Below are positions 1-64,000 of a stretch of DNA of 64,000 nt, one piece after another. Both the position numbers and the translations under genes were made by a program. The notes under the pieces were generated by a model. The model had not been told where the DNA came from. It worked only from the letters and a program-made list of their open reading frames with translations, and did no database searches. The DNA is from Vulcanimicrobiota bacterium (GTDB lineage Bacteria > Vulcanimicrobiota > Vulcanimicrobiia > Eremiobacterales > Eremiobacteraceae), in contig CAWDVP010000006.1 in the NCBI GenBank assembly GCA_963805945.1, forward strand, positions 384,001-448,000, written 5' to 3'. Positions within the stretch are counted from its first letter, which is position 1. Each line of letters opens with the position of its first letter.

Positions 1-527
1 GGAAGATGATGTGGCCCGGCACGCCGACGACGGTGCAGTTCGGCGGCACCGATTTCACCACGACGGCGCCCGCTGCGATCTTCGAGCCCGCGCCCGACGA
101 CGATCGCGCCGATGATGCCGGCGCCCGCGCCGACCACGACGTTGTTCTCGAGGGTCGGATGCCGCTTGCCGCGCTGCAGCGACGTGCCGCCAAGGGTCAC
201 GCCTTGATACAGCGTGCAGTTGCGGCCGATCTCCGCCGTCTCGCCGATGACGACGCCGGTGCCGTGATCGATGAAGAGCCCGCTGCCGATCTCCGCGCCC
301 GGGTGGATCTCGATGCCGGTGAGAAAACGCGACCAATTCGAGAGGACGCGCGGCAGCACGGGCACGTGCATGAGATAGAGCGGATGGATGACCAGCCGAT
401 GCCAGAACAGCGCATGGAAGCCGGGGTACGCGAGTAGCACCTCGAGCCCGTTGCGCGCCGCGGGGTCGCGCTCGAAGACCGCGCGCCAATCGAGGTGGAT
501 CTGCCGGAAAATCGAGTCTCGCTGCAT
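1..527 (-). CDS. cysE: Serine O-acetyltransferase (3' end runs off the window; one +1 frameshift near 93-95)
   Basis: Manual translation from ATG at 527: [40 protein letters not shown]...[32 protein letters not shown]...[10 protein letters not shown]...KRHPT. After one extra G it continues [33 protein letters not shown] upstream; gltX-cysE synteny. Not in the ORF track. Confidence 0.93.
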
Positions 528-534
528 GAGGGGT

Positions 535-615
535 GTCCTGCTAAGGGGCTTCTGGAGTGCGCGCAGCGGGCGCGCGACCGGTCGGGTGGGCGCCGGTCAA
601 CAACAACAGCAGGAC
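535..615 (-). promoter_or_regulatory. Anti-SD/SD pairing of a putative Cys-responsive translational attenuator
   Basis: Leader GUCCUGCU (615-608) is the exact reverse complement of AGCAGGAC (542-535), which contains the cysE SD. Confidence 0.65.
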
Positions 616-629
616 GAGGCGAGAGACAT
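597..629 (-). CDS. Putative polycysteine leader peptide MSLASSCCCC
   Basis: The minus strand reads ATG TCT CTC GCC TCG TCC TGC TGT TGT TGT TGA and ends 69 nt upstream of the cysE ATG. Confidence 0.8.
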   Translation of the reverse strand: MSLASSCCCC

Positions 630-671
630 GATGACAATGGGTTCGCGCGTGAGGCAGGGCCGCCCTTCGGG

Positions 672-2192
672 TCACGCTTGGGAGAGCGCCGAGCGGATGC
701 GTGAAGCCACCCGCGCCGGCCCGAGCAGCGGCAGCAGCAGCGGCAACTCGATGCCATGCTCCTCGCCCGTCACGGCGATGCGGATCGGGCGGAACAGCGC
801 GCGTCCTTTGACGCCGTGTTTCGCGCCGAGCGCAGCGAGCGCTTCCTTTGATGCGGCCTTGGTCAACGCGCCGCGGTCGGCGGACGCCTCCGCAATCGTC
901 GCAAGCTCTTCGACCAGCGCGCGCGCGACCGGACCGGCGAGCGCGTCCTTCGCGTCGGGCTCGATCGCCACATCGCTTGTGAGCAGCGCGGCGGCGAGCG
1001 CCGGCACCTGGCTCAGGATCTCCACGTGGTCGGTCAGCGCGTCTGCGAGCAGCGCCCGCCATTGCGGATCCTGCATATCCGCGCTCGCGGCGACGGTCGC
1101 GTCGCGGGCGGCCCACTGCGCGAACAGCGCGGCGCGCTCGTCACGTGGCAGCGAGCGCAGATAGTGCGCGTTGAACCAGCGCAGTTTGCCTTGGTCGAAC
1201 ACCGCCGGGCTCTTGCTGACCCGTTCGAGCGAGAAGTTCTCCGCTAGCTCGGAGAGGCTGAAGAACTCCCGGTCGTCGCCGGGCGACCAGCCGAGCAGCG
1301 CGAGATAGTTGATCATCGCGGCCGGCAGATAGCCTTGCTCGCGATACTCCGCGACCGACGTCGCGCCATGCCGCTTCGACAGCTTTTGATGGTCCGGCGC
1401 CAGGATCATCGACACGTGCGCGAAGAGCGGCAGCGGCAGCTCCAGCGCCTCATACAGCACGACCTGGCGCGGCGTGTTCGGCAGGTGTTCGTCGCCCCGG
1501 ATCACGTGCGTGATCGCCATCTCGGCGTCATCCACGACCGCGGCGAAGTTGTACGCCGGACCGCCGTCGGACTTCATGATCACGAAATCGCCGATCGATC
1601 CCGCGGGGAAATGCACGGAGCCGCGCACCACGTCTTCGACGAAGATGTCGCGCTCGGGCATGAGAAACCGCACGGCCGGTTTGCGGCCTTGCGCGTCGAG
1701 CGCGGCGCGCTGTTCGCGCGTCAGGTCGCGGCACGTGCCCGCGTAGCGCGGCGTCACGCCGGCGCGCTCCGCCGCCGCTCGCTGCGCCTCGAGCTCTTCA
1801 AGCGTGCAGTAGCAGAGGTATGCCCGCTCGCTCTCCAGCAGTCGCGCTGCCGCAAGACCATAGCGGTCGGTCCGATCGGTCTGACGGTACGGCGCGTACG
1901 GACCGCCGACATCGGTGCCCTCGTCCCACGACAGGCCGAGCCAGCGCAGATCGTCTTGGATCACCCGCTCCGATTCGAGCGACGAGCGCGCGGCGTCCGT
2001 GTCCTCCGATCGAAGCACCAACGCGCCGCCATTGCGGCGCGCGAAGAGATAATTGAAGAGCGCGGTGCGCGCGCCGCCCACATGGAGCGATCCGGTGGGT
2101 GCGGGAGCGAACCGGACGCGGACGGGACCCGAGCTTCGCTCGGGCACGGTCGAGTAAACTCGACCGCTCCATTCCGGGTTGCGCTCGGACAT
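672..2192 (-). CDS. gltX: Glutamate--tRNA ligase with a REP-derived N-terminal extension
   Basis: VRVRFAPAPTGSLHVGG (HIGH-like), KLSKR (KMSKS-like) and CYC Zn-site motifs. ATG at 2192 overlaps the ispF TGA. Confidence 0.95.
   Translation of the reverse strand: MSERNPEWSGRVYSTVPERSSGPVRVRFAPAPTGSLHVGGARTALFNYLFARRNGGALVLRSEDTDAARSSLESERVIQDDLRWLGLSWDEGTDVGGPYAPYRQTDRTDRYGLAAARLLESERAYLCYCTLEELEAQRAAAERAGVTPRYAGTCRDLTREQRAALDAQGRKPAVRFLMPERDIFVEDVVRGSVHFPAGSIGDFVIMKSDGGPAYNFAAVVDDAEMAITHVIRGDEHLPNTPRQVVLYEALELPLPLFAHVSMILAPDHQKLSKRHGATSVAEYREQGYLPAAMINYLALLGWSPGDDREFFSLSELAENFSLERVSKSPAVFDQGKLRWFNAHYLRSLPRDERAALFAQWAARDATVAASADMQDPQWRALLADALTDHVEILSQVPALAAALLTSDVAIEPDAKDALAGPVARALVEELATIAEASADRGALTKAASKEALAALGAKHGVKGRALFRPIRIAVTGEEHGIELPLLLPLLGPARVASRIRSALSQA
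2128..2171 (-). repeat. Two tandem REPs in the gltX 5' coding region
   Basis: Minus strand TGGAGCGGTCGAGTTTACTCGACCG-TG-CCCGAGCGAAGCTCGGG. Confidence 0.85.
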
Positions 2193-2665
2193 CACAGGTC
2201 TTCCACAGTGGCGACTGCGTACGCGGCCATGCCGTCGCCGCTGCCGGTGAAACCGAGCCCCTCAGTGCGTTTCGCTTTGACGCTGCAGCGATCGAGGTCG
2301 ACGCCGAGCACCCCCGCCAGCTTCGTGCGCATCGTTCCCAGATATGCAAGCAGCGCCGGCTGTTCGGCGACGATGGTGCAATCGACGTTGCCGACGCGGA
2401 AGCCCGCGGCTCGCACGATGACGACGGCCTCCCCGAGCAGTTTCACGCTGTCGGCGCCGGCGTAGCGCGGATCGCCCGCGGGGAAGCGCGAGCCGCAATC
2501 GCCGAGCGCGGCGGCCCCGAGCACCGCGTCGATGATCGCATGTGCGACCACGTCCGCGTCCGAGAAGCCTTCCAATCCGCGCTCGAACGGGATCCGGCAC
2601 CCGCCCAAGATGAGCGGCCGGCCCGGGACCAAGCGGTGGGCGTCAAAACCGAACCCGATCCTCAT
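2192..2665 (-). CDS. ispF: 2-C-methyl-D-erythritol 2,4-cyclodiphosphate synthase (possibly fused to IspD)
   Basis: [12 protein letters not shown]...[24 protein letters not shown]...[14 protein letters not shown]. Confidence 0.93.
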
Positions 2666-3356
2666 CGCCCCACCCTCTCCGACTGCGCGACGACGAAGCC
2701 GCGCGTACTCGAGGTCGTCCGGCGTGGTGATCTTCATGTTGTCGTATGTACCCATCACGAGTGCCACAGGCGCGACCGAGGCGCTCCACCAGCATGGCGT
2801 CGTCGGTCGCCGCCGGACCTGCGTCGCCGCCTTTGGCGTGCGCGGCGAGCAGCAGCTCGTAGGCGAACACCTGCGGCGTCTGCGCGGACCACAGCCCCTC
2901 GCGCGGTATGGTGTGCTCGATCGTGTCCGCCGGCGTCCCCTGCTTGATCGTGTCCTTCACGGGCACGGCGGCGATCGCGGCGCCGCTGCCGCGCGCCGCC
3001 GCCGCGACACGTTCGATCAGCTCGGGCGTGACGAACGGCCGGGCGCCGTCGTGCACGAGCACGTAGTCGGGGGCCGGTGCGATGGCCGACAGCGCGGCGT
3101 ACACGGAGGCTTGTCTGGTCGCGCCGCCGGCGACCACCGCGCGCGACTTGAGCGGCGCGAACGCCGCGGCGAGCGTTTGAAAGCGCTCGCGCTGCTCCTC
3201 TTCGCACGCGATGTAGATGCCGTCCACGCACGCCGCGCGCTCCAGCGTCTCAAGCGCCCATGCGGCGAGCGGCTTGCCGCCCAGATCGAGCAGCTGCTTG
3301 GCCTGGCCGAGCCGATCGCCGCGGCCGGCCGCCGCGAGGATGGCGACGAGCGTCAT
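2666..3356 (-). CDS. ispD: 2-C-methyl-D-erythritol 4-phosphate cytidylyltransferase (one frameshift near 2774)
   Basis: [57 protein letters not shown] follows in the next frame. ATG at 3356 overlaps the upstream TGA. Confidence 0.9.
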
Positions 3357-4410
3357 GGCTTCTTCGGCTTCGCGAAGATCATGCGCCCCGCCGCCGTCTG
3401 CAGCACCGAGGTGACCTGCACGCCGACGGTCTCGCCCATCAGCTTGCGGCCGTTCTCGACCACGATCATCGTGCCGTCGTCGAGATAACCGACGCCTTGG
3501 TTCTGCTCCTTGCCGTCCTTGACGATGTTGCACCGCCATCTCTTCGCCGGGCAGCACGACGGGCTTGATCGCGTTCGCCAATTCGTTGACGTTGAGGATG
3601 GTGACGCCTTGCAGTCTGGCGACGCGGTTGAGGTTGTAGTCGTTGGTGAGGATCGGCGCGTCCATCTGGCGGGCGAGGCGTGACGAGCTTGCTGTCGACG
3701 TCGCGCTCCGGCGCGTCCTGCTCGATGATCTCGAGCCGGCCGGACGCCTCGCGCAGCCGGTTGAGGATCTCGAGGCCCCTGCGGCCGCGCGCGCGGCGCA
3801 TCGAGTCGGCCGAATCGGCGATCAACTGCAGCTCCTTCAGCACGAACTTTGGCACGAGCAGGCGCCCCTCGATGAAGCCCGCCTGCACGACCTCGAGCAG
3901 GCGTCCGTCGACGATGACGGAGGTGTCGAGCAGCTTCGGCGGCGCTGCGCCGTCGTGCGGTCCGCTCTTCATCCAACTGCTCAAGCGCTGCCGCAGCCCG
4001 ATGCGGATGCCCGTGTAAGCGAAGAACAGCGTGATGAGCGCGTAGATGATCACCGAGATCAACGCGCCGAAACGCGGTATCTGTCGGACCGGCTGGAACA
4101 CGTCGCGAACGAGATAGGCGACGAGCAGCCCCACCACGAGACCGATCGCGCCGGAGAGCGCCTCGGCAGGCGCCATCTTCACGATCGCTTCTTCTAGGGA
4201 GCTCGAGATGCGTTCGAAGCCGGCGGCGACGAACGGCGACACCGCGATGCCGATAGCAGCGAAGAGCACGGGCAGGCCGATGTCGCGCAGCGGCGGCGTC
4301 ACGCCGAACTGAGCGAGCAAAGGCACGTGCTGCGCCAGCTCGATCCCCGCGGCCAAGCCGAGCAATCCGCACAACAGCGCGAAGATGATCCTAAGTAGTA
4401 ATCGTCCCAA
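3353..4410 (-). CDS. PIN/TRAM-domain membrane protein (YacL-like), with two +1 frameshifts near 3681 and 3530
   Basis: N-terminal TM helices; [36 protein letters not shown] and [20 protein letters not shown] are spread over three frames. TTG start at 4410 is inferred. Confidence 0.88.
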
Positions 4411-5575
4411 GACCGGCGGGGGCCGGTAAGAATGAAGGATGTAAGAATTCCGTGCACGCGGCGTTGGCCAGCAACCTGCCACGGGCGGTGAGCCGTACCC
4501 CCTGGCCGTCTGTTTCGAGCAAGCCCGCCTCGCGACATTTATTGATGGCGGGCGCGAAGATCGCCCTCGCGTCGAGCCCGAAGCGCACGCGGAAATCCCC
4601 GTCACGTATGCCTTCGCTCGTCCTCAAGGCGAGCATCGCCGCCTCGCCGACCCGTTCCGGGAATCCCAGCCGTTCCTCGTCTACCCGCGCCGACGCGCCG
4701 CGTTCGACGGCCTCGCAATACTCGTCGAAGCCGCGCGCGTTGCGATAGCGCACGCCGCGCTCGTAGCCGGACGCGGACATCCCGAGCGCGATGCACTCGC
4801 GCTGCTGCCAATAGCCGCGGTTGTGCTCGCTCTCGAAGCCGGGCTTGGCGAAATTCGATATCTCATAATGGGCGAACCCAGCGGCGGTGAGCGACTCTTC
4901 GGCGAGCTCCAGCAGATCGGCGGTCGCATCATCGTCGGGGAATTGTTGCGGCGCACGCCCGAACCAACGCGCGTACGGCGTGCCGGCCTCGATCGTGAGC
5001 CCGTACACGGAGACGTGCTGCGGCGCGCTCGCGATCGTCCGCTCGAGCGTATGCCGGAACGACGCCGGCGTCTGACCGGGCACGCCTGCGATCAGATCGA
5101 CGCCGATGTTGTCGTGGCCACCTGCGCGCGCCGCGCCGATGTACGCGTCTGCCTCGTCCGCGCTATGCTCGCGCCCAAGCCGGTGCAGTTCCCCGTCGTC
5201 GAACGATTGCACGCCGATCGACAGCCGCGTGACCCCCGCTTTGCGATACGCGACGAGATCGTCCGCGTTACGCGATGGATTGGCCTCAAGCGTGCACTCG
5301 ATGCTGCCGCGCTCGACGTCGAAACGCCGCTGGAGCGCGCCGAGCAGCTCGGCGATGCGCGCGGCGCCGAGCGCGGACGGTGTGCCGCCGCCGAGATAGA
5401 TCGTCCGGATCGACAGATCGGGCGCGGCCGCCCGCGCCAGTTCGCCATGCAACGCGCGCAGGTAGCGCTCGACTCGCGCATGCGCGTATCCGACGACCGC
5501 GAAATCGCAATACGGGCAGATGCGATCGCAGAACGGCAGGTGCACGTAGCAGCCGGCCGGCTGCGCGTCGTTCAC
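4391..5575 (-). CDS. hemW: Radical SAM heme chaperone HemW/HemN-like
   Basis: YVHLPFCDRICPYCDF (CxxxCxxC), GGGTPS, EANP, RLSIGVQSF, YEISNFA. GTG start overlaps the DegV stop. Confidence 0.88.
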   Translation of the reverse strand: MNDAQPAGCYVHLPFCDRICPYCDFAVVGYAHARVERYLRALHGELARAAAPDLSIRTIYLGGGTPSALGAARIAELLGALQRRFDVERGSIECTLEANPSRNADDLVAYRKAGVTRLSIGVQSFDDGELHRLGREHSADEADAYIGAARAGGHDNIGVDLIAGVPGQTPASFRHTLERTIASAPQHVSVYGLTIEAGTPYARWFGRAPQQFPDDDATADLLELAEESLTAAGFAHYEISNFAKPGFESEHNRGYWQQRECIALGMSASGYERGVRYRNARGFDEYCEAVERGASARVDEERLGFPERVGEAAMLALRTSEGIRDGDFRVRFGLDARAIFAPAINKCREAGLLETDGQGVRLTARGRLLANAACTEFLHPSFLPAPAGLGTITT

Positions 5576-6414
5576 GGGATGAAGAACACGCCCACGGCGC
5601 CGGGACCCGCATGCGTGCCGACGGTCGGACCTGCGCAGCAGCTGATGATCGACACCGGTTCGACCTGTTCTTGCAAGCGAGCGGCGACTTTCGCGGCGAG
5701 TTCTGGCGCGACCGCATGGAGCACGCCGAGGCGCGCCGTCTTCTTGGTCGGGATCCTTGCCACCGTCAACTCGATGAGCTGATCGACCGCGCGCGTGAAC
5801 GTCCGCACCTTGCACTGCTCGGCGATCACGCCGTCTTTGAGCGTGATGATCGGCACGATCTGCAAGACGTTGCCCAGCATGCTCTGCAGCGGGCCGATGC
5901 GGCCGCCGCGCGCGAGATACGTGAGCGTGGGAATCGCGGCGAAGAGCTGGTCGTTGGGGATGTCCGCCCGCGCCTTCGCGACGATCGCATCGAAGGAATC
6001 GCCGCGCGCCGCTTGGTCTCGCGCGCCCAGCGCCAGCAGCCCGAGTCCGGCGGACGCAGTGCGGGTGTCGATGACCGTGATGCGCGCCGGATCCACGTTC
6101 TGCGACGCGAGCACCGCGGAGTTGTACGTGCCCGAGAGCGATGCGGAGATGTGCAGCGAGATGATCCGCTCCGCGCCGCCTTCGAACAGGCGGCGGTAGG
6201 CTTCTTCGAACGCGCCGGGCGGCGGCTGTGATGTCGTCGGGTGATGCTTGCCGTGGATGAGCCGGTCGTAGAACTGGTCCGAGTCCAGGTCGACGCCGTC
6301 GCGGAAGGTCTCGGCGCCGAAGGTGACGATCAGCGGCACGACCGTGATGTCATCGCCGGCGAGCGTGTTGAGGTCGGCGGTCGAATCGGTGACGATTCCG
6401 ACTTTGCCTGTCAT
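5572..6414 (-). CDS. DegV family fatty acid-binding protein (FakB-like)
   Basis: IVTDSTADL, PTTSQP, HISASLSGTYNSA, YLARGGRIG, GTHAGPGAVG. Confidence 0.92.
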   Translation of the reverse strand: MTGKVGIVTDSTADLNTLAGDDITVVPLIVTFGAETFRDGVDLDSDQFYDRLIHGKHHPTTSQPPPGAFEEAYRRLFEGGAERIISLHISASLSGTYNSAVLASQNVDPARITVIDTRTASAGLGLLALGARDQAARGDSFDAIVAKARADIPNDQLFAAIPTLTYLARGGRIGPLQSMLGNVLQIVPIITLKDGVIAEQCKVRTFTRAVDQLIELTVARIPTKKTARLGVLHAVAPELAAKVAARLQEQVEPVSIISCCAGPTVGTHAGPGAVGVFFIP

Positions 6415-7433
6415 CGCGTCGCCTCCGCGGCCGGCGGCGCGAGCGTGCGCTCGATGACGCCGACGAGATCCTGACGCGCTGCGCGCAGCGCCATGCGGCA
6501 CGCGCTATACGCGGTGAGCGCGTCCGCGCGTCCGTGACCGACGATGGCGTTGCCGCGCACGCCGAGCAGCGGCGCGCCGCCGTGATAGCGATGGTCGAGC
6601 CGCGCCCGAACGGCGCGGAACACCGGACGGAGCAGAGCTGCACCCGCCTTCGCCGAGAGGCCGGCCGATTCGATGCCCTCGCGCAGCAGTTTGAAGATGT
6701 ACTCGCTCGTGCCTTCGGCGGTCTTCAGCGCGACATTGCCGACGAAACCGTCGGTCACGACCACGTCGACATCGCCGAGCAGCAGATCGCGCCCTTCGAC
6801 GTTGCCGATGAAATGGATCGGCGCGGCGGCGAGCAACGGAAAGGTCTCCGCGGTCAGCGCGTTGCCCTTCGATTCTTCTTCACCGACCGAGAGCAGGCCG
6901 ACTTTGGGCTCCGCGATGTCGAGCACGGCGCGCGCGTACGCGCTGCCCATGATCGCGAACTGCACGAGCCATTCGGCGCGGCAATCCACGTTGGCGCCGG
7001 CGTCCAGGAGCAGCATCGGGCCTTTGTGCGCAGGCCAAGCGGTCGCGAAGCCGGGGCGCATGATGCCCGGCAGCCGCGAGAGCCGGATCGTCGCGAGCGC
7101 GAGGAACGCGCCGCTGTTGCCGGCCGAGAACGCAGCGTGCGCGGCACCCTCGCGCACGAGATCGAGCGCCTTGCCCATCGAGGTGACGCCGCCGCGGCGC
7201 ACCGCGATCGCGGGCAATTCGTCCATCGCGACCTCTTCGGTCGTCGGCACGATGCGCACGGTGGGCGGACCGCCGTGCTGGCGCACGAGCGGTTCCAAGC
7301 GCGCCGCATCTCCCACCAAGAGGATGGTGCAGCCGAACTCGCGCGCGGCGCGGCATGCGCCCGCGACGATCTCACCGGGGGCGAGGTCGCCGCCCATGCC
7401 GTCGATGGCGATGACGACGTCGTTATCGTTCAA
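6411..7433 (-). CDS. plsX: Phosphate acyltransferase PlsX
   Basis: IAIDGMGGDLAP, SAGNSGA, LLDAGANVD, GEEESKGN, NVEGRD, DGFVGNVALKTAEG, GGAPLLG. Confidence 0.95.
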   Translation of the reverse strand: MNDNDVVIAIDGMGGDLAPGEIVAGACRAAREFGCTILLVGDAARLEPLVRQHGGPPTVRIVPTTEEVAMDELPAIAVRRGGVTSMGKALDLVREGAAHAAFSAGNSGAFLALATIRLSRLPGIMRPGFATAWPAHKGPMLLLDAGANVDCRAEWLVQFAIMGSAYARAVLDIAEPKVGLLSVGEEESKGNALTAETFPLLAAAPIHFIGNVEGRDLLLGDVDVVVTDGFVGNVALKTAEGTSEYIFKLLREGIESAGLSAKAGAALLRPVFRAVRARLDHRYHGGAPLLGVRGNAIVGHGRADALTAYSACRMALRAARQDLVGVIERTLAPPAAEATR

Positions 7434-9072
7434 TGGAGATCACGTAGTCGGAGGTGGGCTGTCCGCCGTAGTACGCCTCGACCGCCGCGGCGGGATAGGC
7501 GGCTTTCAGCGCCTCCGCCATGCCATCGGCCTCTTTGCGTTTGCGTGCATGGCCGTAGTACACAGTGATGAGCGATGGATGCTCGCCCGCCGTCTCGCGC
7601 ACCATCGCGACTGCGATGTCCGCCGCGGCCTCTCCTTTGACGAGCCGCTCCGCCTGGCCGTTGCGCGACTCGATCGCGCCGACGAGCTGGTTGCGCTCCA
7701 CCGCGACGCCTCCGATCTCCGCGTCGCGCCCGGCGCGGAAGATGGACCCGCTGCCGATGACCGTCGAAGCGGCGAGCGCGTCGTCGGGCGACACGCCGGC
7801 GTCGTCGGGCCGGCTCAGCAGGCCGAACATCGCGGCGATGCCGTCGGCGACGGTCCGCGTCGGCACGACGATGACCGTGCGCTCGGTGAGCGCGTCGACT
7901 TCCTTGGCGGCGAGGATGACGTTCTTGTCGTTGGGCAGCAGGTAGACGACCGGCGCGAGCACCTTGTTCACCGCCACGAGCAGGTCTTTGACCGAGGGGT
8001 TCATGGTCGCGCCGCCCATGACGACGACGTCCGCGCCGAGCTCCTTGAATATCTTCGCGAAACCCTCGCCTGGTGTGACCGCCACGATGCCGCGCGGCTT
8101 GGACTCGCGGTCGACGACGAGCACGTTGTGCTGCTCTTCCATGTTGTCGATCTTGAGCCGCGACAATTCACCGTGCTCGCGCGCCATGTCGGCGACCTTG
8201 TCGGGATAGTCGGTGTGGATGTGGACGCGGATCGTGCCGTCGCCGCCGGCGACGATGAGCGAATCGCCGTGCGGGGTGAGCAGCGCGCGCACCGCGTCGG
8301 CGTCGGCGGTCGCCTTGCCGATCACGAACTCGGTGCAGAAACGGTGCGTCTCGACCTTCTGCTTGGCGGTGAAGGTCGTGCGGCGCACCGGATTGCGCGG
8401 GAACGCGGTGGTGTACGGCGCGCGTCCGGGCAGCATCCGCAAGATGCCTTCGAGGAAGTAGACGAAGCCCTGGCCGCCGGCGTCGACGACCTTGGCCTCT
8501 TTGAGGACGGCGAGCTGCTCGGGCGTCTTCTCGAGCGCCTCGTTCGCCGCCGCGACGGTCGCGTGGAGCAGCGCGTAGAAGTCCTTCTCGCTGTACGAGG
8601 TCTTGGCGGCCGCGCTCGCCGCGGCGCCAGCAACGGAGAGGATGGTGCCTTCGACCGGTTTGAGCAGCGCTTTGCGCGCGGCTTGCACGCCTTCGTGGAG
8701 CGCTGTCGCGAACTCGAGGGTGGTGATCGATTCCCTGTGCCGCACTTCGTAGGCGAAGCCGCGGAACATCTGCGAGATGATGACGCCCGAATTGCCGCGG
8801 GCGCCCATGAGCGAGCCTTGGGCGGCGGCGGCGGCGACCACGCTCAAGTCCTTCGAGCGCTGCTTGTGCGCTTCGACCATAGCAGCGCGCACGGTGAAGA
8901 ACATGTTGGTCCCGGTATCGCCGTCGGGCACGGGGAAGACGTTCAGATCGTTGATGACCGAGCGATACTTACGAAGAAAGTAGGTGCCTGCCACGAGGAA
9001 GTCGGCAAACAGCTTTCCGTCGCAGTTGGTGATCTGGACCAAGCGATTCCCCTTGAAGCGGACCTCCACCAT
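7423..9072 (-). CDS. DAK2-domain protein (fatty acid kinase FakA/YloV-like)
   Basis: [65 protein letters not shown]. Alternative TTG start at 9042. Confidence 0.93.
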
Positions 9073-9083
9073 GTGGTATTATA
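9053..9083. promoter_or_regulatory. Bidirectional sigma70-type promoter with overlapping -10 boxes
   Basis: Plus strand: TTGAAG(9053-9058)-N18-TATTAT(9077-9082) with an extended-10 TG, pointing at rpmB. Minus strand: TATAAT (9083-9078) 5 nt before the DAK2 ATG. Confidence 0.55.
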
Positions 9084-9119
9084 CCGTGGTCATTCTTGTT
9101 CTTTTGGAAGGAACCCCTC

Positions 9120-9311
9120 ATGGCAAAGCGTTGCGACGTGTGCGGCAAAGGGCCGGCATCGGGCAATAACGTCAGTCACTCGATGCGCAAGACGCGTCGC
9201 CGCTGGCTCCCCAATCTGCAGTCCGTCCGGATCAAAGAGCGCGGCACGGTGAAGACCGCCAAGGTCTGCACGGCCTGCTTGAAATCGCGCAAGGTCACCC
9301 GCGCGGTCTAA
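9120..9311 (+). CDS. rpmB: 50S ribosomal protein L28 (Zn-ribbon, C+ type)
   Basis: [34 protein letters not shown]...[15 protein letters not shown]. Confidence 0.97.
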
Positions 9312-9326
9312 CTTTCACACGTCCTG

Positions 9327-9395
9327 TGTAGGGGCCGATCTTTAGATCGGCTCTTCGTCTTGGAAATGGGGTCGATCTGAAGATCGACCCCTACA
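9327..9395. repeat. Inverted REP doublet (GTAG type) between convergent rpmB and thiL
   Basis: TGTAGGGGCCGATCTTTAGATCGGCTC (9327-9353) and the inverted copy GGGGTCGATCTGAAGATCGACCCCTACA (9368-9395). Confidence 0.85.
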
Positions 9396-10435
9396 TCGGT
9401 CGCGCGAGCCGCGCCAGGTGGTCGTAGCCGGCAGGCGTCAGCGCCTCGCGTTTGCCGAGCCTCTCCAGCCATAGGTTCCCATCACCCGGCTCGAAGCGTC
9501 CGATCGCCACGAGCGGCGTGCCGAAGCGCTTTGCGAATCCCGCCGCGACATGCTTGAACGATCGCGGCTCCACCGCCGCAAGCAATTCGTAGTCGTCGCC
9601 GCCATGCAGCACGAGTTCTGGCGCGTCTAGATCTAGAGCCTGCGCCAGCTTCGTGCACGGCCTGATGCGGTGCGAGGGACGCGGCGTCAAGCACGAGATC
9701 CATCCCTGACGCGCGTCCCATGCGCGCCGCGTCCGTCGAGAGCCCGTCCGAGATATCCATCAGCGCGTTCACCGCGCGACGCGACGCGAGGTAGCGGCCC
9801 TCGCGCAGCCGCGGCGTCGGCGTGAGATACGCAGCGCGCAGAAATTCCGCCCCGGCGATCGCCCGCGTGCGTGCGGGGTCTGCGTCCAGCACGCGCAAGC
9901 CGGCAGCGCCGCAACCGAGCGGTCCCGTGATCGCCGCGACGTCGCCCGCCCGCGCGCCGGCGCGCGTCCGCAGCTGCGTGGGGCGCACTTCTCCGACGAC
10001 CGTGACGCCGAGCGTGAGCGCGGGCGCGCGCACGATGTCGCCGCCGGCGATCGCGCAGCGAGCGCTGCGCGCGAGCGTCGCAAGACCGCGATACAAGCCG
10101 CGCACCCATGCCTCATCCACGTCCGCGGTGAGGCCGAGCGCGACGACCGCTACCGTCGGCCAACCGCCCATCGCCGCGATGTCCGACAGATTTTCCGCCA
10201 GCGCTTTCCAGCCGAGCGCTTCGGGCGTGGTGGCGGCGGAACGGAAATGCACGCCATCGACGAGCATGTCGGTAGTGATGAGGCTGAGGTGGTGCGGTTT
10301 CGCCTTCCATGCGGCCGCGTCGTCACCGATACCGACGCGCAAGGTCCGAGGCGGATCGCCGAGCACTTCGACCATCGCCGCGACGAGATCGTCTTCGCGC
10401 AGCGGTTTCGGCGACGTCGTCTTCAGCGAGCGCAC
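9391..10435 (-). CDS. thiL: Thiamine-monophosphate kinase (one +1 frameshift near 9655; start approximate)
   Basis: GIGDDAA, TDMLVDGVHF, NLSDIAAMGG, GGDIV, MDISDGL; GGDDYELL and GYDHL follow in the next frame. Confidence 0.9.
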
Positions 10436-11112
10436 GCTTCGCGCACTTGCGCTATGGTTTTGTCGGGCGCGTTCGTGCCGAAGATGCCGGCGCCCATCAC
10501 CACCGTGTCGGCTCCCGCGCGCCGCACTGCCGCGACGTTGTCGAGCGTGATCCCGCCGTCGACCTCGAGCTCGATCGCAAGTCCGCGTTCGTCGATGATC
10601 TTGCGCGCGGCGGCGATCTTGGCGGTCGACGTCGGCAGATACGATTGGCCGCCGAAGCCGGGGTTGACGCTCATGATGAGCAGCAGGTCGATGTACGGCA
10701 GGATGTCGTCGAGCACGACGAGCGAGGTCGCCGGATTCACCGAGAGGCCGGCGCGCACGCCGAGCTCTTTGATCTGATGGATGAGCCGCTGCGCGTGCAC
10801 GCTCGCCTCCCAATGCACGGTCACGATGTCCGCGCCGGCCTTCACGAAGTCGGCGACGTAGCGCTCCGGCTCGACGATCATGAGGTGCGTGTCGAAGGTC
10901 AGCGACGACAGCGGCCGCAGGTCGGCGATGATCTTCGGCCCCCAGGTGATGTTCGGCACGAAACGGCCGTCCATGACGTCGAGATGCAGATAGTCCGCAC
11001 CGGCGCCCTCGACGAGCGCGATCTGCGAGCGGATATCGGCGAAATTCGCCGACAGCAAAGACGGCGCGATCTTGACGCCGCCGCGCGGCGCGCCGTTGCC
11101 TCGTGGTGCCAT
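10423..11112 (-). CDS. rpe: Ribulose-phosphate 3-epimerase
   Basis: IAPSLLSANF, HLDVMDGRFVPNIT, DTHLMI, MSVNPGFGGQ, EVDGG. Confidence 0.96.
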   Translation of the reverse strand: MAPRGNGAPRGGVKIAPSLLSANFADIRSQIALVEGAGADYLHLDVMDGRFVPNITWGPKIIADLRPLSSLTFDTHLMIVEPERYVADFVKAGADIVTVHWEASVHAQRLIHQIKELGVRAGLSVNPATSLVVLDDILPYIDLLLIMSVNPGFGGQSYLPTSTAKIAAARKIIDERGLAIELEVDGGITLDNVAAVRRAGADTVVMGAGIFGTNAPDKTIAQVREACAR

Positions 11113-11146
11113 GGATTCAGCGTTCTCGCCCGCTGCAGCAGTTTCC

Positions 11147-11647
11147 TCAGTTGCCTACGGCTATCGTGACCTTATTGGAAAGACCGCCAGAAGGCCGATA
11201 CTTCGCGACGATAGTGTAGGTGCTTGGCTGGGTGATCCGGTAACGCCAGAAAGAAATGGGAATGAAGGCCGAGCTCTCACCCGGTGCCGCTTCGGTGAGG
11301 GTTTGACCGGCCGGAAGAACGTATGGCTGACCATTCGATCGCACCGGATGGTCGACGAGGCCAGCATCAACTCTAAGGGCGCCGCCCTGCGCATCTGTGA
11401 TTATGAGCCGCACGCTGGTCGGAGCCAGACCGGCGTTAGACGTACCGATGGGGTTGTTTGAGACGTTGTGCACCTGCACCCGAACGCGCGGGTCATCACC
11501 CACTCTGTAGGCTAACCGGTCTGTTGACAGCGTGATCTGCAGTGCCTCCGAGTGTGTGCTCGCCTGCATGACCTGCTCAGCCGATCCTCTCGTAGCAGAC
11601 ATCAAGAGGATCATATAGGTGGCGCCGAGCCATAGCGGCTTTATCAT
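11147..11647 (-). CDS. Hypothetical exported protein, probably a beta-sandwich/Ig-like fold
   Basis: N-terminal hydrophobic signal-like segment and beta-rich pattern (LQITLSTDR..VRVQVHN..YTIVAKY). TGATG overlap with the PASTA gene; visibly more A/T-ending codons than neighbours. Confidence 0.6.
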   Translation of the reverse strand: MIKPLWLGATYMILLMSATRGSAEQVMQASTHSEALQITLSTDRLAYRVGDDPRVRVQVHNVSNNPIGTSNAGLAPTSVRLIITDAQGGALRVDAGLVDHPVRSNGQPYVLPAGQTLTEAAPGESSAFIPISFWRYRITQPSTYTIVAKYRPSGGLSNKVTIAVGN

Positions 11648-12759
11648 CAGAGCGGGGTCGTCGTCACCAGCGTGCCGTCGACGTAGGTCTGGATCGTTCC
11701 CGCGCCCGTCACCGTCACGTCGAACGACAGCGTGAAGCCGCCTGCCGTCGTCTGATCGTAGAGATCGCGCGATCCGGTGGCATCCACGAGCGCCACGCGC
11801 ACGCGTTTCGGAGTCTTGGAGCTGGGGAGTTCCACCGCGACCCGCAGCGAGCGCGCGCTCGGTGCGACCGTCGGTGAAGCGGTCGCCGCGGGCTGTTCCG
11901 TCGCCGCCGGCGTCGGCGAGCTCGCGGGCGATGGCGTATCGGTCGCGATCGGCTCCACGGTCGGTATCGGCGTCGCCGTCGCCGGCGGGCCGCCGCTCAC
12001 TTGCAACTGGATCTTCTGCCCGGCGAGCGGCTGGCCCGGCAGCGGATCCTGCGAGATGACGATGTCCTTGGGCTTGGCGTTCTTGGCGATCGGCAGCACG
12101 ATCGGCAGCGCCAGCGAGATGCCCGCTTGCTTCGCCGCCGACTGCGCGAACGCAAGACTCAACCCGACGAAGTTCGGCACGTACGATTCCGGACGTCCCG
12201 CCGCGACCGTGACGTCGACCTTCGAGCCTGACGGCGCGCTGGCGAACGCATCCGGATGCTGCGACAGGATGCGCCCGGCGGGCACCGCGGTGTTGTGCTC
12301 GGTCGTGACGGTGCCAAGTTCGAAGCGTGCGTTGCCGATCGCGACTTCGGCATCGCGCAACGACATGTTCGAAAGATTGGGGACCTCGCCGCTCGACGGA
12401 CCGTCAGACACGATCACTTCGACCACCCGGCCCTCGCGGACGTGCTCGCGGGCCGCGGGGAACTGCCCCACCACCTCGCCTTTGGCGACGCGGTCGTCCG
12501 GACGGTGCGCGATGACCCGCAGGCTGACGTGCGCCGCCGCGGCGGCGCGCTGCGCGTCGTCGAGCTGCTGGTGCGAGAAATCGGGCAATTCCACGGGGTT
12601 GCCCGAGGGCACGAGCATGCGGTACGCCGTCAGCGCGACGAGCGCGACGATCAGCGCGAGGACGCCGATCGCCATCGGCAGCGCATACGACCGGTCGACG
12701 CGTGCGGGAGCTTGTCGTACCGGCTGCCGAGGGCGCCGGCGAGGAGGCCCGCCGCTCAC
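11647..12759 (-). CDS. PASTA-domain membrane protein without a kinase domain
   Basis: One TM helix, three PASTA-like repeats (LPDFS, VPNLS, VPNFVG...QDP), a Pro/Thr/Ser-rich linker and a C-terminal beta domain. Confidence 0.85.
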   Translation of the reverse strand: MSGGPPRRRPRQPVRQAPARVDRSYALPMAIGVLALIVALVALTAYRMLVPSGNPVELPDFSHQQLDDAQRAAAAAHVSLRVIAHRPDDRVAKGEVVGQFPAAREHVREGRVVEVIVSDGPSSGEVPNLSNMSLRDAEVAIGNARFELGTVTTEHNTAVPAGRILSQHPDAFASAPSGSKVDVTVAAGRPESYVPNFVGLSLAFAQSAAKQAGISLALPIVLPIAKNAKPKDIVISQDPLPGQPLAGQKIQLQVSGGPPATATPIPTVEPIATDTPSPASSPTPAATEQPAATASPTVAPSARSLRVAVELPSSKTPKRVRVALVDATGSRDLYDQTTAGGFTLSFDVTVTGAGTIQTYVDGTLVTTTPL

Positions 12760-13517
12760 GCGAGGGCTTCGAGCACGGCGGTCGGGATGTCGGCGTTGGA
12801 AAAGACGCGGGTCACGTCGTCGTGATCCTCGAGCGCATCGAGCAGCTTGAGGACGGCAGGGGCTTCGGCCGCCGTCACCGTCACCGCGTTCTTAGGCACC
12901 AGTTCGAGCGTCGCAGAGGTGAGCGAAAGTGAGTGCGGCTGCAGCAGCGTGCGCTCGATGATCCCGCGCACCTGGCCAAGCGCCTGCGCGTGCGTGATGA
13001 TGTCGGCGCTGTCGCCCTCGGCCTGCACGTCGACGACCCCGTCGACGACGGCGCACTCAAGGAGTTCTTCTTCTGTGATGCCAGTGATGGGGACGACGAT
13101 GACGCCGCGCTCCTCGAACTGCCAGCCCACGGAGCCGGTCTCGCCGAGGTTGCCGCCGTTGCGCGAGAAGACGTAACGCATCTCCGATGCGGTCCGGTTG
13201 CGGTTGTCGGTCACCGCGTCGACGACCACCGCCACGCCGCTCGGGCCGAAGCCCTCGTAGCGCATCTCTTCGAGCGCGTCGCCCTTGCCCGCGCCGCCGG
13301 CGCGCGCGATCGCGCGCTTGATGTTCTCCATCGGCATGTTGTTGTCGCGCGCGTTTGCGACCGCCATCTTCAGCTTGAAGTTCGCCTCGGGATCGGGTGA
13401 CCCGGCGCGCGCGGCGACGATGATCTCTTTGCTCAGCTTGGTGAAGAGCTGGCCCCGCTGGGCGTCCACCTTGCCCTTCTTCAGCTTGATGTTATGCCAC
13501 TTGGAGTGACCCGACAT
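12756..13517 (-). CDS. YebC/PmpR family protein
   Basis: MSGHSKWHNIK, YEGFGPSGVA, TDNRNRT, GGNLGETGSV, LEDHDDV. Confidence 0.96.
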   Translation of the reverse strand: MSGHSKWHNIKLKKGKVDAQRGQLFTKLSKEIIVAARAGSPDPEANFKLKMAVANARDNNMPMENIKRAIARAGGAGKGDALEEMRYEGFGPSGVAVVVDAVTDNRNRTASEMRYVFSRNGGNLGETGSVGWQFEERGVIVVPITGITEEELLECAVVDGVVDVQAEGDSADIITHAQALGQVRGIIERTLLQPHSLSLTSATLELVPKNAVTVTAAEAPAVLKLLDALEDHDDVTRVFSNADIPTAVLEALA

Positions 13518-13521
13518 GCGC

Positions 13522-14256
13522 TTACGCCTGCGGCCGCTGCGCGGCCAACGCGGGGTTGAGCGACATGCCGAAGCGCAGCCGCAGGATATCGCGGATGGTC
13601 CGCAAGATGACCATCGGCGTCGCGCCCTTCGAGGCGCCCGTCGTGCGCGGATAGTGGTGCACGCCCACCTCGCTCACCGCGACGCCGCGCCGTTTCAGCT
13701 TGATGAGCAGCTCCGAGCTGATGAAGGCGCCGTTGGATTCGAGGTCGAGCCCATCGAGCGCCTCGCGCCGGAACATCTTCCAGGCGCAGTCGATGTCGCG
13801 GACCCGCAGGCCGAACATGGTGAACACCACCAGCCGATAGGTCTTGGCGATGAACAGCCGATGCCACGGATCGTTGCGCTTGATGCGATAGCCGGCGACC
13901 ACCGGCGCCGAGACGGCGAGCGCGAGCGTCGCCGGCAGCTCAGCCAAGTCGAACTGGCCGTCCGCGTCGGAGAAGAATATGAGGTCCTTGGTGGCGCTCG
14001 CGAAACCCGTGCGCAACGCGGCGCCGTAGCCTCTGTTGACACCATGCCGCACGAGCCGGACGTGCGGATCCTGCGCCGCGAGCCGCTCGACGATCGCGGC
14101 GGTGCCGTCGGAGCTGCCGTCGTCGACCACGATGACCTCATAGTCGCGTCCGCTCGCGCGCGCCGCCTCGAGCGCGTTGCCGACGGTGCGCTCGATGATG
14201 CCCTCTTCGTTGAACGCCGGGAAGAATATCGAGAGCGAAGGTCGCACGTCGGCCAT
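13522..14256 (-). CDS. Glycosyltransferase family 2 (polyprenol-phosphate glycosyltransferase-like)
   Basis: LSIFFPAFNEE, VVDDGSSDGT, NRGYGAA, FSDADGQF, DIDCAWK. Confidence 0.9.
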   Translation of the reverse strand: MADVRPSLSIFFPAFNEEGIIERTVGNALEAARASGRDYEVIVVDDGSSDGTAAIVERLAAQDPHVRLVRHGVNRGYGAALRTGFASATKDLIFFSDADGQFDLAELPATLALAVSAPVVAGYRIKRNDPWHRLFIAKTYRLVVFTMFGLRVRDIDCAWKMFRREALDGLDLESNGAFISSELLIKLKRRGVAVSEVGVHHYPRTTGASKGATPMVILRTIRDILRLRFGMSLNPALAAQRPQA

Positions 14257-14258
14257 GG

Positions 14259-17200
14259 TCAGATCCAGCCGATGCAGTCTTGCTTCTGGTCGGGCGCGCA
14301 GCCGCTCGGCAGCCACATGTGGTTCTTCCACGTCTCGTAGCGGATGGGCACCGCGCCGAGGATCGGATAGAAGTAGGCGAACATCACGATGCATAGCACC
14401 ACGTATGTGGGTATCGCCCAGCGCACCGCCCGCGGCCACGCGGGCTCCGCGTCCGGCCTGTTCGCCCAGCGCCACAAGCATAGCAGCGCGTAGGTGGTGC
14501 ATAGGCACACGAGCGCGGTGTTGTTGTAGATGTTGTATTGGAAGTCCACGCGCGGCGACCCGACCCAGGGCAGCCAGTGCAAGAACATCGCGGCGACGAC
14601 GATCAGCATTCCCTTGTGGCGTTGGCGCCACGCCAAGAACATCGAGACCGGCACCGTGATGAGCCCCGCCAGCCACACCGAAGGATTGGGCAGCGCGGTC
14701 ACCTCGCCGACGATCTGCACCGGATCCCCGACATGGGTGAAAGTGTGATAATAGTACGCCACCGGACGCACGTCGAGCGGCCACACCCACCACGGCGAGC
14801 CATAGATATGCGTCGCCTTGAGATCGTGGTGATACGCGTACATGCTGTGCTGCATGTTCAGCATGTCCTGGAACGTCCGGCCGATGCTGAAGTACGGGAT
14901 ATAGGTCAGCACGTACAGCGCGAACCCGAGGAACAAGATGCCGGCGAGCAGCAGCGGCAGCCGCGGACCCAGCGGATTGCCCCACAGCAGACGGCGCGGC
15001 AGGTCGACATCAAGCTTGAGGCTGTGGTCGCGCCAGCGCCAGTAGACCGGCAAGAATCCTTGCATCGTCACGAGCAGCGCGGCGAGCATGATCGTGGCGA
15101 GATCGAAGATGCCGTACCATTTGCACGCGGTGACGGCCCCCAGCGAGATGCCGGTGAGCACGAGCCACGTGCCCCACTGCTGCTTGTCGAAGAACTGGAC
15201 GCCCGCGACCGCGCCGCGCAGCGTGCCGTCCGCCTGCCAGCGCACCGCGACATCGCCTTCGGTGAGCGCGACGCCGTCCTGCGTGAAGCTCTCCTTCTGC
15301 ACGCCGTCGTCGGAGCTCGCGGCGCGCAGCGGCCGCTGTTGCCCCGAGGCGAAGGTGACCATGCCGCTTTCGACGACCGCGCCGTCGGGATACACCACCG
15401 TACGTCCCTCGCGCCGTTGCATCAAGAGCCGGCGCGCCCAGACGACGCAGAACGCCGCGAGCAACGCCATGAAGCCGAGGTAGATGTGCCACGAGATCTC
15501 CGGCGGGTGCTTGGCGGGATCGTAATACGCCACTTCGAGCGCGATGAACACGACGAGCGCCACGAACACGCCCACCGTGGCCCAATTCGAGGCGACGTCC
15601 GGATAGCCGCTGTCGCGCCGCACGATCTGGCCGGACGTGAAGAAGCGATACGAGCAATACAGCGCGCAGAGCGAGAACAGCGCGATGAAGATGTCGGGCA
15701 GCGCGGTGCGCGCCTGCACGAAGAAAAATCCGCTGCTCATCAGCAGCAGCGACGCGACGACGGCGGCGCCGGTGGACGAGAACAGGCGCTTCGCGAAGGC
15801 GTAGAGCACCGGGATGGTGAGCGTGCCGGCGATGGCGGAGGCGACGCGTGAACTGACCGGGTCGCCGATCTGGTTCTTCACGAAGAAGTCGCCGAAGCCG
15901 ACGCCGTTGCGCACCAGCCACGCGCCGAACGCCGGCAGGAATATCTGGAAGAACCATGACGTCGCCGCCATGCACAGCTTCACCAGCGGCGGGTGCGTCC
16001 ATTCGAAGACGTCCTGGTGCTGCAGATATTCCTGCGCTGAGCGCGCGAAGTAGATCTCGTCGAAGATGCGCTCGTTGGGCGCCGCGATGCGATAGAACAG
16101 CAGCAGCGCCGTCGCAGCGGTGAGGCCGAGGACGATCCAGCGGTCGAGGCGCGTGAGCCCGATGAGCCCCTCGAGCAGCTGCGGCGCGAGCCGCGGCGCT
16201 TTCTTCGCAGGCGGCGCCGTGAGCCAGCCCCGCACCCACACCTCGAGCTCCTCGACGAGATAGATGGCGGCGACCGCGAAGAAGCACAGCACGTTGACCA
16301 GCGACAGCGAGTGGACGAGCAGCGGGTTGAGATCGGCCGCGGGCGTCTTGAGGTAGTACAGCCCGTAGAACAGATTGACGATAAACGTGCTCGCGAGGGC
16401 CAGCGCGACGATGCGCTGCACCGCGCCCAGCGGGCGCGCGAAGACGACGAGCACCACCGCCGGGAAGATATAGCGCTCGTGCATGCGCGTGAGCAGCATG
16501 AAGTAGCCGAGCATGACGAGGAAGCAGGCGAACAAGAAGCTGTTCTCGGCCGTCTCGCGGCTCGCGTCCGAACCGGTCGTGCGCCATTGGCGCAGCGCTA
16601 TCGCCGTGGTGAAGCCGACGAAGATCGCGACGCCCCACGCCCACAGCGGCCCTAGCGCGCGGCCGAAGAGCATGACCGGCAGCAGGTCGGATTGCCAGAA
16701 GTCGTTCTTGACCGAGTAGAGGTTGAAGGCGTTGACCGAATTGTAGGGATAGCCGTCGCGGCCGCGCGCGTACGTGCCGTAGAGCCAATGCAGCAGCGCG
16801 ATGGGCGACTTGTCCGGCGCGAACAGCACCGCGCCCGCGTAGGCGACCGCGACCCCGATGAGCGGGATCGCGAGGAGCCGCCATGTGAGCCCTTGCCGCC
16901 GGATCTGCCATATCAGCAGCAGCGGCGCGATCGCGACCGGATGCGGCTTGATGAGCACCGCGAACGACAGCGCCGCCCACGCCCACTCGTAGCGGCCGGT
17001 GAGCGCGAGGTACATCGCCCAGATCATGAACACGACGGCGACCGAATCGGCCTGTCCCCAGTACGCGGAGAGGAATCCGATGTCGGGATTGAGCGCCGCG
17101 ATGATCGCCGCGCCGACCAGCGCGACCTGCGTCGACCACGAGCGCCGCATGATCAGGTAGACAAGATAGACGATGCCGACATCGGCGAGGATCGCCGGCA

Positions 17201-17591
17201 TCTTCACCGCGACGATGAGCGTGTCGAAGCGATTGGCGAGCGGCACGAGCAGGTGGTGGAAGCCGGCCGCCGCCCACAGGATGAGCATGTAGCCGGGCGG
17301 GTAATCGATGAAGCCCGCATGCGAGTAGAATCCGCCGGGGCCATATTTCGCCAGCGTGAGGAGCCACGATTCGAACGTGCTGATGTCGGCCGAATGGCCG
17401 ACGAGCAAGATCGGAAGCAGCCTTAAAAAGAACGCCGCCGCGCAGAGGGCGGCGATGTTCCTTATCTCTTTGATATCAAGCGGGCCGCCCGGAATGCCGG
17501 GGCCTGACGCAGTGGGCATCGCCGCCTGCGGGCGCCCATCGGCGCCGGCCTTTGCCGCAGCCTTAGACGCGGCGGGATTGCGCTGTGACAC
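14259..17591 (-). CDS. Large lipid-carrier-dependent glycosyltransferase: N-terminal GT-C domain plus C-terminal PMT (protein O-mannosyltransferase-like) domain
   Basis: Many TM helices. N half has DYPPG, WGQADS and MHERY; C half has IFDEIYF, EWTHPPL, ACKW and HIYGSPWWVWP. Confidence 0.82.
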   Translation of the reverse strand: MSQRNPAASKAAAKAGADGRPQAAMPTASGPGIPGGPLDIKEIRNIAALCAAAFFLRLLPILLVGHSADISTFESWLLTLAKYGPGGFYSHAGFIDYPPGYMLILWAAAGFHHLLVPLANRFDTLIVAVKMPAILADVGIVYLVYLIMRRSWSTQVALVGAAIIAALNPDIGFLSAYWGQADSVAVVFMIWAMYLALTGRYEWAWAALSFAVLIKPHPVAIAPLLLIWQIRRQGLTWRLLAIPLIGVAVAYAGAVLFAPDKSPIALLHWLYGTYARGRDGYPYNSVNAFNLYSVKNDFWQSDLLPVMLFGRALGPLWAWGVAIFVGFTTAIALRQWRTTGSDASRETAENSFLFACFLVMLGYFMLLTRMHERYIFPAVVLVVFARPLGAVQRIVALALASTFIVNLFYGLYYLKTPAADLNPLLVHSLSLVNVLCFFAVAAIYLVEELEVWVRGWLTAPPAKKAPRLAPQLLEGLIGLTRLDRWIVLGLTAATALLLFYRIAAPNERIFDEIYFARSAQEYLQHQDVFEWTHPPLVKLCMAATSWFFQIFLPAFGAWLVRNGVGFGDFFVKNQIGDPVSSRVASAIAGTLTIPVLYAFAKRLFSSTGAAVVASLLLMSSGFFFVQARTALPDIFIALFSLCALYCSYRFFTSGQIVRRDSGYPDVASNWATVGVFVALVVFIALEVAYYDPAKHPPEISWHIYLGFMALLAAFCVVWARRLLMQRREGRTVVYPDGAVVESGMVTFASGQQRPLRAASSDDGVQKESFTQDGVALTEGDVAVRWQADGTLRGAVAGVQFFDKQQWGTWLVLTGISLGAVTACKWYGIFDLATIMLAALLVTMQGFLPVYWRWRDHSLKLDVDLPRRLLWGNPLGPRLPLLLAGILFLGFALYVLTYIPYFSIGRTFQDMLNMQHSMYAYHHDLKATHIYGSPWWVWPLDVRPVAYYYHTFTHVGDPVQIVGEVTALPNPSVWLAGLITVPVSMFLAWRQRHKGMLIVVAAMFLHWLPWVGSPRVDFQYNIYNNTALVCLCTTYALLCLWRWANRPDAEPAWPRAVRWAIPTYVVLCIVMFAYFYPILGAVPIRYETWKNHMWLPSGCAPDQKQDCIGWI

Positions 17592-17642
17592 GGCTACTTC
17601 GTTTCTCCCGAGGACGGCGTGAGAACCTGCTCCGTGGCGCGC

Positions 17643-18653
17643 TTACGCGGATGGTGTGCGCCACATACGCACGAAATCGCGCAACGGCGCGAAGCCTTCC
17701 GCGCGGTCCATCGCGCGATCGAAGTAGCCGGCGGCCGAGCGCCTAGCGGCGTCGCGCGCGCCGCAGCGCTCGAGCGCGGCGCGCACCTCTTCTCTATACG
17801 ATGTATCGGCAGCGATGGCAGCGCCCTGCGGTCCGTATGCCTTGCGCAGCAGGTCCCCAGCCCCTTTGGGATCGTGCTGCATCGCCCACACGATCGGAAA
17901 CGTCTGCTTGCGGCGCGCGACGTCGCCGCCATCCGCCTTGCCGGTGCGCTCGCTGCTGCCCCAGATGCCCTCGACGTCGTCGTGGATCTGGAATCCCAGG
18001 CCAAAGGAGCGCGCGACCTCGCCGCAGCGCACGACGTCGGCGTCGCTTGCTCCTACAGAGCTGCGCGCGCCGAGCTTCGCGGCGCAGACGAACAGCGCCA
18101 CGGTCTTGCCCTCGGTCATCGCGAAATAGTCGTCGATCGAAAGCGGCGGCGCGCCCTCCATGGCTAGATCGAGCGCCTGGCCCTCGCACATGCGCACGTG
18201 CGCCTGTGCGAGTTCCTGCGTCAGCGCCTGGATGATGGCCATGCCTGCCGGCGCTTCATGCAGCGCCAAATACGCCAGCGCGCCGATCGCGTCGCCCGCG
18301 TTGATGCCGTGCGCCAGCCCGTACTTGGTCCACATCGTCTCCCGCCCGTGACGCAGTCGATCGCCGTCTTCGATGTCGTCGTGGACGAGCGAATAGTTGT
18401 GCAGCAATTCGATGGCGGCGCAGGCGGGCAACGCGGACTCGAGCTGTGCGCGCAACGATGCGGCTGACGCGAGCACGAGGCGGGGCCGTAGCCTCTTGCC
18501 GCGCCGCGCTGCCGCTTCGCCCACACCGAAATGATAGCCGACCTGCGCGGCAAGCGGCGCCGTTCGGGCATGCGAACGCAAGAACTGATCCAGCCAGCGC
18601 TCGAACGCGGCGAGCGCATCTTCTATCTCCGTGGGCGGGCTATCGCTGCTCAG
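17643..18653 (-). CDS. Polyprenyl synthetase family protein (start uncertain: CTG 18653 or TTG 18581)
   Basis: GKRLRP, ELLHNYSLVHDDIEDGD..RHGR, INAGD, GQALD, GKT, FQIHDD. Confidence 0.9.
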   Translation of the reverse strand: MSSDSPPTEIEDALAAFERWLDQFLRSHARTAPLAAQVGYHFGVGEAAARRGKRLRPRLVLASAASLRAQLESALPACAAIELLHNYSLVHDDIEDGDRLRHGRETMWTKYGLAHGINAGDAIGALAYLALHEAPAGMAIIQALTQELAQAHVRMCEGQALDLAMEGAPPLSIDDYFAMTEGKTVALFVCAAKLGARSSVGASDADVVRCGEVARSFGLGFQIHDDVEGIWGSSERTGKADGGDVARRKQTFPIVWAMQHDPKGAGDLLRKAYGPQGAAIAADTSYREEVRAALERCGARDAARRSAAGYFDRAMDRAEGFAPLRDFVRMWRTPSA

Positions 18654-18654
18654 G

Positions 18655-19512
18655 CTACGCTTCGACTGGGGTCTGCGCCGGGAACCAGCCGCGCAGCTTC
18701 TGCTCGACCTCGTCTGCGAGGAAGCCCGGCGTCGAAGCGCCGGTCGCGATGCCGACGCACTCCGTGCCGTCGAACCATTCGCGCTGCACCTCGCCCGCGT
18801 TCTCCACCAGGTGCGCCACTGCGCCCTCGGCCTCGGAGATCTCAGCGAGATGTCTCGTGTTCGCGGACTTGGACCCGCCGACGACGATCATGACGTCGGC
18901 CTCTCGCGCGAGCTCGCGGGCCGAGAGCTGGCGCCCTTGCGTGTCCGGGCAGATCGTGTTGTAGATGCGCGTCTCGTAGTTGATGGCGGCGATCTTGGCG
19001 ACGAGCTCTTTGAAGCGATCTTCGTTGAGCGTGCTCTGCGAGACGATGGCGATGCGGCGCATGCGCCGAATCTGCGATTCGTCCTCCGGCCATTCGTTGA
19101 GCACCACCGCGCCTGGGACGTGGCCCGCGATGCCCCGCACCTCCGGGTGATTGGGGTCGCCGAGGATGATCACGCTGCGGCCTTCCGCGTGGAGCTTCTC
19201 GGCCAGCTTCTGCGTGCGGGTCACCATCGGACATGTCGCGTCGACGACGCGCAGGCCTTTGGCCTCCGCCTTCTCCAGCGTCTGCGGCGGCAGGCCGTGC
19301 GCGCGCACGAACAGGGTGCCGCTGTCGATGTCGTCGAGCGACTCGGCGTTGCGCAAGCCGCGCTCTTCGAGCTCTTTGACGATGAGGGGGTTGTGGACGA
19401 TGTTGCCCATGCTGTAGACGTCGTCGCGCTCCGACGTCTCGGCCAGCGCCTTCTTGTACGTCAGCTCGACGCCGAAGCAGAATCCCTGGGTTCGGGCCTT
19501 GAGGATCTCCAT
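18655..19512 (-). CDS. ispH: 4-hydroxy-3-methylbut-2-enyl diphosphate reductase
   Basis: GFCFGV, IVHN, RAHG, DATCPMV, HPEV, QST, NTIC, GGSKSANT, GASTP. ATG at 19512 with SD GGAG. Confidence 0.95.
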   Translation of the reverse strand: MEILKARTQGFCFGVELTYKKALAETSERDDVYSMGNIVHNPLIVKELEERGLRNAESLDDIDSGTLFVRAHGLPPQTLEKAEAKGLRVVDATCPMVTRTQKLAEKLHAEGRSVIILGDPNHPEVRGIAGHVPGAVVLNEWPEDESQIRRMRRIAIVSQSTLNEDRFKELVAKIAAINYETRIYNTICPDTQGRQLSARELAREADVMIVVGGSKSANTRHLAEISEAEGAVAHLVENAGEVQREWFDGTECVGIATGASTPGFLADEVEQKLRGWFPAQTPVEA

Positions 19513-19520
19513 CCGTCTCC

Positions 19521-20111
19521 CTACGTCGCGAGGCCGGCGATGCGCTCTGTGAGCTCGTCGGTCCACGCCTCGATTTCGATTTTCGTGGCTTTGCGTTCGC
19601 TTCCCTGGAACGTGATCGGCGCGCCGATGCGCACCTCGACATGGCTGCCGCGCAAGCGCTTCACGGCCTGATCGGTCCGCAGCAGGGCGACGGGCACGAC
19701 CGGGCAGTGCGCGGTGACCGCGAGCAGCACCGCGCCGCCCTTCGCTTTCGCATCGCCGGCCTTGTTGCGCGTGCCCTCGGGGAAGATGCCGACGACGCCG
19801 CCTTCCTTTAGTATGCGCAGCGCGCGGCGGATGGCGCCGATGTCCGCCTCGTTGCGCGACACGGGAAAGGCGTGCACCGCCGAGATAAACCAGCCCAGGA
19901 CGGGGATCTTGAACAGCTCTTCTTTCGCCATGTAATGGACGGTCCGCGGAAACCACGTGCCGAGCAGCGGCGGGTCGAGGAACGAACGATGGTTCGCCGC
20001 CACCACGAGCGGCCCGGTCGCGGGCACGTTCTCGGTGCCGGACACGCTGACCGCGAAGGCGGCTCGCGTCGTCGGGCGCAGCACGCTCTTGCAGAACTCG
20101 TACAGACTCAC
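19521..20111 (-). CDS. plsC: 1-acyl-sn-glycerol-3-phosphate acyltransferase
   Basis: NHRSFLDP, YMAKEELF, FPVSR, IFPEGTR. Confidence 0.92.
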   Translation of the reverse strand: MSLYEFCKSVLRPTTRAAFAVSVSGTENVPATGPLVVAANHRSFLDPPLLGTWFPRTVHYMAKEELFKIPVLGWFISAVHAFPVSRNEADIGAIRRALRILKEGGVVGIFPEGTRNKAGDAKAKGGAVLLAVTAHCPVVPVALLRTDQAVKRLRGSHVEVRIGAPITFQGSERKATKIEIEAWTDELTERIAGLAT

Positions 20112-20791
20112 GCGCCGCTCGGCTCGATCGCTCTGACGCGCCGCTCGAGCGCGTCGACCACCTGCTCGAGGGTCAGCGCGGTCGTGTCGATCTCGATCGC
20201 GTCGGGCGACTTGACGAGCGGCGACACCGCTCGCTCGCTGTCGCGCGAATCGCGCTTCTCGACTTGCGTGCGCAGGCCGGCGCGATCGACCGTGCCGCCG
20301 CGCTCCTCGAGCTCGCGCAGGCGTCGATCGACCCGCGTGTCGAGGTCGGCGGTGAGGAAGAACTTGATGCGCGCGTCGGGCAGGATGACGGTGCCGATGT
20401 CGCGCCCGGCCATGACCACGTCGCGACCGTTCGCGAAGGCTCGTTGCGCCGGCACGAGCCGGTCGCGCACGCGCGGCAGCGCCGCGATGGGCGAGACCGC
20501 CCGCGCGATCTCAGGCGCGAACAATTCGCCGTCGAGCTCCCGACCGCCGATGCGGACCCGCGCGTGCCCGTCCGGCGCGGCGGTGATCTCCGGCGCCTCC
20601 CGCTCTATCAAGGCGACGACCGCAGCTTCGTCATCGGGCGCGACGCCACGCGCCAGCGCGAGCCACGCGACGGCGCGGTAGAGCGCGCCGGTGTCGAGGA
20701 ACGCGATGCCCAACCGCCGCGCCAGCGCGGCGGCGACCGTGCTCTTGCCCGATGCGACGGGACCGTCGATCGCGATGTGGAGCGGACTCAT
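20108..20791 (-). CDS. cmk: Cytidylate kinase
   Basis: IAIDGPVASGKST, LDTGALYRA, GRDIGT, RDSRDSERAVSPL. Confidence 0.95.
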   Translation of the reverse strand: MSPLHIAIDGPVASGKSTVAAALARRLGIAFLDTGALYRAVAWLALARGVAPDDEAAVVALIEREAPEITAAPDGHARVRIGGRELDGELFAPEIARAVSPIAALPRVRDRLVPAQRAFANGRDVVMAGRDIGTVILPDARIKFFLTADLDTRVDRRLRELEERGGTVDRAGLRTQVEKRDSRDSERAVSPLVKSPDAIEIDTTALTLEQVVDALERRVRAIEPSGA

Positions 20792-20817
20792 ATGTTCTGC
20801 AAGCGAAGCCTTCGATT

Positions 20818-22346
20818 GTGCTAACCTCTCCCCTCGTCCATATCGATGGGACCAACCTGACGATTGCGCTCGTCAAGAGCATCGCCGCGGGTCAGACCGA
20901 CGTGAAGCTCGACGACAGCGTGCGTCCGCTCGTCCGGGCGGGGCGCGACGTCGTCGAAGCCACGGTCAAGGCGGGCACCCAGGTCTACGGCGTCACCACG
21001 GGCTTCGGCCGGCTCAAGAGCGTCATGATCGAACCCAAAGACGCGATCGCCCTGCAGCGCAATCTGGTGCTGAGCCATTGCACCGGCGTCGGCGAACCAC
21101 TGCCCGAGGACGCCGCGCGCGCTTCGGTCCTGCTGCGCGCGCATTCGCTGGCACGCGGCTATTCCGGCGTGCGCGTCGAGGTGATCGATCTGCTACTCGA
21201 GATGGTCAACCGCCGCGTCACGCCCATCATACCGTCGAAGGGTTCGGTCGGCGCCTCAGGCGATCTGGCGCCGCTTGCGCACATGGCGCTCGTGCTCATC
21301 GGCGACGGCGAGGCGACGTTCGAAGGCAAGCGCATGAGCGGCGGCGACGCGCTCAAAGCCGCGCAGCTCGCGCCGCTCACCTTGCAAGCGAAAGAAGGGC
21401 TCGCGCTCATCAACGGCACGCAGATCATGACCGGCATCGGCGCGCTCGCGGCGTACCGCGCGCAGCTGGCGTGCAAAGCGGCCGACATCGCGGGCGCGAT
21501 GAGTCTGGAGGCCTTTCTCGGCACCGATTCCGCCTTCGATGAGCGGCTCAACGCGCTGCGCCCGCATCCTGGCCAGGCGCGCGTCGCGGCGAACATGCGC
21601 CATCTGCTGCGCAATTCAGGCGTCATCGCGTCGCACGAGGATTGCGATCGCGTCCAGGACCCATACTCCTTCCGCTGCATCCCCGTCGTGCACGGCGCGG
21701 TGCGCGATGCGTTGCACGCGGTGGAGAACACCCTCGTCATCGAGATGAATTCGGTGACCGACAACCCGATCGTCATCCCCGAAGACGGCTCGTTCCTCAC
21801 CGGCGGCAACTTCCACGGCGAGCCGGTCGCGCTGGCGATGGACTATCTGTCGATGGCGCTCACCGAACTGGGCTCGATCGCCGAACGCCGCATCTACAAG
21901 CTGCTCGAGGGCCTCGAAGGACTGCCCATGTTCTTGAGCGAGGGCCACGGCTTGCACAGCGGCTACATGCTCGCGCAGTACACCGCCGCCGCGCTGGTGT
22001 CGGAGAACAAGACGCTCTCCTATCCGGCGTCGGTCGATTCCATCCCGACGTCCGCCGGCCAAGAGGATCACGTCAGCATGGGCACCATCTCGGCGCGCCA
22101 GTGCGAGCAGGTGGTCGGTAATCTGGAGAACATCATCGCCATCGAATTGCTTGAAGCGGCGCAGGCGCTCGACTTCCGCGCGCCGTTGACCTACGGCAGC
22201 GGCACCGCCGTCGCGCACCGCGTCGTGCGCAGCCGCGTGCCGCATCTGCGCGAGGATCGCAACCTGAGCCTCGACATCGCCACCGCGCGGGAACTGGTCG
22301 TCAGCGGCGAGCTCGTGCGCGCGGTGGAAGCCGAGATCGGCGAACT

Positions 22347-22350
<4 letters not shown>
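20818..22350 (+). CDS. hutH: Histidine ammonia-lyase
   Basis: [18 protein letters not shown] (MIO-forming ASG), [34 protein letters not shown] start at 20818 is inferred. Confidence 0.95.
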
Positions 22351-24008
<1,658 letters not shown>

Positions 24009-24146
24009 GCCGAGATCAACGCGCCGAATAATATTCGGCTGAGAAAAACTCTCACCGAAGGGGTGCAGGTCAGCCCGTTCCGCGGGCAGTACACCAGGCG
24101 CTAACACCGCACCAACGCTCTGCGCTTGCCGCCGGAGGTCTTATCC

Positions 24147-27100
24147 ATGTTCGCTCGCCGTGTGTCGCTCTTCAGCCTTATCCTGGGCGCCGCGTTCGCG
24201 TTCACATCACTGCCTGCGGGAGCCGGCACGACCGGCAACATCTCGGGCAAGACCACCGATGACAACGGCGCGCCGGTCGCCGCGGCGAAAGTGAGCGTCG
24301 TGTCGCCTTCGAAGTCGGCGACCGCCGTCACAAGCGCCAGCGGCTTCTTCTCCGTCCTCAACCTCTCGCCGGACACCTACACCGTGACGGCCTCTAAGGA
24401 CGGACTCCAAACGGCCACCGCCTACGGCGTCACCGTGCAGGCGGACCAGACGAGCCGCGTGGACCTCGTGCTGCATTCGAACGCGAAGGTGATCGGCCGC
24501 GTGACGACCACGGCGCAGGCCAACATCGTGAGCAAGAGCGTCACCGGCGACCTGTATTCGGTCAACGCGGCAGCTATCAATTCGTATCAGGGCAGCGCAG
24601 GCGGCGCGGAGACGCTGTACAGCCAGAACGGCGTTGTCGGCTCTCTCCCCGGCGTGACGCGCACCGTCGGGACCGGCGGCGGCTACGCCGGTAACGGCAG
24701 CTTGAGCATCCGCGGCGGCTCGAACGACCAGGTCGGCTTCGAGCTGGAGGGCATCCCGCTCAACCGCTCCTTCGACTCGGCGAACGCGACCGCGTTCCTC
24801 ACGAACGGCCTGTCGCAGCTGCAGGTCTACACCGGCGGCGAGCCGGCCGATTCGGGCCGCTCGATGGCGGGCTACATCAACGAGATCATCCGGCGCGGCA
24901 CGTACCCGGGCGGCGGCGACTTGACGTACGTCATCGGCACCCCAGATCTGACGAGCACAGTCCAGGCCGACATCTACGGCGGCACGCCGAACCATCATTT
25001 CACCTACTACGCCTCGACGCTGTGGATCAACGCCGGCTATAGCTTCGGCAACCGCAGCAACCTCGACAACACCAGCATCAACGTGCCGGCCAACGACCCC
25101 GGCTGCGGCGCGGCGAACGTCTTGAATGGCGCCACGATACCGGACTGCACCGTGGCGCAGACGTACAACATGCCGATCTCGCAAGGCGCATGGTCGAGTT
25201 TCCTCAACCCCCAATCATCGATGGCGGACACCGTCTTCAACTTCAATTGGGGCTTCGACCACAACGGCCTGACCGACGATCTGCAGTTCTTGTACAACGT
25301 CGGGATGACGCGCACGCCGTTCAACTATTCCGGGCCATACCTCGACCCGCTGCTCTCCGCGAGCGGCGTCGTCGGCCCGAGCGGCGCGCTGCTGTATCCC
25401 ACCGGCGCGCTCTACACCGGCCCGCTCGGCAGCATCTACAACGGCAGCGCGAGCAACTTCTACACGCTCACGTGGCCCTCGGCCGGCGGCAGCACCGGCG
25501 AGGTCCCGTTGAACTATCGCGACAGTCAGCGCACGCAATCGTCCATCGAGAAGCTCAGCTACACGCGTGCGCTCACCAGCTCGTCGTTCCTGCGCCTGTA
25601 CGCCTACGGGATATATTCGCTGTGGAACTTCGACCAGGCCACGAACAACTCGCTGGGTGATTCGTTCTACGACCTTCACGACAACGCGTACGGCGTCACG
25701 ATGAACTACCAGAACCAGATCGACCAGCACAACCTGGCGCGGCTCGACATCGACTTCCTCCAAGAGTCGAGCCTGCGCTACAACTACGCCAACAATTTCT
25801 CGAGCGACGGTTTCGTGAATTGTTTCCCGTCCGCGGTGGTCGATTATTCGGTCGGCCCGGCGGCGCTCGATTACGGCTGCGCCAACGCGTCAGCGCTCAA
25901 CCCCGAGGCGGTCGCCCAGCTCAACGGGCCGTACGCCTACTGGAACAGCATCAGCCCTATCACCAGCGACGTGGCGATCGCCGACACCTGGCATCCCAAC
26001 GACCGTTGGACGTTCGACGTCGGCCTGCGCTACGACGACTTCAACGTGCCGCTCATGCCTCTGCAGATCACCGGTCCGAACGGCATCGCCGAGCAGGCGC
26101 AGAACCAGTTCGGCACGTGCCTGCACGGCTACGCGTACGCTCCGGGCGAGAACTGCTACATCTTCTTGAACGCCGGCCTGCCGACGTCGATGGGCGGCGA
26201 CGGCACCTTCGGGGCGTCTGCCGCGCCCGGCGCCGGCAACTGGACCAACGTGAGCGGGTCCGAGACGTTCATCTATTGGAGTCCGCGTCTCGGCGCCACG
26301 TATTCAGCGTCGTCGCGCGACGTCTACCGCGTCTCGGTGGGCAGATACGTCCAAGCGCCCGCCACCGCGTATGAGGAGTACCGCGCGGCGCCGCAATGGG
26401 GGCCCGCCGACACGGTCACCATCCTCAACAGGTTCTACGACGGGATCGGGTTCACCGCGCTGCACAACATCCAGCCCCAGGACAGCACCAACTACGACGC
26501 GTCCTGGGAGCACAGCTTCAACGGCGCGCTCGCGATGAAGGTATCGCCATTCTATCGGAACACGCGCAATCAGATCCTCAACATCCCGGTCAACCCGGCG
26601 CAGCCGACCTTTGAGACCGGCTACAACTTCGGTGCGGCGCGGATCAGCGGCGCCGAGTTCCTGCTGCGCGATTCGCGTCCCGGCGACGGCTGGAGCGGCA
26701 CGCTGGCGGCGACGTACACGGATTCCAAGATCCGTTTCACGGCGCCGATCGGCGGCGCGAACTTCATCGACACGATGAACAATTCCATCACCGCGTACAA
26801 CATGCAGTACGGCACGAACTACGCCACCCTCGACCCGAACGGTTTCTACTCGCCCTCGCTCTTCCAAGCTCCGGGCGCGACCGGACCGTCGTATAATGTG
26901 GCGTGGGTCGTCAACCTCAACGCGACTTATCAGACCCACGGCTGGACGATCTCACCGACGTTCAACTACCAGTCCGGCAACCCGTACGGCGATCCGCTCA
27001 ACTTCCCCGACGCGCACTGCACATCGGCGGCGGTCACGTTCCCCGGCTGCATCCCGAATCCGGGCAGCCTTACGCCGCTCACCTATGGGCCGGATCCCTA

Positions 27101-27422
27101 CACCAAGACCTTCGACGCGCCAGGCTCGCTCAAAGGCCCGTCATGGCTCACCATGAACCTCGCGCTCTCGCACGACATCGCGCACAACATCAAAGCCAGC
27201 GTGCTGTTCACGAACGTATTCACGGTCGTGCACAACCAAGGCTACCCATGGGAGCTGGCGCCCGCCAACCAGGTGGTCTCATACGAGGACAATACCTTCT
27301 ACGGCAACAACCCGATCGGTGCGCTGCGCACGCAGTACATCGGCGACAGCTATTACGGCTACGCGCCGAGCAGCATCAATCCGTACCACCAGCTGGTGTT
27401 CAGCGTCTCGACCAAGATCTAA
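24147..27422 (+). CDS. TonB-dependent-receptor-like outer-membrane protein with an N-terminal carboxypeptidase-regulatory-like domain
   Basis: Signal peptide; GTTGNISG...LSPDTYTVTASKDG; plug-like LSIRGG...EGIP; beta-strand-rich body (GLRYD, SPRLGATY); ends VFSVSTKI. SD GGAGG. Confidence 0.8.
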   Translation: MFARRVSLFSLILGAAFAFTSLPAGAGTTGNISGKTTDDNGAPVAAAKVSVVSPSKSATAVTSASGFFSVLNLSPDTYTVTASKDGLQTATAYGVTVQADQTSRVDLVLHSNAKVIGRVTTTAQANIVSKSVTGDLYSVNAAAINSYQGSAGGAETLYSQNGVVGSLPGVTRTVGTGGGYAGNGSLSIRGGSNDQVGFELEGIPLNRSFDSANATAFLTNGLSQLQVYTGGEPADSGRSMAGYINEIIRRGTYPGGGDLTYVIGTPDLTSTVQADIYGGTPNHHFTYYASTLWINAGYSFGNRSNLDNTSINVPANDPGCGAANVLNGATIPDCTVAQTYNMPISQGAWSSFLNPQSSMADTVFNFNWGFDHNGLTDDLQFLYNVGMTRTPFNYSGPYLDPLLSASGVVGPSGALLYPTGALYTGPLGSIYNGSASNFYTLTWPSAGGSTGEVPLNYRDSQRTQSSIEKLSYTRALTSSSFLRLYAYGIYSLWNFDQATNNSLGDSFYDLHDNAYGVTMNYQNQIDQHNLARLDIDFLQESSLRYNYANNFSSDGFVNCFPSAVVDYSVGPAALDYGCANASALNPEAVAQLNGPYAYWNSISPITSDVAIADTWHPNDRWTFDVGLRYDDFNVPLMPLQITGPNGIAEQAQNQFGTCLHGYAYAPGENCYIFLNAGLPTSMGGDGTFGASAAPGAGNWTNVSGSETFIYWSPRLGATYSASSRDVYRVSVGRYVQAPATAYEEYRAAPQWGPADTVTILNRFYDGIGFTALHNIQPQDSTNYDASWEHSFNGALAMKVSPFYRNTRNQILNIPVNPAQPTFETGYNFGAARISGAEFLLRDSRPGDGWSGTLAATYTDSKIRFTAPIGGANFIDTMNNSITAYNMQYGTNYATLDPNGFYSPSLFQAPGATGPSYNVAWVVNLNATYQTHGWTISPTFNYQSGNPYGDPLNFPDAHCTSAAVTFPGCIPNPGSLTPLTYGPDPYTKTFDAPGSLKGPSWLTMNLALSHDIAHNIKASVLFTNVFTVVHNQGYPWELAPANQVVSYEDNTFYGNNPIGALRTQYIGDSYYGYAPSSINPYHQLVFSVSTKI

Positions 27423-27434
27423 AACCTCAACGTA

Positions 27435-27521
27435 TGTAGGGGCCGATCTTCAGATCGGCCCCTTTTTCTTATCGGGTCGACCTAAAGGTCGACCCCTACA
27501 TCTTCATGGTCGACCCCTACA
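27435..27521. repeat. REP cluster (two full copies and one half copy); the first is followed by a T-tract and probably acts as a terminator
   Basis: TGTAGGGGCCGATCTTCAGATCGGCCCC-TTTTT (27435-27467), GGGTCGACCTAAAGGTCGACCCCTACA (27474-27500), GGTCGACCCCTACA (27508-27521). Confidence 0.85.
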
Positions 27522-30492
27522 GGGGCAGCAGGCGCGCGAGCTCGGCCCCGAGTGTCGCCGCCTGCGACATCTGCGCCGTGCTCGGCGGGCCTTGTGACAG
27601 CGACATCGTCTGCTGCAGCGTCTGGATGCGCTCGCGCAGCGCATCGGGGCGGTACATATCGTCCTCCGAGTTGCGCGGGTTGGAGCTCAAGGCGTCGTAG
27701 AACGCCTTGTCGTGCGCGTCGAGCGCGCCGTGTTTTGCTTTTCCGTCGAGCGCGTTGAGCGCGTCGTCGATGCGCGAGAGCTCGTCGTTGAGCTGGCGCA
27801 GCAGATCGTGGCGCGCGACGTAGTCCTGTTGCGTCCACTGCGCACGTGGATCCGCTTTCACGATCAGCGGCTGCTCGAGCACCGTCGGCCCGACGTGCAA
27901 TCGCACCGTGTAGCTCCCCGGCACGACGTCCGCGCCGTCGGAGGGGCCCTGGTTCCACTCCTTGGCCGAGAGCCACAGGTGCGGCGGCGCCTCGGCCAGG
28001 TTCCAGGCGATGCGGTTGAGCCCCGCGTGCCCGGTGCCGCTGAGGTTGCGCAGCACGCGGCCGGTGGCGTCGATGATCTCGACGTTCGGCGCCGGCTTGC
28101 GCGCGGCGGCAAGATAGTAGGTCAGTAGGGCGCCGGCGGGTGGATTCTCACCCGCGAACAATTGCTGCGGCGGGATGCCCTCGCCGAGGCCGGTGCCGTA
28201 GATGTTCTTCCACCAGCGGTACCAATGGTACGTCGTGCGCGGCGCGAACAGAAAGGCGCTCGATTGGCGCGCGAGCGCCAACTGCTGCAGAGCGCTGATA
28301 TCGTCGAGCACGAAGAAACCGCGCCCATGCGTCGCTAGCACCAGATCGTCGGCCTGCGGCTGCACGCGCAGGTCGCGCGCCGCGGTCACCGGCATCGCGC
28401 CGCGCAGGCTCTCCCAATGCACCCCGCCATCGAACGAGACCCAGACGCCTTGCTCGACGCCCGCATAGAGGATGTCCGGGTTGCGCGGGTCTTGGCGGAT
28501 CACGTGCACGTATTGATCGTGCGGCAGGCCGGCGCTGATGCTGCGCCAACTGCCGCCCGAATCGTGCGTGACGAACGCGTACGGCGCGCGGTCACCGCTG
28601 TTGTGCCGGTCCACCGCGACAAACGCGGTGGCGGCATCGTGCGGCGATGGTTCCACGTTTTCGACGCGACCGTAGGGAGGCACCGGCGGCGTCACATCGC
28701 GCCACGTCGCACCGCCGTCCTTGGTGATGTGCACGAGCCCGTCGTCGCTGCCGGTCCAGATCACCGTCGCATCGATCGGCGACGGCGCGATGCTCAACAG
28801 GGTGTCGTAGAACTCGGCGCCGGACACATCGGTGTTCACGGGACCGCCCGCCACCTGCTGATGCGCCGGCTCGTCACGCGTGAGATCCGGACTGATGACC
28901 GTCCAGCGCTTGCCGTGATCGGCCGTGCGGAAGACGACGTTCCCGCCGAAATACGCGACGGTCGGGTCCAGCGGCGAGATCGCGACCGGCGCCTCCCAGT
29001 TGAAGCGATACGGCAGGCCGGCGAGCGCTCGGCCATTGGTGTCGGTCGCGTCGGGCGAGATGTCGTGGTTCTCCCGCGAGCGATAGTCGTACAAGCCGAG
29101 CTGGCCGGTCACCGCGTTGACGCCGACGTTCCACACGAGAGACGCGTCGAGCGGATCGGGTATCGCCCACACGCCATCGCCGTCGTTGCCGACGTCGCGC
29201 CAATCGCCGGAGAGGATGCCGAGCGGATCGCGACTGTCGGATGGGCCGCAAAAAGAGTCGTTGTCCTGGAAACCGCCGCAGATGCGGTACGGCTCGCTCG
29301 CGTCCAGGCCGAGCCGGTAGACCTGACCGATCGACACGTTGTATCCGAACGCCCATATCGACCCGCCGTCGAGGCTGATCGGCGCGCCACCATCGTCCGC
29401 CTCGATCATGCGCCTGCCGTCTGCGGCGATCCACATGCCGTGGTGGTCCTGATGCAACGCCGAGTCGACATTGCGGAAGGTGGCCCCGCCGTCGCGCGAT
29501 TCGAGCAGATTCTCCGAGAGGAAGAACACGTGGCGTGCATCGCGCGGATCGACCTCGAGCCGGCTCATGTAGAACGGGCGCTGGTTCAGTTCGGTATCGG
29601 TGCTCACGAGATGCCAGGTGTCGCCCGCGTCATCCGAGCGCCACAACACGCCGGATTTGGATTGGATGAGCGCGTAGACGCGCCGCGGATCGCTCGGAGC
29701 CACGGCAAGTCCGATGCGACCCATCACGCCTGGGGGCAGGCCGTGCCCGCTCAGCTTCGTCCACGTCACGCCGCCGTCACGCGAACGATAGATGCCGTCA
29801 TCGGGTCCGCCGCTTTCGAACGACCAGGGCACGCGGCGCAGCTGCCAGATCGCGGCGAAGGCCGTGCGTCCACGCGCATCCCAGGCGAGGTCGGCGGCGC
29901 CGCTGCGCGGGCCTACGTACAACGTCTTGCGCCACGATCGACCGCCGTCCGCCGTGCGATAGACGCCGCGGTCCTGGCTGTCCGCGAACGGATCGCCGAG
30001 CGCGCCCGCAAGCGCGATCGTCGGGGTTTTCGGATCGATGAGGATCCGCGAGATCGCATACGAGTTCTCGAGGCCGCGGTGCTGCCACGAATCGCCGCCG
30101 TCCACCGACAGCCACACGCCGTCGCCATAGGAGGCGTCGTTGCGCGGTTTCGACTCCCCGGTGCCTACCCAGACCACGCGTTTGTCGGAAGGCGCGATGG
30201 CGACCGCGCCGATAGCGGCGACCGGCTGGCTGGCCCAGCGGTCGCTCCACGTGACGCCGCCGTTGACCGTGCGGAACACGCCGCCGTCCGCGGCGCCGAA
30301 GAAATAGAGCAGCGCGTCGGCGTTCGTCCCGGCGACGGCGGTGACACGACCGCCCGACTGCCCGGGTCCTATAGAACGCCAGCGCAGGTCTCCCGACACG
30401 CCTGTGTCTGCCGAGGCGGGGCTGGGGAATATGAGAGAGAGCAGGAGTATGAGGACGAGGTTCGGCGCCGGGGACGTCTTCGCAAGCGTGAT
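27517..30492 (-). CDS. Secreted BNR/Asp-box repeat (VPS10/sortilin-like) glycosyl hydrolase-like protein; start uncertain
   Basis: WRSIGP..SGGRV, repeated SxDGGxTW Asp-boxes, HQDHH, RFNW, ATHGRG. Hydrophobic signal segment near 30400-30460. Confidence 0.85.
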   Translation of the reverse strand: MTLAKTSPAPNLVLILLLSLIFPSPASADTGVSGDLRWRSIGPGQSGGRVTAVAGTNADALLYFFGAADGGVFRTVNGGVTWSDRWASQPVAAIGAVAIAPSDKRVVWVGTGESKPRNDASYGDGVWLSVDGGDSWQHRGLENSYAISRILIDPKTPTIALAGALGDPFADSQDRGVYRTADGGRSWRKTLYVGPRSGAADLAWDARGRTAFAAIWQLRRVPWSFESGGPDDGIYRSRDGGVTWTKLSGHGLPPGVMGRIGLAVAPSDPRRVYALIQSKSGVLWRSDDAGDTWHLVSTDTELNQRPFYMSRLEVDPRDARHVFFLSENLLESRDGGATFRNVDSALHQDHHGMWIAADGRRMIEADDGGAPISLDGGSIWAFGYNVSIGQVYRLGLDASEPYRICGGFQDNDSFCGPSDSRDPLGILSGDWRDVGNDGDGVWAIPDPLDASLVWNVGVNAVTGQLGLYDYRSRENHDISPDATDTNGRALAGLPYRFNWEAPVAISPLDPTVAYFGGNVVFRTADHGKRWTVISPDLTRDEPAHQQVAGGPVNTDVSGAEFYDTLLSIAPSPIDATVIWTGSDDGLVHITKDGGATWRDVTPPVPPYGRVENVEPSPHDAATAFVAVDRHNSGDRAPYAFVTHDSGGSWRSISAGLPHDQYVHVIRQDPRNPDILYAGVEQGVWVSFDGGVHWESLRGAMPVTAARDLRVQPQADDLVLATHGRGFFVLDDISALQQLALARQSSAFLFAPRTTYHWYRWWKNIYGTGLGEGIPPQQLFAGENPPAGALLTYYLAAARKPAPNVEIIDATGRVLRNLSGTGHAGLNRIAWNLAEAPPHLWLSAKEWNQGPSDGADVVPGSYTVRLHVGPTVLEQPLIVKADPRAQWTQQDYVARHDLLRQLNDELSRIDDALNALDGKAKHGALDAHDKAFYDALSSNPRNSEDDMYRPDALRERIQTLQQTMSLSQGPPSTAQMSQAATLGAELARLLPL

Positions 30493-30589
30493 GGAGGCCC
30501 TCCGTTGCGCCGCGCGTTCGGGGATAGTGCGGCGATTTCCGCTGCTCCTTGAAGGACCGACCCGGCTATAGATTGTAGGCGGGACCAGC

Positions 30590-31312
30590 ATGCAAGCCAA
30601 GCCGAGCATCTTCGACATCCAGCGCAGCCGCGATCGCTTCTTCGCCGATCATGGCTGGCTCAAGACGTACCATTCCTTCAGCTTCGCGGACTATTACGAC
30701 CCGCACAACCTCAACTGGGGCGCGCTGCGCGTCCTCAACGACGATCGCATCGCGCCGAGCCAGGGCTTCCCGACGCACGCCCACCGCGACATGGAGATCA
30801 TCACCTATGTCATCTCGGGCGAGCTCGAGCACAAGGACAGCATGGACAACCACGGCGTCGTCAAAGACGGCGGGGTGCAATTCATGAGCGCCGGCACCGG
30901 CGTGCGCCACTCGGAGTACAACGGCTCCGCGACCCAAGAGCTGCACCTCGTGCAGATGTGGCTCACGCCCGGCAAGAAGGGGACCAAGCCGTCGTACGGC
31001 CAGTGCGATTTCACTCCGGCGGAGCGCTTGAACAAATGGCTGCTCGTGGCGAGCGGCACGCCAGGCAATCGCGCGCCTGTCGCCCTCACGCAGGACGCGT
31101 CGTTCCGCGTCTCACGGCTCGAGAACGGCGTGCTCGACTATCCGTTCCCGGCCGGCCGGCTCGGCTTTCTCTTCGTCGCCACCGGCAGCGTCGCCGCCAA
31201 CGGCGCGCGGCTCGAAGCAGGCGACGCGGTGCGCATCGGCGGCGTACCCTCGCTCGCGCTCAGCGGCTCGGGCGACGTGCTGCTCTGGGATATTCCGCCC
31301 ACGATAGAATAG
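30590..31312 (+). CDS. Pirin family protein (YhhW-like)
   Basis: HGWLKTYHSFSFADYYDP, LRVLNDD, GFPTHAHRDMEI, HKDSM, MSAGTGVRHSE. Confidence 0.95.
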   Translation: MQAKPSIFDIQRSRDRFFADHGWLKTYHSFSFADYYDPHNLNWGALRVLNDDRIAPSQGFPTHAHRDMEIITYVISGELEHKDSMDNHGVVKDGGVQFMSAGTGVRHSEYNGSATQELHLVQMWLTPGKKGTKPSYGQCDFTPAERLNKWLLVASGTPGNRAPVALTQDASFRVSRLENGVLDYPFPAGRLGFLFVATGSVAANGARLEAGDAVRIGGVPSLALSGSGDVLLWDIPPTIE

Positions 31313-31324
31313 CAGACGCGGCGG

Positions 31325-31349
31325 TGGAGCGGTCGAATTTATTCGACCG
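31325..31349 (+). repeat. REP (GGAG head) overlapping the HMG-CoA lyase stop
   Basis: TGGAGCGGTCGAATTTATTCGACCG. Confidence 0.85.
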
Positions 31350-32262
31350 TTAGAGCGGTCGCGGCTTGATAGTACTTGCTCGTCGGCGCGTGATCGAGCG
31401 CTCCCGCGATGAGCGACGAAGCGTGCACGACGCCTTCGAGCGATACACCGGTCTGGATGCCCATGCCGTGCAACATGTAGAGCAGGTCCTCGGTCGCGAG
31501 ATTGCCGCTCGCACCCGGCGCGTACGGACATCCGCCGAGACCCGCTGCGGACGAATCGAAGATCGCGATGCCCATCTCGAGCGCCGCGAGGACGTTCGCC
31601 AGCGCGGTGCCGCGCGTGTCGTGGAAATGCATCGCGAGCCGGCCGATGTCGATGTGCTCCGTCAGCAGCGAGACCAGCTCCACCACCTGGTTCGGCGTCG
31701 CCACGCCGATCGTGTCGCCGATGCTGATCTCGTCCACGCCAAGCTCGTCGAGCCTTCGCGCCACTTTCACCACTGCGACCGGCGCGATGATCTCGTCGAA
31801 CGGCGAGCCGAAGCACATCGAGATGTAGCCCCGCACCCGCACGCCCTCGTGCTTGGCACGGGCGAGCACCGCCACGAAGCGGTCGATCGACTCGTCGATC
31901 GTCGCGTTGATGTTGCGTCGGTTGAACTCGTCCGAGGCCGCGGTGAAGACCGCGATCTCGCGGGCGCCGGCCGCGAGCGCGCGCTCCAAGCCGCGCTCGT
32001 TCGGCACGAGCACCGGATAGCGCACGCCCGGCCTGCGCGCGATGCGGCGCATCACGTCCTCAGCGTCGGCGAGCTGCGGGATGGCTTTCGGGCTGACGAA
32101 CGACGTCGCTTCGATTACCGGCAGTCCGGCATCCGAGAGCGCGTCGATGAAACGCACCTTCACATCCGTCGGGATCTCGACGCGTTCGTTCTGCAGCCCG
32201 TCGCGGGGTCCGACTTCGACGATGGTGACGCGCTTCGGCAGCGCGTCGAGCGGACGCGGCAT
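31339..32262 (-). CDS. Hydroxymethylglutaryl-CoA lyase
   Basis: EVGPRDGLQNE, SFVSPK, GDTIG, HFHDTRG, GLGGCPYAPGASGNLATED. Confidence 0.95.
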   Translation of the reverse strand: MPRPLDALPKRVTIVEVGPRDGLQNERVEIPTDVKVRFIDALSDAGLPVIEATSFVSPKAIPQLADAEDVMRRIARRPGVRYPVLVPNERGLERALAAGAREIAVFTAASDEFNRRNINATIDESIDRFVAVLARAKHEGVRVRGYISMCFGSPFDEIIAPVAVVKVARRLDELGVDEISIGDTIGVATPNQVVELVSLLTEHIDIGRLAMHFHDTRGTALANVLAALEMGIAIFDSSAAGLGGCPYAPGASGNLATEDLLYMLHGMGIQTGVSLEGVVHASSLIAGALDHAPTSKYYQAATALTVE

Positions 32263-32334
32263 GCCGCGCGATTCGTCACGGCGGCGCGCCGGACCCGCAG
32301 CGGCGCCGCCGGGCGGATCGCCGCCGGCGTGCAT

Positions 32335-32372
32335 AAGAAAAGAAGCCCGATCGCTCGGGCTTCTTCTGCTTT
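32335..32372. terminator. Bidirectional intrinsic terminator
   Basis: AAGAAA-AGAAGCCCGA-tcgc-TCGGGCTTCT-TCTGCTTT. Confidence 0.75.
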
Positions 32373-32386
32373 CGTGTCTCCGAAGA

Positions 32387-32956
32387 CTAGGGATTCATGT
32401 AGATGTGCGTGTTCTTCGGCGGCAGCTTCGGGTTGCGCCATTTCGTGCCGTCGGCGAACGTGATGTGCAGCGGAACGCACTGCGGCAGGCCGGTGCCTAG
32501 CGGGAAGGTGCTCTGCGGCACGCCGTACTTGTGCTTGATCTCCGCGTTGGGCGAGAACGTGCCGACGTCTTTGGCCTCGGCCTTGAGGATGCCGTTGGCG
32601 ATGAGGCCGAACTGGACTTCGGTCATGTCTTTATGCGTGATGTTCGTCCAGTCGACGGCCATCTGCGGCTGCGTCGTCGTGTATGTCGGTTGATAGTACA
32701 TCCCACCCCAGGGATCTCCCCAGCGGCCGCCGCCGTAGAAGCCGGGCGCGTAGCCCCCATAGCCGCCGCTCTGCATCACGTTCAGCGACGCGTTGCAGGA
32801 GCTGACTTTGATGAGTTGTGATGCGTGAGGGACAGCCGGCGCCATCGCCGGCGCCGCCATCGCTCCCGGTGTCGGGTTCGCGCTGACGGGCATCGCTGCC
32901 ACGCACACCAGGACCGCGACAAAAGTGAAGAGCGCTACTATGCGCGAGATCTGCAT
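32387..32956 (-). CDS. Hypothetical secreted protein
   Basis: SD GAGGAG before MQISRIVALF; signal peptide; Gly/Tyr-rich segment; two Cys; C-terminal FADGTKWRNP; own terminator. Confidence 0.75.
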   Translation of the reverse strand: MQISRIVALFTFVAVLVCVAAMPVSANPTPGAMAAPAMAPAVPHASQLIKVSSCNASLNVMQSGGYGGYAPGFYGGGRWGDPWGGMYYQPTYTTTQPQMAVDWTNITHKDMTEVQFGLIANGILKAEAKDVGTFSPNAEIKHKYGVPQSTFPLGTGLPQCVPLHITFADGTKWRNPKLPPKNTHIYMNP

Positions 32957-33104
32957 GCAAATATCTCCTCGGTGAGCAGTATAGGATAGAAAAGCCGTTG
33001 GTCTTGTCTTTACGACCGAGTGGTGCAAATCCCGCCAAACGCGCTTTCAAAAACGGCGAACTGCGCATGCTATCGCGGCGTGGGCACCCTTGGCGACCGA
33101 GCGA

Positions 33105-35078
33105 TCAATCAGCGTTCGCCGCATCGATCTCCACCATGATGGCGCCCGCATCGACCCGATCCCCCGGCTTGACGTTCACCGCAAGCACTCGCCCGTCGTA
33201 CGGCGCGGCGACCGCATGCTCCATCTTCATCGCTTCCATGACCACGAGGACCTGACGCGCTGCGACGCGTTCGCCCGGCTTGACCTGCACCTTCACGATC
33301 GTGCCCGTCATCGGCGCGACGGCAGCGGTGGCGCCGCCATGACCGTGCGCGTGCGCGCCCGCGCGGGCGACGTCCTCGAGCGCGTCGAGCGCGAATGCGA
33401 AGCGGACCGGCGGCGTGCCGAAGCTGATCTCAATGCCGCCGGCAGTGCGCCACGCGTGAAATAATGTGACCGTTTCGCCTTCGACGAGTTCGAAAGCCGA
33501 TGCCGCGCCGGTCGCCCGCACCAACGCCTCGCGTCCGCCGCTGCGGCCGCGAAAGCCGCGGCCGTTCCAATCGCGATCGATCTCCAACGCCAGCGAAGCG
33601 GGCGCGACGAAACGCAGCTCGCGCGTCGCCGCACCGTGACGCCACGAGCCGAGCGTCTGCAACGCGCCGGCCGCGGCGATCGCCGCCGCGACGAGCGTGT
33701 CCTGCGCGGGCTGCGCTCCATCCCAATGATGCCGCTCGAGAAAGTCGGTGGCGACGTCGCCTTCGGCGAAGGACGGCTCGCTCGCCAGCCAGCGCAGGAA
33801 CTCGACATTGGAGGCGATGCCCGCCACCGCGCATTCGTCGAGCGCCGCGCGCAGCCGCCCGAGCGCTTCAGCTCGCGTGCGGCCGGACACGATGAGCTTG
33901 GCGAGCATCGGATCGTAGTCACTTGTGACCTCGCTGCCCGCCTCAACGCCGGCGTCGACGCGCACGCCGGGTCCGGACGGCATCGCGAAGCCGAGGATGC
34001 GGCCGCTTGAGGGGAGGGAGCCGTTTGCAGGATCCTCCGCGTAGATGCGCGCCTCGATGGCGTGGCCCCGCGGCACTACGTCGTGCTGTCGCAGCGCCAA
34101 CGGCTCGCCCTGTGCGACGAGGATCTGCTCTCGCACGAGATCGACGCCGGTCACCGCCTCGGTCACCGGATGCTCGACCTGAAGACGCGCGTTGACCTCG
34201 AGGAAATAGAACCCGCCGCTCGCGTCGAGCATGAACTCGACCGTGCCGGCGTTGACGTAGCCGACCGCGCTCGCGAGGCGGATCGCCGCATCGCCGAGCT
34301 GCGCGCGCAGCTCGGGCGGCACCGCGGGCGAGGGCGTCTCCTCCACGATCTTCTGGTGGCGGCGCTGCACCGAACAATCGCGTTCGTTGAGATGGATGCA
34401 TGCGCCGTGCCTGTCCGCCAGGATCTGCACCTCGACGTGCCGCGGCGCCACCAAGTATTTCTCCAAGAACACGGTCTCGTCGCCGAACGCCGCCGCCGCC
34501 TCGCGCCGCGCGCCCGCAAGCGCCTCGTCGAACTCGGCGAGGTCGCGCACGAGGCGCATCCCCTTGCCGCCACCACCGGCAGCCGCCTTGATCATCAGCG
34601 GCGCGCCGATCTTCGCGGCGTGCGCGGCAAGCGCCGTCGGGCTCTGGTCATCTCCCAGATAGCCCGGCACGGTGGCGACGCCGGCGGCGTGCGCCGCCTT
34701 TTTCGCCGCGATCTTGTCGCCGACGGCGCGCATGACGCGCCCGGGAGGCCCGACGAAGACCAGCCCGGCGTCTTCACAAGCGTCGGCAAAGGCCGGGTTC
34801 TCGGAGAGAAATCCGTAGCCGGGATGGATCGCGTCCGCGCGGGCGAGCCGCGCGGCGTCGATGACCGCGTCGATGCGCAGATAGGATTCACGAGCCGGCG
34901 CGGGGCCGATGCGCAGCGCTTCGTCGCACTCCTTGACGTGCAGCGCATCGCGATCCGCATCCGAGTAGACCGCGATCGACGCAATGCCCATGGCGCGGCA
35001 GGTGCGAGCGATCCGCACCGCGATCTCGCCGCGGTTGGCGATGAGCAGCCGCTTGATGCGTGCGCCTATGCGCGCCAC
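33105..35078 (-). CDS. 3-methylcrotonyl-CoA carboxylase alpha subunit (biotin carboxylase plus biotin carrier)
   Basis: LIANRGEIA, HPGYGFLSEN, GGGGKGMR, FLEVNARLQVEH, EAMKM; clustered with leucine-catabolism genes. Confidence 0.9.
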   Translation of the reverse strand: MARIGARIKRLLIANRGEIAVRIARTCRAMGIASIAVYSDADRDALHVKECDEALRIGPAPARESYLRIDAVIDAARLARADAIHPGYGFLSENPAFADACEDAGLVFVGPPGRVMRAVGDKIAAKKAAHAAGVATVPGYLGDDQSPTALAAHAAKIGAPLMIKAAAGGGGKGMRLVRDLAEFDEALAGARREAAAAFGDETVFLEKYLVAPRHVEVQILADRHGACIHLNERDCSVQRRHQKIVEETPSPAVPPELRAQLGDAAIRLASAVGYVNAGTVEFMLDASGGFYFLEVNARLQVEHPVTEAVTGVDLVREQILVAQGEPLALRQHDVVPRGHAIEARIYAEDPANGSLPSSGRILGFAMPSGPGVRVDAGVEAGSEVTSDYDPMLAKLIVSGRTRAEALGRLRAALDECAVAGIASNVEFLRWLASEPSFAEGDVATDFLERHHWDGAQPAQDTLVAAAIAAAGALQTLGSWRHGAATRELRFVAPASLALEIDRDWNGRGFRGRSGGREALVRATGAASAFELVEGETVTLFHAWRTAGGIEISFGTPPVRFAFALDALEDVARAGAHAHGHGGATAAVAPMTGTIVKVQVKPGERVAARQVLVVMEAMKMEHAVAAPYDGRVLAVNVKPGDRVDAGAIMVEIDAANAD

Positions 35079-35845
35079 GAAGGATCGCGCTTTTCGAGGA
35101 ACGCGCGCAGGCCTTCTTGCCCCTCGTCGCTCGTGCGCTGGTTGGCGAGTTTACGGGCGGTCCATGCGGCGACATCGCCTGGCGCCAGCCGCCCGACGTT
35201 GAGCGCGATCTCCTTCGCCACCCGCGTGGCCGACGGCCCGGCGCTCAACACCTCGGCGACGATCGCCGCCACCGCGGCGTCGAGGCCGGCGAGCGGCACG
35301 ACGTCGTGCACCAAACCGATGCGCTGGGCGCGCGCCGCGTCGAACTTCTCACCGGTGGTGAAGAGCGCGCGGGCGTGGGTCTCGCCGATCTTGGCGATGA
35401 CGAACGGCGAGATGACGGCCGGCACGATGCCGAGCTTGACCTCGGTGAAGCCGAAGACAGCATCGTCGGCCGCGACCACGCGATCGCACGCAGCGCACGC
35501 GCCGGCACCCCCGCCCAGCGCGGCTCCCTGCACGCGGGCGATGACCGGCACCGGACAGCTGTTCACCGCGTGCATCATGCCGGCGAGTTTCAACGAGTCG
35601 TCGAGGTTCTGCTCGCGCGTCATGCCGAGGCTCTTCTGCATGTAGCTGACCTCGGCGCCGCCGCAGAACACCGTCCCCTCGCCGGCGAGCACCACCACTC
35701 GCAGCGTCTCATCGGTGTGGAGCTTTTCAAACGTGCTGCGCACAAGCGCGATCATCACGTCGTCAAACGCATTGCGCTTGTCCGGCCGGTTCAAGGTCAC
35801 GCGCGCCACGCCGCCGTCGCGGACGACCGTCACGAAATCTGCCAT
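35066..35845 (-). CDS. Enoyl-CoA hydratase, methylglutaconyl-CoA hydratase-like
   Basis: LNRPDKRNAF, GAALGGGAG, FTEVKLGIVPAVISP, EGQEGLRAFLEKR. Confidence 0.88.
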   Translation of the reverse strand: MADFVTVVRDGGVARVTLNRPDKRNAFDDVMIALVRSTFEKLHTDETLRVVVLAGEGTVFCGGAEVSYMQKSLGMTREQNLDDSLKLAGMMHAVNSCPVPVIARVQGAALGGGAGACAACDRVVAADDAVFGFTEVKLGIVPAVISPFVIAKIGETHARALFTTGEKFDAARAQRIGLVHDVVPLAGLDAAVAAIVAEVLSAGPSATRVAKEIALNVGRLAPGDVAAWTARKLANQRTSDEGQEGLRAFLEKRDPSWRA

Positions 35846-35863
35846 GATCTTCTTCTTCTCCTA

Positions 35864-35888
35864 CGGTCGAATGAATTCGACCGCTACA
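35864..35888 (-). repeat. REP whose TGTAG head supplies the MCC-beta stop codon
   Basis: Minus strand TGTAGCGGTCGAATTCATTCGACCG; TAG at 35886-35884. Confidence 0.85.
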
Positions 35889-37491
35889 TCCTAAAGACGC
35901 CGAACTTCGTCGGCGTGCGCGGCGCGTTCGCCGCCGCCGCGATGCCCAACGCCAGCACCTGGCGCGTATCCGCCGGATCGATGATGCCATCATCCCAAAG
36001 CCGCGCGGTGCTGTAGTAGGGATTGCCTTCGGCCTCGTACCGCTCGAGGATGGGCCGCATGAATTCCTCGCGCTCGGCCGCGGACATGCTCTTGCCCTTC
36101 GCTTCGAGCGCTTCGAGACGCACGGTGAGCAGCACGTTGGCGGCCTGCGGGCCGCCCATCACCGAGATGCGCGCGTTCGGCCACATCCAGAGCTGCCGCG
36201 GCGAATACGCGCGACCGCACATGCCGTAGTTGCCGGCGCCGAACGAACCGCCGATGATCACCGTGAACTTCGGCACTTGCGCGTTGGCGACCGCCATGAC
36301 CAGCTTCGCGCCGTCTTTGGCGATGCCGCCCTCCTCGTATTGCTTGCCCACCATGAAGCCGGTGATGTTCTGCAAGAAGACCAGCGGCACGCCGCGCTGG
36401 CAGCACAGCTCGATGAAGTGGGTCCCTTTGAGCGCGCTTTGCGAGAAGAGGATGCCGTTGTTGGCGAGGATGCCGACCGGCTGGCCTTCGATGTGCGCGA
36501 ATCCGCAGACCAGCGTCTCGCCGTAGAGCGCCTTGAACTCGTGGAACTCGCTCGCGTCGACGAGCCGCGCGATGACTTCGCGCACCTCATACGGCTTGCG
36601 CCAATCGCGCTGGACGACGCCGTACAGCTCCTGTGCGTCGTATTTCGGCGGCCGCGGCTCGCGGACGCGCCACGGCGCGCGCGTGCGGCGGTTGAGATTC
36701 GCGACGATCTCGCGGCAGATCGCCAGCGCATGGCGATCGTCGAGCGCATAGTGGTCGGTGACGCCGGAGATGCGCGCATGCACGTCTGCGCCGCCGAGCT
36801 CCTCGGCGCTCACGATCTCGCCGGTCGCGGCCTTGACGAGCGGCGGGCCGCCGAGAAAGATCGTGCCCTGGCCCTTCACGATGATCGACTCGTCGGACAT
36901 CGCGGGGACATACGCGCCGCCCGCCGTGCACGAGCCCATCACCGCCGCGATCTGCGGGATGCCTTTCGCCGACATCTGCGCCTGGTTGTAGAAGATCCGG
37001 CCGAAGTGCTCGCGGTCGGGGAACACCTGGTCTTGCAGCGGCAAGAACGCGCCGCCCGAGTCGACCAGATAGATGCACGGCAGATGGTTCTGCTCGGCGA
37101 TCTCCTGCGCGCGCAGATGCTTCTTGACGGTGAGCGGGAAGTAGGTGCCGCCCTTGACGGTCGCGTCGTTGGCGACGATCACGCACATCGCGCCCTCGAC
37201 GACGCCCAGGCCGGTCACGATGCCCGCGCTCGGCGCATCGCCGTCGTACATATCCCACGCGGCGAGCGCCGAAAACTCGAGGAACGGCGACTGCGGGTCG
37301 AGCAGCAGGGCGATGCGTTCGCGCACCGGCAGCTTGCCGCGCGCGGTGTGCTTCGCCATCGCCTCGGAGCCGCCGCCCGCGGCGACGTGCGCCTGCCGCT
37401 CGCGCAGCTGCTCGAGCAGCGACACGAAATGCTCGCGATTCTTCGCGAACTCCGGATGCGAGGTATCGACCCGCGATTCTATGACGGCCAT
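35884..37491 (-). CDS. 3-methylcrotonyl-CoA carboxylase beta subunit
   Basis: [49 protein letters not shown]; ends FGVFRM. Confidence 0.93.
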
Positions 37492-37558
37492 CGGGCCACT
37501 CCACTTAACCCATGCAAGGGACGGCGCCTGCTCGGGGCCAACGGACCATAGCACCGCT

Positions 37559-38434
37559 ATGACAAGCGTTTTCGAATGCGTCCCCAACGTCTCCGAAGGA
37601 CGGCGTGCCGACGTGATCCAGGCTATCGCCGCCGCGGCCGCGGGGCCTGACGTCGTCTTGCTCGACACGCAAAGCGATGCCGCCCATAACCGCTCGGTGT
37701 TCACGCTCGTCGGCAGCGGTGACGGAGTGCTCGCCGCAGCGGTCCGTCTGGCCGGCGCCGCGGTCGAGCGCATCGACCTGCGCGCGCATACGGGCGAGCA
37801 TCCGCGCATGGGCGCGGTCGACGTCATCCCCTTCATCCCGATCGGCGCTGCGAGCATGGACGATGCCGTGCAACTCGCACGGCGCTGCGCGGAGCAGCTG
37901 TGGGAGCGCTATCGTCTTCCTTCTTATTACTACGAGTTCGCCGCGACGCGGCCGGAACGTCGCGATCTCGCGAGCGTGCGCAAGGGCCAGTTCGAGGGGC
38001 TGCTGACCGCGGTCAAGGAGCCGGCGCGGCAGCCGGACGTCGGCGATCCCGCGTTGCACGAGAGCGCGGGCATCGTCGCGGTGGGCGCGCGCAATTTCCT
38101 CATCGCCTTCAATGTGGATCTGGCCACGCCCGATCTCGCGCTCGCCGAGCGGCTGGCGCTCGCAGTACGCCGGCGCAGCGGCGGGCTGGCAGGCATCAAG
38201 GCGCTCGGCTTCGCGCTGTCCGAGTCGGTCGTGCAGGTCTCGATGAACGTCGTCGACGTCAACGCCATCCCGCTCTATCGCGTGACCGAGCTCATCCGCC
38301 GTGAGGCCGCGGCCGCCGGTGTCGCGGTGAAGAACTGCGAGTTGGTCGGCCTGTCGCCGCTGGCGGCGATCGCCCAGTCCGCCGCGTACTACCTCCATCT
38401 CGATTCGATCGACAGCCGCTCGATCACGTGGTAG
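37559..38434 (+). CDS. Glutamate formimidoyltransferase
   Basis: [52 protein letters not shown]; directly upstream of hutI. Confidence 0.92.
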
Positions 38435-39699
38435 ACGCGCCCGGACCTGGCTCATCCTATATGGTCGTCAATGCGACGCTGGTGACCATGGCCCCGCTAG
38501 CCGCGCGCGCGGACGGCGACGCACAAGTCACCGATGACGATCTCGGCATCGTCGCTGCGGGGACCATCGTGGTGCGCGACGGCATCATCGCCTCCGTCGG
38601 CGAGTTTTTCACGTCTGTAGTGCCCGAGCGAAGCTCGGGTGTGGATGACCTGCTCGTGCACGACGCGGGCGGCCGCGTCGTCATGCCGGGCCTGGTCGAC
38701 GCGCACACGCACGCGCTTTTCGCAGGCGATCGCGTCGCCGACTTCGAGTCGATGGCGCGCGGCGAGAAACCCGCCTTGGGGATCGCGTACACCGTGGAGC
38801 AGACGCGCGCGCTCGATTGCGATGGGCTTGTGGCGCTCGGCCACGCGCGATTGGCGGCGATGCTCGCGCACGGCACCACGACTGCGGAGGTGAAGACCGG
38901 CTACGCGCTCACCGCCACAGGCGAAGCGACGATGCTGCGCGCGCTCGCGCTATTGGACGCCGGTGCCAGCCTGCCGCATATCATCGCCACCTTTTGCGGC
39001 GCACACGCGCTGCCGCCGGAGTTCACCTCCTACGACGCGTTCGTCGACGAACTGGTCGAACGCATCCTCCCTGCGGCCGCGGACACCGGCGTCGCTCGCT
39101 TCGCGGACGCGTTCTGCGAGCAGGGTTACTTCACGCCTGAGCAGAGCCGCCGCTTCCTGGTCGCATGCAAAGCCCGCGGAATGCAACTGCGCCTGCACGC
39201 CGATGAGCTCAGCGCCGGCGGCGGCGCAGCTCTAGCCGCCGAGTTGCGTTGCCTTTCTGCGGACCACCTCAACTACGTCGACGCCGCCGACATCGCGGCG
39301 CTGCGCGCGAGCGGCACGATCGCCGTGCTCTGCCCCGCTACGGCGCAATACCTCGGTCTGCCGCGCTACGCGCCGGCGCGCGATCTGATCGCGGCGGGCG
39401 TTCCGGTGGCCGTCGCCACCGACTTCAATCCCGGCACGTGCCCGTGCTACTCGCTGCAGGAAGCCGCGCACCTCGCACGGCGTCACATGCGCATGAGCGC
39501 GGCAGAAGTGCTCGCCGGCGTCACTGTCAACGCGGCGCGCTCGCTCGATGCCGCCGGCGTCGCAGGCTGTCTCGCGCCCGGCCGTCCAGCCGACATCGTC
39601 ATGCTCGAGACGCGCGATCTGCGCGAGTTCGGCTACTACTTCGGCGTCAACCTGGTGCGCTGGGCGTCGCTCGGCAAGAGGGGACGAAATGTCGCTTGA
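38428..39699 (+). CDS. hutI: Imidazolonepropionase
   Basis: PGLVDAHTH, GTTTAEVKTGY, GAHALP, DAFCE, HADEL, ATDFNPG. Confidence 0.92.
   Translation: MVDAPGPGSSYMVVNATLVTMAPLAARADGDAQVTDDDLGIVAAGTIVVRDGIIASVGEFFTSVVPERSSGVDDLLVHDAGGRVVMPGLVDAHTHALFAGDRVADFESMARGEKPALGIAYTVEQTRALDCDGLVALGHARLAAMLAHGTTTAEVKTGYALTATGEATMLRALALLDAGASLPHIIATFCGAHALPPEFTSYDAFVDELVERILPAAADTGVARFADAFCEQGYFTPEQSRRFLVACKARGMQLRLHADELSAGGGAALAAELRCLSADHLNYVDAADIAALRASGTIAVLCPATAQYLGLPRYAPARDLIAAGVPVAVATDFNPGTCPCYSLQEAAHLARRHMRMSAAEVLAGVTVNAARSLDAAGVAGCLAPGRPADIVMLETRDLREFGYYFGVNLVRWASLGKRGRNVA
38616..38639 (+). repeat. REP inside the hutI coding sequence
   Basis: TGTAGTGCCCGAGCGAAGCTCGGG, translated as (S)VVPERSSG. Confidence 0.8.
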
Positions 39700-40270
39700 G
39701 CTCGTCAACACCATCGCCGCGCTTTCGACGACCGCGGTCATCACCGCGACGGCGGTCGCCGCGCTCGCGCAGCTGCGGCATCTGCGCGCAGGCAATCAGA
39801 TCAGCGGGTTCCTGACGCTGCGCACGATGCTCGATGACGACGCCCACCAGCGTGCGCTCGCGATCCTCCAGCGCGAGGGCGACCTGGCGCAAGACGCAGG
39901 ATTTCGCGCATACGCGGCTGCGGTGTTCGCAGGGACGGCATCGGACCACGAACGATTCCGCGAGCTGCGCGCGGCGGTCTCGATGCTCGGCAACTCCTTC
40001 GAAGTCATGGGGACGCTCGTGCGCAACGGCGTCGTCGATCGACGCATGTTCCTCGAGCAGTACTGCGGGACCATCAGCGGCATGTGGCGGCGGCTCGAGC
40101 ATTACATCGCGATGGAGCGCCAGATCCAGCACGACGACGGGATCTGGGAGGATTTCGAGTACCTCGCCGCGCTCTCCAAAGCATTTCTCATCGAGCATCC
40201 GAGCGTGTATCCGCACGGCTTGGCACGAATGCTGCCGAGCTATCAGGCCGACCCGGCCCCACCGGATTGA
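39689..40270 (+). CDS. Membrane-anchored hypothetical protein, paralog A (possibly DUF4760-like)
   Basis: MSLE + TM helix + QLRHLRAGNQI ... FEVMG ... WEDFEYL ... HPSVYP; shares motifs with five other ORFs in the window. Confidence 0.8.
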   Translation: MSLELVNTIAALSTTAVITATAVAALAQLRHLRAGNQISGFLTLRTMLDDDAHQRALAILQREGDLAQDAGFRAYAAAVFAGTASDHERFRELRAAVSMLGNSFEVMGTLVRNGVVDRRMFLEQYCGTISGMWRRLEHYIAMERQIQHDDGIWEDFEYLAALSKAFLIEHPSVYPHGLARMLPSYQADPAPPD

Positions 40271-40308
40271 AATCGGGGCATTTCGAGGCCCTTTTCCACC
40301 CGCGCTGC

Positions 40309-40333
40309 GTTTGGAATTCGATCTGGAGGGTAT
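40309..40333 (+). promoter_or_regulatory. SigB/SigF-type promoter
   Basis: GTTT-N15-GGGTAT directly upstream of an RsbW-like gene. Confidence 0.6.
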
Positions 40334-40352
40334 TTCCGTGGTGTGAGTGGTG

Positions 40353-40772
40353 ATGCACGCGACGGACCCTAACAGTTTTCACGCCCACTATCCGAGCGCC
40401 TATCGTTCCGCGGTCGAGGCCCGCCACGCGGTCGCCGATTTCGCGATCGATTGCGGCTTCGACCTCGCCGACACCGGCGACATCGCCCTGGCGGTCGGCG
40501 AGGCGTTCAATAACGCGGCCGAACATGGCCACCGCGACGCCGGTCAGATCCTCCTGCGGTGCTCGTTCGACGGCGTCGACCTCGCGGTCACCGTGGCTGA
40601 CAGCGGCTGCGGTTTCGACGTGCGTCATGTCGACCGGGCGCGAGGGGACCGCGGTAAGAGCGACCGTGGCCTTGGGATCTTTCTGATGCAGACGCTGATG
40701 GACAGCGTCGAGTACGACGGCTCCGGCACCGGCACTACGGTTCGGCTCGTCAAACGCCGCCAGCGCGGCTAG
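40353..40772 (+). CDS. Anti-sigma factor-like ATP-binding protein (RsbW/HATPase_c_2)
   Basis: LAVGEAFNNAAEHG, VADSGCGF, RGLGIFLMQTLMD, GTTVRL. Confidence 0.88.
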   Translation: MHATDPNSFHAHYPSAYRSAVEARHAVADFAIDCGFDLADTGDIALAVGEAFNNAAEHGHRDAGQILLRCSFDGVDLAVTVADSGCGFDVRHVDRARGDRGKSDRGLGIFLMQTLMDSVEYDGSGTGTTVRLVKRRQRG

Positions 40773-40781
40773 GCGTCTCCG

Positions 40782-42024
40782 CTACGCGACAAGCGAAGCG
40801 AAGCGCGCTTTGAAGTCCGCTGGCGCCAAGCCTGATGTCCTTGCGAGCTCCTCGAGGCGCGGTGACTCGAAGTCGCCGGGTTCCAGCCGGATCATATACT
40901 TGCGCGCGACCTCATAGGACTCGGTCGCGGTGTCCACGACGCGCACACTGATCCGGCCGGTGCTCGGGTCGATCATGTCCGACAAGGTGACCGGCACGAC
41001 GCGCCCACCGCGCAGCGCGATCATCGCGCCCGAGCCGCCGCCCATGAGGTAGCGGACGGCGCCATAGCCCAGCGTGCGCGTGTACTCGACGTCGAACGCG
41101 ACCGGCTTCGCGCAGCGCAGTTCGTAGCCGATCTCTTTCTTCACCACCGTCGCCGCGAAGCCGAGTCCTTCGAGCCGCTGACGCACGAAGCCGCGCACCG
41201 CGTCGCCGACGTCGAGGTCGCTGATGCGGATGTGGCCGTATTCGATCGCGCGGCACGTTCTTGAGCCCTTCGAGCGCGCGCTCGTCGAGCCGCTCGACCA
41301 CGCCCTCCGCGACGATCGCGACGCCGTGGTCGTGTCCCATCCAGCGCCGCTTGATCATGCTGCCGATGATGATGTCGGCGATCTGCTCGAGCGAGACGTT
41401 CGCGCCCGAGAACTCCTCCGGGATGATCGCCAGCGTGCCGCCGGCCGCCTTGCATATGCCGAGGGCCAGCGCGCCGGACTTGCGGCCCATGCACACGGCC
41501 GCGTACCAGCGCGTCGTGGTCTTGGCGTCCTCCATGAGGCTCTCGACGATGGCTGCGCCCACCGCCCGCGCCGTTTCGAACCCGAAGGTCGGCATGTTCT
41601 CGGGCAGCGGCAGATCATTGTCGATCGTCTTCGGGACCGTCACCACTTTGACGTCGCCGCCTGCGGCTTCCGCTATTTTGGCGGCGCCGTAGGTCGTGTC
41701 GTCGCCGCCGATGCACAACAGGTCCGTGATGCCGAGCGCTGTGAGGCTGCGGACGCAGTTCTTCAGCGACGCCTCATCTTTGGCCGGATTCGTGCGCGAC
41801 GTGCGCAGGATCGAACCGCCGGTCCAATGGATGCGGCTCACGTCGTCGATGTGCAGCTCGACGGCGTGCTTCGCGTCGCCGCCAGCCAGCCATTGAAACC
41901 CGTCATAGATGCCGAGGACGCGACAGCCCTCATTGATCGCTTCGATCGTGGCGGCGGCGATGACGCCGTTGATGCCCGGTGCCGGCCCGCCGCCCACCAA
42001 GATGCCTAAGGTGCGCGTGCTCAT
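40782..42024 (-). CDS. pfp: Pyrophosphate-dependent phosphofructokinase (one +1 frameshift near 41244)
   Basis: GGGPAPGIN, GGSILRTSR, GGDDT and PKTIDND (PPi-type Asp/Lys signature), MGR; GYELRC follows in the next frame. Confidence 0.88.
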
Positions 42025-42028
42025 GGGT

Positions 42029-42571
42029 TCATTCCGTCGCGTCGTTCGTCAGATCCGCCATGCGCGGCACGCTCTTGGGATACGAGCCGGCCGGATGTGC
42101 CCGCATCCACAGCTTTCCTCTTACGGCTATGTATTCGAAATTCTCGTAGACCGATGGACCGTTGACCTCGCGCATGAGCTTGACGCTCGGCCAGACAAGC
42201 TCCCACATCGTCGACACCTGCCAGGACGTGGTGTCCATCAGAGCCGCCTCGTCGATCAATCCGTACTTGAGAAACGATCCGATCTGCTCCCACCAATCGC
42301 ACACGTGCAGTTCAAGATGGACGTGCCGGTCGGCATGGCCGTAGTCAGCGCGGAACTGCGGATCTTTCATCCGCTCGGCGAGGTCACGCCGGACGAAGCT
42401 TATGTACTCTTGCAACTGCGGATCTTTCCATTGTTCCAGGATGGCGAGCAGCGCCGCGAGCTGGTTGCTCGCCCGCAGGTGGCGCAATTGGATCAGTGCC
42501 GCGATCGCAGTGGTGGAGATCACAGCGAGCGTGCCGATAGCCGCGAATGCGGTGAGCGCCTCGTAGCTCAT
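42029..42571 (-). CDS. Membrane-anchored hypothetical protein, paralog B
   Basis: MSYEAL + TM + QLRHLRASNQL ... WEQIG ... YENFEYIA ... HPAGSYP; ATGA overlap with paralog C. Confidence 0.82.
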   Translation of the reverse strand: MSYEALTAFAAIGTLAVISTTAIAALIQLRHLRASNQLAALLAILEQWKDPQLQEYISFVRRDLAERMKDPQFRADYGHADRHVHLELHVCDWWEQIGSFLKYGLIDEAALMDTTSWQVSTMWELVWPSVKLMREVNGPSVYENFEYIAVRGKLWMRAHPAGSYPKSVPRMADLTNDATE

Positions 42572-43137
42572 CCGGAGCCGTCGCCGCGTGCCATGAGATC
42601 GCGGGCCTTGAGCTGCGCCATGCGCGGCACGTTCGCCGGGTAATAGCCGTCCGGATGGTGCGACATCCAAAGCTTCGCCCGCACGGCGATGAACTCGAAG
42701 TTCTCGAAGGCAGCCGGACCGAACTGCTCTCGCATCGATCCGATAGCCGGTTCCAGGTCATCCCATGAGCGCACCACTTGCGGCGCGGCGATGTCGAGCC
42801 ACGACTGCTCGTCGATCAATGCGTACTTGGTGAACGACCCGATCTGCTCCCAATAGTCGGCGACCAACAGCTCCGGGTGATCTGCCCGCGAGACGCCGCG
42901 CTCCTGGAATTGCGCCAGGAACTTCGGGTCTTTGAACTTCTCCTGCAGGACGCCGCGCACGTATTGGATGTGGTTTTGCATATCGGGCGTATCCCACATC
43001 TGCATCAGCGTCAGCAGCACGTTGAGCTGGTTGCCGGAGCGCAAGTGGCGCAGCTGGACGACCGCGGCGATCGCCGTCGCGGCGATGACCGCGAAGGTCG
43101 CGCCCGCGAAGATCGTGTTCCAGAGCTCAAGGGACAT
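42568..43137 (-). CDS. Membrane-anchored hypothetical protein, paralog C
   Basis: MSLE + TM + QLRHLRSGNQL ... WEQIG ... FENFEFIA ... HPDGYYP. Confidence 0.82.
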   Translation of the reverse strand: MSLELWNTIFAGATFAVIAATAIAAVVQLRHLRSGNQLNVLLTLMQMWDTPDMQNHIQYVRGVLQEKFKDPKFLAQFQERGVSRADHPELLVADYWEQIGSFTKYALIDEQSWLDIAAPQVVRSWDDLEPAIGSMREQFGPAAFENFEFIAVRAKLWMSHHPDGYYPANVPRMAQLKARDLMARGDGSG

Positions 43138-43693
43138 CCGGCGCGACGTCCTCCGGATAGGGATCGATCACGGGCAGGCGCGGCGCATCCTTGGGAAACG
43201 TGTCCGGGTGTTTCGCCTCCCAAATGATCGCGCGCGACACGGTGTACTCGAAGTTGTCGTACGCCGTCGGCCCCCGCTTGCGACGGATGATGGCGATCAC
43301 GGGCATCATCCTGTTCCACGCGGCGATCGCCGTGAAACCGCCGCTTTCCATGAAGGCCCGTTCCTCGGTGTAGCCCAACTTGAGCATCCCGCCGAGCGAC
43401 TCCCAAAAGTCGATGTACGAGACTTCCGGATGCGCGATGCGATCGATCGGCGCGCGCATCAGCCCGGCGCGATATTCCGGGTCCTCGAGCCTCTTCTCGA
43501 CCTCGCCGCTGAAGACGTACGCTTGGAGCTTTCTCGCTTCGGGGCCAGCCCATTTGTCGAACAGACCCAAGGTGGCGCTGATCTGATTACCCGCTCGCAT
43601 GTGCCGGAGCTGGATGACCGCCGCGATCGCAGACGCCGCGATCACGACGAGCGTGCCGAAGGTCGAAAGCGCGGAGATCTCTTCCCAATTCAT
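43127..43693 (-). CDS. Membrane-anchored hypothetical protein, paralog D
   Basis: MNWEEI + TM + QLRHMRAGNQI ... WESLG ... YDNFEY ... HPDTFP. Confidence 0.82.
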   Translation of the reverse strand: MNWEEISALSTFGTLVVIAASAIAAVIQLRHMRAGNQISATLGLFDKWAGPEARKLQAYVFSGEVEKRLEDPEYRAGLMRAPIDRIAHPEVSYIDFWESLGGMLKLGYTEERAFMESGGFTAIAAWNRMMPVIAIIRRKRGPTAYDNFEYTVSRAIIWEAKHPDTFPKDAPRLPVIDPYPEDVAPDVP

Positions 43694-44271
43694 GCGTGCG
43701 GCGCTCCCGCGCCGTGTGTTGCGGCATCGCTCACCTCCGGCAACGGCAGCCGCTCCATGTGTTTTGGAAATGCGCCGCCGGGGTGCCGGCGGCCGAAATC
43801 GCGGCTGCGAATCGCGAGATATTCGAAGTTCTCCCACAACGCCGGTCCGCTTAGGCTGCTCCTGCGCATCAACGCGATCGTCATGCCGAGACGATCCCAG
43901 TCGGCGCTCACCACCCCTCCGGCGAGGTCGAGAAACGGATCTGCTTGGATCAAACCATACTTGACCAGGGTGCCTACCTGCTCCCACCAGGTGATGATGC
44001 GCACCTCGGGATGCACGGACCAATCGTTGGCCGACGTGTCAAGGGAGCGTGCATAGCCGGGATCCTTGAACCTATCGGCGAGCCCCACACGCACCTGGTG
44101 GGCGGCTGCGCGCATCTCGGCGCCATCCCACATCTCGTTGAGCTTGAGCATCGCCTGCAGCTGATTGCTCGCCTGCAGGTGGCGCAACTGGATCAACGCT
44201 GCCACTGCAGTGGCGGCGATCACGACGAACGTGCCGACCGCTGCGAGGGTGCCTATCAACTCCAGCGACAT
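43690..44271 (-). CDS. Membrane-anchored hypothetical protein, paralog E
   Basis: MSLE + TM + QLRHLQASNQL ... WEQVG ... WENFEYLA ... HPGGAFP; SD GGAG. Confidence 0.82.
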   Translation of the reverse strand: MSLELIGTLAAVGTFVVIAATAVAALIQLRHLQASNQLQAMLKLNEMWDGAEMRAAAHQVRVGLADRFKDPGYARSLDTSANDWSVHPEVRIITWWEQVGTLVKYGLIQADPFLDLAGGVVSADWDRLGMTIALMRRSSLSGPALWENFEYLAIRSRDFGRRHPGGAFPKHMERLPLPEVSDAATHGAGAPHA

Positions 44272-44283
44272 TGCGACTCTCCG

Positions 44284-44326
44284 AAAAAAAGACGAGGGCC
44301 GGGAAACGACCCGGCCCTCCTTCTTT
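44284..44326 (-). terminator. Intrinsic terminator after clpC (possibly bidirectional)
   Basis: 10-bp stem GAGGGCCGGG/CCCGGCCCTC followed on the minus strand by GTC and a run of 7 T. Confidence 0.85.
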
Positions 44327-44358
44327 GCGGCGCGCTCGGCGCCTTGCAGACGCGGGCG

Positions 44359-46857
44359 CTATGGACCGGATTGTTTGAGTTCCGGCTCCGGCGCCGGCGG
44401 CTTGAGCGGCTCGCCGATCTTGCGGAACACGGGCTTGCCGTCTTCGGCGTCGAGCAGGATGTGATCGCCGAGCTTGAACGTGCCGCGCAGCAGCTCTTCG
44501 GACAGCGGATCTTCCACCAGCCGGCCGATCGCGCGCCGCAGCGGCCGCGCGCCGAAGGCCGGATCCCAGCCTTCTTTGGCGATGAGTTCGCGCGCCGCTT
44601 CGGTCGCCTCGAGCGTCATGTGCTGGTTCTCCAGCTCCTTGACGACCTTGGCGAGCTCGAGCGTGACGATCTGCTTGATCTCGTCGACGTCGAGCGGATG
44701 GAAGACGACGACCTCGTCCACGCGGTTGAGGAACTCGGGCCGGAAGATGTGCTTGATCTCTTCCAGTATCTTGTTCTTCATCCGCTCGTAGCGGACCGCG
44801 GCCGAGCCTTCTTCTTTCACCGGGCGGAAGCCGATGTCGGAGTTCTTCTGCAGCCCGATCGCGCCGATGTTGCTCGTCATGACGATGAGCGTGTTCTTGA
44901 AGTCGACCGCCCGGCCTTGCGAGTCGGTGAGCCGGCCGTCTTCGAGCACCTGCAGCAGCAGGTTGAACACGTCCGGATGCGCCTTCTCGATCTCGTCGAG
45001 CAGCACGACCGTGTACGGCCGGCGCCGCACCGCTTCGGTGAGCTGGCCGCCCTCTTCGTAGCCGACGTAGCCGGGAGGCGCGCCGACCAGCCGCGACACC
45101 GCGTACTTCTCCATGTACTCGGACATGTCGATGCGCACCATCGACTCCGGATCGTCGAACATGAACTCTGCGAGCGTGCGCGCGAGCTCGGTCTTGCCGA
45201 CGCCCGTCGGACCGAGGAAGATGAACGAACCGATCGGCCGTTTGGGGTTCTTCAACCCCGCGCGCGCGCGCCGGATGGCGCGCGAGATGACCTTGATCGC
45301 CTCGTCCTGGCCGACGATGCGCTTGTGCAGCACGTCGCCCATGTTGAGCAGTTTGGCGGTCTCTTCTTCTTTGAGCTTGCTGACCGGGATGCGCGTCCAG
45401 GTGGAGACGATGTGCGCGATCTCCTCGGGCCCGACCGAGTTGGTCTTCTCGCCCTTGAGGTTGCGCTTTTCGACCCACTCTGCTTCCATCTGGGCCTTCT
45501 TGGCGCGCAGCTTTTCCTCGCGGTCGCGGATCTGCGCCGCGCGTTCGAATTCTTGCGCCTTGATGGCCGCTTCTTTCTCCGCCTTGACCTTGCGGATCTC
45601 GGTCTCGACGTCGCGGATCTCCGGCGGCAGTGAAGTGGACTGCAGCCGCACGCGCGAGGCCGCCTCGTCCATGAGGTCGACCGCCTTGTCGGGCAGGAAG
45701 CGATCGGAGATGTAGCGCGCGGACAGCCGTGCCGCCGCCTCGAGCGCTTCGTCGGTGATCTTGACGCGGTGATGCGCCTCGTAGCGGTCGCGCAGGCCTT
45801 TGAGGATTTCGACGGTCTCCTCGACCGACGGTTCGCCGACCATGATCGACTGGAAGCGGCGCTCGAGCGCCGAGTCCTTCTCGATGTGCTTGCGGAACTC
45901 GTTGAGCGTGGTCGCGCCGATGCACTGCAGCTCGCCGCGCGCGAGCGCCGGCTTGATGATGTTGCTCGCGTCGATCGCGCCTTCGGCGGCGCCCGCACCG
46001 ACAAGCGTGTGCAGCTCGTCGATGAACAGGATGATCTCGCCGCTCGCGCCGCGGATCTCGTCCATGACGCGCTTCATGCGCTCTTCGAACTCGCCGCGGT
46101 ACTTGGTGCCGGCCACCAGGCCCGCAAGGTCCAGCGTGATGACGCGGCGGTCGCGCAGCAGCTCAGGCACATCGCCGGCGATGACGCGCTGCGCCAGGCC
46201 TTCCGCGATGGCCGTCTTGCCGACGCCGGGTTCGCCGATGAGCGCCGGGTTGTTCTTGGTGCGCCGCGAGAGGATCTGCACGACCCGCTCGATCTCGGTG
46301 TTGCGGCCGATGACCGGATCGAGTTTGCCTTCGCGCGCCAGTTGGGTCAGGTCGCGGCCGTAGGCGTCGAGCGTCGGCGTCTTGCTCTTGCCCTTCGACG
46401 CGGTCTGCGTCTGGGTCTCGGCGCCGAGCAGCGACGTCGTCTGCACGCGCACCTTCGCCGGGTCGACGCCCAGGTTGGTGAGCACGCGCGCGGCGACGCC
46501 CTCGCCCTCGCGGATGAGGCCGAGCAGCAGATGCTCCGTGCCGATATAGTTGTGATTGAGCTGGCGCGCTTCTTCGAACGCGAGCTCGATGACCCGCTTC
46601 GCGCGGGGGGTGAACACCATCTCCTGCTGCACGGTCTGACCACCGCGCCCGACGATCGCCTCAACTTCGGCGCGGACCTTCGCCAGGTTGACTCCTAGAG
46701 TTTCCAACACTTTGGCGGCAAGGCTCTCGCCTTCGCTGATGATGCCGAGCAGGATGTGTTCCGTTCCTATGTAGTTGTTGCCGAGGCGCTGGGCTTCTTC
46801 TTGCGCCAGCACGATGCTGCGGCGCGCGCGCTCGGTGAACGGCTCCCACATTGACAT
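44359..46857 (-). CDS. clpC: ATP-dependent Clp protease ATP-binding subunit ClpC
   Basis: Two Clp-N repeats, [11 protein letters not shown]-like coil, [17 protein letters not shown] loop, [15 protein letters not shown]. Confidence 0.96.
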
Positions 46858-46885
46858 TTGTTCTTCTCGTTCTCCCCCTATAGTC

Positions 46886-46906
46886 GTGCCCGAACGAAGC
46901 TCGGGC
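46886..46906 (+). repeat. Degenerate REP in the clpC 5' region
   Basis: GTGCCCGAACGAAGCTCGGGC, nearly identical to the gltX and hutI copies. Confidence 0.7.
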
Positions 46907-46991
46907 CCGAGTACGTCCGTATGTTCGACGCCGCCCGGCAAATCCGCTTCTTCCTAAACGTATTGCTAGGTCACATCGTTTGGCGGGAAAT

Positions 46992-47229
46992 GAAGAGGGG
47001 TGCAGCTCCGGCTGCCCCCTCTCCGTATGATCGACGTATCGATTGCAGGCCCCAAGAGTGCTCGGTCTTCGCTGCACTGGTGCCCGCTCTTGCGAGCGGG
47101 AGTCGCATCGGCTTTCGCTGGATCGGGCGATGCCCAATCGCTACGCCCGGGTTACGCAATCCGGATGCGAGTCGGTGCTCACGCCGCTCGCTCGCCGATC
47201 AGTGCGCTGTAGAGCGGCCCCTTGAGGCT
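46992..47229 (-). ncRNA. Candidate structured non-coding RNA (~180-nt core, 47229-47049) plus 3' hairpins; identity unknown
   Basis: Starts just downstream of a near-consensus promoter. Nested helices GCCUCAAGGG/CUCUUGGGGC, GCACUG/CAGUGC and UCGCAUC/GAUGCGA; hairpins CCCGCUC-GCAA-GAGCGGG and GAUUGGGC-AUC-GCCCGAUC; then a terminator-like stem at 47024-46992. Confidence 0.6.
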
Positions 47230-47236
47230 TACCCGC

Positions 47237-47265
47237 ATGATACGCCCGAGGTCCGGCAGTGTCAA
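47237..47265 (-). promoter_or_regulatory. Sigma70-type promoter
   Basis: Minus strand TTGACA(47265-47260)-17 nt-TATCAT(47242-47237). Confidence 0.8.
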
Positions 47266-47308
47266 GGCGAACGCCGGAGAAGTTTTCTCGTTCCGCGAAT
47301 GTTTGCGT

Positions 47309-48796
47309 ATGACGGAATCCGGCCACAGCGTCGCCATCGGCCTCGGCTCGAATCTCGGTGATCGGCAAGGCAATCTCACCGGGGCGCTGCAGCGCTTGAG
47401 GAAAGTTATCCACATCCGAAGCGTCTCGCCTGTGTATGAGACGACGCCGGTCGGCTATACCGATCAGCCCGATTTCCTCAATCTCGTGTGCAACGGCACA
47501 ACCGCGCTCTCGCCGCACGACCTGAGCGCCGCGCTTTCGGACATCGAGCGCCGCGTCGGCCGCACGCCCTCATTCCCCATGGGACCGCGCACGATCGACC
47601 TCGACCTCTTGCTGTACGACGATCTCGTCCTGCGCGAGCCGGCGCTCACCATCCCGCATCCGCGCATGACTGCGCGCGCGTTCGTGCTCATCCCGCTGCG
47701 GGATATCGCGCCGGATCTCATCGAGCCGGTGTCGCGCCGCAGCGTCCGCGAGCTCGCCGCCGCGATCGACCCCGCGGGCATGCGGCGTCTGGAAGGCGGT
47801 CTGCTCGCGCGCTTCCGCCGCGACGTCCAGGAGCAGCGTCCGCAGGTGCCCCTCTCGCTCGATCGGGCGGGCGTCACCGGCGTGAAGACGACCGTCTCGC
47901 TCTCTTTGCCTGCGGGCCGGCAGCAGGCGATCGCGACGCTCGACATCTTCGCCGATCTCGACGCGCGGCACAGCGGCGTGCACATGTCGCGCTTCTCCCA
48001 AGACCTCGAAGATGCGCTCGCCGGGCTTTCGGCCGACGCCCAGGTCGGCGGCGAGTCGCTGGCGCTGCTGCTCGCGCAGCGCGTGGTGGAGAGCCAGCGC
48101 GCGGCGATCGCACGTGTCGAGCTGCGCGCCGAGTTCTCGCTGCCGCGTCACACGCCGGCGAGCGGCATCGCGACCAGCGAGTACTACACCATGCTGGCGA
48201 AGGCGGTGGCAGGCGCCGGGTTCGCGCGCAGCTGCGTCGGCGTCGAAGCAGAGGGCATCACCGCCTGCCCGTGCGCGCAGTCGATGGTGGCGGAAGCCGC
48301 TCGCGACCGCCTCGCCGGCGAGGGTTTCTCGGGCGAGCAGATCGAGCGGATCTTGCGCAGCATGCCGATCGCGACGCACAACCAGCGCGGCCGCGGCACG
48401 CTGCTCATCGGCGGCTCGCTGCCCGTGGATCTCGCCGGCATGGTGGAGATCGTGGAGCAGTCGATGTCGTCGGAGACGTATGACCTGCTCAAACGGCCGG
48501 ATGAGCTCTTCGTGGTCAACAAGGCGCACGCCGCGCCGCGCTTCGTCGAAGACGTCGTGCGAGAGATGCTGCGCTACGCGCACGACGCGCTCGCGGGCGC
48601 CCCCGACGATGCGTTCGTGCTGGCCCGTCAGGTGAACTACGAGAGCATCCACAAGCACGACGCGGTGGCCGAATCGAGCGCGCTCGTGGGCGAGCTGCGC
48701 CGCGAGCTGGCCGGCGCCACGGGGGTGACGCATACGACTCTCGAAGAGTGGCTTCACCCGCGAGACTCCGCGGCGTATGTAGGGCCCGAGCTTTAG
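47309..48796 (+). CDS. folK: Fusion of FolK (HPPK) and GTP cyclohydrolase FolE2/MptA
   Basis: N-terminus: IGLGSNLGDR, YETTP, QPDFLN, GPRTIDLDLL, IPHPRM. C-terminus: GVHMSRF, TACPCAQ, ATHNQRG, LKRPDE, PRFVED, ESIHKHDA. Single uninterrupted frame. Confidence 0.88.
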   Translation: MTESGHSVAIGLGSNLGDRQGNLTGALQRLRKVIHIRSVSPVYETTPVGYTDQPDFLNLVCNGTTALSPHDLSAALSDIERRVGRTPSFPMGPRTIDLDLLLYDDLVLREPALTIPHPRMTARAFVLIPLRDIAPDLIEPVSRRSVRELAAAIDPAGMRRLEGGLLARFRRDVQEQRPQVPLSLDRAGVTGVKTTVSLSLPAGRQQAIATLDIFADLDARHSGVHMSRFSQDLEDALAGLSADAQVGGESLALLLAQRVVESQRAAIARVELRAEFSLPRHTPASGIATSEYYTMLAKAVAGAGFARSCVGVEAEGITACPCAQSMVAEAARDRLAGEGFSGEQIERILRSMPIATHNQRGRGTLLIGGSLPVDLAGMVEIVEQSMSSETYDLLKRPDELFVVNKAHAAPRFVEDVVREMLRYAHDALAGAPDDAFVLARQVNYESIHKHDAVAESSALVGELRRELAGATGVTHTTLEEWLHPRDSAAYVGPEL

Positions 48797-48804
48797 CTCG
48801 GGCC
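48778..48804 (+). repeat. REP encoding the C-terminus and stop of the FolK fusion
   Basis: TGTAGGGCCCGAGCTTTAGCTCGGGCC; the TAG at 48794-48796 lies within it. Confidence 0.8.
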
Positions 48805-48819
48805 GATTGGACAGCACCT

Positions 48820-49827
48820 ATGTGGGATTGGGAACGCGCTTCGATCCCGTACCGGCCGATCTACCTGCGCCGGCTCCGGCGTCGCCGGCTCGTCGCCGCG
48901 CTGCTTATCGCATGCGTCGTCATCCCTGTGTCCGCGTACCTGCACCAGCGCGCCGCCACATCGGTCAGCCAGCGCATCTTCGACGAAGTGGCCTCGACTA
49001 TCTCGTTGCGCTACTACGACCGATCGTACCATGGTGTGGCGTGGCGCGACCTCGCGGCGCAGTATCGCACGCGCATCGTCGACGCCCCGACGACCGCAGC
49101 GCGTTACGCAGCGCTGCGCGAACTTGTCGCGCATCTGCGCGACAGCCACACCGCGGTGTATTCGCCTGACGATCTGCAGCCGCGCCGCGACGAACGCCAT
49201 CACGCCGTCTTCGGGATGTCACCCGATGCCGCGGCCGCGCAAGGCTCGGCGATCGATTGGCGGGTGCTGAAGCCCGGCATCGGCTACCTGCGGATCGGGT
49301 CGTTCCCCGACTCGATCGATGGACTGCTCGGCTGGGCGATGACGGACGTCGGCCGCTATCCGTCGCTCATCCTCGATCTGCGCGGCAACCCGGGTGGCCT
49401 GGTTGATTCTGTCGATGCGGTCGCAGGGCTCTTCCTGCCGCCGGGCACGCTCATCTCGACCGGCACACGGCGTTACCATCTCTTCGGCTCGCAGCGATTC
49501 GTCGCCAGCGGGCGCGCGGGCGGGCCATACGCGGGCAAGCTCATCGTGTTGGTCGACGCGAACAGCCGCAGCGGCGCCGAGTCGCTGGCGCGCGCGCTGC
49601 AATACTATCACCGCGCGACATTAGTGGGGACGCGCACCGCCGGCAAGGTGCTCGGCGTCGACGTCGAGATAACGCTGGCGGACGGCGGCTTGCTGCGCGT
49701 GGCGACGCTGGACATGCGCGCGCCGGACGGACAGCGCCTTGAAGGCAACGGCGTTCAGCCTGATATCTTCGTGGCCGGCCGGGCCGCGCAGTTGCGCACC
49801 GCGCTCGGCGTGCTCAGCGGCCCCTAG
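48820..49827 (+). CDS. S41 family peptidase (apparently lacking a PDZ domain)
   Basis: Basic stretch plus TM; LRDSHT, IGYLRIGSF, ILDLRGNPGG, SRSGAESLA, GTRTAGK, EGNGVQPD. Confidence 0.85.
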   Translation: MWDWERASIPYRPIYLRRLRRRRLVAALLIACVVIPVSAYLHQRAATSVSQRIFDEVASTISLRYYDRSYHGVAWRDLAAQYRTRIVDAPTTAARYAALRELVAHLRDSHTAVYSPDDLQPRRDERHHAVFGMSPDAAAAQGSAIDWRVLKPGIGYLRIGSFPDSIDGLLGWAMTDVGRYPSLILDLRGNPGGLVDSVDAVAGLFLPPGTLISTGTRRYHLFGSQRFVASGRAGGPYAGKLIVLVDANSRSGAESLARALQYYHRATLVGTRTAGKVLGVDVEITLADGGLLRVATLDMRAPDGQRLEGNGVQPDIFVAGRAAQLRTALGVLSGP

Positions 49828-50198
49828 GTCATACCCGCGACTTTTTCCGTGAGGCGCTTGTAGACGGCGTCGGCGAGATCTTTCTTCTCGACGATCACCG
49901 CCGACGGCGCCGACTTGCGGCACTTGTCGATGTCTTTGGCCGGCACATCCGTGAGGATGACCGGCATGTTGCGCGTGTTGAAACCATCTTTGATGTAGCG
50001 CGCGGCTTCTCGTCCGTGGGAAGGGATCTTCCCGAGCGAGATCACCACCACGTCCGGACGCTCGCGGTTCAGCGTGTCGAAGAAGGTCGGCCAGCGCGGC
50101 TCGTCCTCGACCAGCTTTGCGCCAAGACCGGAGAGCATGTCCCTGTGCGCGACACTTTCGGGGTCACTGCGGAATTGCAAGAGCAGCACTTTGGGCAT
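49824..50198 (-). CDS. Small hypothetical protein, degenerate receiver-like fold
   Basis: MPKVLLL...RPDVVVISL...TRNMPVILT resembles a CheY-like beta/alpha pattern; the expected phospho-Asp is not evident. Confidence 0.6.
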   Translation of the reverse strand: MPKVLLLQFRSDPESVAHRDMLSGLGAKLVEDEPRWPTFFDTLNRERPDVVVISLGKIPSHGREAARYIKDGFNTRNMPVILTDVPAKDIDKCRKSAPSAVIVEKKDLADAVYKRLTEKVAGMT

Positions 50199-50316
50199 AC
50201 GCGCTGAGTTCGCCCGCGAGATGCGCCAGCCCCTTGGAATGATAGTCACACTCGCCGCCGAATGACCCGGACCCGGCCGTGGGCCGGTCCTGATCGAATG
50301 AAATAGGAGAAACCCG

Positions 50317-50685
50317 ATGACGACCGCTGGAGCGACCAAAGTCAAAGGCGTGGACGCGTCCTACTACACGGTGAAGGACATCAAACGCGCGACCAAGTTC
50401 TACAACGAATTGCTCGGCACGGAACCCACCGTGACGGTGGGCGAGAACATCGTCGAGTACACGTTCCCCGATGGCCACACGTTCGGCCTGTACCAGACCG
50501 ACGAGTGGACGCCGCACGGCGGGCTGCTGTTCGCGGTCGATGACGTCCAGGCTGCCGTCGCCGAACACAAGGCGCGCGGCGTCAAGTTCGACGGCGACGG
50601 CCACATCGAGGACACGCCGGTCTGCCACATGGCGTTCGGCGAGGACTCGGAAGGCAACAGCTTCATCATCCACAAGCGTAAGTGA
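50317..50685 (+). CDS. VOC/glyoxalase family protein
   Basis: VKDIKRATKFY, FAVDDV, ARGVKF, EDSEGNSF; SD AGGAG. Confidence 0.88.
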   Translation: MTTAGATKVKGVDASYYTVKDIKRATKFYNELLGTEPTVTVGENIVEYTFPDGHTFGLYQTDEWTPHGGLLFAVDDVQAAVAEHKARGVKFDGDGHIEDTPVCHMAFGEDSEGNSFIIHKRK

Positions 50686-50741
50686 CGATCGCATCACTGC
50701 CGCGCACGGCGCGCGGCAGCGTTCGGTCTTGAGGTGATCGC

Positions 50742-51131
50742 ATGGCCACTAAAGGGGCGCGGGGCGTCGACGCGATCTTCTATCGTGCCGATGATCTGGA
50801 GCGCGCGACCACGTTCTACAACGCGCTGCTCGGCATGGAGCCGACGCAGAGCTGGCCGAACTTCGGCGCCGAATACACCCTGCCGAACGGCGAGACGTTC
50901 GGTCTTCTCAAGTTCCCGGACTCGGAACGTTTCGCGCACTACAAGGCGGCCTGGCATGCCGGCGCCGGCGTCATGTTCGCCTTCGACGACCTCGAGGCGA
51001 CGGTCGCCGCGTGCAAGGCGCGCGGCGTGAAGTTCTTCAACGACGGTAAGGTCGAAGAGACGCCCGTCTGCCAGATGGTGTTCGCCGAGGACTCCGAAGG
51101 CAACAGCTTCATCCTGCACAAGCGCAAGTAG
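50742..51131 (+). CDS. VOC/glyoxalase family protein (tandem paralog)
   Basis: DDLERATTFY, FAFDDL, ARGVKF, EDSEGNSF; SD GAGG. Confidence 0.88.
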   Translation: MATKGARGVDAIFYRADDLERATTFYNALLGMEPTQSWPNFGAEYTLPNGETFGLLKFPDSERFAHYKAAWHAGAGVMFAFDDLEATVAACKARGVKFFNDGKVEETPVCQMVFAEDSEGNSFILHKRK

Positions 51132-51176
51132 CCTTCTGGCGGGTGCGAAAGCCCCGCGCACGGAATCCCCGGCCCC

Positions 51177-52727
51177 ATGTCGCATGAATCCGAACTCGAT
51201 CTGCTTCGCACGAAGCGGGCGCAATCGCGCGTGCCCGCGGGCGAGGCCGCGATCGCCAAGCAGCGCGAGCGCGGCAAGCTCACCGCGCGAGAGCGCATCG
51301 AGCGACTGCTCGACGCGGGCAGCTTCGTCGAACTCGACGCGTTCGCGGTCCATCGCACCGACGCGTTCGGCCTCGACGAGCGGCAGTTCGTCGGCGACGG
51401 CGTCGTCACAGGTCACGGCACCATCGACGGCCGGCAGGTCTGCATCTTCTCGCAGGACTTCTCCGTCTTGGGCGGTTCGCTGGGAGAAGTGTTTGCCGAG
51501 AAGATCTGCAAGGTCATGGATCTGGCGGTGAAGGTCGGCTGTCCGATGATCGGCATCAACGACTCGGGCGGCGCGCGCATCCAAGAGGGCGTGGTCAGTC
51601 TCGGCGGCTACGCGGAGATATTCTGGCGCAACGTGCAGGCCTCCGGCGTCATCCCGCAGATCTCGCTCATCGCCGGCCCCTGCGCCGGCGGTGCGGTCTA
51701 CAGTCCCGCCATCACCGACTTCATCATCATGGTGGACAAGATCTCGCAGATGTTTATCACCGGGCCGGAAGTGATCAAGACGGTGACCGGTGAGGAGGTG
51801 AGCTTCGAAGAGCTGGGCGGTGCGGCGACCCATAACTCGAAGAGCGGCGTCGCGCAGTTCCTGGCCGCCGATGAGGATGAGGCGTTCGAGCAGATCCGCC
51901 ATCTGCTCTCGTTCTTGCCGCAGAACAACCTCGACGATCCGCCGGTCGTGGACTCAGACGACGATCCGCAACGCACCGATCCTGGTTTGATCGACCTCAT
52001 CCCGGCGGCGCCGAACCTCCCCTACGACATGATCGGCGTCATCGAGCGCGTGGTGGATAGCGGCGAGTTCTTCGAAGTGCAGCCGCTCTACGGCGGCTCG
52101 CTGGTCGTCGGCTTCGCGAGGCTCGACGGCCAGCCGGTCGGCATCGTCGCTAACCAGCCGAAGGTGCTCGCGGGCGTGTTGGACATCAGCTCGTCGCTCA
52201 AAGGCGCGCGCTTCGTGCGCTTCTGCGACGCGTTCAACATCCCGCTCGTCGTGTTCGTCGACGTGCCGGGCTTCTTGCCGGGCACCAGCCAGGAGTTCGG
52301 CGGCATCATCAAACACGGCGCGAAGCTGCTCTACGCCTTCGCCGAGGCGACGGTGCCGAAGCTCACGGTGATCACGCGCAAGGCGTATGGCGGCGCGTAT
52401 GACGTCATGTGCAGCAAGCACATCCGCGCCGATTTCAACGTCGCGTGGCCGACCGCGGAGATCGCCGTCATGGGCCCGCCTGGCGCGGTGAAGATCATCT
52501 TCCGCGACGAGATCGCCAAGGCCGCCGATCCCGCCAAGCGCACGGACGAACTGGTCGCCGAATACGTCGAGCGCTTCGCCAATCCATACGTCGCGGCGGA
52601 ACGCGGCTATATCGACGACGTCATCGATCCGGCACAGACGCGGCCGGCGCTCATCAACGCGCTGCACCTGCTGGCGGGCAAGCGCGTGGCCCGGCCGGCG
52701 CGGCGCCACGGCAACATCCCTCTTTGA
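51177..52727 (+). CDS. pccB: Propionyl-CoA carboxylase beta subunit (carboxyltransferase)
   Basis: [60 protein letters not shown]. Confidence 0.92.
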
Positions 52728-52936
52728 AGATCATCGAGATCACGCCGGCGGCCACGCCGGATGAGGCGGCCGCGATCGAGGCGGCCTTGAAGCTTATCAG
52801 CGGTCGAATGAATTCGACCGCTACAGGCAGCGCACGCGTATGGAGCGGTCGAGTTTACTCGACCGACCCGAGCGATGACCGCGCTCTCACGTGGCGCGAA
52901 GAGGCGCGGCGCGAAGCGGTCGATGCCGGCGTTTAA
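52724..52936 (+). CDS. Putative acyl-CoA carboxylase epsilon-like small subunit containing two translated REPs
   Basis: TTG overlaps the pcc[17 protein letters not shown] ... W..EARREA pattern; overlaps the downstream biotin carboxylase start. Confidence 0.65.
52801..52865. repeat. Head-to-head REP pair
   Basis: CGGTCGAATGAATTCGACCGCTACA (52801-52825) and TGGAGCGGTCGAGTTTACTCGACCG (52841-52865). Confidence 0.88.
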
Positions 52937-54698
52937 GAAGATACTTGTCGCCAACCGCGGTGAGATCGCGGTGCGCGTCATCCGCGCCTGTCGCGAGCTC
53001 TCCATCCCCGTCGTGGCCGTGTATTCGGACGTCGATCGCGAATCGCGACACGTCGATATGGCGGACGAAGCTTACCGCCTCGGGCCGGCCGCGCCTTCGC
53101 AATCATACCTGAATGTCGAACGCATCGTCGAGGTCGCGCGGCTCGCGGGTTGCGACGCGATCCATCCCGGCTACGGCTTCTTGGCCGAGAACGCCGGTTT
53201 CGCGAGGCGCTGCGCCGCCGAAGACTTGGTGTTCATCGGCCCGTCAGCCGACGTGATCGACGCTATGGGCGGCAAGATCGCCGCTCGCGCCGCGGCGCGC
53301 AAAGCCGGCATGCCGGTCGTGCCGGGCACCGACCGCGCCATCGTGAGCGCCGCGGAGATCTTCGCGTTCGCGGAGCGCTTCGGCTACCCCATCGCCATCA
53401 AAGCCTCTGCTGGCGGCGGCGGCAAAGGTCTCAAGATCGCACGCTCCGACAAGGAGGTCGGCGAAGCGCTCGATCTCGCCGCGAAAGAGGCGGCGGCGTA
53501 TTTCAAAGATGCGACGGTGTATGTCGAACGGTATCTCTCGGCACCGCAGCACATCGAGCTGCAGATCCTCGGCGATAAGCACGGCGGCATGGTGCATTGC
53601 GGCGAGCGCGAATGCTCGATGCAGCGCCGCCACCAAAAACTCGTCGAGGAGACGCCGGCCAACATCTCGCCGGAGGTCCGGGAGCGGCTCACCAGCGCGG
53701 CGGTAGCCCTCGCCCGCTCGATCGCCTACGACAGCGCCGGCACGATCGAGTGTCTCGTCGAGGGCGGCGACTTCTTCTTCTTAGAGATGAACACGCGCAT
53801 CCAGGTGGAGCACACCGTCAGCGAGATGGTCTGGGGGCTCGATCTCGTCAAGGCGCAGATCCGCGTCGCGGCGGGCGAACCGCTGTGGTTCACGCAGCGC
53901 GACCTCGCACCTCGCGGGCATGCCATCGAGTGCCGCATCAACGCGGAAGATCCATCGCACGACTTCCTGCCGCACGCCGGTCGCCTCGAACGCTACGTCG
54001 AGCCGGGTGGCCCCGGCGTGCGGGTGGATTCGAGCGCCTATCCCGGCTTCGTCATCCCGCAAGAATACGATTCGATGCTCGGCAAGCTCGTGGTCTGGGG
54101 TTTGGATCGCGAGGAGGCGGTCAGCCGGATGCTGCGTGCGCTGCGCGAATACCGCATCGAGGGCGTCACCACGACGATCCCGTTCTTGCGATTGCTCCTC
54201 GCGGGGGAGGATTTCAAACGCGGGCGCTATGCGACCCCGACGGTAGAGCGCTTCTGCGCCGCGCACGGCGCGGAGATCGCCGCCGCGTACCCAAGCGTCG
54301 CTCGGGCGCCACAGGGCTCGGAGCTGAGCTTCGCTCGGCCGCTACAGGACCTCACCGTGGAGGTCAACGACAAACGTTTCGTGGTCCGCGTGCTTGATGA
54401 CGGCGCCGGCGCGCGCGCGCGACGCCGGCCACCGCTGTCGCGGCAGAAGAAACGGCTCGCCGCGGACGGCGCGACGATCGGTGCGCCGATGCACGGCATC
54501 GTCGTCGAGATCAGCGTCAAGCCCGGCGACGCGGTCGCGGACGGCCAGGTGGTCGCGGTCATCGAGGCGATGAAGATGATGAACGAAGTGCTCGCCCACC
54601 GCGCCGGCACAGTGGCGGGCATCCACGCGAGCGCCGGCGACACCGTTGAGACCGGCTCGCCGCTCATCACGTTCGAAGAGGCGACGGCGCTGCCCTAG
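52923..54698 (+). CDS. Acetyl/propionyl-CoA carboxylase alpha subunit (biotin carboxylase plus biotin carrier)
   Basis: LVANRGEIA, HPGYGFLAEN, GGGGKG, FLEMNTRIQVEH, EAMKM. Confidence 0.92.
   Translation: MPAFKKILVANRGEIAVRVIRACRELSIPVVAVYSDVDRESRHVDMADEAYRLGPAAPSQSYLNVERIVEVARLAGCDAIHPGYGFLAENAGFARRCAAEDLVFIGPSADVIDAMGGKIAARAAARKAGMPVVPGTDRAIVSAAEIFAFAERFGYPIAIKASAGGGGKGLKIARSDKEVGEALDLAAKEAAAYFKDATVYVERYLSAPQHIELQILGDKHGGMVHCGERECSMQRRHQKLVEETPANISPEVRERLTSAAVALARSIAYDSAGTIECLVEGGDFFFLEMNTRIQVEHTVSEMVWGLDLVKAQIRVAAGEPLWFTQRDLAPRGHAIECRINAEDPSHDFLPHAGRLERYVEPGGPGVRVDSSAYPGFVIPQEYDSMLGKLVVWGLDREEAVSRMLRALREYRIEGVTTTIPFLRLLLAGEDFKRGRYATPTVERFCAAHGAEIAAAYPSVARAPQGSELSFARPLQDLTVEVNDKRFVVRVLDDGAGARARRRPPLSRQKKRLAADGATIGAPMHGIVVEISVKPGDAVADGQVVAVIEAMKMMNEVLAHRAGTVAGIHASAGDTVETGSPLITFEEATALP
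54290..54346 (-). repeat. Two degenerate tandem REPs in the interdomain linker of the biotin carboxylase
   Basis: Minus strand TGTAGCGGCCGAGCGAAGCTCAGC (54346-54323) and TGTGGCGCCCGAGCGACGCTTGGG (54313-54290). Confidence 0.65.
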
Positions 54699-54732
54699 GC
54701 GTCGCCGAGCCGGCTGACGAACGCCAGTCGTG

Positions 54733-56322
54733 ATGCACGAGCGCGAGACCGACAGCGGCATTCCCATCAAGCCCGTCTATTCGGCGTCGGACGTTGACGA
54801 TCTCGACCTTGCGCATCAGCCGCTCCCCGGCGAATATCCGTTCATCCGCGGCATCCAGCGCGAGATGTACCGCGCCCGGTTGTGGACGATGCGTCAATAC
54901 GCCGGTTTTGGCACCGCCAAAGAGTCGAACGAACGCTATCGCTACCTGTTGGCGCACGGGCAGATGGGCATCTCGGTCGCCTTCGACCTGCCCACCCAGA
55001 TGGGCATGGATTCAGACGCGCCGCTCGCCGCGGGCGAGGTCGGCCGGACCGGCGTCGCCATCGACACCATCGAGGACATGGAGGCGCTGTTCGACGCCAT
55101 CCCGCAGGATCAGGTGAGCGCGTCGATGACCATCAACGCGCCTGCGGCGATTCTGCTCGCGTTGTATCTCGCGGTCGCGCGGCGGCGCGGTGTTCCCTTC
55201 GCCAAGCTGTCGGGCACGTCGCAGAACGACATCCTCAAAGAGTATGCGGCGCGCGGCACCTACATCTATCCGCCCGGCCCGTCGATGCGGCTGGTCACCG
55301 ATCTCATGTCGTACTGCGCGCAGCACGTCCCCAAGTGGAACACCATCAGCGTCAGCGGCTATCACATCCGCGAGGCAGGTGCGACGGCCGCGCAAGAGCT
55401 CGCCTTCACGCTCGCCAACGGCCGCGCGTACCTGCGCGCCGCGCTCGATGCCGGCCTGGGTGTCGATGAGGTGGCCTCGCGCATGTCGTTCTTCTGGAAC
55501 GCCCACAACGATTTTTTCGAGGAGATCGCGAAGTTCCGCGCCGCACGCGAGTTGTGGGCGCACATCGTGCGCGACGAATTCCACGCCGCATCGCCCAAGG
55601 CGTGGCTCATGCGGTTCCACACCCAGACCGGCGGCTCGACGCTCACCGCGCAAGAGCCGGAGAACAACGTCGTGCGCGTCGCGCTGCAGGCGCTCGCCGC
55701 GGTGCTGGGCGGCACGCAGTCGCTGCACACGAACAGCATGGACGAGGCGCTCGCGTTGCCGACGCAAACAGCGGCCAAGGTCGCGCTGCGGACGCAGCAG
55801 ATCATCGCCTACGAGAGCGGCGTCGCGGCGACTGCCGATCCCCTCGCCGGCTCGTATTTCGTCGAGCGGCTGACCGCCGATCTGGCCGCCAAGGCGCGCG
55901 AGATCCTCGCGGAGGTCGATAAACGCGGCGGCGCCGTGGCGGCGATCGAGAGCGGCTGGATGCAGGAGCAGATCGCCGAGAGCGCCTACCGCGCGCAGGC
56001 GAAACTGGAGAACGGCCTGACGGCGGTCGTCGGCGTCAACAAGTTCGTCGAACCCGACGCATCGGCGGTCGCGCCGCTGCTGCAGCGTATCGATCCGTCC
56101 ATCGAGCGCGAGCAATGCGCGCGCCTTGCCGCGTTTCGGGCGCGGCGCGATGGCGCGCAGGCGGCGGCGCGCCTGGCCGCTGTCAAGCGCGCGGCGACGG
56201 CGACCGGTGCGCCGCTCATGCCCGAATTCGTCGAGGCGGTCGACGCCGGCTGCACGCTTGGCGAGGTCGCCGACGCGCTGCGCGAGGTCTTCTCCGTCTA
56301 TCGGCCCGCGGCGGCGGTCTAG
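54733..56322 (+). CDS. Methylmalonyl-CoA mutase, substrate-binding subunit (no B12-binding domain)
   Basis: [18 protein letters not shown] (Tyr specificity residue), [21 protein letters not shown] (Arg), [17 protein letters not shown]. No DxHxxG motif. Confidence 0.9.
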
Positions 56323-56325
56323 GAA

Positions 56326-56739
56326 GTGGACCGGCCGATCGATCACGTGGCGCTGGTGGTGCGCGATCTCGACGCGAGCGCCGCGGTCTATCGGACGCTC
56401 GGGTTCACACAACGCTACCGCGAGCGCGTCGAGGATCAAGGCGTCGACATCATCGGCATGAGCGCCGGCGATTCCACCATCGAACTGCTCAAGCCGCTGC
56501 AGCCGGACTCGCCGCTCGTGCGCTTCTTGGGCGACAAACCGTCGAAGCTCCATCACATCGCATACCGGGTGCCCGACATCGAGGTTGAGCTCGCGCGGCT
56601 CAAGGCGCAGGGCACGCGTCTCATCGACGAACGGCCGCGGCGCGGCGCGCACGGCAACCTCATCGCCTTCATCCACCCGAGCGCGACGGACGGCGCGCTC
56701 GTCGAGGTCTGCCAGCAAGGAATTCCCGATGTCGCTTGA
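56326..56739 (+). CDS. mce: Methylmalonyl-CoA epimerase
   Basis: IDHVALVV, IELLKP, LHHIAYRV, GAHG..IAFIHP, LVEVCQ; follows the mutase. Confidence 0.92.
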   Translation: MDRPIDHVALVVRDLDASAAVYRTLGFTQRYRERVEDQGVDIIGMSAGDSTIELLKPLQPDSPLVRFLGDKPSKLHHIAYRVPDIEVELARLKAQGTRLIDERPRRGAHGNLIAFIHPSATDGALVEVCQQGIPDVA

Positions 56740-57271
56740 GGCCTGGAGCCTCGCCGCGTCGGCCGGCACGTTCCTCGTCATCGCGGCGACCGCGATCGCG
56801 GCGATCGTGCAGCTGCGCCACATGCGCAGCAGCAACCAGATCACCGCGCTCTCCAAGCTCGAGGAGATGTGGGATGATCCCGACTTCACCATCGCTCGGC
56901 GGCGCGTGGCGACGGAGCTCGACGAGCGCCTCAAAGATCCGCTGTTCCGGGCCAAGGTCGCCTCTGAGGTGCCGACCGACGAGCTGGTCCGCGCGCTCAA
57001 CGACGTGTGCAACTTCTACGAGACGATGGGCGTGTACGTCAAGCACGGCCTTGCCGACGTCGACGTCGTGTGCGATTTCTGGTCCGCCATCGTCAGCCAG
57101 ACATGGACACGGCTGAAGCCCGCGATCGCCCTCGCCCGGCAAGGGTCGATGGGTGATCAGCTGTGGGAGAATTTCGAATACATGGTCATCGTCACCCAGC
57201 GTTACCTCGCGAAGCACCCACGGACGTTTCCCCGCGGCATGGAGCGCCTACCGCTCGACGACGCGCAGTGA
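56729..57271 (+). CDS. Membrane-anchored hypothetical protein, paralog F
   Basis: MSLE + TM + QLRHMRSSNQI ... YETMG ... WENFEYM ... HPRTFP. Confidence 0.82.
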   Translation: MSLEAWSLAASAGTFLVIAATAIAAIVQLRHMRSSNQITALSKLEEMWDDPDFTIARRRVATELDERLKDPLFRAKVASEVPTDELVRALNDVCNFYETMGVYVKHGLADVDVVCDFWSAIVSQTWTRLKPAIALARQGSMGDQLWENFEYMVIVTQRYLAKHPRTFPRGMERLPLDDAQ

Positions 57272-57284
57272 GGCGTCTTCGCTC

Positions 57285-58832
57285 TCACGGATGGGTCAGC
57301 GTCGTGTCGAGCTGTACCTCGAATGTGCGCTGCCAAGGAAGATAGATAGAGAGCTGGCTCTGCTGCCAGCCCGCCGGCGCGAAGTCGGCATCGAAGAGAT
57401 CGACTGCAAGCGGCCACAGCCGGGCTCGCACTTGTGACTCCGCGGCCGCGGTTTGGTCGCCGAGCGCGTACGTGTCGAAGCCGTCGCGGCGCAGCTCGGC
57501 GTTGAGCGTCGGCCGCACTAACAGGCGATAGTCGTAATCGTCCACGTAACGGTCGAACAGAAACGTCTCCTGCGCGTCAGGCCGCGCACTTCCGACGTGC
57601 CGTGCGAGAGCGCCGCACGCCGCAGCGGAGAGCGCGGTACCGGCGCTGTTCGCCGTGGTGTTCCACGACGCGAACGCCAGTGGCAGCGCGGCGACGCCCG
57701 CGCCCTGCAGCGCTTCAGGTTCGACCCGCTCCTCCCCGAGATCGTCGTCGATGAAGGTGATGTCGGCGAGCGCGATCGGTTCACCGTCGTGCAAGCGCTT
57801 CGCCAAGCGGCTGAAATAGTACGACCGCATCTCGACCGGCGTGAGCGGCGTGAACACGTCGAGCGTGAGATCCTGGCCGGCTTCGACCACCGTCACGTGC
57901 AAGGCGCGGGCCAAGCCTTCGATCGTCTGGTGGACGGGGACATCCTCGAGCGGGTCCTGCAGCCGGGCACCGAGCGGGCTTGAGTACTCGATCCGCACGC
58001 GCGGCGACCAGCCAGCCGCGTCCTCCGCCGCTCGGGTGACGGCTACCATGCCCATCTCATCCGCGCCCGGATTGAACAGCACGCGCCCGCTCGCGCGGAG
58101 TTCCGACGCTAGGGCGATCAGACGGCGCTGCTCTGATGCCTGCAAGCCGTCGGAAGAGCCTGCATCGTCTTGCGTGATCGCCAGCCATGCGATGTCGCCC
58201 TTGGCGGCGAGCGTGATGAGCTGCTCGTCGGTCGCGAGGTCGCGTGCGCGGGCGCCGATGTAATCCCAGAACGCCGCATCCGGAACACCGCTGCGAGACT
58301 GCGCGAGCGCGGCGCGATCGTCGGACGTGAGATGCGGCGCGCCGGCAAGCCGCGCATAGTTCGTCAGCGCCTCGAGATAGGGCTCGCTTTGCGGCGTCTC
58401 CGTCGGCGCCAAGCGCATGATCGTGCCGAAGACGTAGAGCGGCACACGCGGGTGCAGCTCGTGGAAGCGCGCCAGCGCCTGCAGGCGCGCCTGCGCGGTT
58501 GAGAGCGCGGTGGCAGGCGTTCTCGACGCGACGAGGCCGCCGTAGGCCAGCATGTCCGATGACACGACGACAGCGCTCAGCCCTTGTGTATCGAGCGCGA
58601 GCAGCCACTGACCGATCGCGTCGGCGTCGCCCGGCTTGGTGAAGTGCCCGAGCAGCTGCGGCGGCGGCATCTCGAGCCGCACCCCGCAGATGGCGGCGGT
58701 GGCCTGCGGGAATTGCGCCGTCGCCGGACGGTCGTCCATGGGGATGAACGCGATGCGGCTGGGCGCGCCGGCAGCCGGCGCCGCGACGAGGAATAGCAGC
58801 GCTGCTAACGCCGCACTACGGAGAATCGACAT
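57285..58832 (-). CDS. Secreted DUF4127-like protein
   Basis: Signal peptide; FIPMDDRP, DMLAYGGLVASR, TIMR, QDD, PGADE, ASWNTTANSAGTAL, PWQRTFEV. Confidence 0.75.
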   Translation of the reverse strand: MSILRSAALAALLFLVAAPAAGAPSRIAFIPMDDRPATAQFPQATAAICGVRLEMPPPQLLGHFTKPGDADAIGQWLLALDTQGLSAVVVSSDMLAYGGLVASRTPATALSTAQARLQALARFHELHPRVPLYVFGTIMRLAPTETPQSEPYLEALTNYARLAGAPHLTSDDRAALAQSRSGVPDAAFWDYIGARARDLATDEQLITLAAKGDIAWLAITQDDAGSSDGLQASEQRRLIALASELRASGRVLFNPGADEMGMVAVTRAAEDAAGWSPRVRIEYSSPLGARLQDPLEDVPVHQTIEGLARALHVTVVEAGQDLTLDVFTPLTPVEMRSYYFSRLAKRLHDGEPIALADITFIDDDLGEERVEPEALQGAGVAALPLAFASWNTTANSAGTALSAAACGALARHVGSARPDAQETFLFDRYVDDYDYRLLVRPTLNAELRRDGFDTYALGDQTAAAESQVRARLWPLAVDLFDADFAPAGWQQSQLSIYLPWQRTFEVQLDTTLTHP

Positions 58833-59530
58833 CTACACCGACAGGTAGCGCTGCATCAGCTCCTGGTCGTCGCGCAATTCCGCCGAGGCGTTCGACGCGA
58901 CGATCATGCCGTCCGACAGCACGTGCGCGCGATCGGATACCGCGAGCGCGACGCGGGCGTTCTGCTCGACCAGCAGCATCGTCATGCCCTCGGCCTTCAT
59001 CTGCATGACCGCCGCCTGGATCGCCTGAGCGACGACCGGGGCCAGCCCCTCGAGCGGCTCGTCCAAGAGGATGATCTCGGGATTCGAGATGAGCGCGCGC
59101 GCGATGCTCAGCATCTGCTGCTCGCCGCCCGAGAGCGACTTGCCGCTGTTGCCCTTACGCTCTTCCAAACGCGGAAAGAACGCGAAGACCTTCTTATAGT
59201 CCCACGGACCTTTGCGTCCGGCCAGCGTCGCGAGCTCGAGGTTCTCGGCCACGGTGAGGTTCGGGAAGACCCGCCGCTCTTCGGGGACATACGCGATGCC
59301 CATGCGCGAGATGACGAACGGCTTCATGCCGGCGATGTCGCGGCCGGCGAACTTGATCGTGCCGCTGCGCGGCGGCGTCACGCCCATGATGCTCTTGAGC
59401 GTCGTGCTGCGCCCCGAACCGTTGCGGCCGAGCAGCGCGACGACCTCGCCGCGGTCCACGTCGACCGTGACGTCCTGGAGGATGTGGCTCTTGCCGTAGT
59501 ACGTGTTGAGACCGTGGACTTCGAGCAGCA

Positions 59531-59531
<1 letters not shown>
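58833..59531 (-). CDS. livF: Branched-chain amino acid-type ABC transporter ATPase (LivF-like)
   Basis: GRNGSGRST, VPEERRVF, LSGGEQQML, LLDEP, LVEQN. Confidence 0.88.
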
Positions 59532-60273
<742 letters not shown>

Positions 60274-60277
<4 letters not shown>

Positions 60278-61275
60278 GTTCGTTTCGCCCGCAGATTCTT
60301 CCACGCGCTTTCGGCAAGACCCCAGATGCCCTGCGGCGCGAAGAGGACGAAAGCGACGAAGACGATGCCGATGTAGCCTTCCCAGTACGCGGTGTAGTTC
60401 GAGATGTACTGCTGCATGAACTTGAACAGCCCGGCGCCGAGGATCGGACCCCAGAACGTGGGCGCGCCGCCGAGCAGCGTCATCATGACGATGTCGCCTG
60501 ATTCGGTCCAGTTGAGCTGCGACGGGTTGACCGCGCCGTCGTAGTAGGCGAGCAGCACGCCGGCGATCGCCGGCAGCATCGCCGACAGCACGAACGCGTT
60601 GATCTTGTAGCGCACGACGTCGTAGCCGAGGAACTCCGCACGCTGGCGGTTCTCCCGTATCGCGTGGCAGACGGCGCCGAACGGCGAGTGGATCACGCGC
60701 CACATGAACGCGGTGGCGAGCCACGCGATGATCGCGCACAGGATGTAGAACTGCGTCTCGTTGTTCATGTTGAGGTGCACGCCCGGCAGGATGTGCGTCG
60801 GGCGCGTGACGCCCTGGATGCCGTCATCGCCGCCGGTGACGGCGTTCCAGCGATCGCCGACGAAGGTCAGCACCTGGCCGACCGCGAGCATGATCATGGA
60901 GAAGTAGATGCCCGTGCTGCGCGGCACCACGACGCGCGCGAGGACGAACGCGAACAGCATCGTGCCGGCGAATGCGAGCAGCATCGCCGGCCAGAACGAC
61001 CAGCCGTGGTTGATGATCACGAAGGCGGAGAAATAGCCAGCCAGGCCCACGAATGCGGCGTGCCCGAACGACAGCTCGCCGGTATGGCCGTACAACAGGT
61101 TGAAGCCGAGCGCGATCATGCCGAAGATGACCATGTTGGTGGCGAGCGCGACGTTGCTCTTGAGGACGTGCACGAGCACCCACGGCAGCACCACGAGCAC
61201 CACCGCCCATACGAGCAGCGGCACCAGGCCGCCCCAGCTGTTGTGGCGCTGCTGCGCCGGCGTCAGCACGGCCAT
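60274..61275 (-). CDS. livM: ABC transporter permease (LivM-like)
   Basis: GHTGELSFGHAAF, GIYFSMI, TGGDDG, SPFG..AIREN, LLGG..FWGP. Confidence 0.87.
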
Positions 61276-62177
61276 CAGTCGAACAACCCTTCCGTACCGA
61301 AGAGGCCGCGCGGCCGCAGCAGCAGGATGAGCAGCATGAACGCGAACGGCACGATGTCCTCCGCCGAGGAGCCGCCGGGGATGAGCTGGACGGTGATCTC
61401 CTGCAGCAGACCGATGATGAGACCGCCTGCCACCGCGCCCCAGAACGAGCCGATGCCGCCGACGATGACGACGAGAAACGCGATGATGATGTAGGTCGCG
61501 CCCATGTTCGGATCGATGTTGTACAGCGGCGCCTCGAGGCCGCCCGCGAGCCCGCCCAGGAACGAACCGAGGCCGAAAACGACGGTGAAAGTGAGCGGCA
61601 TGTTGATGCCGAGGATGCCCACCATCTCGCTGTCGCGGGTGCCGGCGCGGATCGTCAGGCCGAGATTCGTCCGCACGAGCATCAGATACACGAGCACGAG
61701 CACGACGACGGTGACGAGGACCACGACGAGACGGAAGGTCGGGTACTGCGAGAATCCGAGGTTCACCGAGCCGGCGAGGAAACCTGAGGGCGAGAGCGGC
61801 TGCGGGATGTCGCCCCAGACCTTGCGGATGATCTGCGTGAAGATGAGAAACGCGCCGAAGGTGAACATGAGCACGTGCTCGGGCGGACGGCCGTACAGCC
61901 GCCTGATGAAGCCGCTCTCCATGCCCATGCCGAGCACCGCCATGCACAGCGCGCCGACGATGATGGCGGGGAACAGCCCGATCCTGGTCGAGAGCGTGAA
62001 CGTGATGTACGCGCCCAACGCGAAGAAGGCGCCGTGCGAGAAATTGATGACCCCCATGAGCCCGAGGATGATGTTGAGCCCAAGCGCGAGGAGCACGTAC
62101 AGCATGCCGCGCGTGAGGCCATCGAAGATGGTCTCCGCGATCTGGTTCGGCAGTATGGCGACATACGCCGCCGCCAT
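61275..62177 (-). CDS. livH: ABC transporter permease (LivH-like)
   Basis: ALGLNIILGLMGVINFSHG, GLTIRA, VIVGGIGS, RPRGLFG. Confidence 0.87.
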   Translation of the reverse strand: MAAAYVAILPNQIAETIFDGLTRGMLYVLLALGLNIILGLMGVINFSHGAFFALGAYITFTLSTRIGLFPAIIVGALCMAVLGMGMESGFIRRLYGRPPEHVLMFTFGAFLIFTQIIRKVWGDIPQPLSPSGFLAGSVNLGFSQYPTFRLVVVLVTVVVLVLVYLMLVRTNLGLTIRAGTRDSEMVGILGINMPLTFTVVFGLGSFLGGLAGGLEAPLYNIDPNMGATYIIIAFLVVIVGGIGSFWGAVAGGLIIGLLQEITVQLIPGGSSAEDIVPFAFMLLILLLRPRGLFGTEGLFD

Positions 62178-62224
62178 CGTCAGGGCGGCATGAACGCTAT
62201 ACGTGGTCGATGCCCTCCGATATG

Positions 62225-62301
62225 GTAAGGGCCGACCTTTAGGTCGGCCCCACGGTGGTCTCCTTCAGAGTGTTTGCGGTCGAGTGAACTCGACCGCTCC
62301 A
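62225..62301. repeat. Two REPs between the substrate-binding protein gene and the permease gene
   Basis: GTAAGGGCCGACCTTTAGGTCGGCCCC (62225-62251) and CGGTCGAGTGAACTCGACCGCTCCA (62277-62301). Confidence 0.82.
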
Positions 62302-62317
62302 CCCCAGGCCGCCGGGC

Positions 62318-63652
62318 TTACGCCCTGCTCTTTGGTGTGTACCCCTCCCGCGTCGGAATGGTCTGCGCGGCAAGCTTCGCCGGCGCGTCGCTCTGATCGC
62401 ATGGCTCCAGGGTCTCGCTTGCCGGCACGATCGCGTTGATCTTGAAGAACTGATTGGGGAATTTCCACTGCGATTTCGGGATCGCCTCGGTCACAAGCAC
62501 GTCGAGCTCGTTTTGATGGTCGCACGCCCGGATGTGGCAGAACTTCTTCTGCAGCCCATTGAACGTGAGGTCTTCCATCGCATGCGCGAGTTTCGTCGCA
62601 TCCGTCGTGCCGGCACGCAGGATCCCGGTGATGGCCGCTTCAGCGGCGAGCCAGCCGAGGTACATGCGCCAGTCGACGTATTGCGCGCCAGCGGCCTTCA
62701 GCTTGTCGCCGAGCTGCTTCGAGCCTTCGGTCGGGTAGTCGGGTGCCCAGGGCGCTCCCCAGATGCCTCGATTGTTCTCCGCACCGTAACCGAGCGCGAC
62801 CTCGACGCCGTTGAGCGGTCCGCCGACCTGCTTGAAGACCTTGTCGAGGCCCAGCTGGACGTATTGCTTGATGCCGTTGACCAGATCGCCGCCGTACCAG
62901 CTCAGCACGAGCACGTCTGCGCCGCTGTTCTTGGCCTTGGTGAGCTGCGCGGTGAAGTCGCCCGAGTTGACCGGGAACGCGGTGAGCTCGTTGCCGAGCG
63001 ATTTGCCGCCATTCGCCTCGAGCACTGTCTGGAAACCAGCTTGCGCCGAGTGTCCATACGCATAGTCCGGCGTGATGAAAAACCATTTTTTGCCGTATGG
63101 CAGCAGCGCTTTTGCCGTCGCATTCGCGAGCATCGAGTTCGCTGCTGTCGTACGGAAGCAGCACAAGCGAGCATTGCTGCCGGTGATCGTCGTGTCGTGC
63201 GTACCCGCCGCGACGTAGACGATGCCGAGCCGCTGCGCGAGCGCCGAGAGCGCCAGGCCGACGCCTGATGACACCTCGCCGACGAGCACGTCGACCTTGT
63301 CCTGTTCGATGAGTTTGGTGGCGTTGGGAACCGCGACGTCAGGCTTGGCGGCGGTGTCCGCATGGACGAGCTGGATCTGACGCCCGAGCACACCGCCGCG
63401 CGCGTTCCACTCGGCGACGGCGACCTTCTTGCCGAGCGACTGGCTCGATCCGGACACCGCATAGACCCCGCTCGTCTCGTCGACATCGCCGATGAGGATC
63501 GGCGCGTTGTCCGCGACGACAGCGGGCGCGTAACCCAGCGACGTCGCGACGCCCGCTCCCGCTCCGGCGACCGCAGCGGCGGCCGTGCCGACGCCGGCGA
63601 GAAAATCCTTACGTGACAGCGACGGCTTCGGAGAGTCTTCGGAATGTGCCAT
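62318..63652 (-). CDS. Liv-type ABC transporter substrate-binding protein with a Tat-like signal
   Basis: SRKDFL plus hydrophobic signal; SGVYA, NARGGVLGRQI, GEVSS, DYAYG, IRACDHQ. Confidence 0.85.
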   Translation of the reverse strand: MAHSEDSPKPSLSRKDFLAGVGTAAAAVAGAGAGVATSLGYAPAVVADNAPILIGDVDETSGVYAVSGSSQSLGKKVAVAEWNARGGVLGRQIQLVHADTAAKPDVAVPNATKLIEQDKVDVLVGEVSSGVGLALSALAQRLGIVYVAAGTHDTTITGSNARLCCFRTTAANSMLANATAKALLPYGKKWFFITPDYAYGHSAQAGFQTVLEANGGKSLGNELTAFPVNSGDFTAQLTKAKNSGADVLVLSWYGGDLVNGIKQYVQLGLDKVFKQVGGPLNGVEVALGYGAENNRGIWGAPWAPDYPTEGSKQLGDKLKAAGAQYVDWRMYLGWLAAEAAITGILRAGTTDATKLAHAMEDLTFNGLQKKFCHIRACDHQNELDVLVTEAIPKSQWKFPNQFFKINAIVPASETLEPCDQSDAPAKLAAQTIPTREGYTPKSRA

Positions 63653-63798
63653 GACGACCTCTTTCCTTGTGACGACCGGGCGGCAGAGTTGCGAAAAACG
63701 CCGCCTTGTGACGGGCGCCGTCCGTGCGAAAACAGCGTACGAAAAACGTTGGCAGGAGTATTATGCCCGCCTTAAGCGGTCTCCTACGGCCTGCTTCC

Positions 63799-64000
63799 TT
63801 AGTCGGGGTGCAGGGGTTGGGTCGGCAGCATGCCGGGCGCCGGCACCGGACCGCCGGGCTTGATGCCGCGCATCATGTCATTCCAGGCGCGCGCGATGGC
63901 CGGGTAGATCGTCGACAGACGATGGGTGCCCTCTGCTTGCTCGTAGTATGCTGACGGGATGCCCGCTTGGCGCAGCTGCTGCGCGACGAAGCGCATGTAC
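63799..64000 (-). CDS. 3' end of an unidentified gene (possibly the C-terminus of an alpha/beta hydrolase)
   Basis: Open frame to the window edge: ...AQQLRQAGIPSAYYEQAEGTH... Confidence 0.5.
   Translation of the reverse strand, partial: YMRFVAQQLRQAGIPSAYYEQAEGTHRLSTIYPAIARAWNDMMRGIKPGGPVPAPGMLPTQPLHPD

Follow-up and report, generated by a model that had tools for sequence, protein, structure and literature searches.

What is the ten-codon ORF, ending in four cysteine codons, that separates gltX from cysE in a member of the Vulcanimicrobiota, and does it gauge cysteine for the gene behind it? In Bacillus subtilis, the gltX-cysE interval carries a Cys T-box. A first-pass annotation of the window (the whole stretch of DNA analyzed here, 64,000 nucleotides) read the ORF as the leader of a cysteine-sensing attenuator, and we examined this reading in the source genome and in its relatives. 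On comparative sequence evidence, a real, family-wide regulatory leader precedes cysE. We consider it likely, though not certain, that this leader is a cysteine-responsive translational attenuator of cysE-cysS of the kind known from mycobacterial Ms5788A, and that it probably evolved independently.

The leader ORF and its gene neighborhood

The ORF (MSLASSCCCC and a stop; 597..629, minus strand) reads ATG TCT CTC GCC TCG TCC TGC TGT TGT TGT TGA from 629 to 597. It begins 42 nt behind the gltX stop and ends 69 nt before the cysE ATG at 527, and its assignment as a predicted cysteine sensor draws on this sequence and on in-frame orthologues in relatives. All coordinates that the first-pass annotation had given for it were confirmed when the sequence was re-read. 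Nowhere else on either strand of the 2.3-Mb genome are four Cys codons followed by a stop. The annotation had also described the ORF as lacking a Shine-Dalgarno (SD) sequence and the interval as lacking a terminator; likewise, we found no SD-like sequence upstream of the leader ORF, and a scan of positions 400-1000 returned 0 terminator-like sites. An Rfam scan of window positions 1-5000 gave three weak matches, all below gathering scores and none on the leader.

Upstream lies gltX (672..2195, minus strand), encoding glutamate-tRNA ligase (TIGR00464, 505 bits, above cut-off). Downstream, cysE (1..527, minus strand), encoding serine O-acetyltransferase, runs past the window edge; its N-terminal 126 amino acids match TIGR01172 (E 2e-46, below the full-length cut-off). 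According to the genome translation, the order beyond the window is cysE, cysS, rlmB-like, sigH. SigH was identified by NCBIfam, while two of the genes are what we take, from protein motifs, to be cysS (cysteinyl-tRNA synthetase) and an rlmB-like methyltransferase. The cysE/cysS and cysS/rlmB junctions overlap, the cysS start lying about 20 nt inside the cysE end. Single frame breaks interrupt cysE (window about 85-100), cysS beyond the window and selD (G000:C2:536047-536977), and breaks of the same kind occur in the assemblies G044, G045 and G047. Because the cysE frame is open in close relatives, those in cysE, cysS and selD are probably assembly errors. SigH (G000:C6:380946-381533) and its orthologues score almost alike throughout the family (340-342 bits in each genome), which points to a protein of unusual invariance. 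A separate promoter-like site, TTGACG-17-TATAAT, serves the sigH gene, and behind the gene stands a strong hairpin with a T-rich tail; with such a site, a SigH feedback loop through the cysE operon would not be needed.

The leader seems to be a single copy. Among 23 short ATG frames of the source genome with at least three Cys in their last six codons, checked by eye, only the cysE leader resembles an intergenic leader of a cysteine gene. The 600 nt upstream of 30 cysK/CBS-like loci held no convincing leader, only two unconvincing out-of-frame ORFs, one locus lying at a contig end. On these two screens, a multi-locus Cys ribulon was not found. A phylum-wide pattern search, of a design that missed known family leaders, returned 10 other matches, whose strings resemble poly-Leu coding.

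The leader among relatives

The family sample comprised all 32 genomes. Thirty were informative, the contigs of G004 and G019 ending too close to cysE; both retain GCAGGAC before that gene. We observed an intact, in-frame, Cys-ending leader before cysE in 26 of the 30, covering 8 of 10 genera; without G010, G013 and G016, which are flagged unpublished and also enter the pair, mask and motif counts, these figures become 24 of 27 genomes, with genus g5 lost. The expectations set earlier, that relatives retain the Cys run and that they keep its frame and not just its nucleotides, were thus borne out, the run staying in frame across 10 leader lengths (9, 10, 16, 20, 21, 22, 23, 24, 25 and 26 codons). 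Taking simply the first in-frame ATG, without presupposing a motif, leads to the same start in 25 of 26 leaders. The N-terminal part is not conserved and varies freely in length and sequence, whereas the Cys run adjoins the stop. The 26 intact leaders hold between 2 and 11 Cys each, some having 8-11, and end mostly in S-C-(R/C)-C-C-C, S-C-C-C or C-S-C. All 26 close with a TGA stop, preceded by TGT as last codon in 25. UGU accounts for 53 of the 119 leader Cys codons, compared to 617 of 5363 Cys codons genome-wide in a crude gene set of the source genome.

Departures from this pattern were few within the family. G044, whose assembly contains further frame breaks, retains the Cys run but has its ATG in another frame. 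In G011, where the gltX-cysE gap is only 17 nt, the leader is absent. In G013 and G020, the promoter motif described below and an ORF of 14 codons remain, yet this ORF holds 1 and 0 Cys, respectively, and AGGA is missing. These two genomes (loci L118 and L119) make up genus g8, which has lost both the Cys run and AGGA and has the most diverged CysE (65% identity); its locus is possibly a decayed or re-purposed switch. Insertions of 0.4-1.1 kb lie between gltX and the leader promoter at L003, L005 and L006 (G005, G003 and G001).

Beyond the family, all five genomes of family f3 carry a 17-codon variant ending in (C/S)-C-R-R-C-(S/K)-R, the 5' half of which pairs with a purine run before cysE. 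In family f2, the leader was found at 0 of 33 loci, one of which (L128) is a distant paralogue. Many f2 loci (e.g., L025, L120-L124, L136 and L138-L144) have instead, upstream of cysE, an AAC(C) and, about 15-17 nt on, a GGTT (11 of 33 by strict pattern, more by eye), often an inverted repeat with central TTGAC, directly followed by a TANNNT-like box, with the cysE start shortly after; this arrangement is a candidate operator or different promoter class. At 22 cysE loci from outside the class, the stretch searched held no convincing leader; most of these loci encode a long CysE whose true upstream region lies beyond that stretch. All seven metagenome matches to the leader pattern lie between gltX and cysE, three being duplicates of loci already in the set, and locus L031 (Candidatus Eremiobacteraceae bacterium, of a family assigned to Vulcanimicrobiota by NCBI) has the same leader type.

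Pairing between the leader and the cysE ribosome-binding site

The first-pass annotation had claimed that the leader is complementary to the cysE SD region, with one G-U pair in addition. This was confirmed from the sequence: GTCCTGCT (615-608) is complementary to AGCAGGAC (542-535), G607-T543 adds the G-U pair, and the resulting helix P1 closes the predicted fold. The 5' arm, or anti-SD strand (607..615, minus strand), lies on the Ser6-Cys7 codons, as drawn from the fold, the pair table and the pair counts on alignment A2. The 3' arm (535..543, minus strand) holds the cysE SD core AGGA 8 nt before the ATG, placed by the 16S 3' end, which in the source genome ends in CACCTCCTTTCT, and by the count of GC before AGGA.

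To count pairs among relatives, we used a table of 24 rows anchored on the AGGA before cysE, leaving out five rows without AGGA; its four core pairs were demanded by the search itself. In 23 of 23 intact leaders with AGGA, a Cys codon begins with the very U that faces the first A of this core. GC stands directly before AGGA in 24 of 24 leader rows, compared to 10 of 173 other starts with AGGA genome-wide, and since the 16S tail would favor AA at this place, the constraint does not come from the SD itself. The inner flanking pair is C-G in 12 rows (genera g2, g5, g7 and g9), U-A in 7 (g1, g3 and g4) and U-G in 2, while 3 rows have no pair here; where it is C-G, the Cys codon mostly becomes Arg (in one case His). 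At the outer flanking pair we counted G-C in 7 rows, C-G in 4, A-U in 3, wobble in 2 and no pair in 8, and the columns beyond it are paired in just 3-7 of 24. Overall, P1 measures 7-10 bp in 23 of 26 intact leaders; AGGA is missing in three (G023, G008 and G015). The anti-SD covariation that was to be sought in relatives thus appears as double-sided changes at both flanking pairs.

Alignment A2 comprised 22 rows, with g3, g8 and g10 left out; its inner flanking pair is gapped in 9 of 22 rows and was consequently counted by script. On this alignment, 96.3% of cells are paired versus 92.5% after shuffling and the covariation score was matched by 0 of 500 shuffles, figures that are inflated by the relatedness of the genomes, the genera not being separated in the CysE tree. 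Only one pair with a double change appears on A2, because of the gaps at the inner pair. Given the core pairs required by the search, the relatedness of the genomes and the CysE tree, no more than about three independent compensatory events may be counted, at least one at the inner flanking pair and two at the outer one. Own-site pairing is better than 90% of 141 control sites in only 15 of 26 leaders and lies barely above the control median in three (G008, G012 and G015). In the source genome, 25 of the 141 control ribosome-binding sites pair equally well with the ORF tail.

Predicted fold and computed ribosome masking

P1 closes both the minimum-energy and the centroid folds of 640-520, around hairpins P2 and P3. 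P2 (576..598, minus strand) begins in the stop codon, and a hairpin of different sequence is predicted at the same place in most relatives; behind it, the source genome has 0 T in 9 nt and no U-tract. P3 (559..575, minus strand; GCGCGC-CCGCT-GCGCGC), drawn from the fold and alignment A2, is seen within the genus only. The z-scores of four leader-containing folds of the source genome range from -1.4 to -1.7 and are not significant alone. Structure from the source genome by itself is weak evidence, and the support comes from the relatives.

Folding with the leader masked had been proposed as a check. We forced a 28-nt ribosome footprint to be unpaired and computed the cost of opening the cysE site, a test that is partly circular. 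In the source genome, this cost falls from 10.5 kcal/mol on the free RNA to 3.5-4.7 kcal/mol with the ribosome on the Cys codons, which agrees with the proposal. Across 26 leaders, the median drop is 3.8-5.0 kcal/mol with the A site at codons -8 to 0 from the stop, and below 0.5 kcal/mol at -16 to -11 and at +3 to +7. A drop of more than 2 kcal/mol was obtained in 19-22 of 26 leaders at -8 to 0, in 1-4 of 24 at -16 to -11 and in 2-3 of 26 at +3 to +7. Four of the 26 genomes (G014, G016, G022 and G012) showed no drop in this test, and G023 and G015 only a partial one. Because a ribosome on the stop codon opens the cysE site too, the output would depend on dwell time, which is the variable in the mycobacterial model as well.

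A SigH-type promoter motif and predicted leader translation

A SigH-type promoter motif, which the first-pass annotation had missed, is newly found before the leader. Its predicted -35 box (AGGG; 663..666, minus strand) was recognized as part of a motif common to the leaders and enriched genome-wide. The predicted -10 box (GAA; 642..644, minus strand) stands 12 nt before the leader ATG, as judged from the A at -13 and the Clostridioides difficile SigH table; it implies an untranslated stretch of about 0-4 nt, provided that the strings of that table end at the transcription start site. Mapped C. difficile SigH promoters match the leader motif, and the strings tabulated there mostly end 9-12 nt after GAA (PMC7438776). 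Among the intact leaders, AGG(A/G)-17..19 nt-GAA-11..14 nt-ATG is present in 20 of 26, with near-variants in the other six. Even when no motif is presupposed, 24 of 26 leaders show an A at position -13. The motif is kept 12 nt before the ATG even when the gltX-leader gap is 405, 615 or 1079 nt, two of these three having variant -35 boxes. SigH itself scored above cut-off in 39 of 41 relatives.

Before gene starts of the source genome, the motif occurs 39 times, versus 6-15 times in 19 control spacing classes; at distances 9-14, the count is 25 in a set with one start per gene. It lies 8-15 nt before the ATG at 38-39 gene starts on seven contigs, which suggests a sizeable set of near-leaderless SigH genes. 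What we presume, from protein motifs, to be uvrB-, tsf-, icd- and valS-like starts are among them. A SigH-type promoter this close to the leader ATG would explain how the leader could be translated without an SD, and a near-leaderless SigH transcript is the likely source of that translation. The leader ATG follows the gltX stop by only 12-17 nt in 14 genomes, where re-initiation after gltX could contribute as well.

Proposed mechanism and alternative explanations

Seen directly are the ORF, its conservation and frame, the complementarity with its covariation, the promoter-like motif and the absence of T-boxes. From these we propose the following sequence of events for the whole element, about 140 nt long. 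Transcription by SigH-RNA polymerase would begin some 0-4 nt ahead of the leader AUG, and ribosomes would translate the leader without an SD. When Cys-tRNA is plentiful, the ribosome would finish and leave, the 8-9-bp P1 would close over GCAGGAC and cysE initiation would be blocked. When Cys-tRNA is scarce, the ribosome would dwell on the UGC/UGU run, P1 could not form and cysE would be translated; cysS would probably follow, via coupling or Rho polarity. A more far-reaching reading, which we advance tentatively and would not quite call probable, is that of a two-input gate invented independently in the Vulcanimicrobiota: a Spo0H-type sigma factor would supply the near-leaderless transcript, a ribosome on the Cys run with its invariant UGU-UGA end would determine whether CysE and CysS are both made, and the whole would serve, in a lineage without T-boxes, in place of the Cys T-box that Bacillota have at this locus.

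The leader might instead sense cysteine and act mainly on transcription, ribosome release letting P2 with a U/C-rich tail, or Rho, stop RNA polymerase before cysE. Rho scored above cut-off in 26 of 32 family genomes, the source genome included, and most leaders have a predicted hairpin that begins at the stop codon or directly after it, with at least five T in the next 9 nt behind P2 in 9 of 26 (genera g2, g7 and g9). Precedents for each route have been reported: a Cys leader with a terminator is described before the cysS gene of Rhodobacterales (uORFC-8-2; PMC8632094), and Rho is proposed for actinobacterial cys leaders (PMC1262725). However, the source genome and its genus have 0-2 T behind P2 and no terminator-like site, the spacer is only 55-100 nt, largely structured and with a C/G ratio near 1 in most genomes, and action on transcription would leave the conserved, covarying SD pairing unexplained. 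We therefore regard it as unlikely as the main mode, while termination may form a second layer in g2, g7 and g9. A classical leader-peptide transcription attenuator ranks low for want of an intrinsic terminator, with 0 terminator-like sites and a U-tail in just 9 of 26 leaders.

Less likely still is an ORF that is translated without gauging cysteine, either with ribosomes unwinding P1 steadily (translational coupling) or with the Cys-rich peptide as the product, for example a metal binder. In favor of these versions, the site is opened no less by ribosomes at the stop codon than by those on the Cys run, the leaders richest in Cys (8-11) might suit a binder, and the short gltX-leader distance in 14 genomes would allow re-initiation. 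Against both versions, the N-terminal part is free in length and sequence while the Cys run stays beside the stop, Cys-to-Arg changes that keep the pairing are tolerated, and the downstream genes are cysteine genes. So does the enrichment of UGU and its place as last codon in 25 of 26 leaders speak against them: the source genome has a single GCA tRNA-Cys, so that UGU would be a candidate for slower decoding. Synonymous codons can differ in their sensitivity to starvation (PMC3862929), and by analogy this precedent may bear on the UGU excess. The least probable of the alternatives, to which we give very little credence, has the invariant UGA read as selenocysteine, so that the leader would report selenium or the S/Se balance. 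The uniform TGA stop (26 of 26 leaders versus 586 of 1357 stops in the source genome) fits it, as do a tRNA-Sec and a UGA-containing selD in the source genome and selA in 31 of 32 family genomes. Yet a bacterial SECIS-like loop, modeled as an apical loop with G in its first two positions, 16-37 nt from the UGA (PMC13188914), is found in only 2 of 26 leaders, whereas the selD of the source genome has one. Read-through would extend the leaders by 0 to more than 40 unrelated codons, and relative to cysE these fall in each of the three frames, with no frame conserved. Family f3 has CGA at the UGA position, and the conservation of the stop can be accounted for by its GA, which is paired at the foot of P2. 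The selD gene itself (G000:C2:536666-536977, minus strand) contains a TGA in its frame and, about 33 nt further on, a hairpin with a GGU loop. Taken with these alternatives, cysteine-responsive translational attenuation of cysE-cysS is the reading that we retain.

Comparison with known systems

Mycobacteria are the only case found in the literature in which cysteine-sensing translational attenuation has been shown experimentally. For Ms5788A, it was established with start-codon, frameshift and compensatory mutants that the next SD becomes free when a ribosome occupies the poly-Cys tract (10.1101/834739). As the accessible account describes it, Ms5788A shares several features with the leader studied here: a short ORF without SD at the head of the transcript (here predicted), consecutive Cys codons beside the stop, Cys-coding RNA that pairs with the SD region of the next gene, and no terminator. 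The target genes are cysteine-related in both cases, mycobacterial Rv2334A preceding cysK1-cysE. Judged by what characterizes this type, a Cys-clustered short ORF stands upstream of cysteine genes, here cysE-cysS, and the pairing of its Cys-coding RNA with the next SD is present in 23 of 26 intact leaders. Set against the same account, the two differ in phylum (Vulcanimicrobiota versus mycobacteria) and in the helix, which is compact here (8-9 bp at one Ser-Cys junction), unlike the long duplex over eight Cys codons in Ms5788A. Moreover, the present leader targets cysE-cysS within a Bacillota-type gltX-cysE-cysS-rlmB-sigH cluster, has a SigH-type promoter motif, and was seen in one convincing copy, with no multi-locus ribulon. 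Compared with Table 3 of PMC7438776, that motif follows the SigH (Spo0H) pattern AGG(A/G/T), about 17-19 nt, GAA, strictly in 20 of 26 leaders and as variants in six.

Other leaders stand further off. The uORFC-8-2 element before Rhodobacterales cysS is likewise an upstream ORF with tandem Cys codons controlling cysteinyl-tRNA synthetase; as outlined in PMC8632094, it differs by its U-tract terminator (transcription attenuation), by having two Cys at positions 14-15 and by the dominance of UGC. The LEU element of actinobacterial leuA, in the description of PMC1262725, responds to leucine, contains a conserved pseudoknot and belongs to Actinobacteria. In the Bacteroidota, L076 (Ancylomarina), L082 and L103 carry short ORFs located 340-470 nt ahead of the cysE match. 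These ORFs contain Cys runs, end in CCCCCCTSCC, CCACCCTP and CNFCCCCGLI, respectively, and are followed by a hairpin and a T-rich stretch; by their sequence, they are probably Cys leader attenuators. A description of a cysE leader element in Eremiobacterota was not found in the literature, of which subscription journals and supplements may hold a prediction, and the main text of PMC11109978 makes no mention of cysteine, cysE, cysS or cysK.

The attenuation mechanism itself is thus already known, and the leader here differs in phylum, target, compact helix and promoter. If our reading is true, a compact, covarying example in another phylum means that the same device has evolved again. Among relatives, the number of Cys codons ranges naturally from 2 to 11 and loss-of-function states occur as well, and the leader gives a first handle on the role of a highly conserved SigH in a mostly uncultured lineage.

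The closest parallel by position is the Cys T-box (RF00230) of Bacillota cysES, which occupies the same gltX-cysE site and reads the same predicted signal, uncharged tRNA-Cys; according to PMC2940859, it differs by binding the tRNA directly and by controlling termination. RF00230 had no match in window positions 1-5000 and was found in 0 of 32 family genomes, while our control locus L032 from Desulfosporosinus has the order gltX-T-box-cysE with a score of 110 bits, in agreement with PMC2940859. Of the earlier claim that a ribosome-mediated sensor replaces a T-box in the same synteny, the functional sense alone is retained, given these T-box counts and the Bacillota arrangement. If the leader works as proposed, then at a locus where Bacillota use a T-box, two unrelated RNA devices read the same signal for the same genes.

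Follow-up and report, generated by a model that had tools for sequence, protein, structure and literature searches.

A conserved structured RNA between clpC and folK-folE2: evidence for an undescribed non-coding RNA family in Eremiobacteraceae-like bacteria

The window, a stretch of 64,000 nucleotides of a Vulcanimicrobiota genome, contains a divergent intergenic region of 452 nt between clpC and a folK-folE2 fusion gene. Soils and peat are rich in Eremiobacterota, but the phylum is almost uncultured. No ncRNA specific to this phylum was present in the searchable literature, and full-text searches combining Eremiobacterota with ncRNA or riboswitch, or directed at RNA motifs preceding clpC, returned nothing relevant there. 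Of three papers on ncRNA discovery, PMC11109978 and PMC8632094 did not mention clpC, Clp protease, clpB or folK in their main texts, and the main text of bioRxiv 10.64898/2026.10.21.760802 did not mention clpC, Clp protease or Eremiobacter. A reading of the letters alone (the sequence-only reading) had proposed a minus-strand promoter, an unannotated multi-helix RNA and a terminator-like hairpin upstream of clpC. It had spoken of a folK-clpC intergenic region; folK lies on the opposite strand, and the region is divergent and not tandem. The clpC start was placed correctly, with the ATG at 46857, 135 nt past 46992. The existence of a real, unannotated RNA that belongs to a new family without a match in Rfam 15 was well supported by the comparative evidence. 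The favoured reading, held with moderate confidence, is a separate, independently transcribed gene whose product, a structured non-coding RNA belonging to an undescribed family, would act as a discrete RNA.

A near-consensus sigma-70 promoter, TTGACA-17-TATCAT, was located on the minus strand at 47265..47237 and matched 11/12 consensus positions, confirming the earlier proposal. It was the sole promoter-like site in 46000-48500, a region in which shuffled sequences gave 0.2 sites. Homologues retained it throughout. All 47 with enough upstream sequence were parsed as TTGAC(A/G/T)-17/18-TA(T)NNT, with a spacer of 17-18 nt. The -35 hexamer was TTGACA in 43 of them, TTGACG in two and TTGACT in two. 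The -10 hexamer was TATCAT in 26, TATTAT in 12, TATGAT in six and TATTCT in three. The distance from the -10 hexamer to the first G of the closing helix, P1, was 7-8 nt in all 47. The transcript is predicted to start at about 47230 from this sigma-70-type promoter, one or two bases ahead of the closing helix. The RNA has its own promoter, positioned for a start at the first structured base, as expected of an sRNA gene.

The sequence downstream of this promoter folded far better than expected by chance. The minus strand of 46985-47232 reached -123.4 kcal/mol with z = -5.33, and none of 200 shuffled sequences folded as well. Fold models were taken from RNAalifold on 25 sequences, from an edited version of that fold and from two model-based alignments, one with 31 and one with 48 distinct sequences, and all of them agreed on eight helices. 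In the closing helix, GCCUCAAGGG at 47228-47219 pairs with CUCUUGGGGC at 47058-47049. The position of this helix had been given correctly, and it was conserved among the 48 homologues. P1, P2 and P3 together make up an irregular rod. P3 leads into a three-way junction carrying hairpin P8 and helix P4, and P4 closes a four-way junction bearing the hairpins P5, P6 and P7. The RNA is therefore modelled as a rod followed by two multi-helix junctions. Coordinates of the helices and of the surrounding features are collected in Table 1.

Table 1. Features of the clpC/folK-folE2 intergenic region and its flanking genes, in positions of the window
Feature	Position	Strand	Remarks and basis
folK-folE2 fusion gene (HPPK + GTP cyclohydrolase FolE2)	47309..48796	+	divergent; ATG at 47309
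-35 hexamer TTGACA	47260..47265	-	promoter scan and homologues
-10 hexamer TATCAT	47237..47242	-	17 nt past -35; promoter scan and homologues
Conserved structured RNA core	47049..47230	-	predicted start (~47230) to last closing-helix base; BLAST, covariance model, covariation
P1 5' strand GCCUCAAGG	47220..47228	-	pairs with 47057-47049; 48-sequence alignment
P2 5' strand CGCUCU	47211..47216	-	pairs with 47068-47063 AGACCG; one C-C mismatch
P3 5' strand GCGCACUG	47200..47207	-	pairs with 47079-47071; one bulged A
P4 5' strand AUCGGC	47194..47199	-	pairs with 47112-47107 GCCGAU; closes four-way junction
P5 hairpin GCGAG...CUCGC	47167..47191	-	variable extension and loop; covariation, mutual information
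P6 hairpin CCGGAUU-GCGU-AACCCGG	47147..47164	-	covariation
P7 hairpin GAUUGGG-CAUCG-CCCGAUC	47121..47139	-	covariation
P4 3' strand GCCGAU	47107..47112	-	48-sequence alignment
P8 hairpin CCCGCUC-GCAA-GAGCGGG	47083..47100	-	between P4 and P3 3' strand
P3 3' strand CAGUGCAGC	47071..47079	-	48-sequence alignment
P2 3' strand AGACCG	47063..47068	-	48-sequence alignment
P1 3' strand UCUUGGGGC	47049..47057	-	48-sequence alignment
Small hairpin AUCGA-UACG-UCGAU (AUCGAUACGUCGAU)	47030..47043	-	between P1 and terminator
Terminator-like hairpin AGAGGGGGCAGC-CGGA-GCUGCACCCCUCU, then UCAUUUCC	46985..47022	-	RNAfold
ECF-sigma-like promoter candidate CAAAC-N17-CGTTTA	46955..46982	-	downstream of terminator; pattern inference
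CGTCGAA box	46924..46930	-	73 nt upstream of clpC start
clpC	44359..46857	-	832 aa; Clp_N, two AAA domains, UVR, ClpB_D2-small

Comparison of the homologues carried the main support for this fold. In the alignment of 48 distinct sequences, standard pairs filled 94.4% of 2488 cells, compared with 25.8-43.0% when the 3' partners were moved by 1-3 columns. Pairs changing on both sides numbered 16, against 9.3 +/- 1.4 in shuffles, and none of 500 shuffles reached 16. The covariation score was 0.132 versus 0.083 in shuffles (0/500). All homologues came from one family and are related, so that the shuffle statistics overstate their independence; the slid control is free of this weakness. Compensatory changes were distributed over P3 (five), P7 (four), P5 and P6 (two each) and P1, P2 and P8 (one each). 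Judged from these alignments, the covariation support is equal to that of many curated families.

Individual helices differed in the kind of support they received. In P1, 8/9 pairs were invariant or changed only from U-A to U-G. The innermost pair of P2 covaried, with CG in 29, UA in seven and UG in nine sequences. Both-sided changes occurred in 5/8 pairs of P3 and in 4/7 pairs of P7. P5 had two pairs of this kind, and the mutual-information list added a sixth pair to the hairpin (UA 32, CG 9). Two pairs of P6 covaried as well, and A-C mismatches occupied 27 of its cells, spread over two positions. P4 was 100% pairable yet invariant, and covariation thus neither supported nor refuted it. P8 varied in length and sequence; 81.6% of its cells were paired, with an uncertain register in some clades. 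A pseudoknot search by mutual information gave none, the top new pairs extending P5, the P1-P2 rod or the P1 end, or mirroring clade structure. The inner helices of the sequence-only reading were partly recovered. GCACUG/CAGUGC corresponds to P3, GAUUGGGC/GCCCGAUC to P7 and the hairpin with the GCAA loop to P8. The proposed GCUC/GAGC and UCGCAUC/GAUGCGA helices were dropped, as they were 70.6% paired, showed no compensatory change and had single positions broken in up to 46 of the 48 sequences.

Conservation was concentrated in the junctions. The hairpin loops and tips varied in length and sequence, whereas the junction strands GAUCGGCGAGCG, CGCAUCCG, GGGCGUAG(C/U)GAU, CGAAAGCCGAU and GGACC did not vary among the 31 genome-derived copies; inspection by eye showed the same for the 17 metagenome variants. 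About 70 positions of the RNA were invariant. Invariant junction strands combined with freely variable tips point to a folded core with a binding partner, which would be a protein or a small ligand. Two multi-helix junctions and this number of invariant positions are a mark of demanding RNA tasks such as ligand sensing, catalysis or work with a protein partner.

Assignment to the minus strand relied mainly on the signals flanking the fold, a promoter on one side and terminators on the other. G-U cells outnumbered A-C cells by 99 to 52, a ratio of about 2:1 in favour of the minus strand, which is not decisive alone. An RNA of the plus strand would be a 5' leader of folK-folE2, for example a folate-related riboswitch. 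On that strand the gene begins 79 nt past the end of P1, the 46000-48500 scan gave it no sigma-70-like promoter, the 27 A-C mismatch cells of P6 would become G-U pairs, and the plus strand of the same region also folded better than shuffles (z = -3.27). Against this reading, the promoter (47/47) and the terminators (47/48) belong to the minus strand and coincide exactly with the ends of the fold. On the plus strand the fold would be preceded by an A-tract or variable sequence and would have no promoter. The G-U cells favour the minus strand, and neither THF nor any other Rfam family matched on either strand. The plus-strand leader is the least probable of the readings considered.

Known RNA families did not account for the locus. 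Searches with Rfam 15 at gathering score gave no match on either strand of the entire window. At E<=10, the segment 46800-47400 gave just two chance-level matches, CRISPR-DR9 on the P8 hairpin and SNORD59. The covariance models of raiA, THF-I/II, SRP, RNase P, tmRNA and the other Rfam 15 families had no match on either strand, in line with the proposal of an undescribed class. A diverged housekeeping RNA (6S, SRP, RNase P or tmRNA) was considered and rejected, because all four genes were located elsewhere. In 5/5 genomes searched, the genes for SRP, RNase P and tmRNA lay at other positions, with RNase P above cut-off in four and the fifth copy fragmented at contig ends; the absence of their hallmarks had already been remarked on in the sequence-only reading.

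That reading had also considered a divergent 6S RNA. The likeness consists in the length of about 180 nt, a closing stem formed by the two ends of the molecule and the strong promoter of constitutive type. A second, divergent 6S-like RNA binding RNA polymerase was nevertheless largely refuted and is very improbable. RF00013 did not reach its gathering score of 46.4 bits anywhere in the window and had no match even at E<=10 in 46800-47400. A canonical 6S RNA was present at G000:C2:379189-379369 with 90.3 bits, and 24/24 family genomes carried 6S above cut-off elsewhere. 6S is an unbranched rod with a large central bubble mimicking an open promoter, whereas the covariation-supported fold here is branched, with a three-way and a four-way junction and no central bubble.

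The distribution of the RNA was narrow. BLAST with 46985-47270 found a single copy, 69-86% identical, in each of 24/24 genomes from the same family. Three of these genomes (G010, G013 and G016) are unpublished; without them the count was 21/21 and the conclusions were unaffected. Every alignment began at the promoter and broke off at query position 222 of 286; this corresponds to 47049, where the closing helix ends. In the sister family, 1/15 genomes was matched (G025, E = 8.5e-4); this match had neither the promoter nor any other motif of the RNA and was taken as chance. The covariance model R1 recovered the RNA in G000 and in 9/9 family genomes. Applied to 141 other genomes of the phylum from 20 families, it gave a single partial match of 23.5 bits, in G031 of a sister family. 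This match covered P4, P5 and P7 only, lay inside long minus-strand ORFs and had no promoter, and was regarded as chance or coding sequence.

A pattern scan with one genome per species returned 28 matches, of which 25 were the RNA and three, lacking its other features, were chance. The matches fell in Eremiobacterota (WPS-2, Vulcanimicrobiota), mostly in genomes labelled "Eremiobacteraceae", with a few MAGs labelled otherwise. Among 63 pattern matches in metagenomes, 28 were the RNA and contributed 17 new distinct sequences; the other 35 had no covariance-model match. Together with 31 genome-derived sequences, these variants made up the 48 distinct sequences, which scored 148-198 bits with R1. 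As far as searched, the RNA appears restricted to one family of Eremiobacterota (Eremiobacteraceae-like), with one copy per genome.

Its position was as constant as its fold. In 31/31 genome loci, folK-folE2 was upstream on the opposite strand and clpC downstream on the strand of the RNA, with the clpC ATG 122-282 nt downstream of P1. clpC also followed the RNA in 17/17 further metagenome variants, again in the folK-folE2 context, one variant being cut before folK. The order was thus promoter, structured RNA, terminator and clpC. The folK neighbour is as fixed as clpC, and for this reason synteny cannot separate a functional link from inheritance.

This arrangement bears on the main alternative, a cis-acting leader of clpC in the form of a riboswitch-like or protein-binding attenuator. 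Here the junction core would be the sensor of a ligand or protein, P1 with its U-tract would stop transcription, and read-through from the strong promoter into clpC would follow when P1 is prevented from forming. In all 48 copies the RNA lies directly upstream of clpC in the same orientation, the place of a riboswitch in the 5' region of the gene it controls. Its covarying helices around a conserved core with variable tips resemble an aptamer, and the U-tract directly after P1 in 28/48 copies could be a regulated terminator. The 5' strand of P1 is able to fold locally into a small hairpin before its 3' strand exists. The accessible text of PMC6478431 offers a precedent for an aptamer that lies within a terminator.

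The alternative pairings of a switch were not found to be conserved. Of the two mutually exclusive pairings in the sequence-only reading, one was 42% paired, equal to the slid controls, and the other was 84% paired with no covariation; the argument for a switchable leader, which rested on them, was thus not supported. Folds of truncated transcripts, in which a competitor for P1 was sought, gave only the local hairpin of 4-5 bp. No conserved antiterminator was detected, nor was an expression platform with mutually exclusive structures. In 19/48 copies the terminator is a separate element with no conserved link to the RNA. One copy per genome, before one gene in one family, is unlike most riboswitch classes. 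ClpC of sister families is 94-96% identical over the first 300 residues, and the upstream region of their clpC varies from genome to genome and does not contain the RNA. The leader reading is therefore considered doubtful, although it is a serious competitor of the discrete RNA.

The same order of elements is known from processive antitermination. The phage put RNAs and the Bacillus EAR element are antitermination RNAs of this kind, with promoter, structured RNA, terminator and gene following one another. By analogy, the RNA would modify its own RNA polymerase in cis and allow read-through into clpC. No Rfam family resembled the RNA in sequence or structure, and a closing helix that serves as terminator stem in 28 copies is a poor fit for a suppressor of termination. 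This reading is very unlikely.

Terminator signals were present in 47/48 copies, on the same strand as the promoter. A U-rich tract lay directly 3' of P1 in 28/48 copies, as in CUUGGGGC-UUUUUCUUUU. In 19/48 copies, including that of the window, a separate hairpin with a U-tract followed 19-55 nt downstream; these hairpins were of the GGGAGGG/CCCUCCC type and ranged from -14.6 to -23.1 kcal/mol. The terminator of copy L125 was assigned by eye, and G015 was the sole copy with neither type (1/48). An intrinsic terminator of its own, as expected of an sRNA gene, was thus found in all copies but one, that of the window having a weak U-tail. The terminator-like GC hairpin of the sequence-only reading was recovered at 47022-46994 with -21.9 kcal/mol in RNAfold, and its U-tail was weak, as described; a simple terminator scan found 0 sites and did not flag it. 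The small AUCGAUACGUCGAU hairpin at 47043-47030 was present as reported, being conserved in the closest relatives only.

In the favoured reading, the discrete RNA would end at its own terminator. In most relatives this would be the closing helix with the U-tract, giving a transcript of about 185 nt, and in the source genome the separate hairpin, giving about 245 nt. The product would be a discrete, abundant RNA acting as part of a ribonucleoprotein or in trans.

Signals downstream of the terminator suggest that clpC has promoters of its own. The ECF-sigma-like pattern xxAACx-N15-18-CGTx (TGAACC-N16/17-CGTTAT type) occurred in 27/46 intergenic regions, compared with a mean of 5.2 in shuffles. 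The CGTCGAA box was present in 44/46 intergenic regions, 45-94 nt before the ATG, often with GARGAAG about 16 nt upstream of it (by eye). These conserved promoter-like motifs, which are sequence patterns only, speak against the leader. clpC would be transcribed mainly from its own downstream motif, and read-through from the RNA promoter may make a secondary contribution. A pairing between UCGAC of the RNA and the CGTCGAA box was considered and discarded, as the RNA segment varies in the closest relatives while the box is constant. McsB, sought as a correlate, was present in 0/24 family genomes and 0/15 sister-family genomes, and in 1/1 genome of a third family, where mcsB sits just upstream of clpC. 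No link between McsB and the presence of the RNA emerged, and this correlate was rejected.

Traces in metatranscriptomes hint weakly at transcription of the RNA. Twenty-four RNA-type runs were listed with small word shares (0.04-0.13) of a 901-base query. Contigs from four runs were aligned; they come from relatives, cannot show ends or strand and may derive from DNA in the RNA libraries. One contig from a soil metatranscriptome, 226 nt long with a depth of 9.2, covered 47049-47211 with 13 differences and three gaps. It continued for 60 letters unlike the window, including a GGGGGAGGG-type stem that resembles class B terminators (class A being the U-tract directly after P1). A 324-nt contig of another run spanned 46633-46957, the 5' part of clpC and its leader. 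Contigs bridging the RNA and clpC were absent among those listed, in which several parts of the query had no cover, and this gives no evidence either way.

Among known systems, the closest likeness is to orphan, lineage-specific structured ncRNAs, to which the Acido-1 and Chloroflexi-1 motifs belong. The raiA motif RNA is another orphan structured ncRNA obtained by comparative genomics (PMC10861870, accessible text). RNAs of this type share with the present one the medium size, covarying helices and conserved junction nucleotides, as well as an own promoter and terminator, single copy number and a fixed neighbour gene. The present RNA differs in having no match in Rfam 15, in its much narrower range and in clpC as its neighbour. 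With riboswitch aptamers on terminator platforms it shares the place before a same-strand gene, a closing P1, invariant junctions, variable tips and a terminator after the fold. It differs in that no conserved alternative pairing joins the fold to the terminator, which is P1 itself or an unlinked hairpin, and in being single-copy and confined to one family.

A more far-reaching and rather unlikely interpretation is that the invariant two-junction core belongs to a new class of sensor or catalyst. It might be an aptamer for a stress or metabolic signal, with a closing helix that also serves as terminator stem and so gates read-through from the strong promoter into clpC, or equally the RNA component of a ribonucleoprotein found in this uncultured lineage alone. 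An aptamer gating clpC would, if true, amount to riboswitch-type control of protein quality control, so far undescribed. The fixed position before clpC offers a concrete, testable link to proteostasis control, and the family merits an entry in RNA databases. The structured RNA accounts for the seemingly "empty" divergent region of about 450 nt. It is overlapped by spurious ORFs, which is a warning against annotating such ORFs.

The 5' strand of P1, the closing helix of the structured RNA, can form a local hairpin of 4-5 bp on its own (47217-47228, minus strand) before the 3' strand is synthesised. It reads GCCU-CAAG-GGGC in the window and GGCCU-CAAG-AGGCC in other genera, and folding of 11 representative sequences gave it in 10. 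The local hairpin could delay pairing of the closing helix. A second complementarity was found between CGCUC in helix P2 and GAGCG, which spans the junction and hairpin P5; both words are invariant.

Both strands at 46858-47518 carry several ORFs, 60-167 aa long, that overlap the RNA gene; examples are listed in the table. A Pfam scan of one of them, 47141..47518 on the minus strand, gave no match. In the RNA alignment, indel lengths are not multiples of three. The ORFs were read as artefacts of the high G+C content. A canonical 6S RNA gene, and the genes for SRP RNA, RNase P RNA and tmRNA, were located elsewhere in the source genome (G000).

Two motifs, a CGTCGAA box and an ECF-sigma-like motif, were placed between the RNA terminator and clpC, and may serve that gene as stress promoters or as an operator. 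They are followed by a stable hairpin that differs by clade, being GAGUGCG...CGCACUC in other genera. In G038, a genome of a third family of the class, clpC is directly preceded by a McsB-type arginine kinase gene, the same arrangement as in Firmicutes. A search for McsB in 24 and 15 genomes of the two other families did not find it.

On the other side, the ATG of the folK-folE2 fusion, encoding HPPK and GTP cyclohydrolase IB, is just 44 nt away from the RNA promoter's -35 hexamer. No sigma-70-like promoter for folK-folE2 was found in the promoter scan. By eye, the short plus-strand words CGGAAW ... CRCGAA recurred among relatives near the folK-folE2 start.

Features around the RNA gene, RNA genes elsewhere in the source genome and the McsB-type gene of G038 (window positions unless a contig is given)
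Feature	Position	Strand	Remark
folK-folE2 fusion ORF	47309-48796	+	496 aa
Peptidase S41 / tricorn C1 protein gene	48748-49827	+	after folK-folE2
DUF4760 protein gene	43127-44023	-	after clpC
ECF-sigma-like motif xxAACx-N15-18-CGTx	46955-46982	-	27/46 intergenic regions vs 5.2 in shuffles
CGTCGAA box	46924-46930	-	kept in 44/46 intergenic regions
Hairpin GCCCGAGC-UUCG-UUCGGGC	46865-46905	-	just 5' of clpC ribosome binding site
Overlapping ORF	46971..47159	-	
Overlapping ORF	47141..47518	-	
Overlapping ORF	46858..47361	+	
6S RNA gene	G000:C2:379189-379369		90.3 bits; outside window
SRP RNA	G000:C6:125435-125533		outside window
RNase P RNA	G000:C6:171935-172305		outside window
tmRNA	G000:C3:197319-197672		outside window
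McsB-type arginine kinase gene	G038:C74, about 54278-55282		loci L072 / L140
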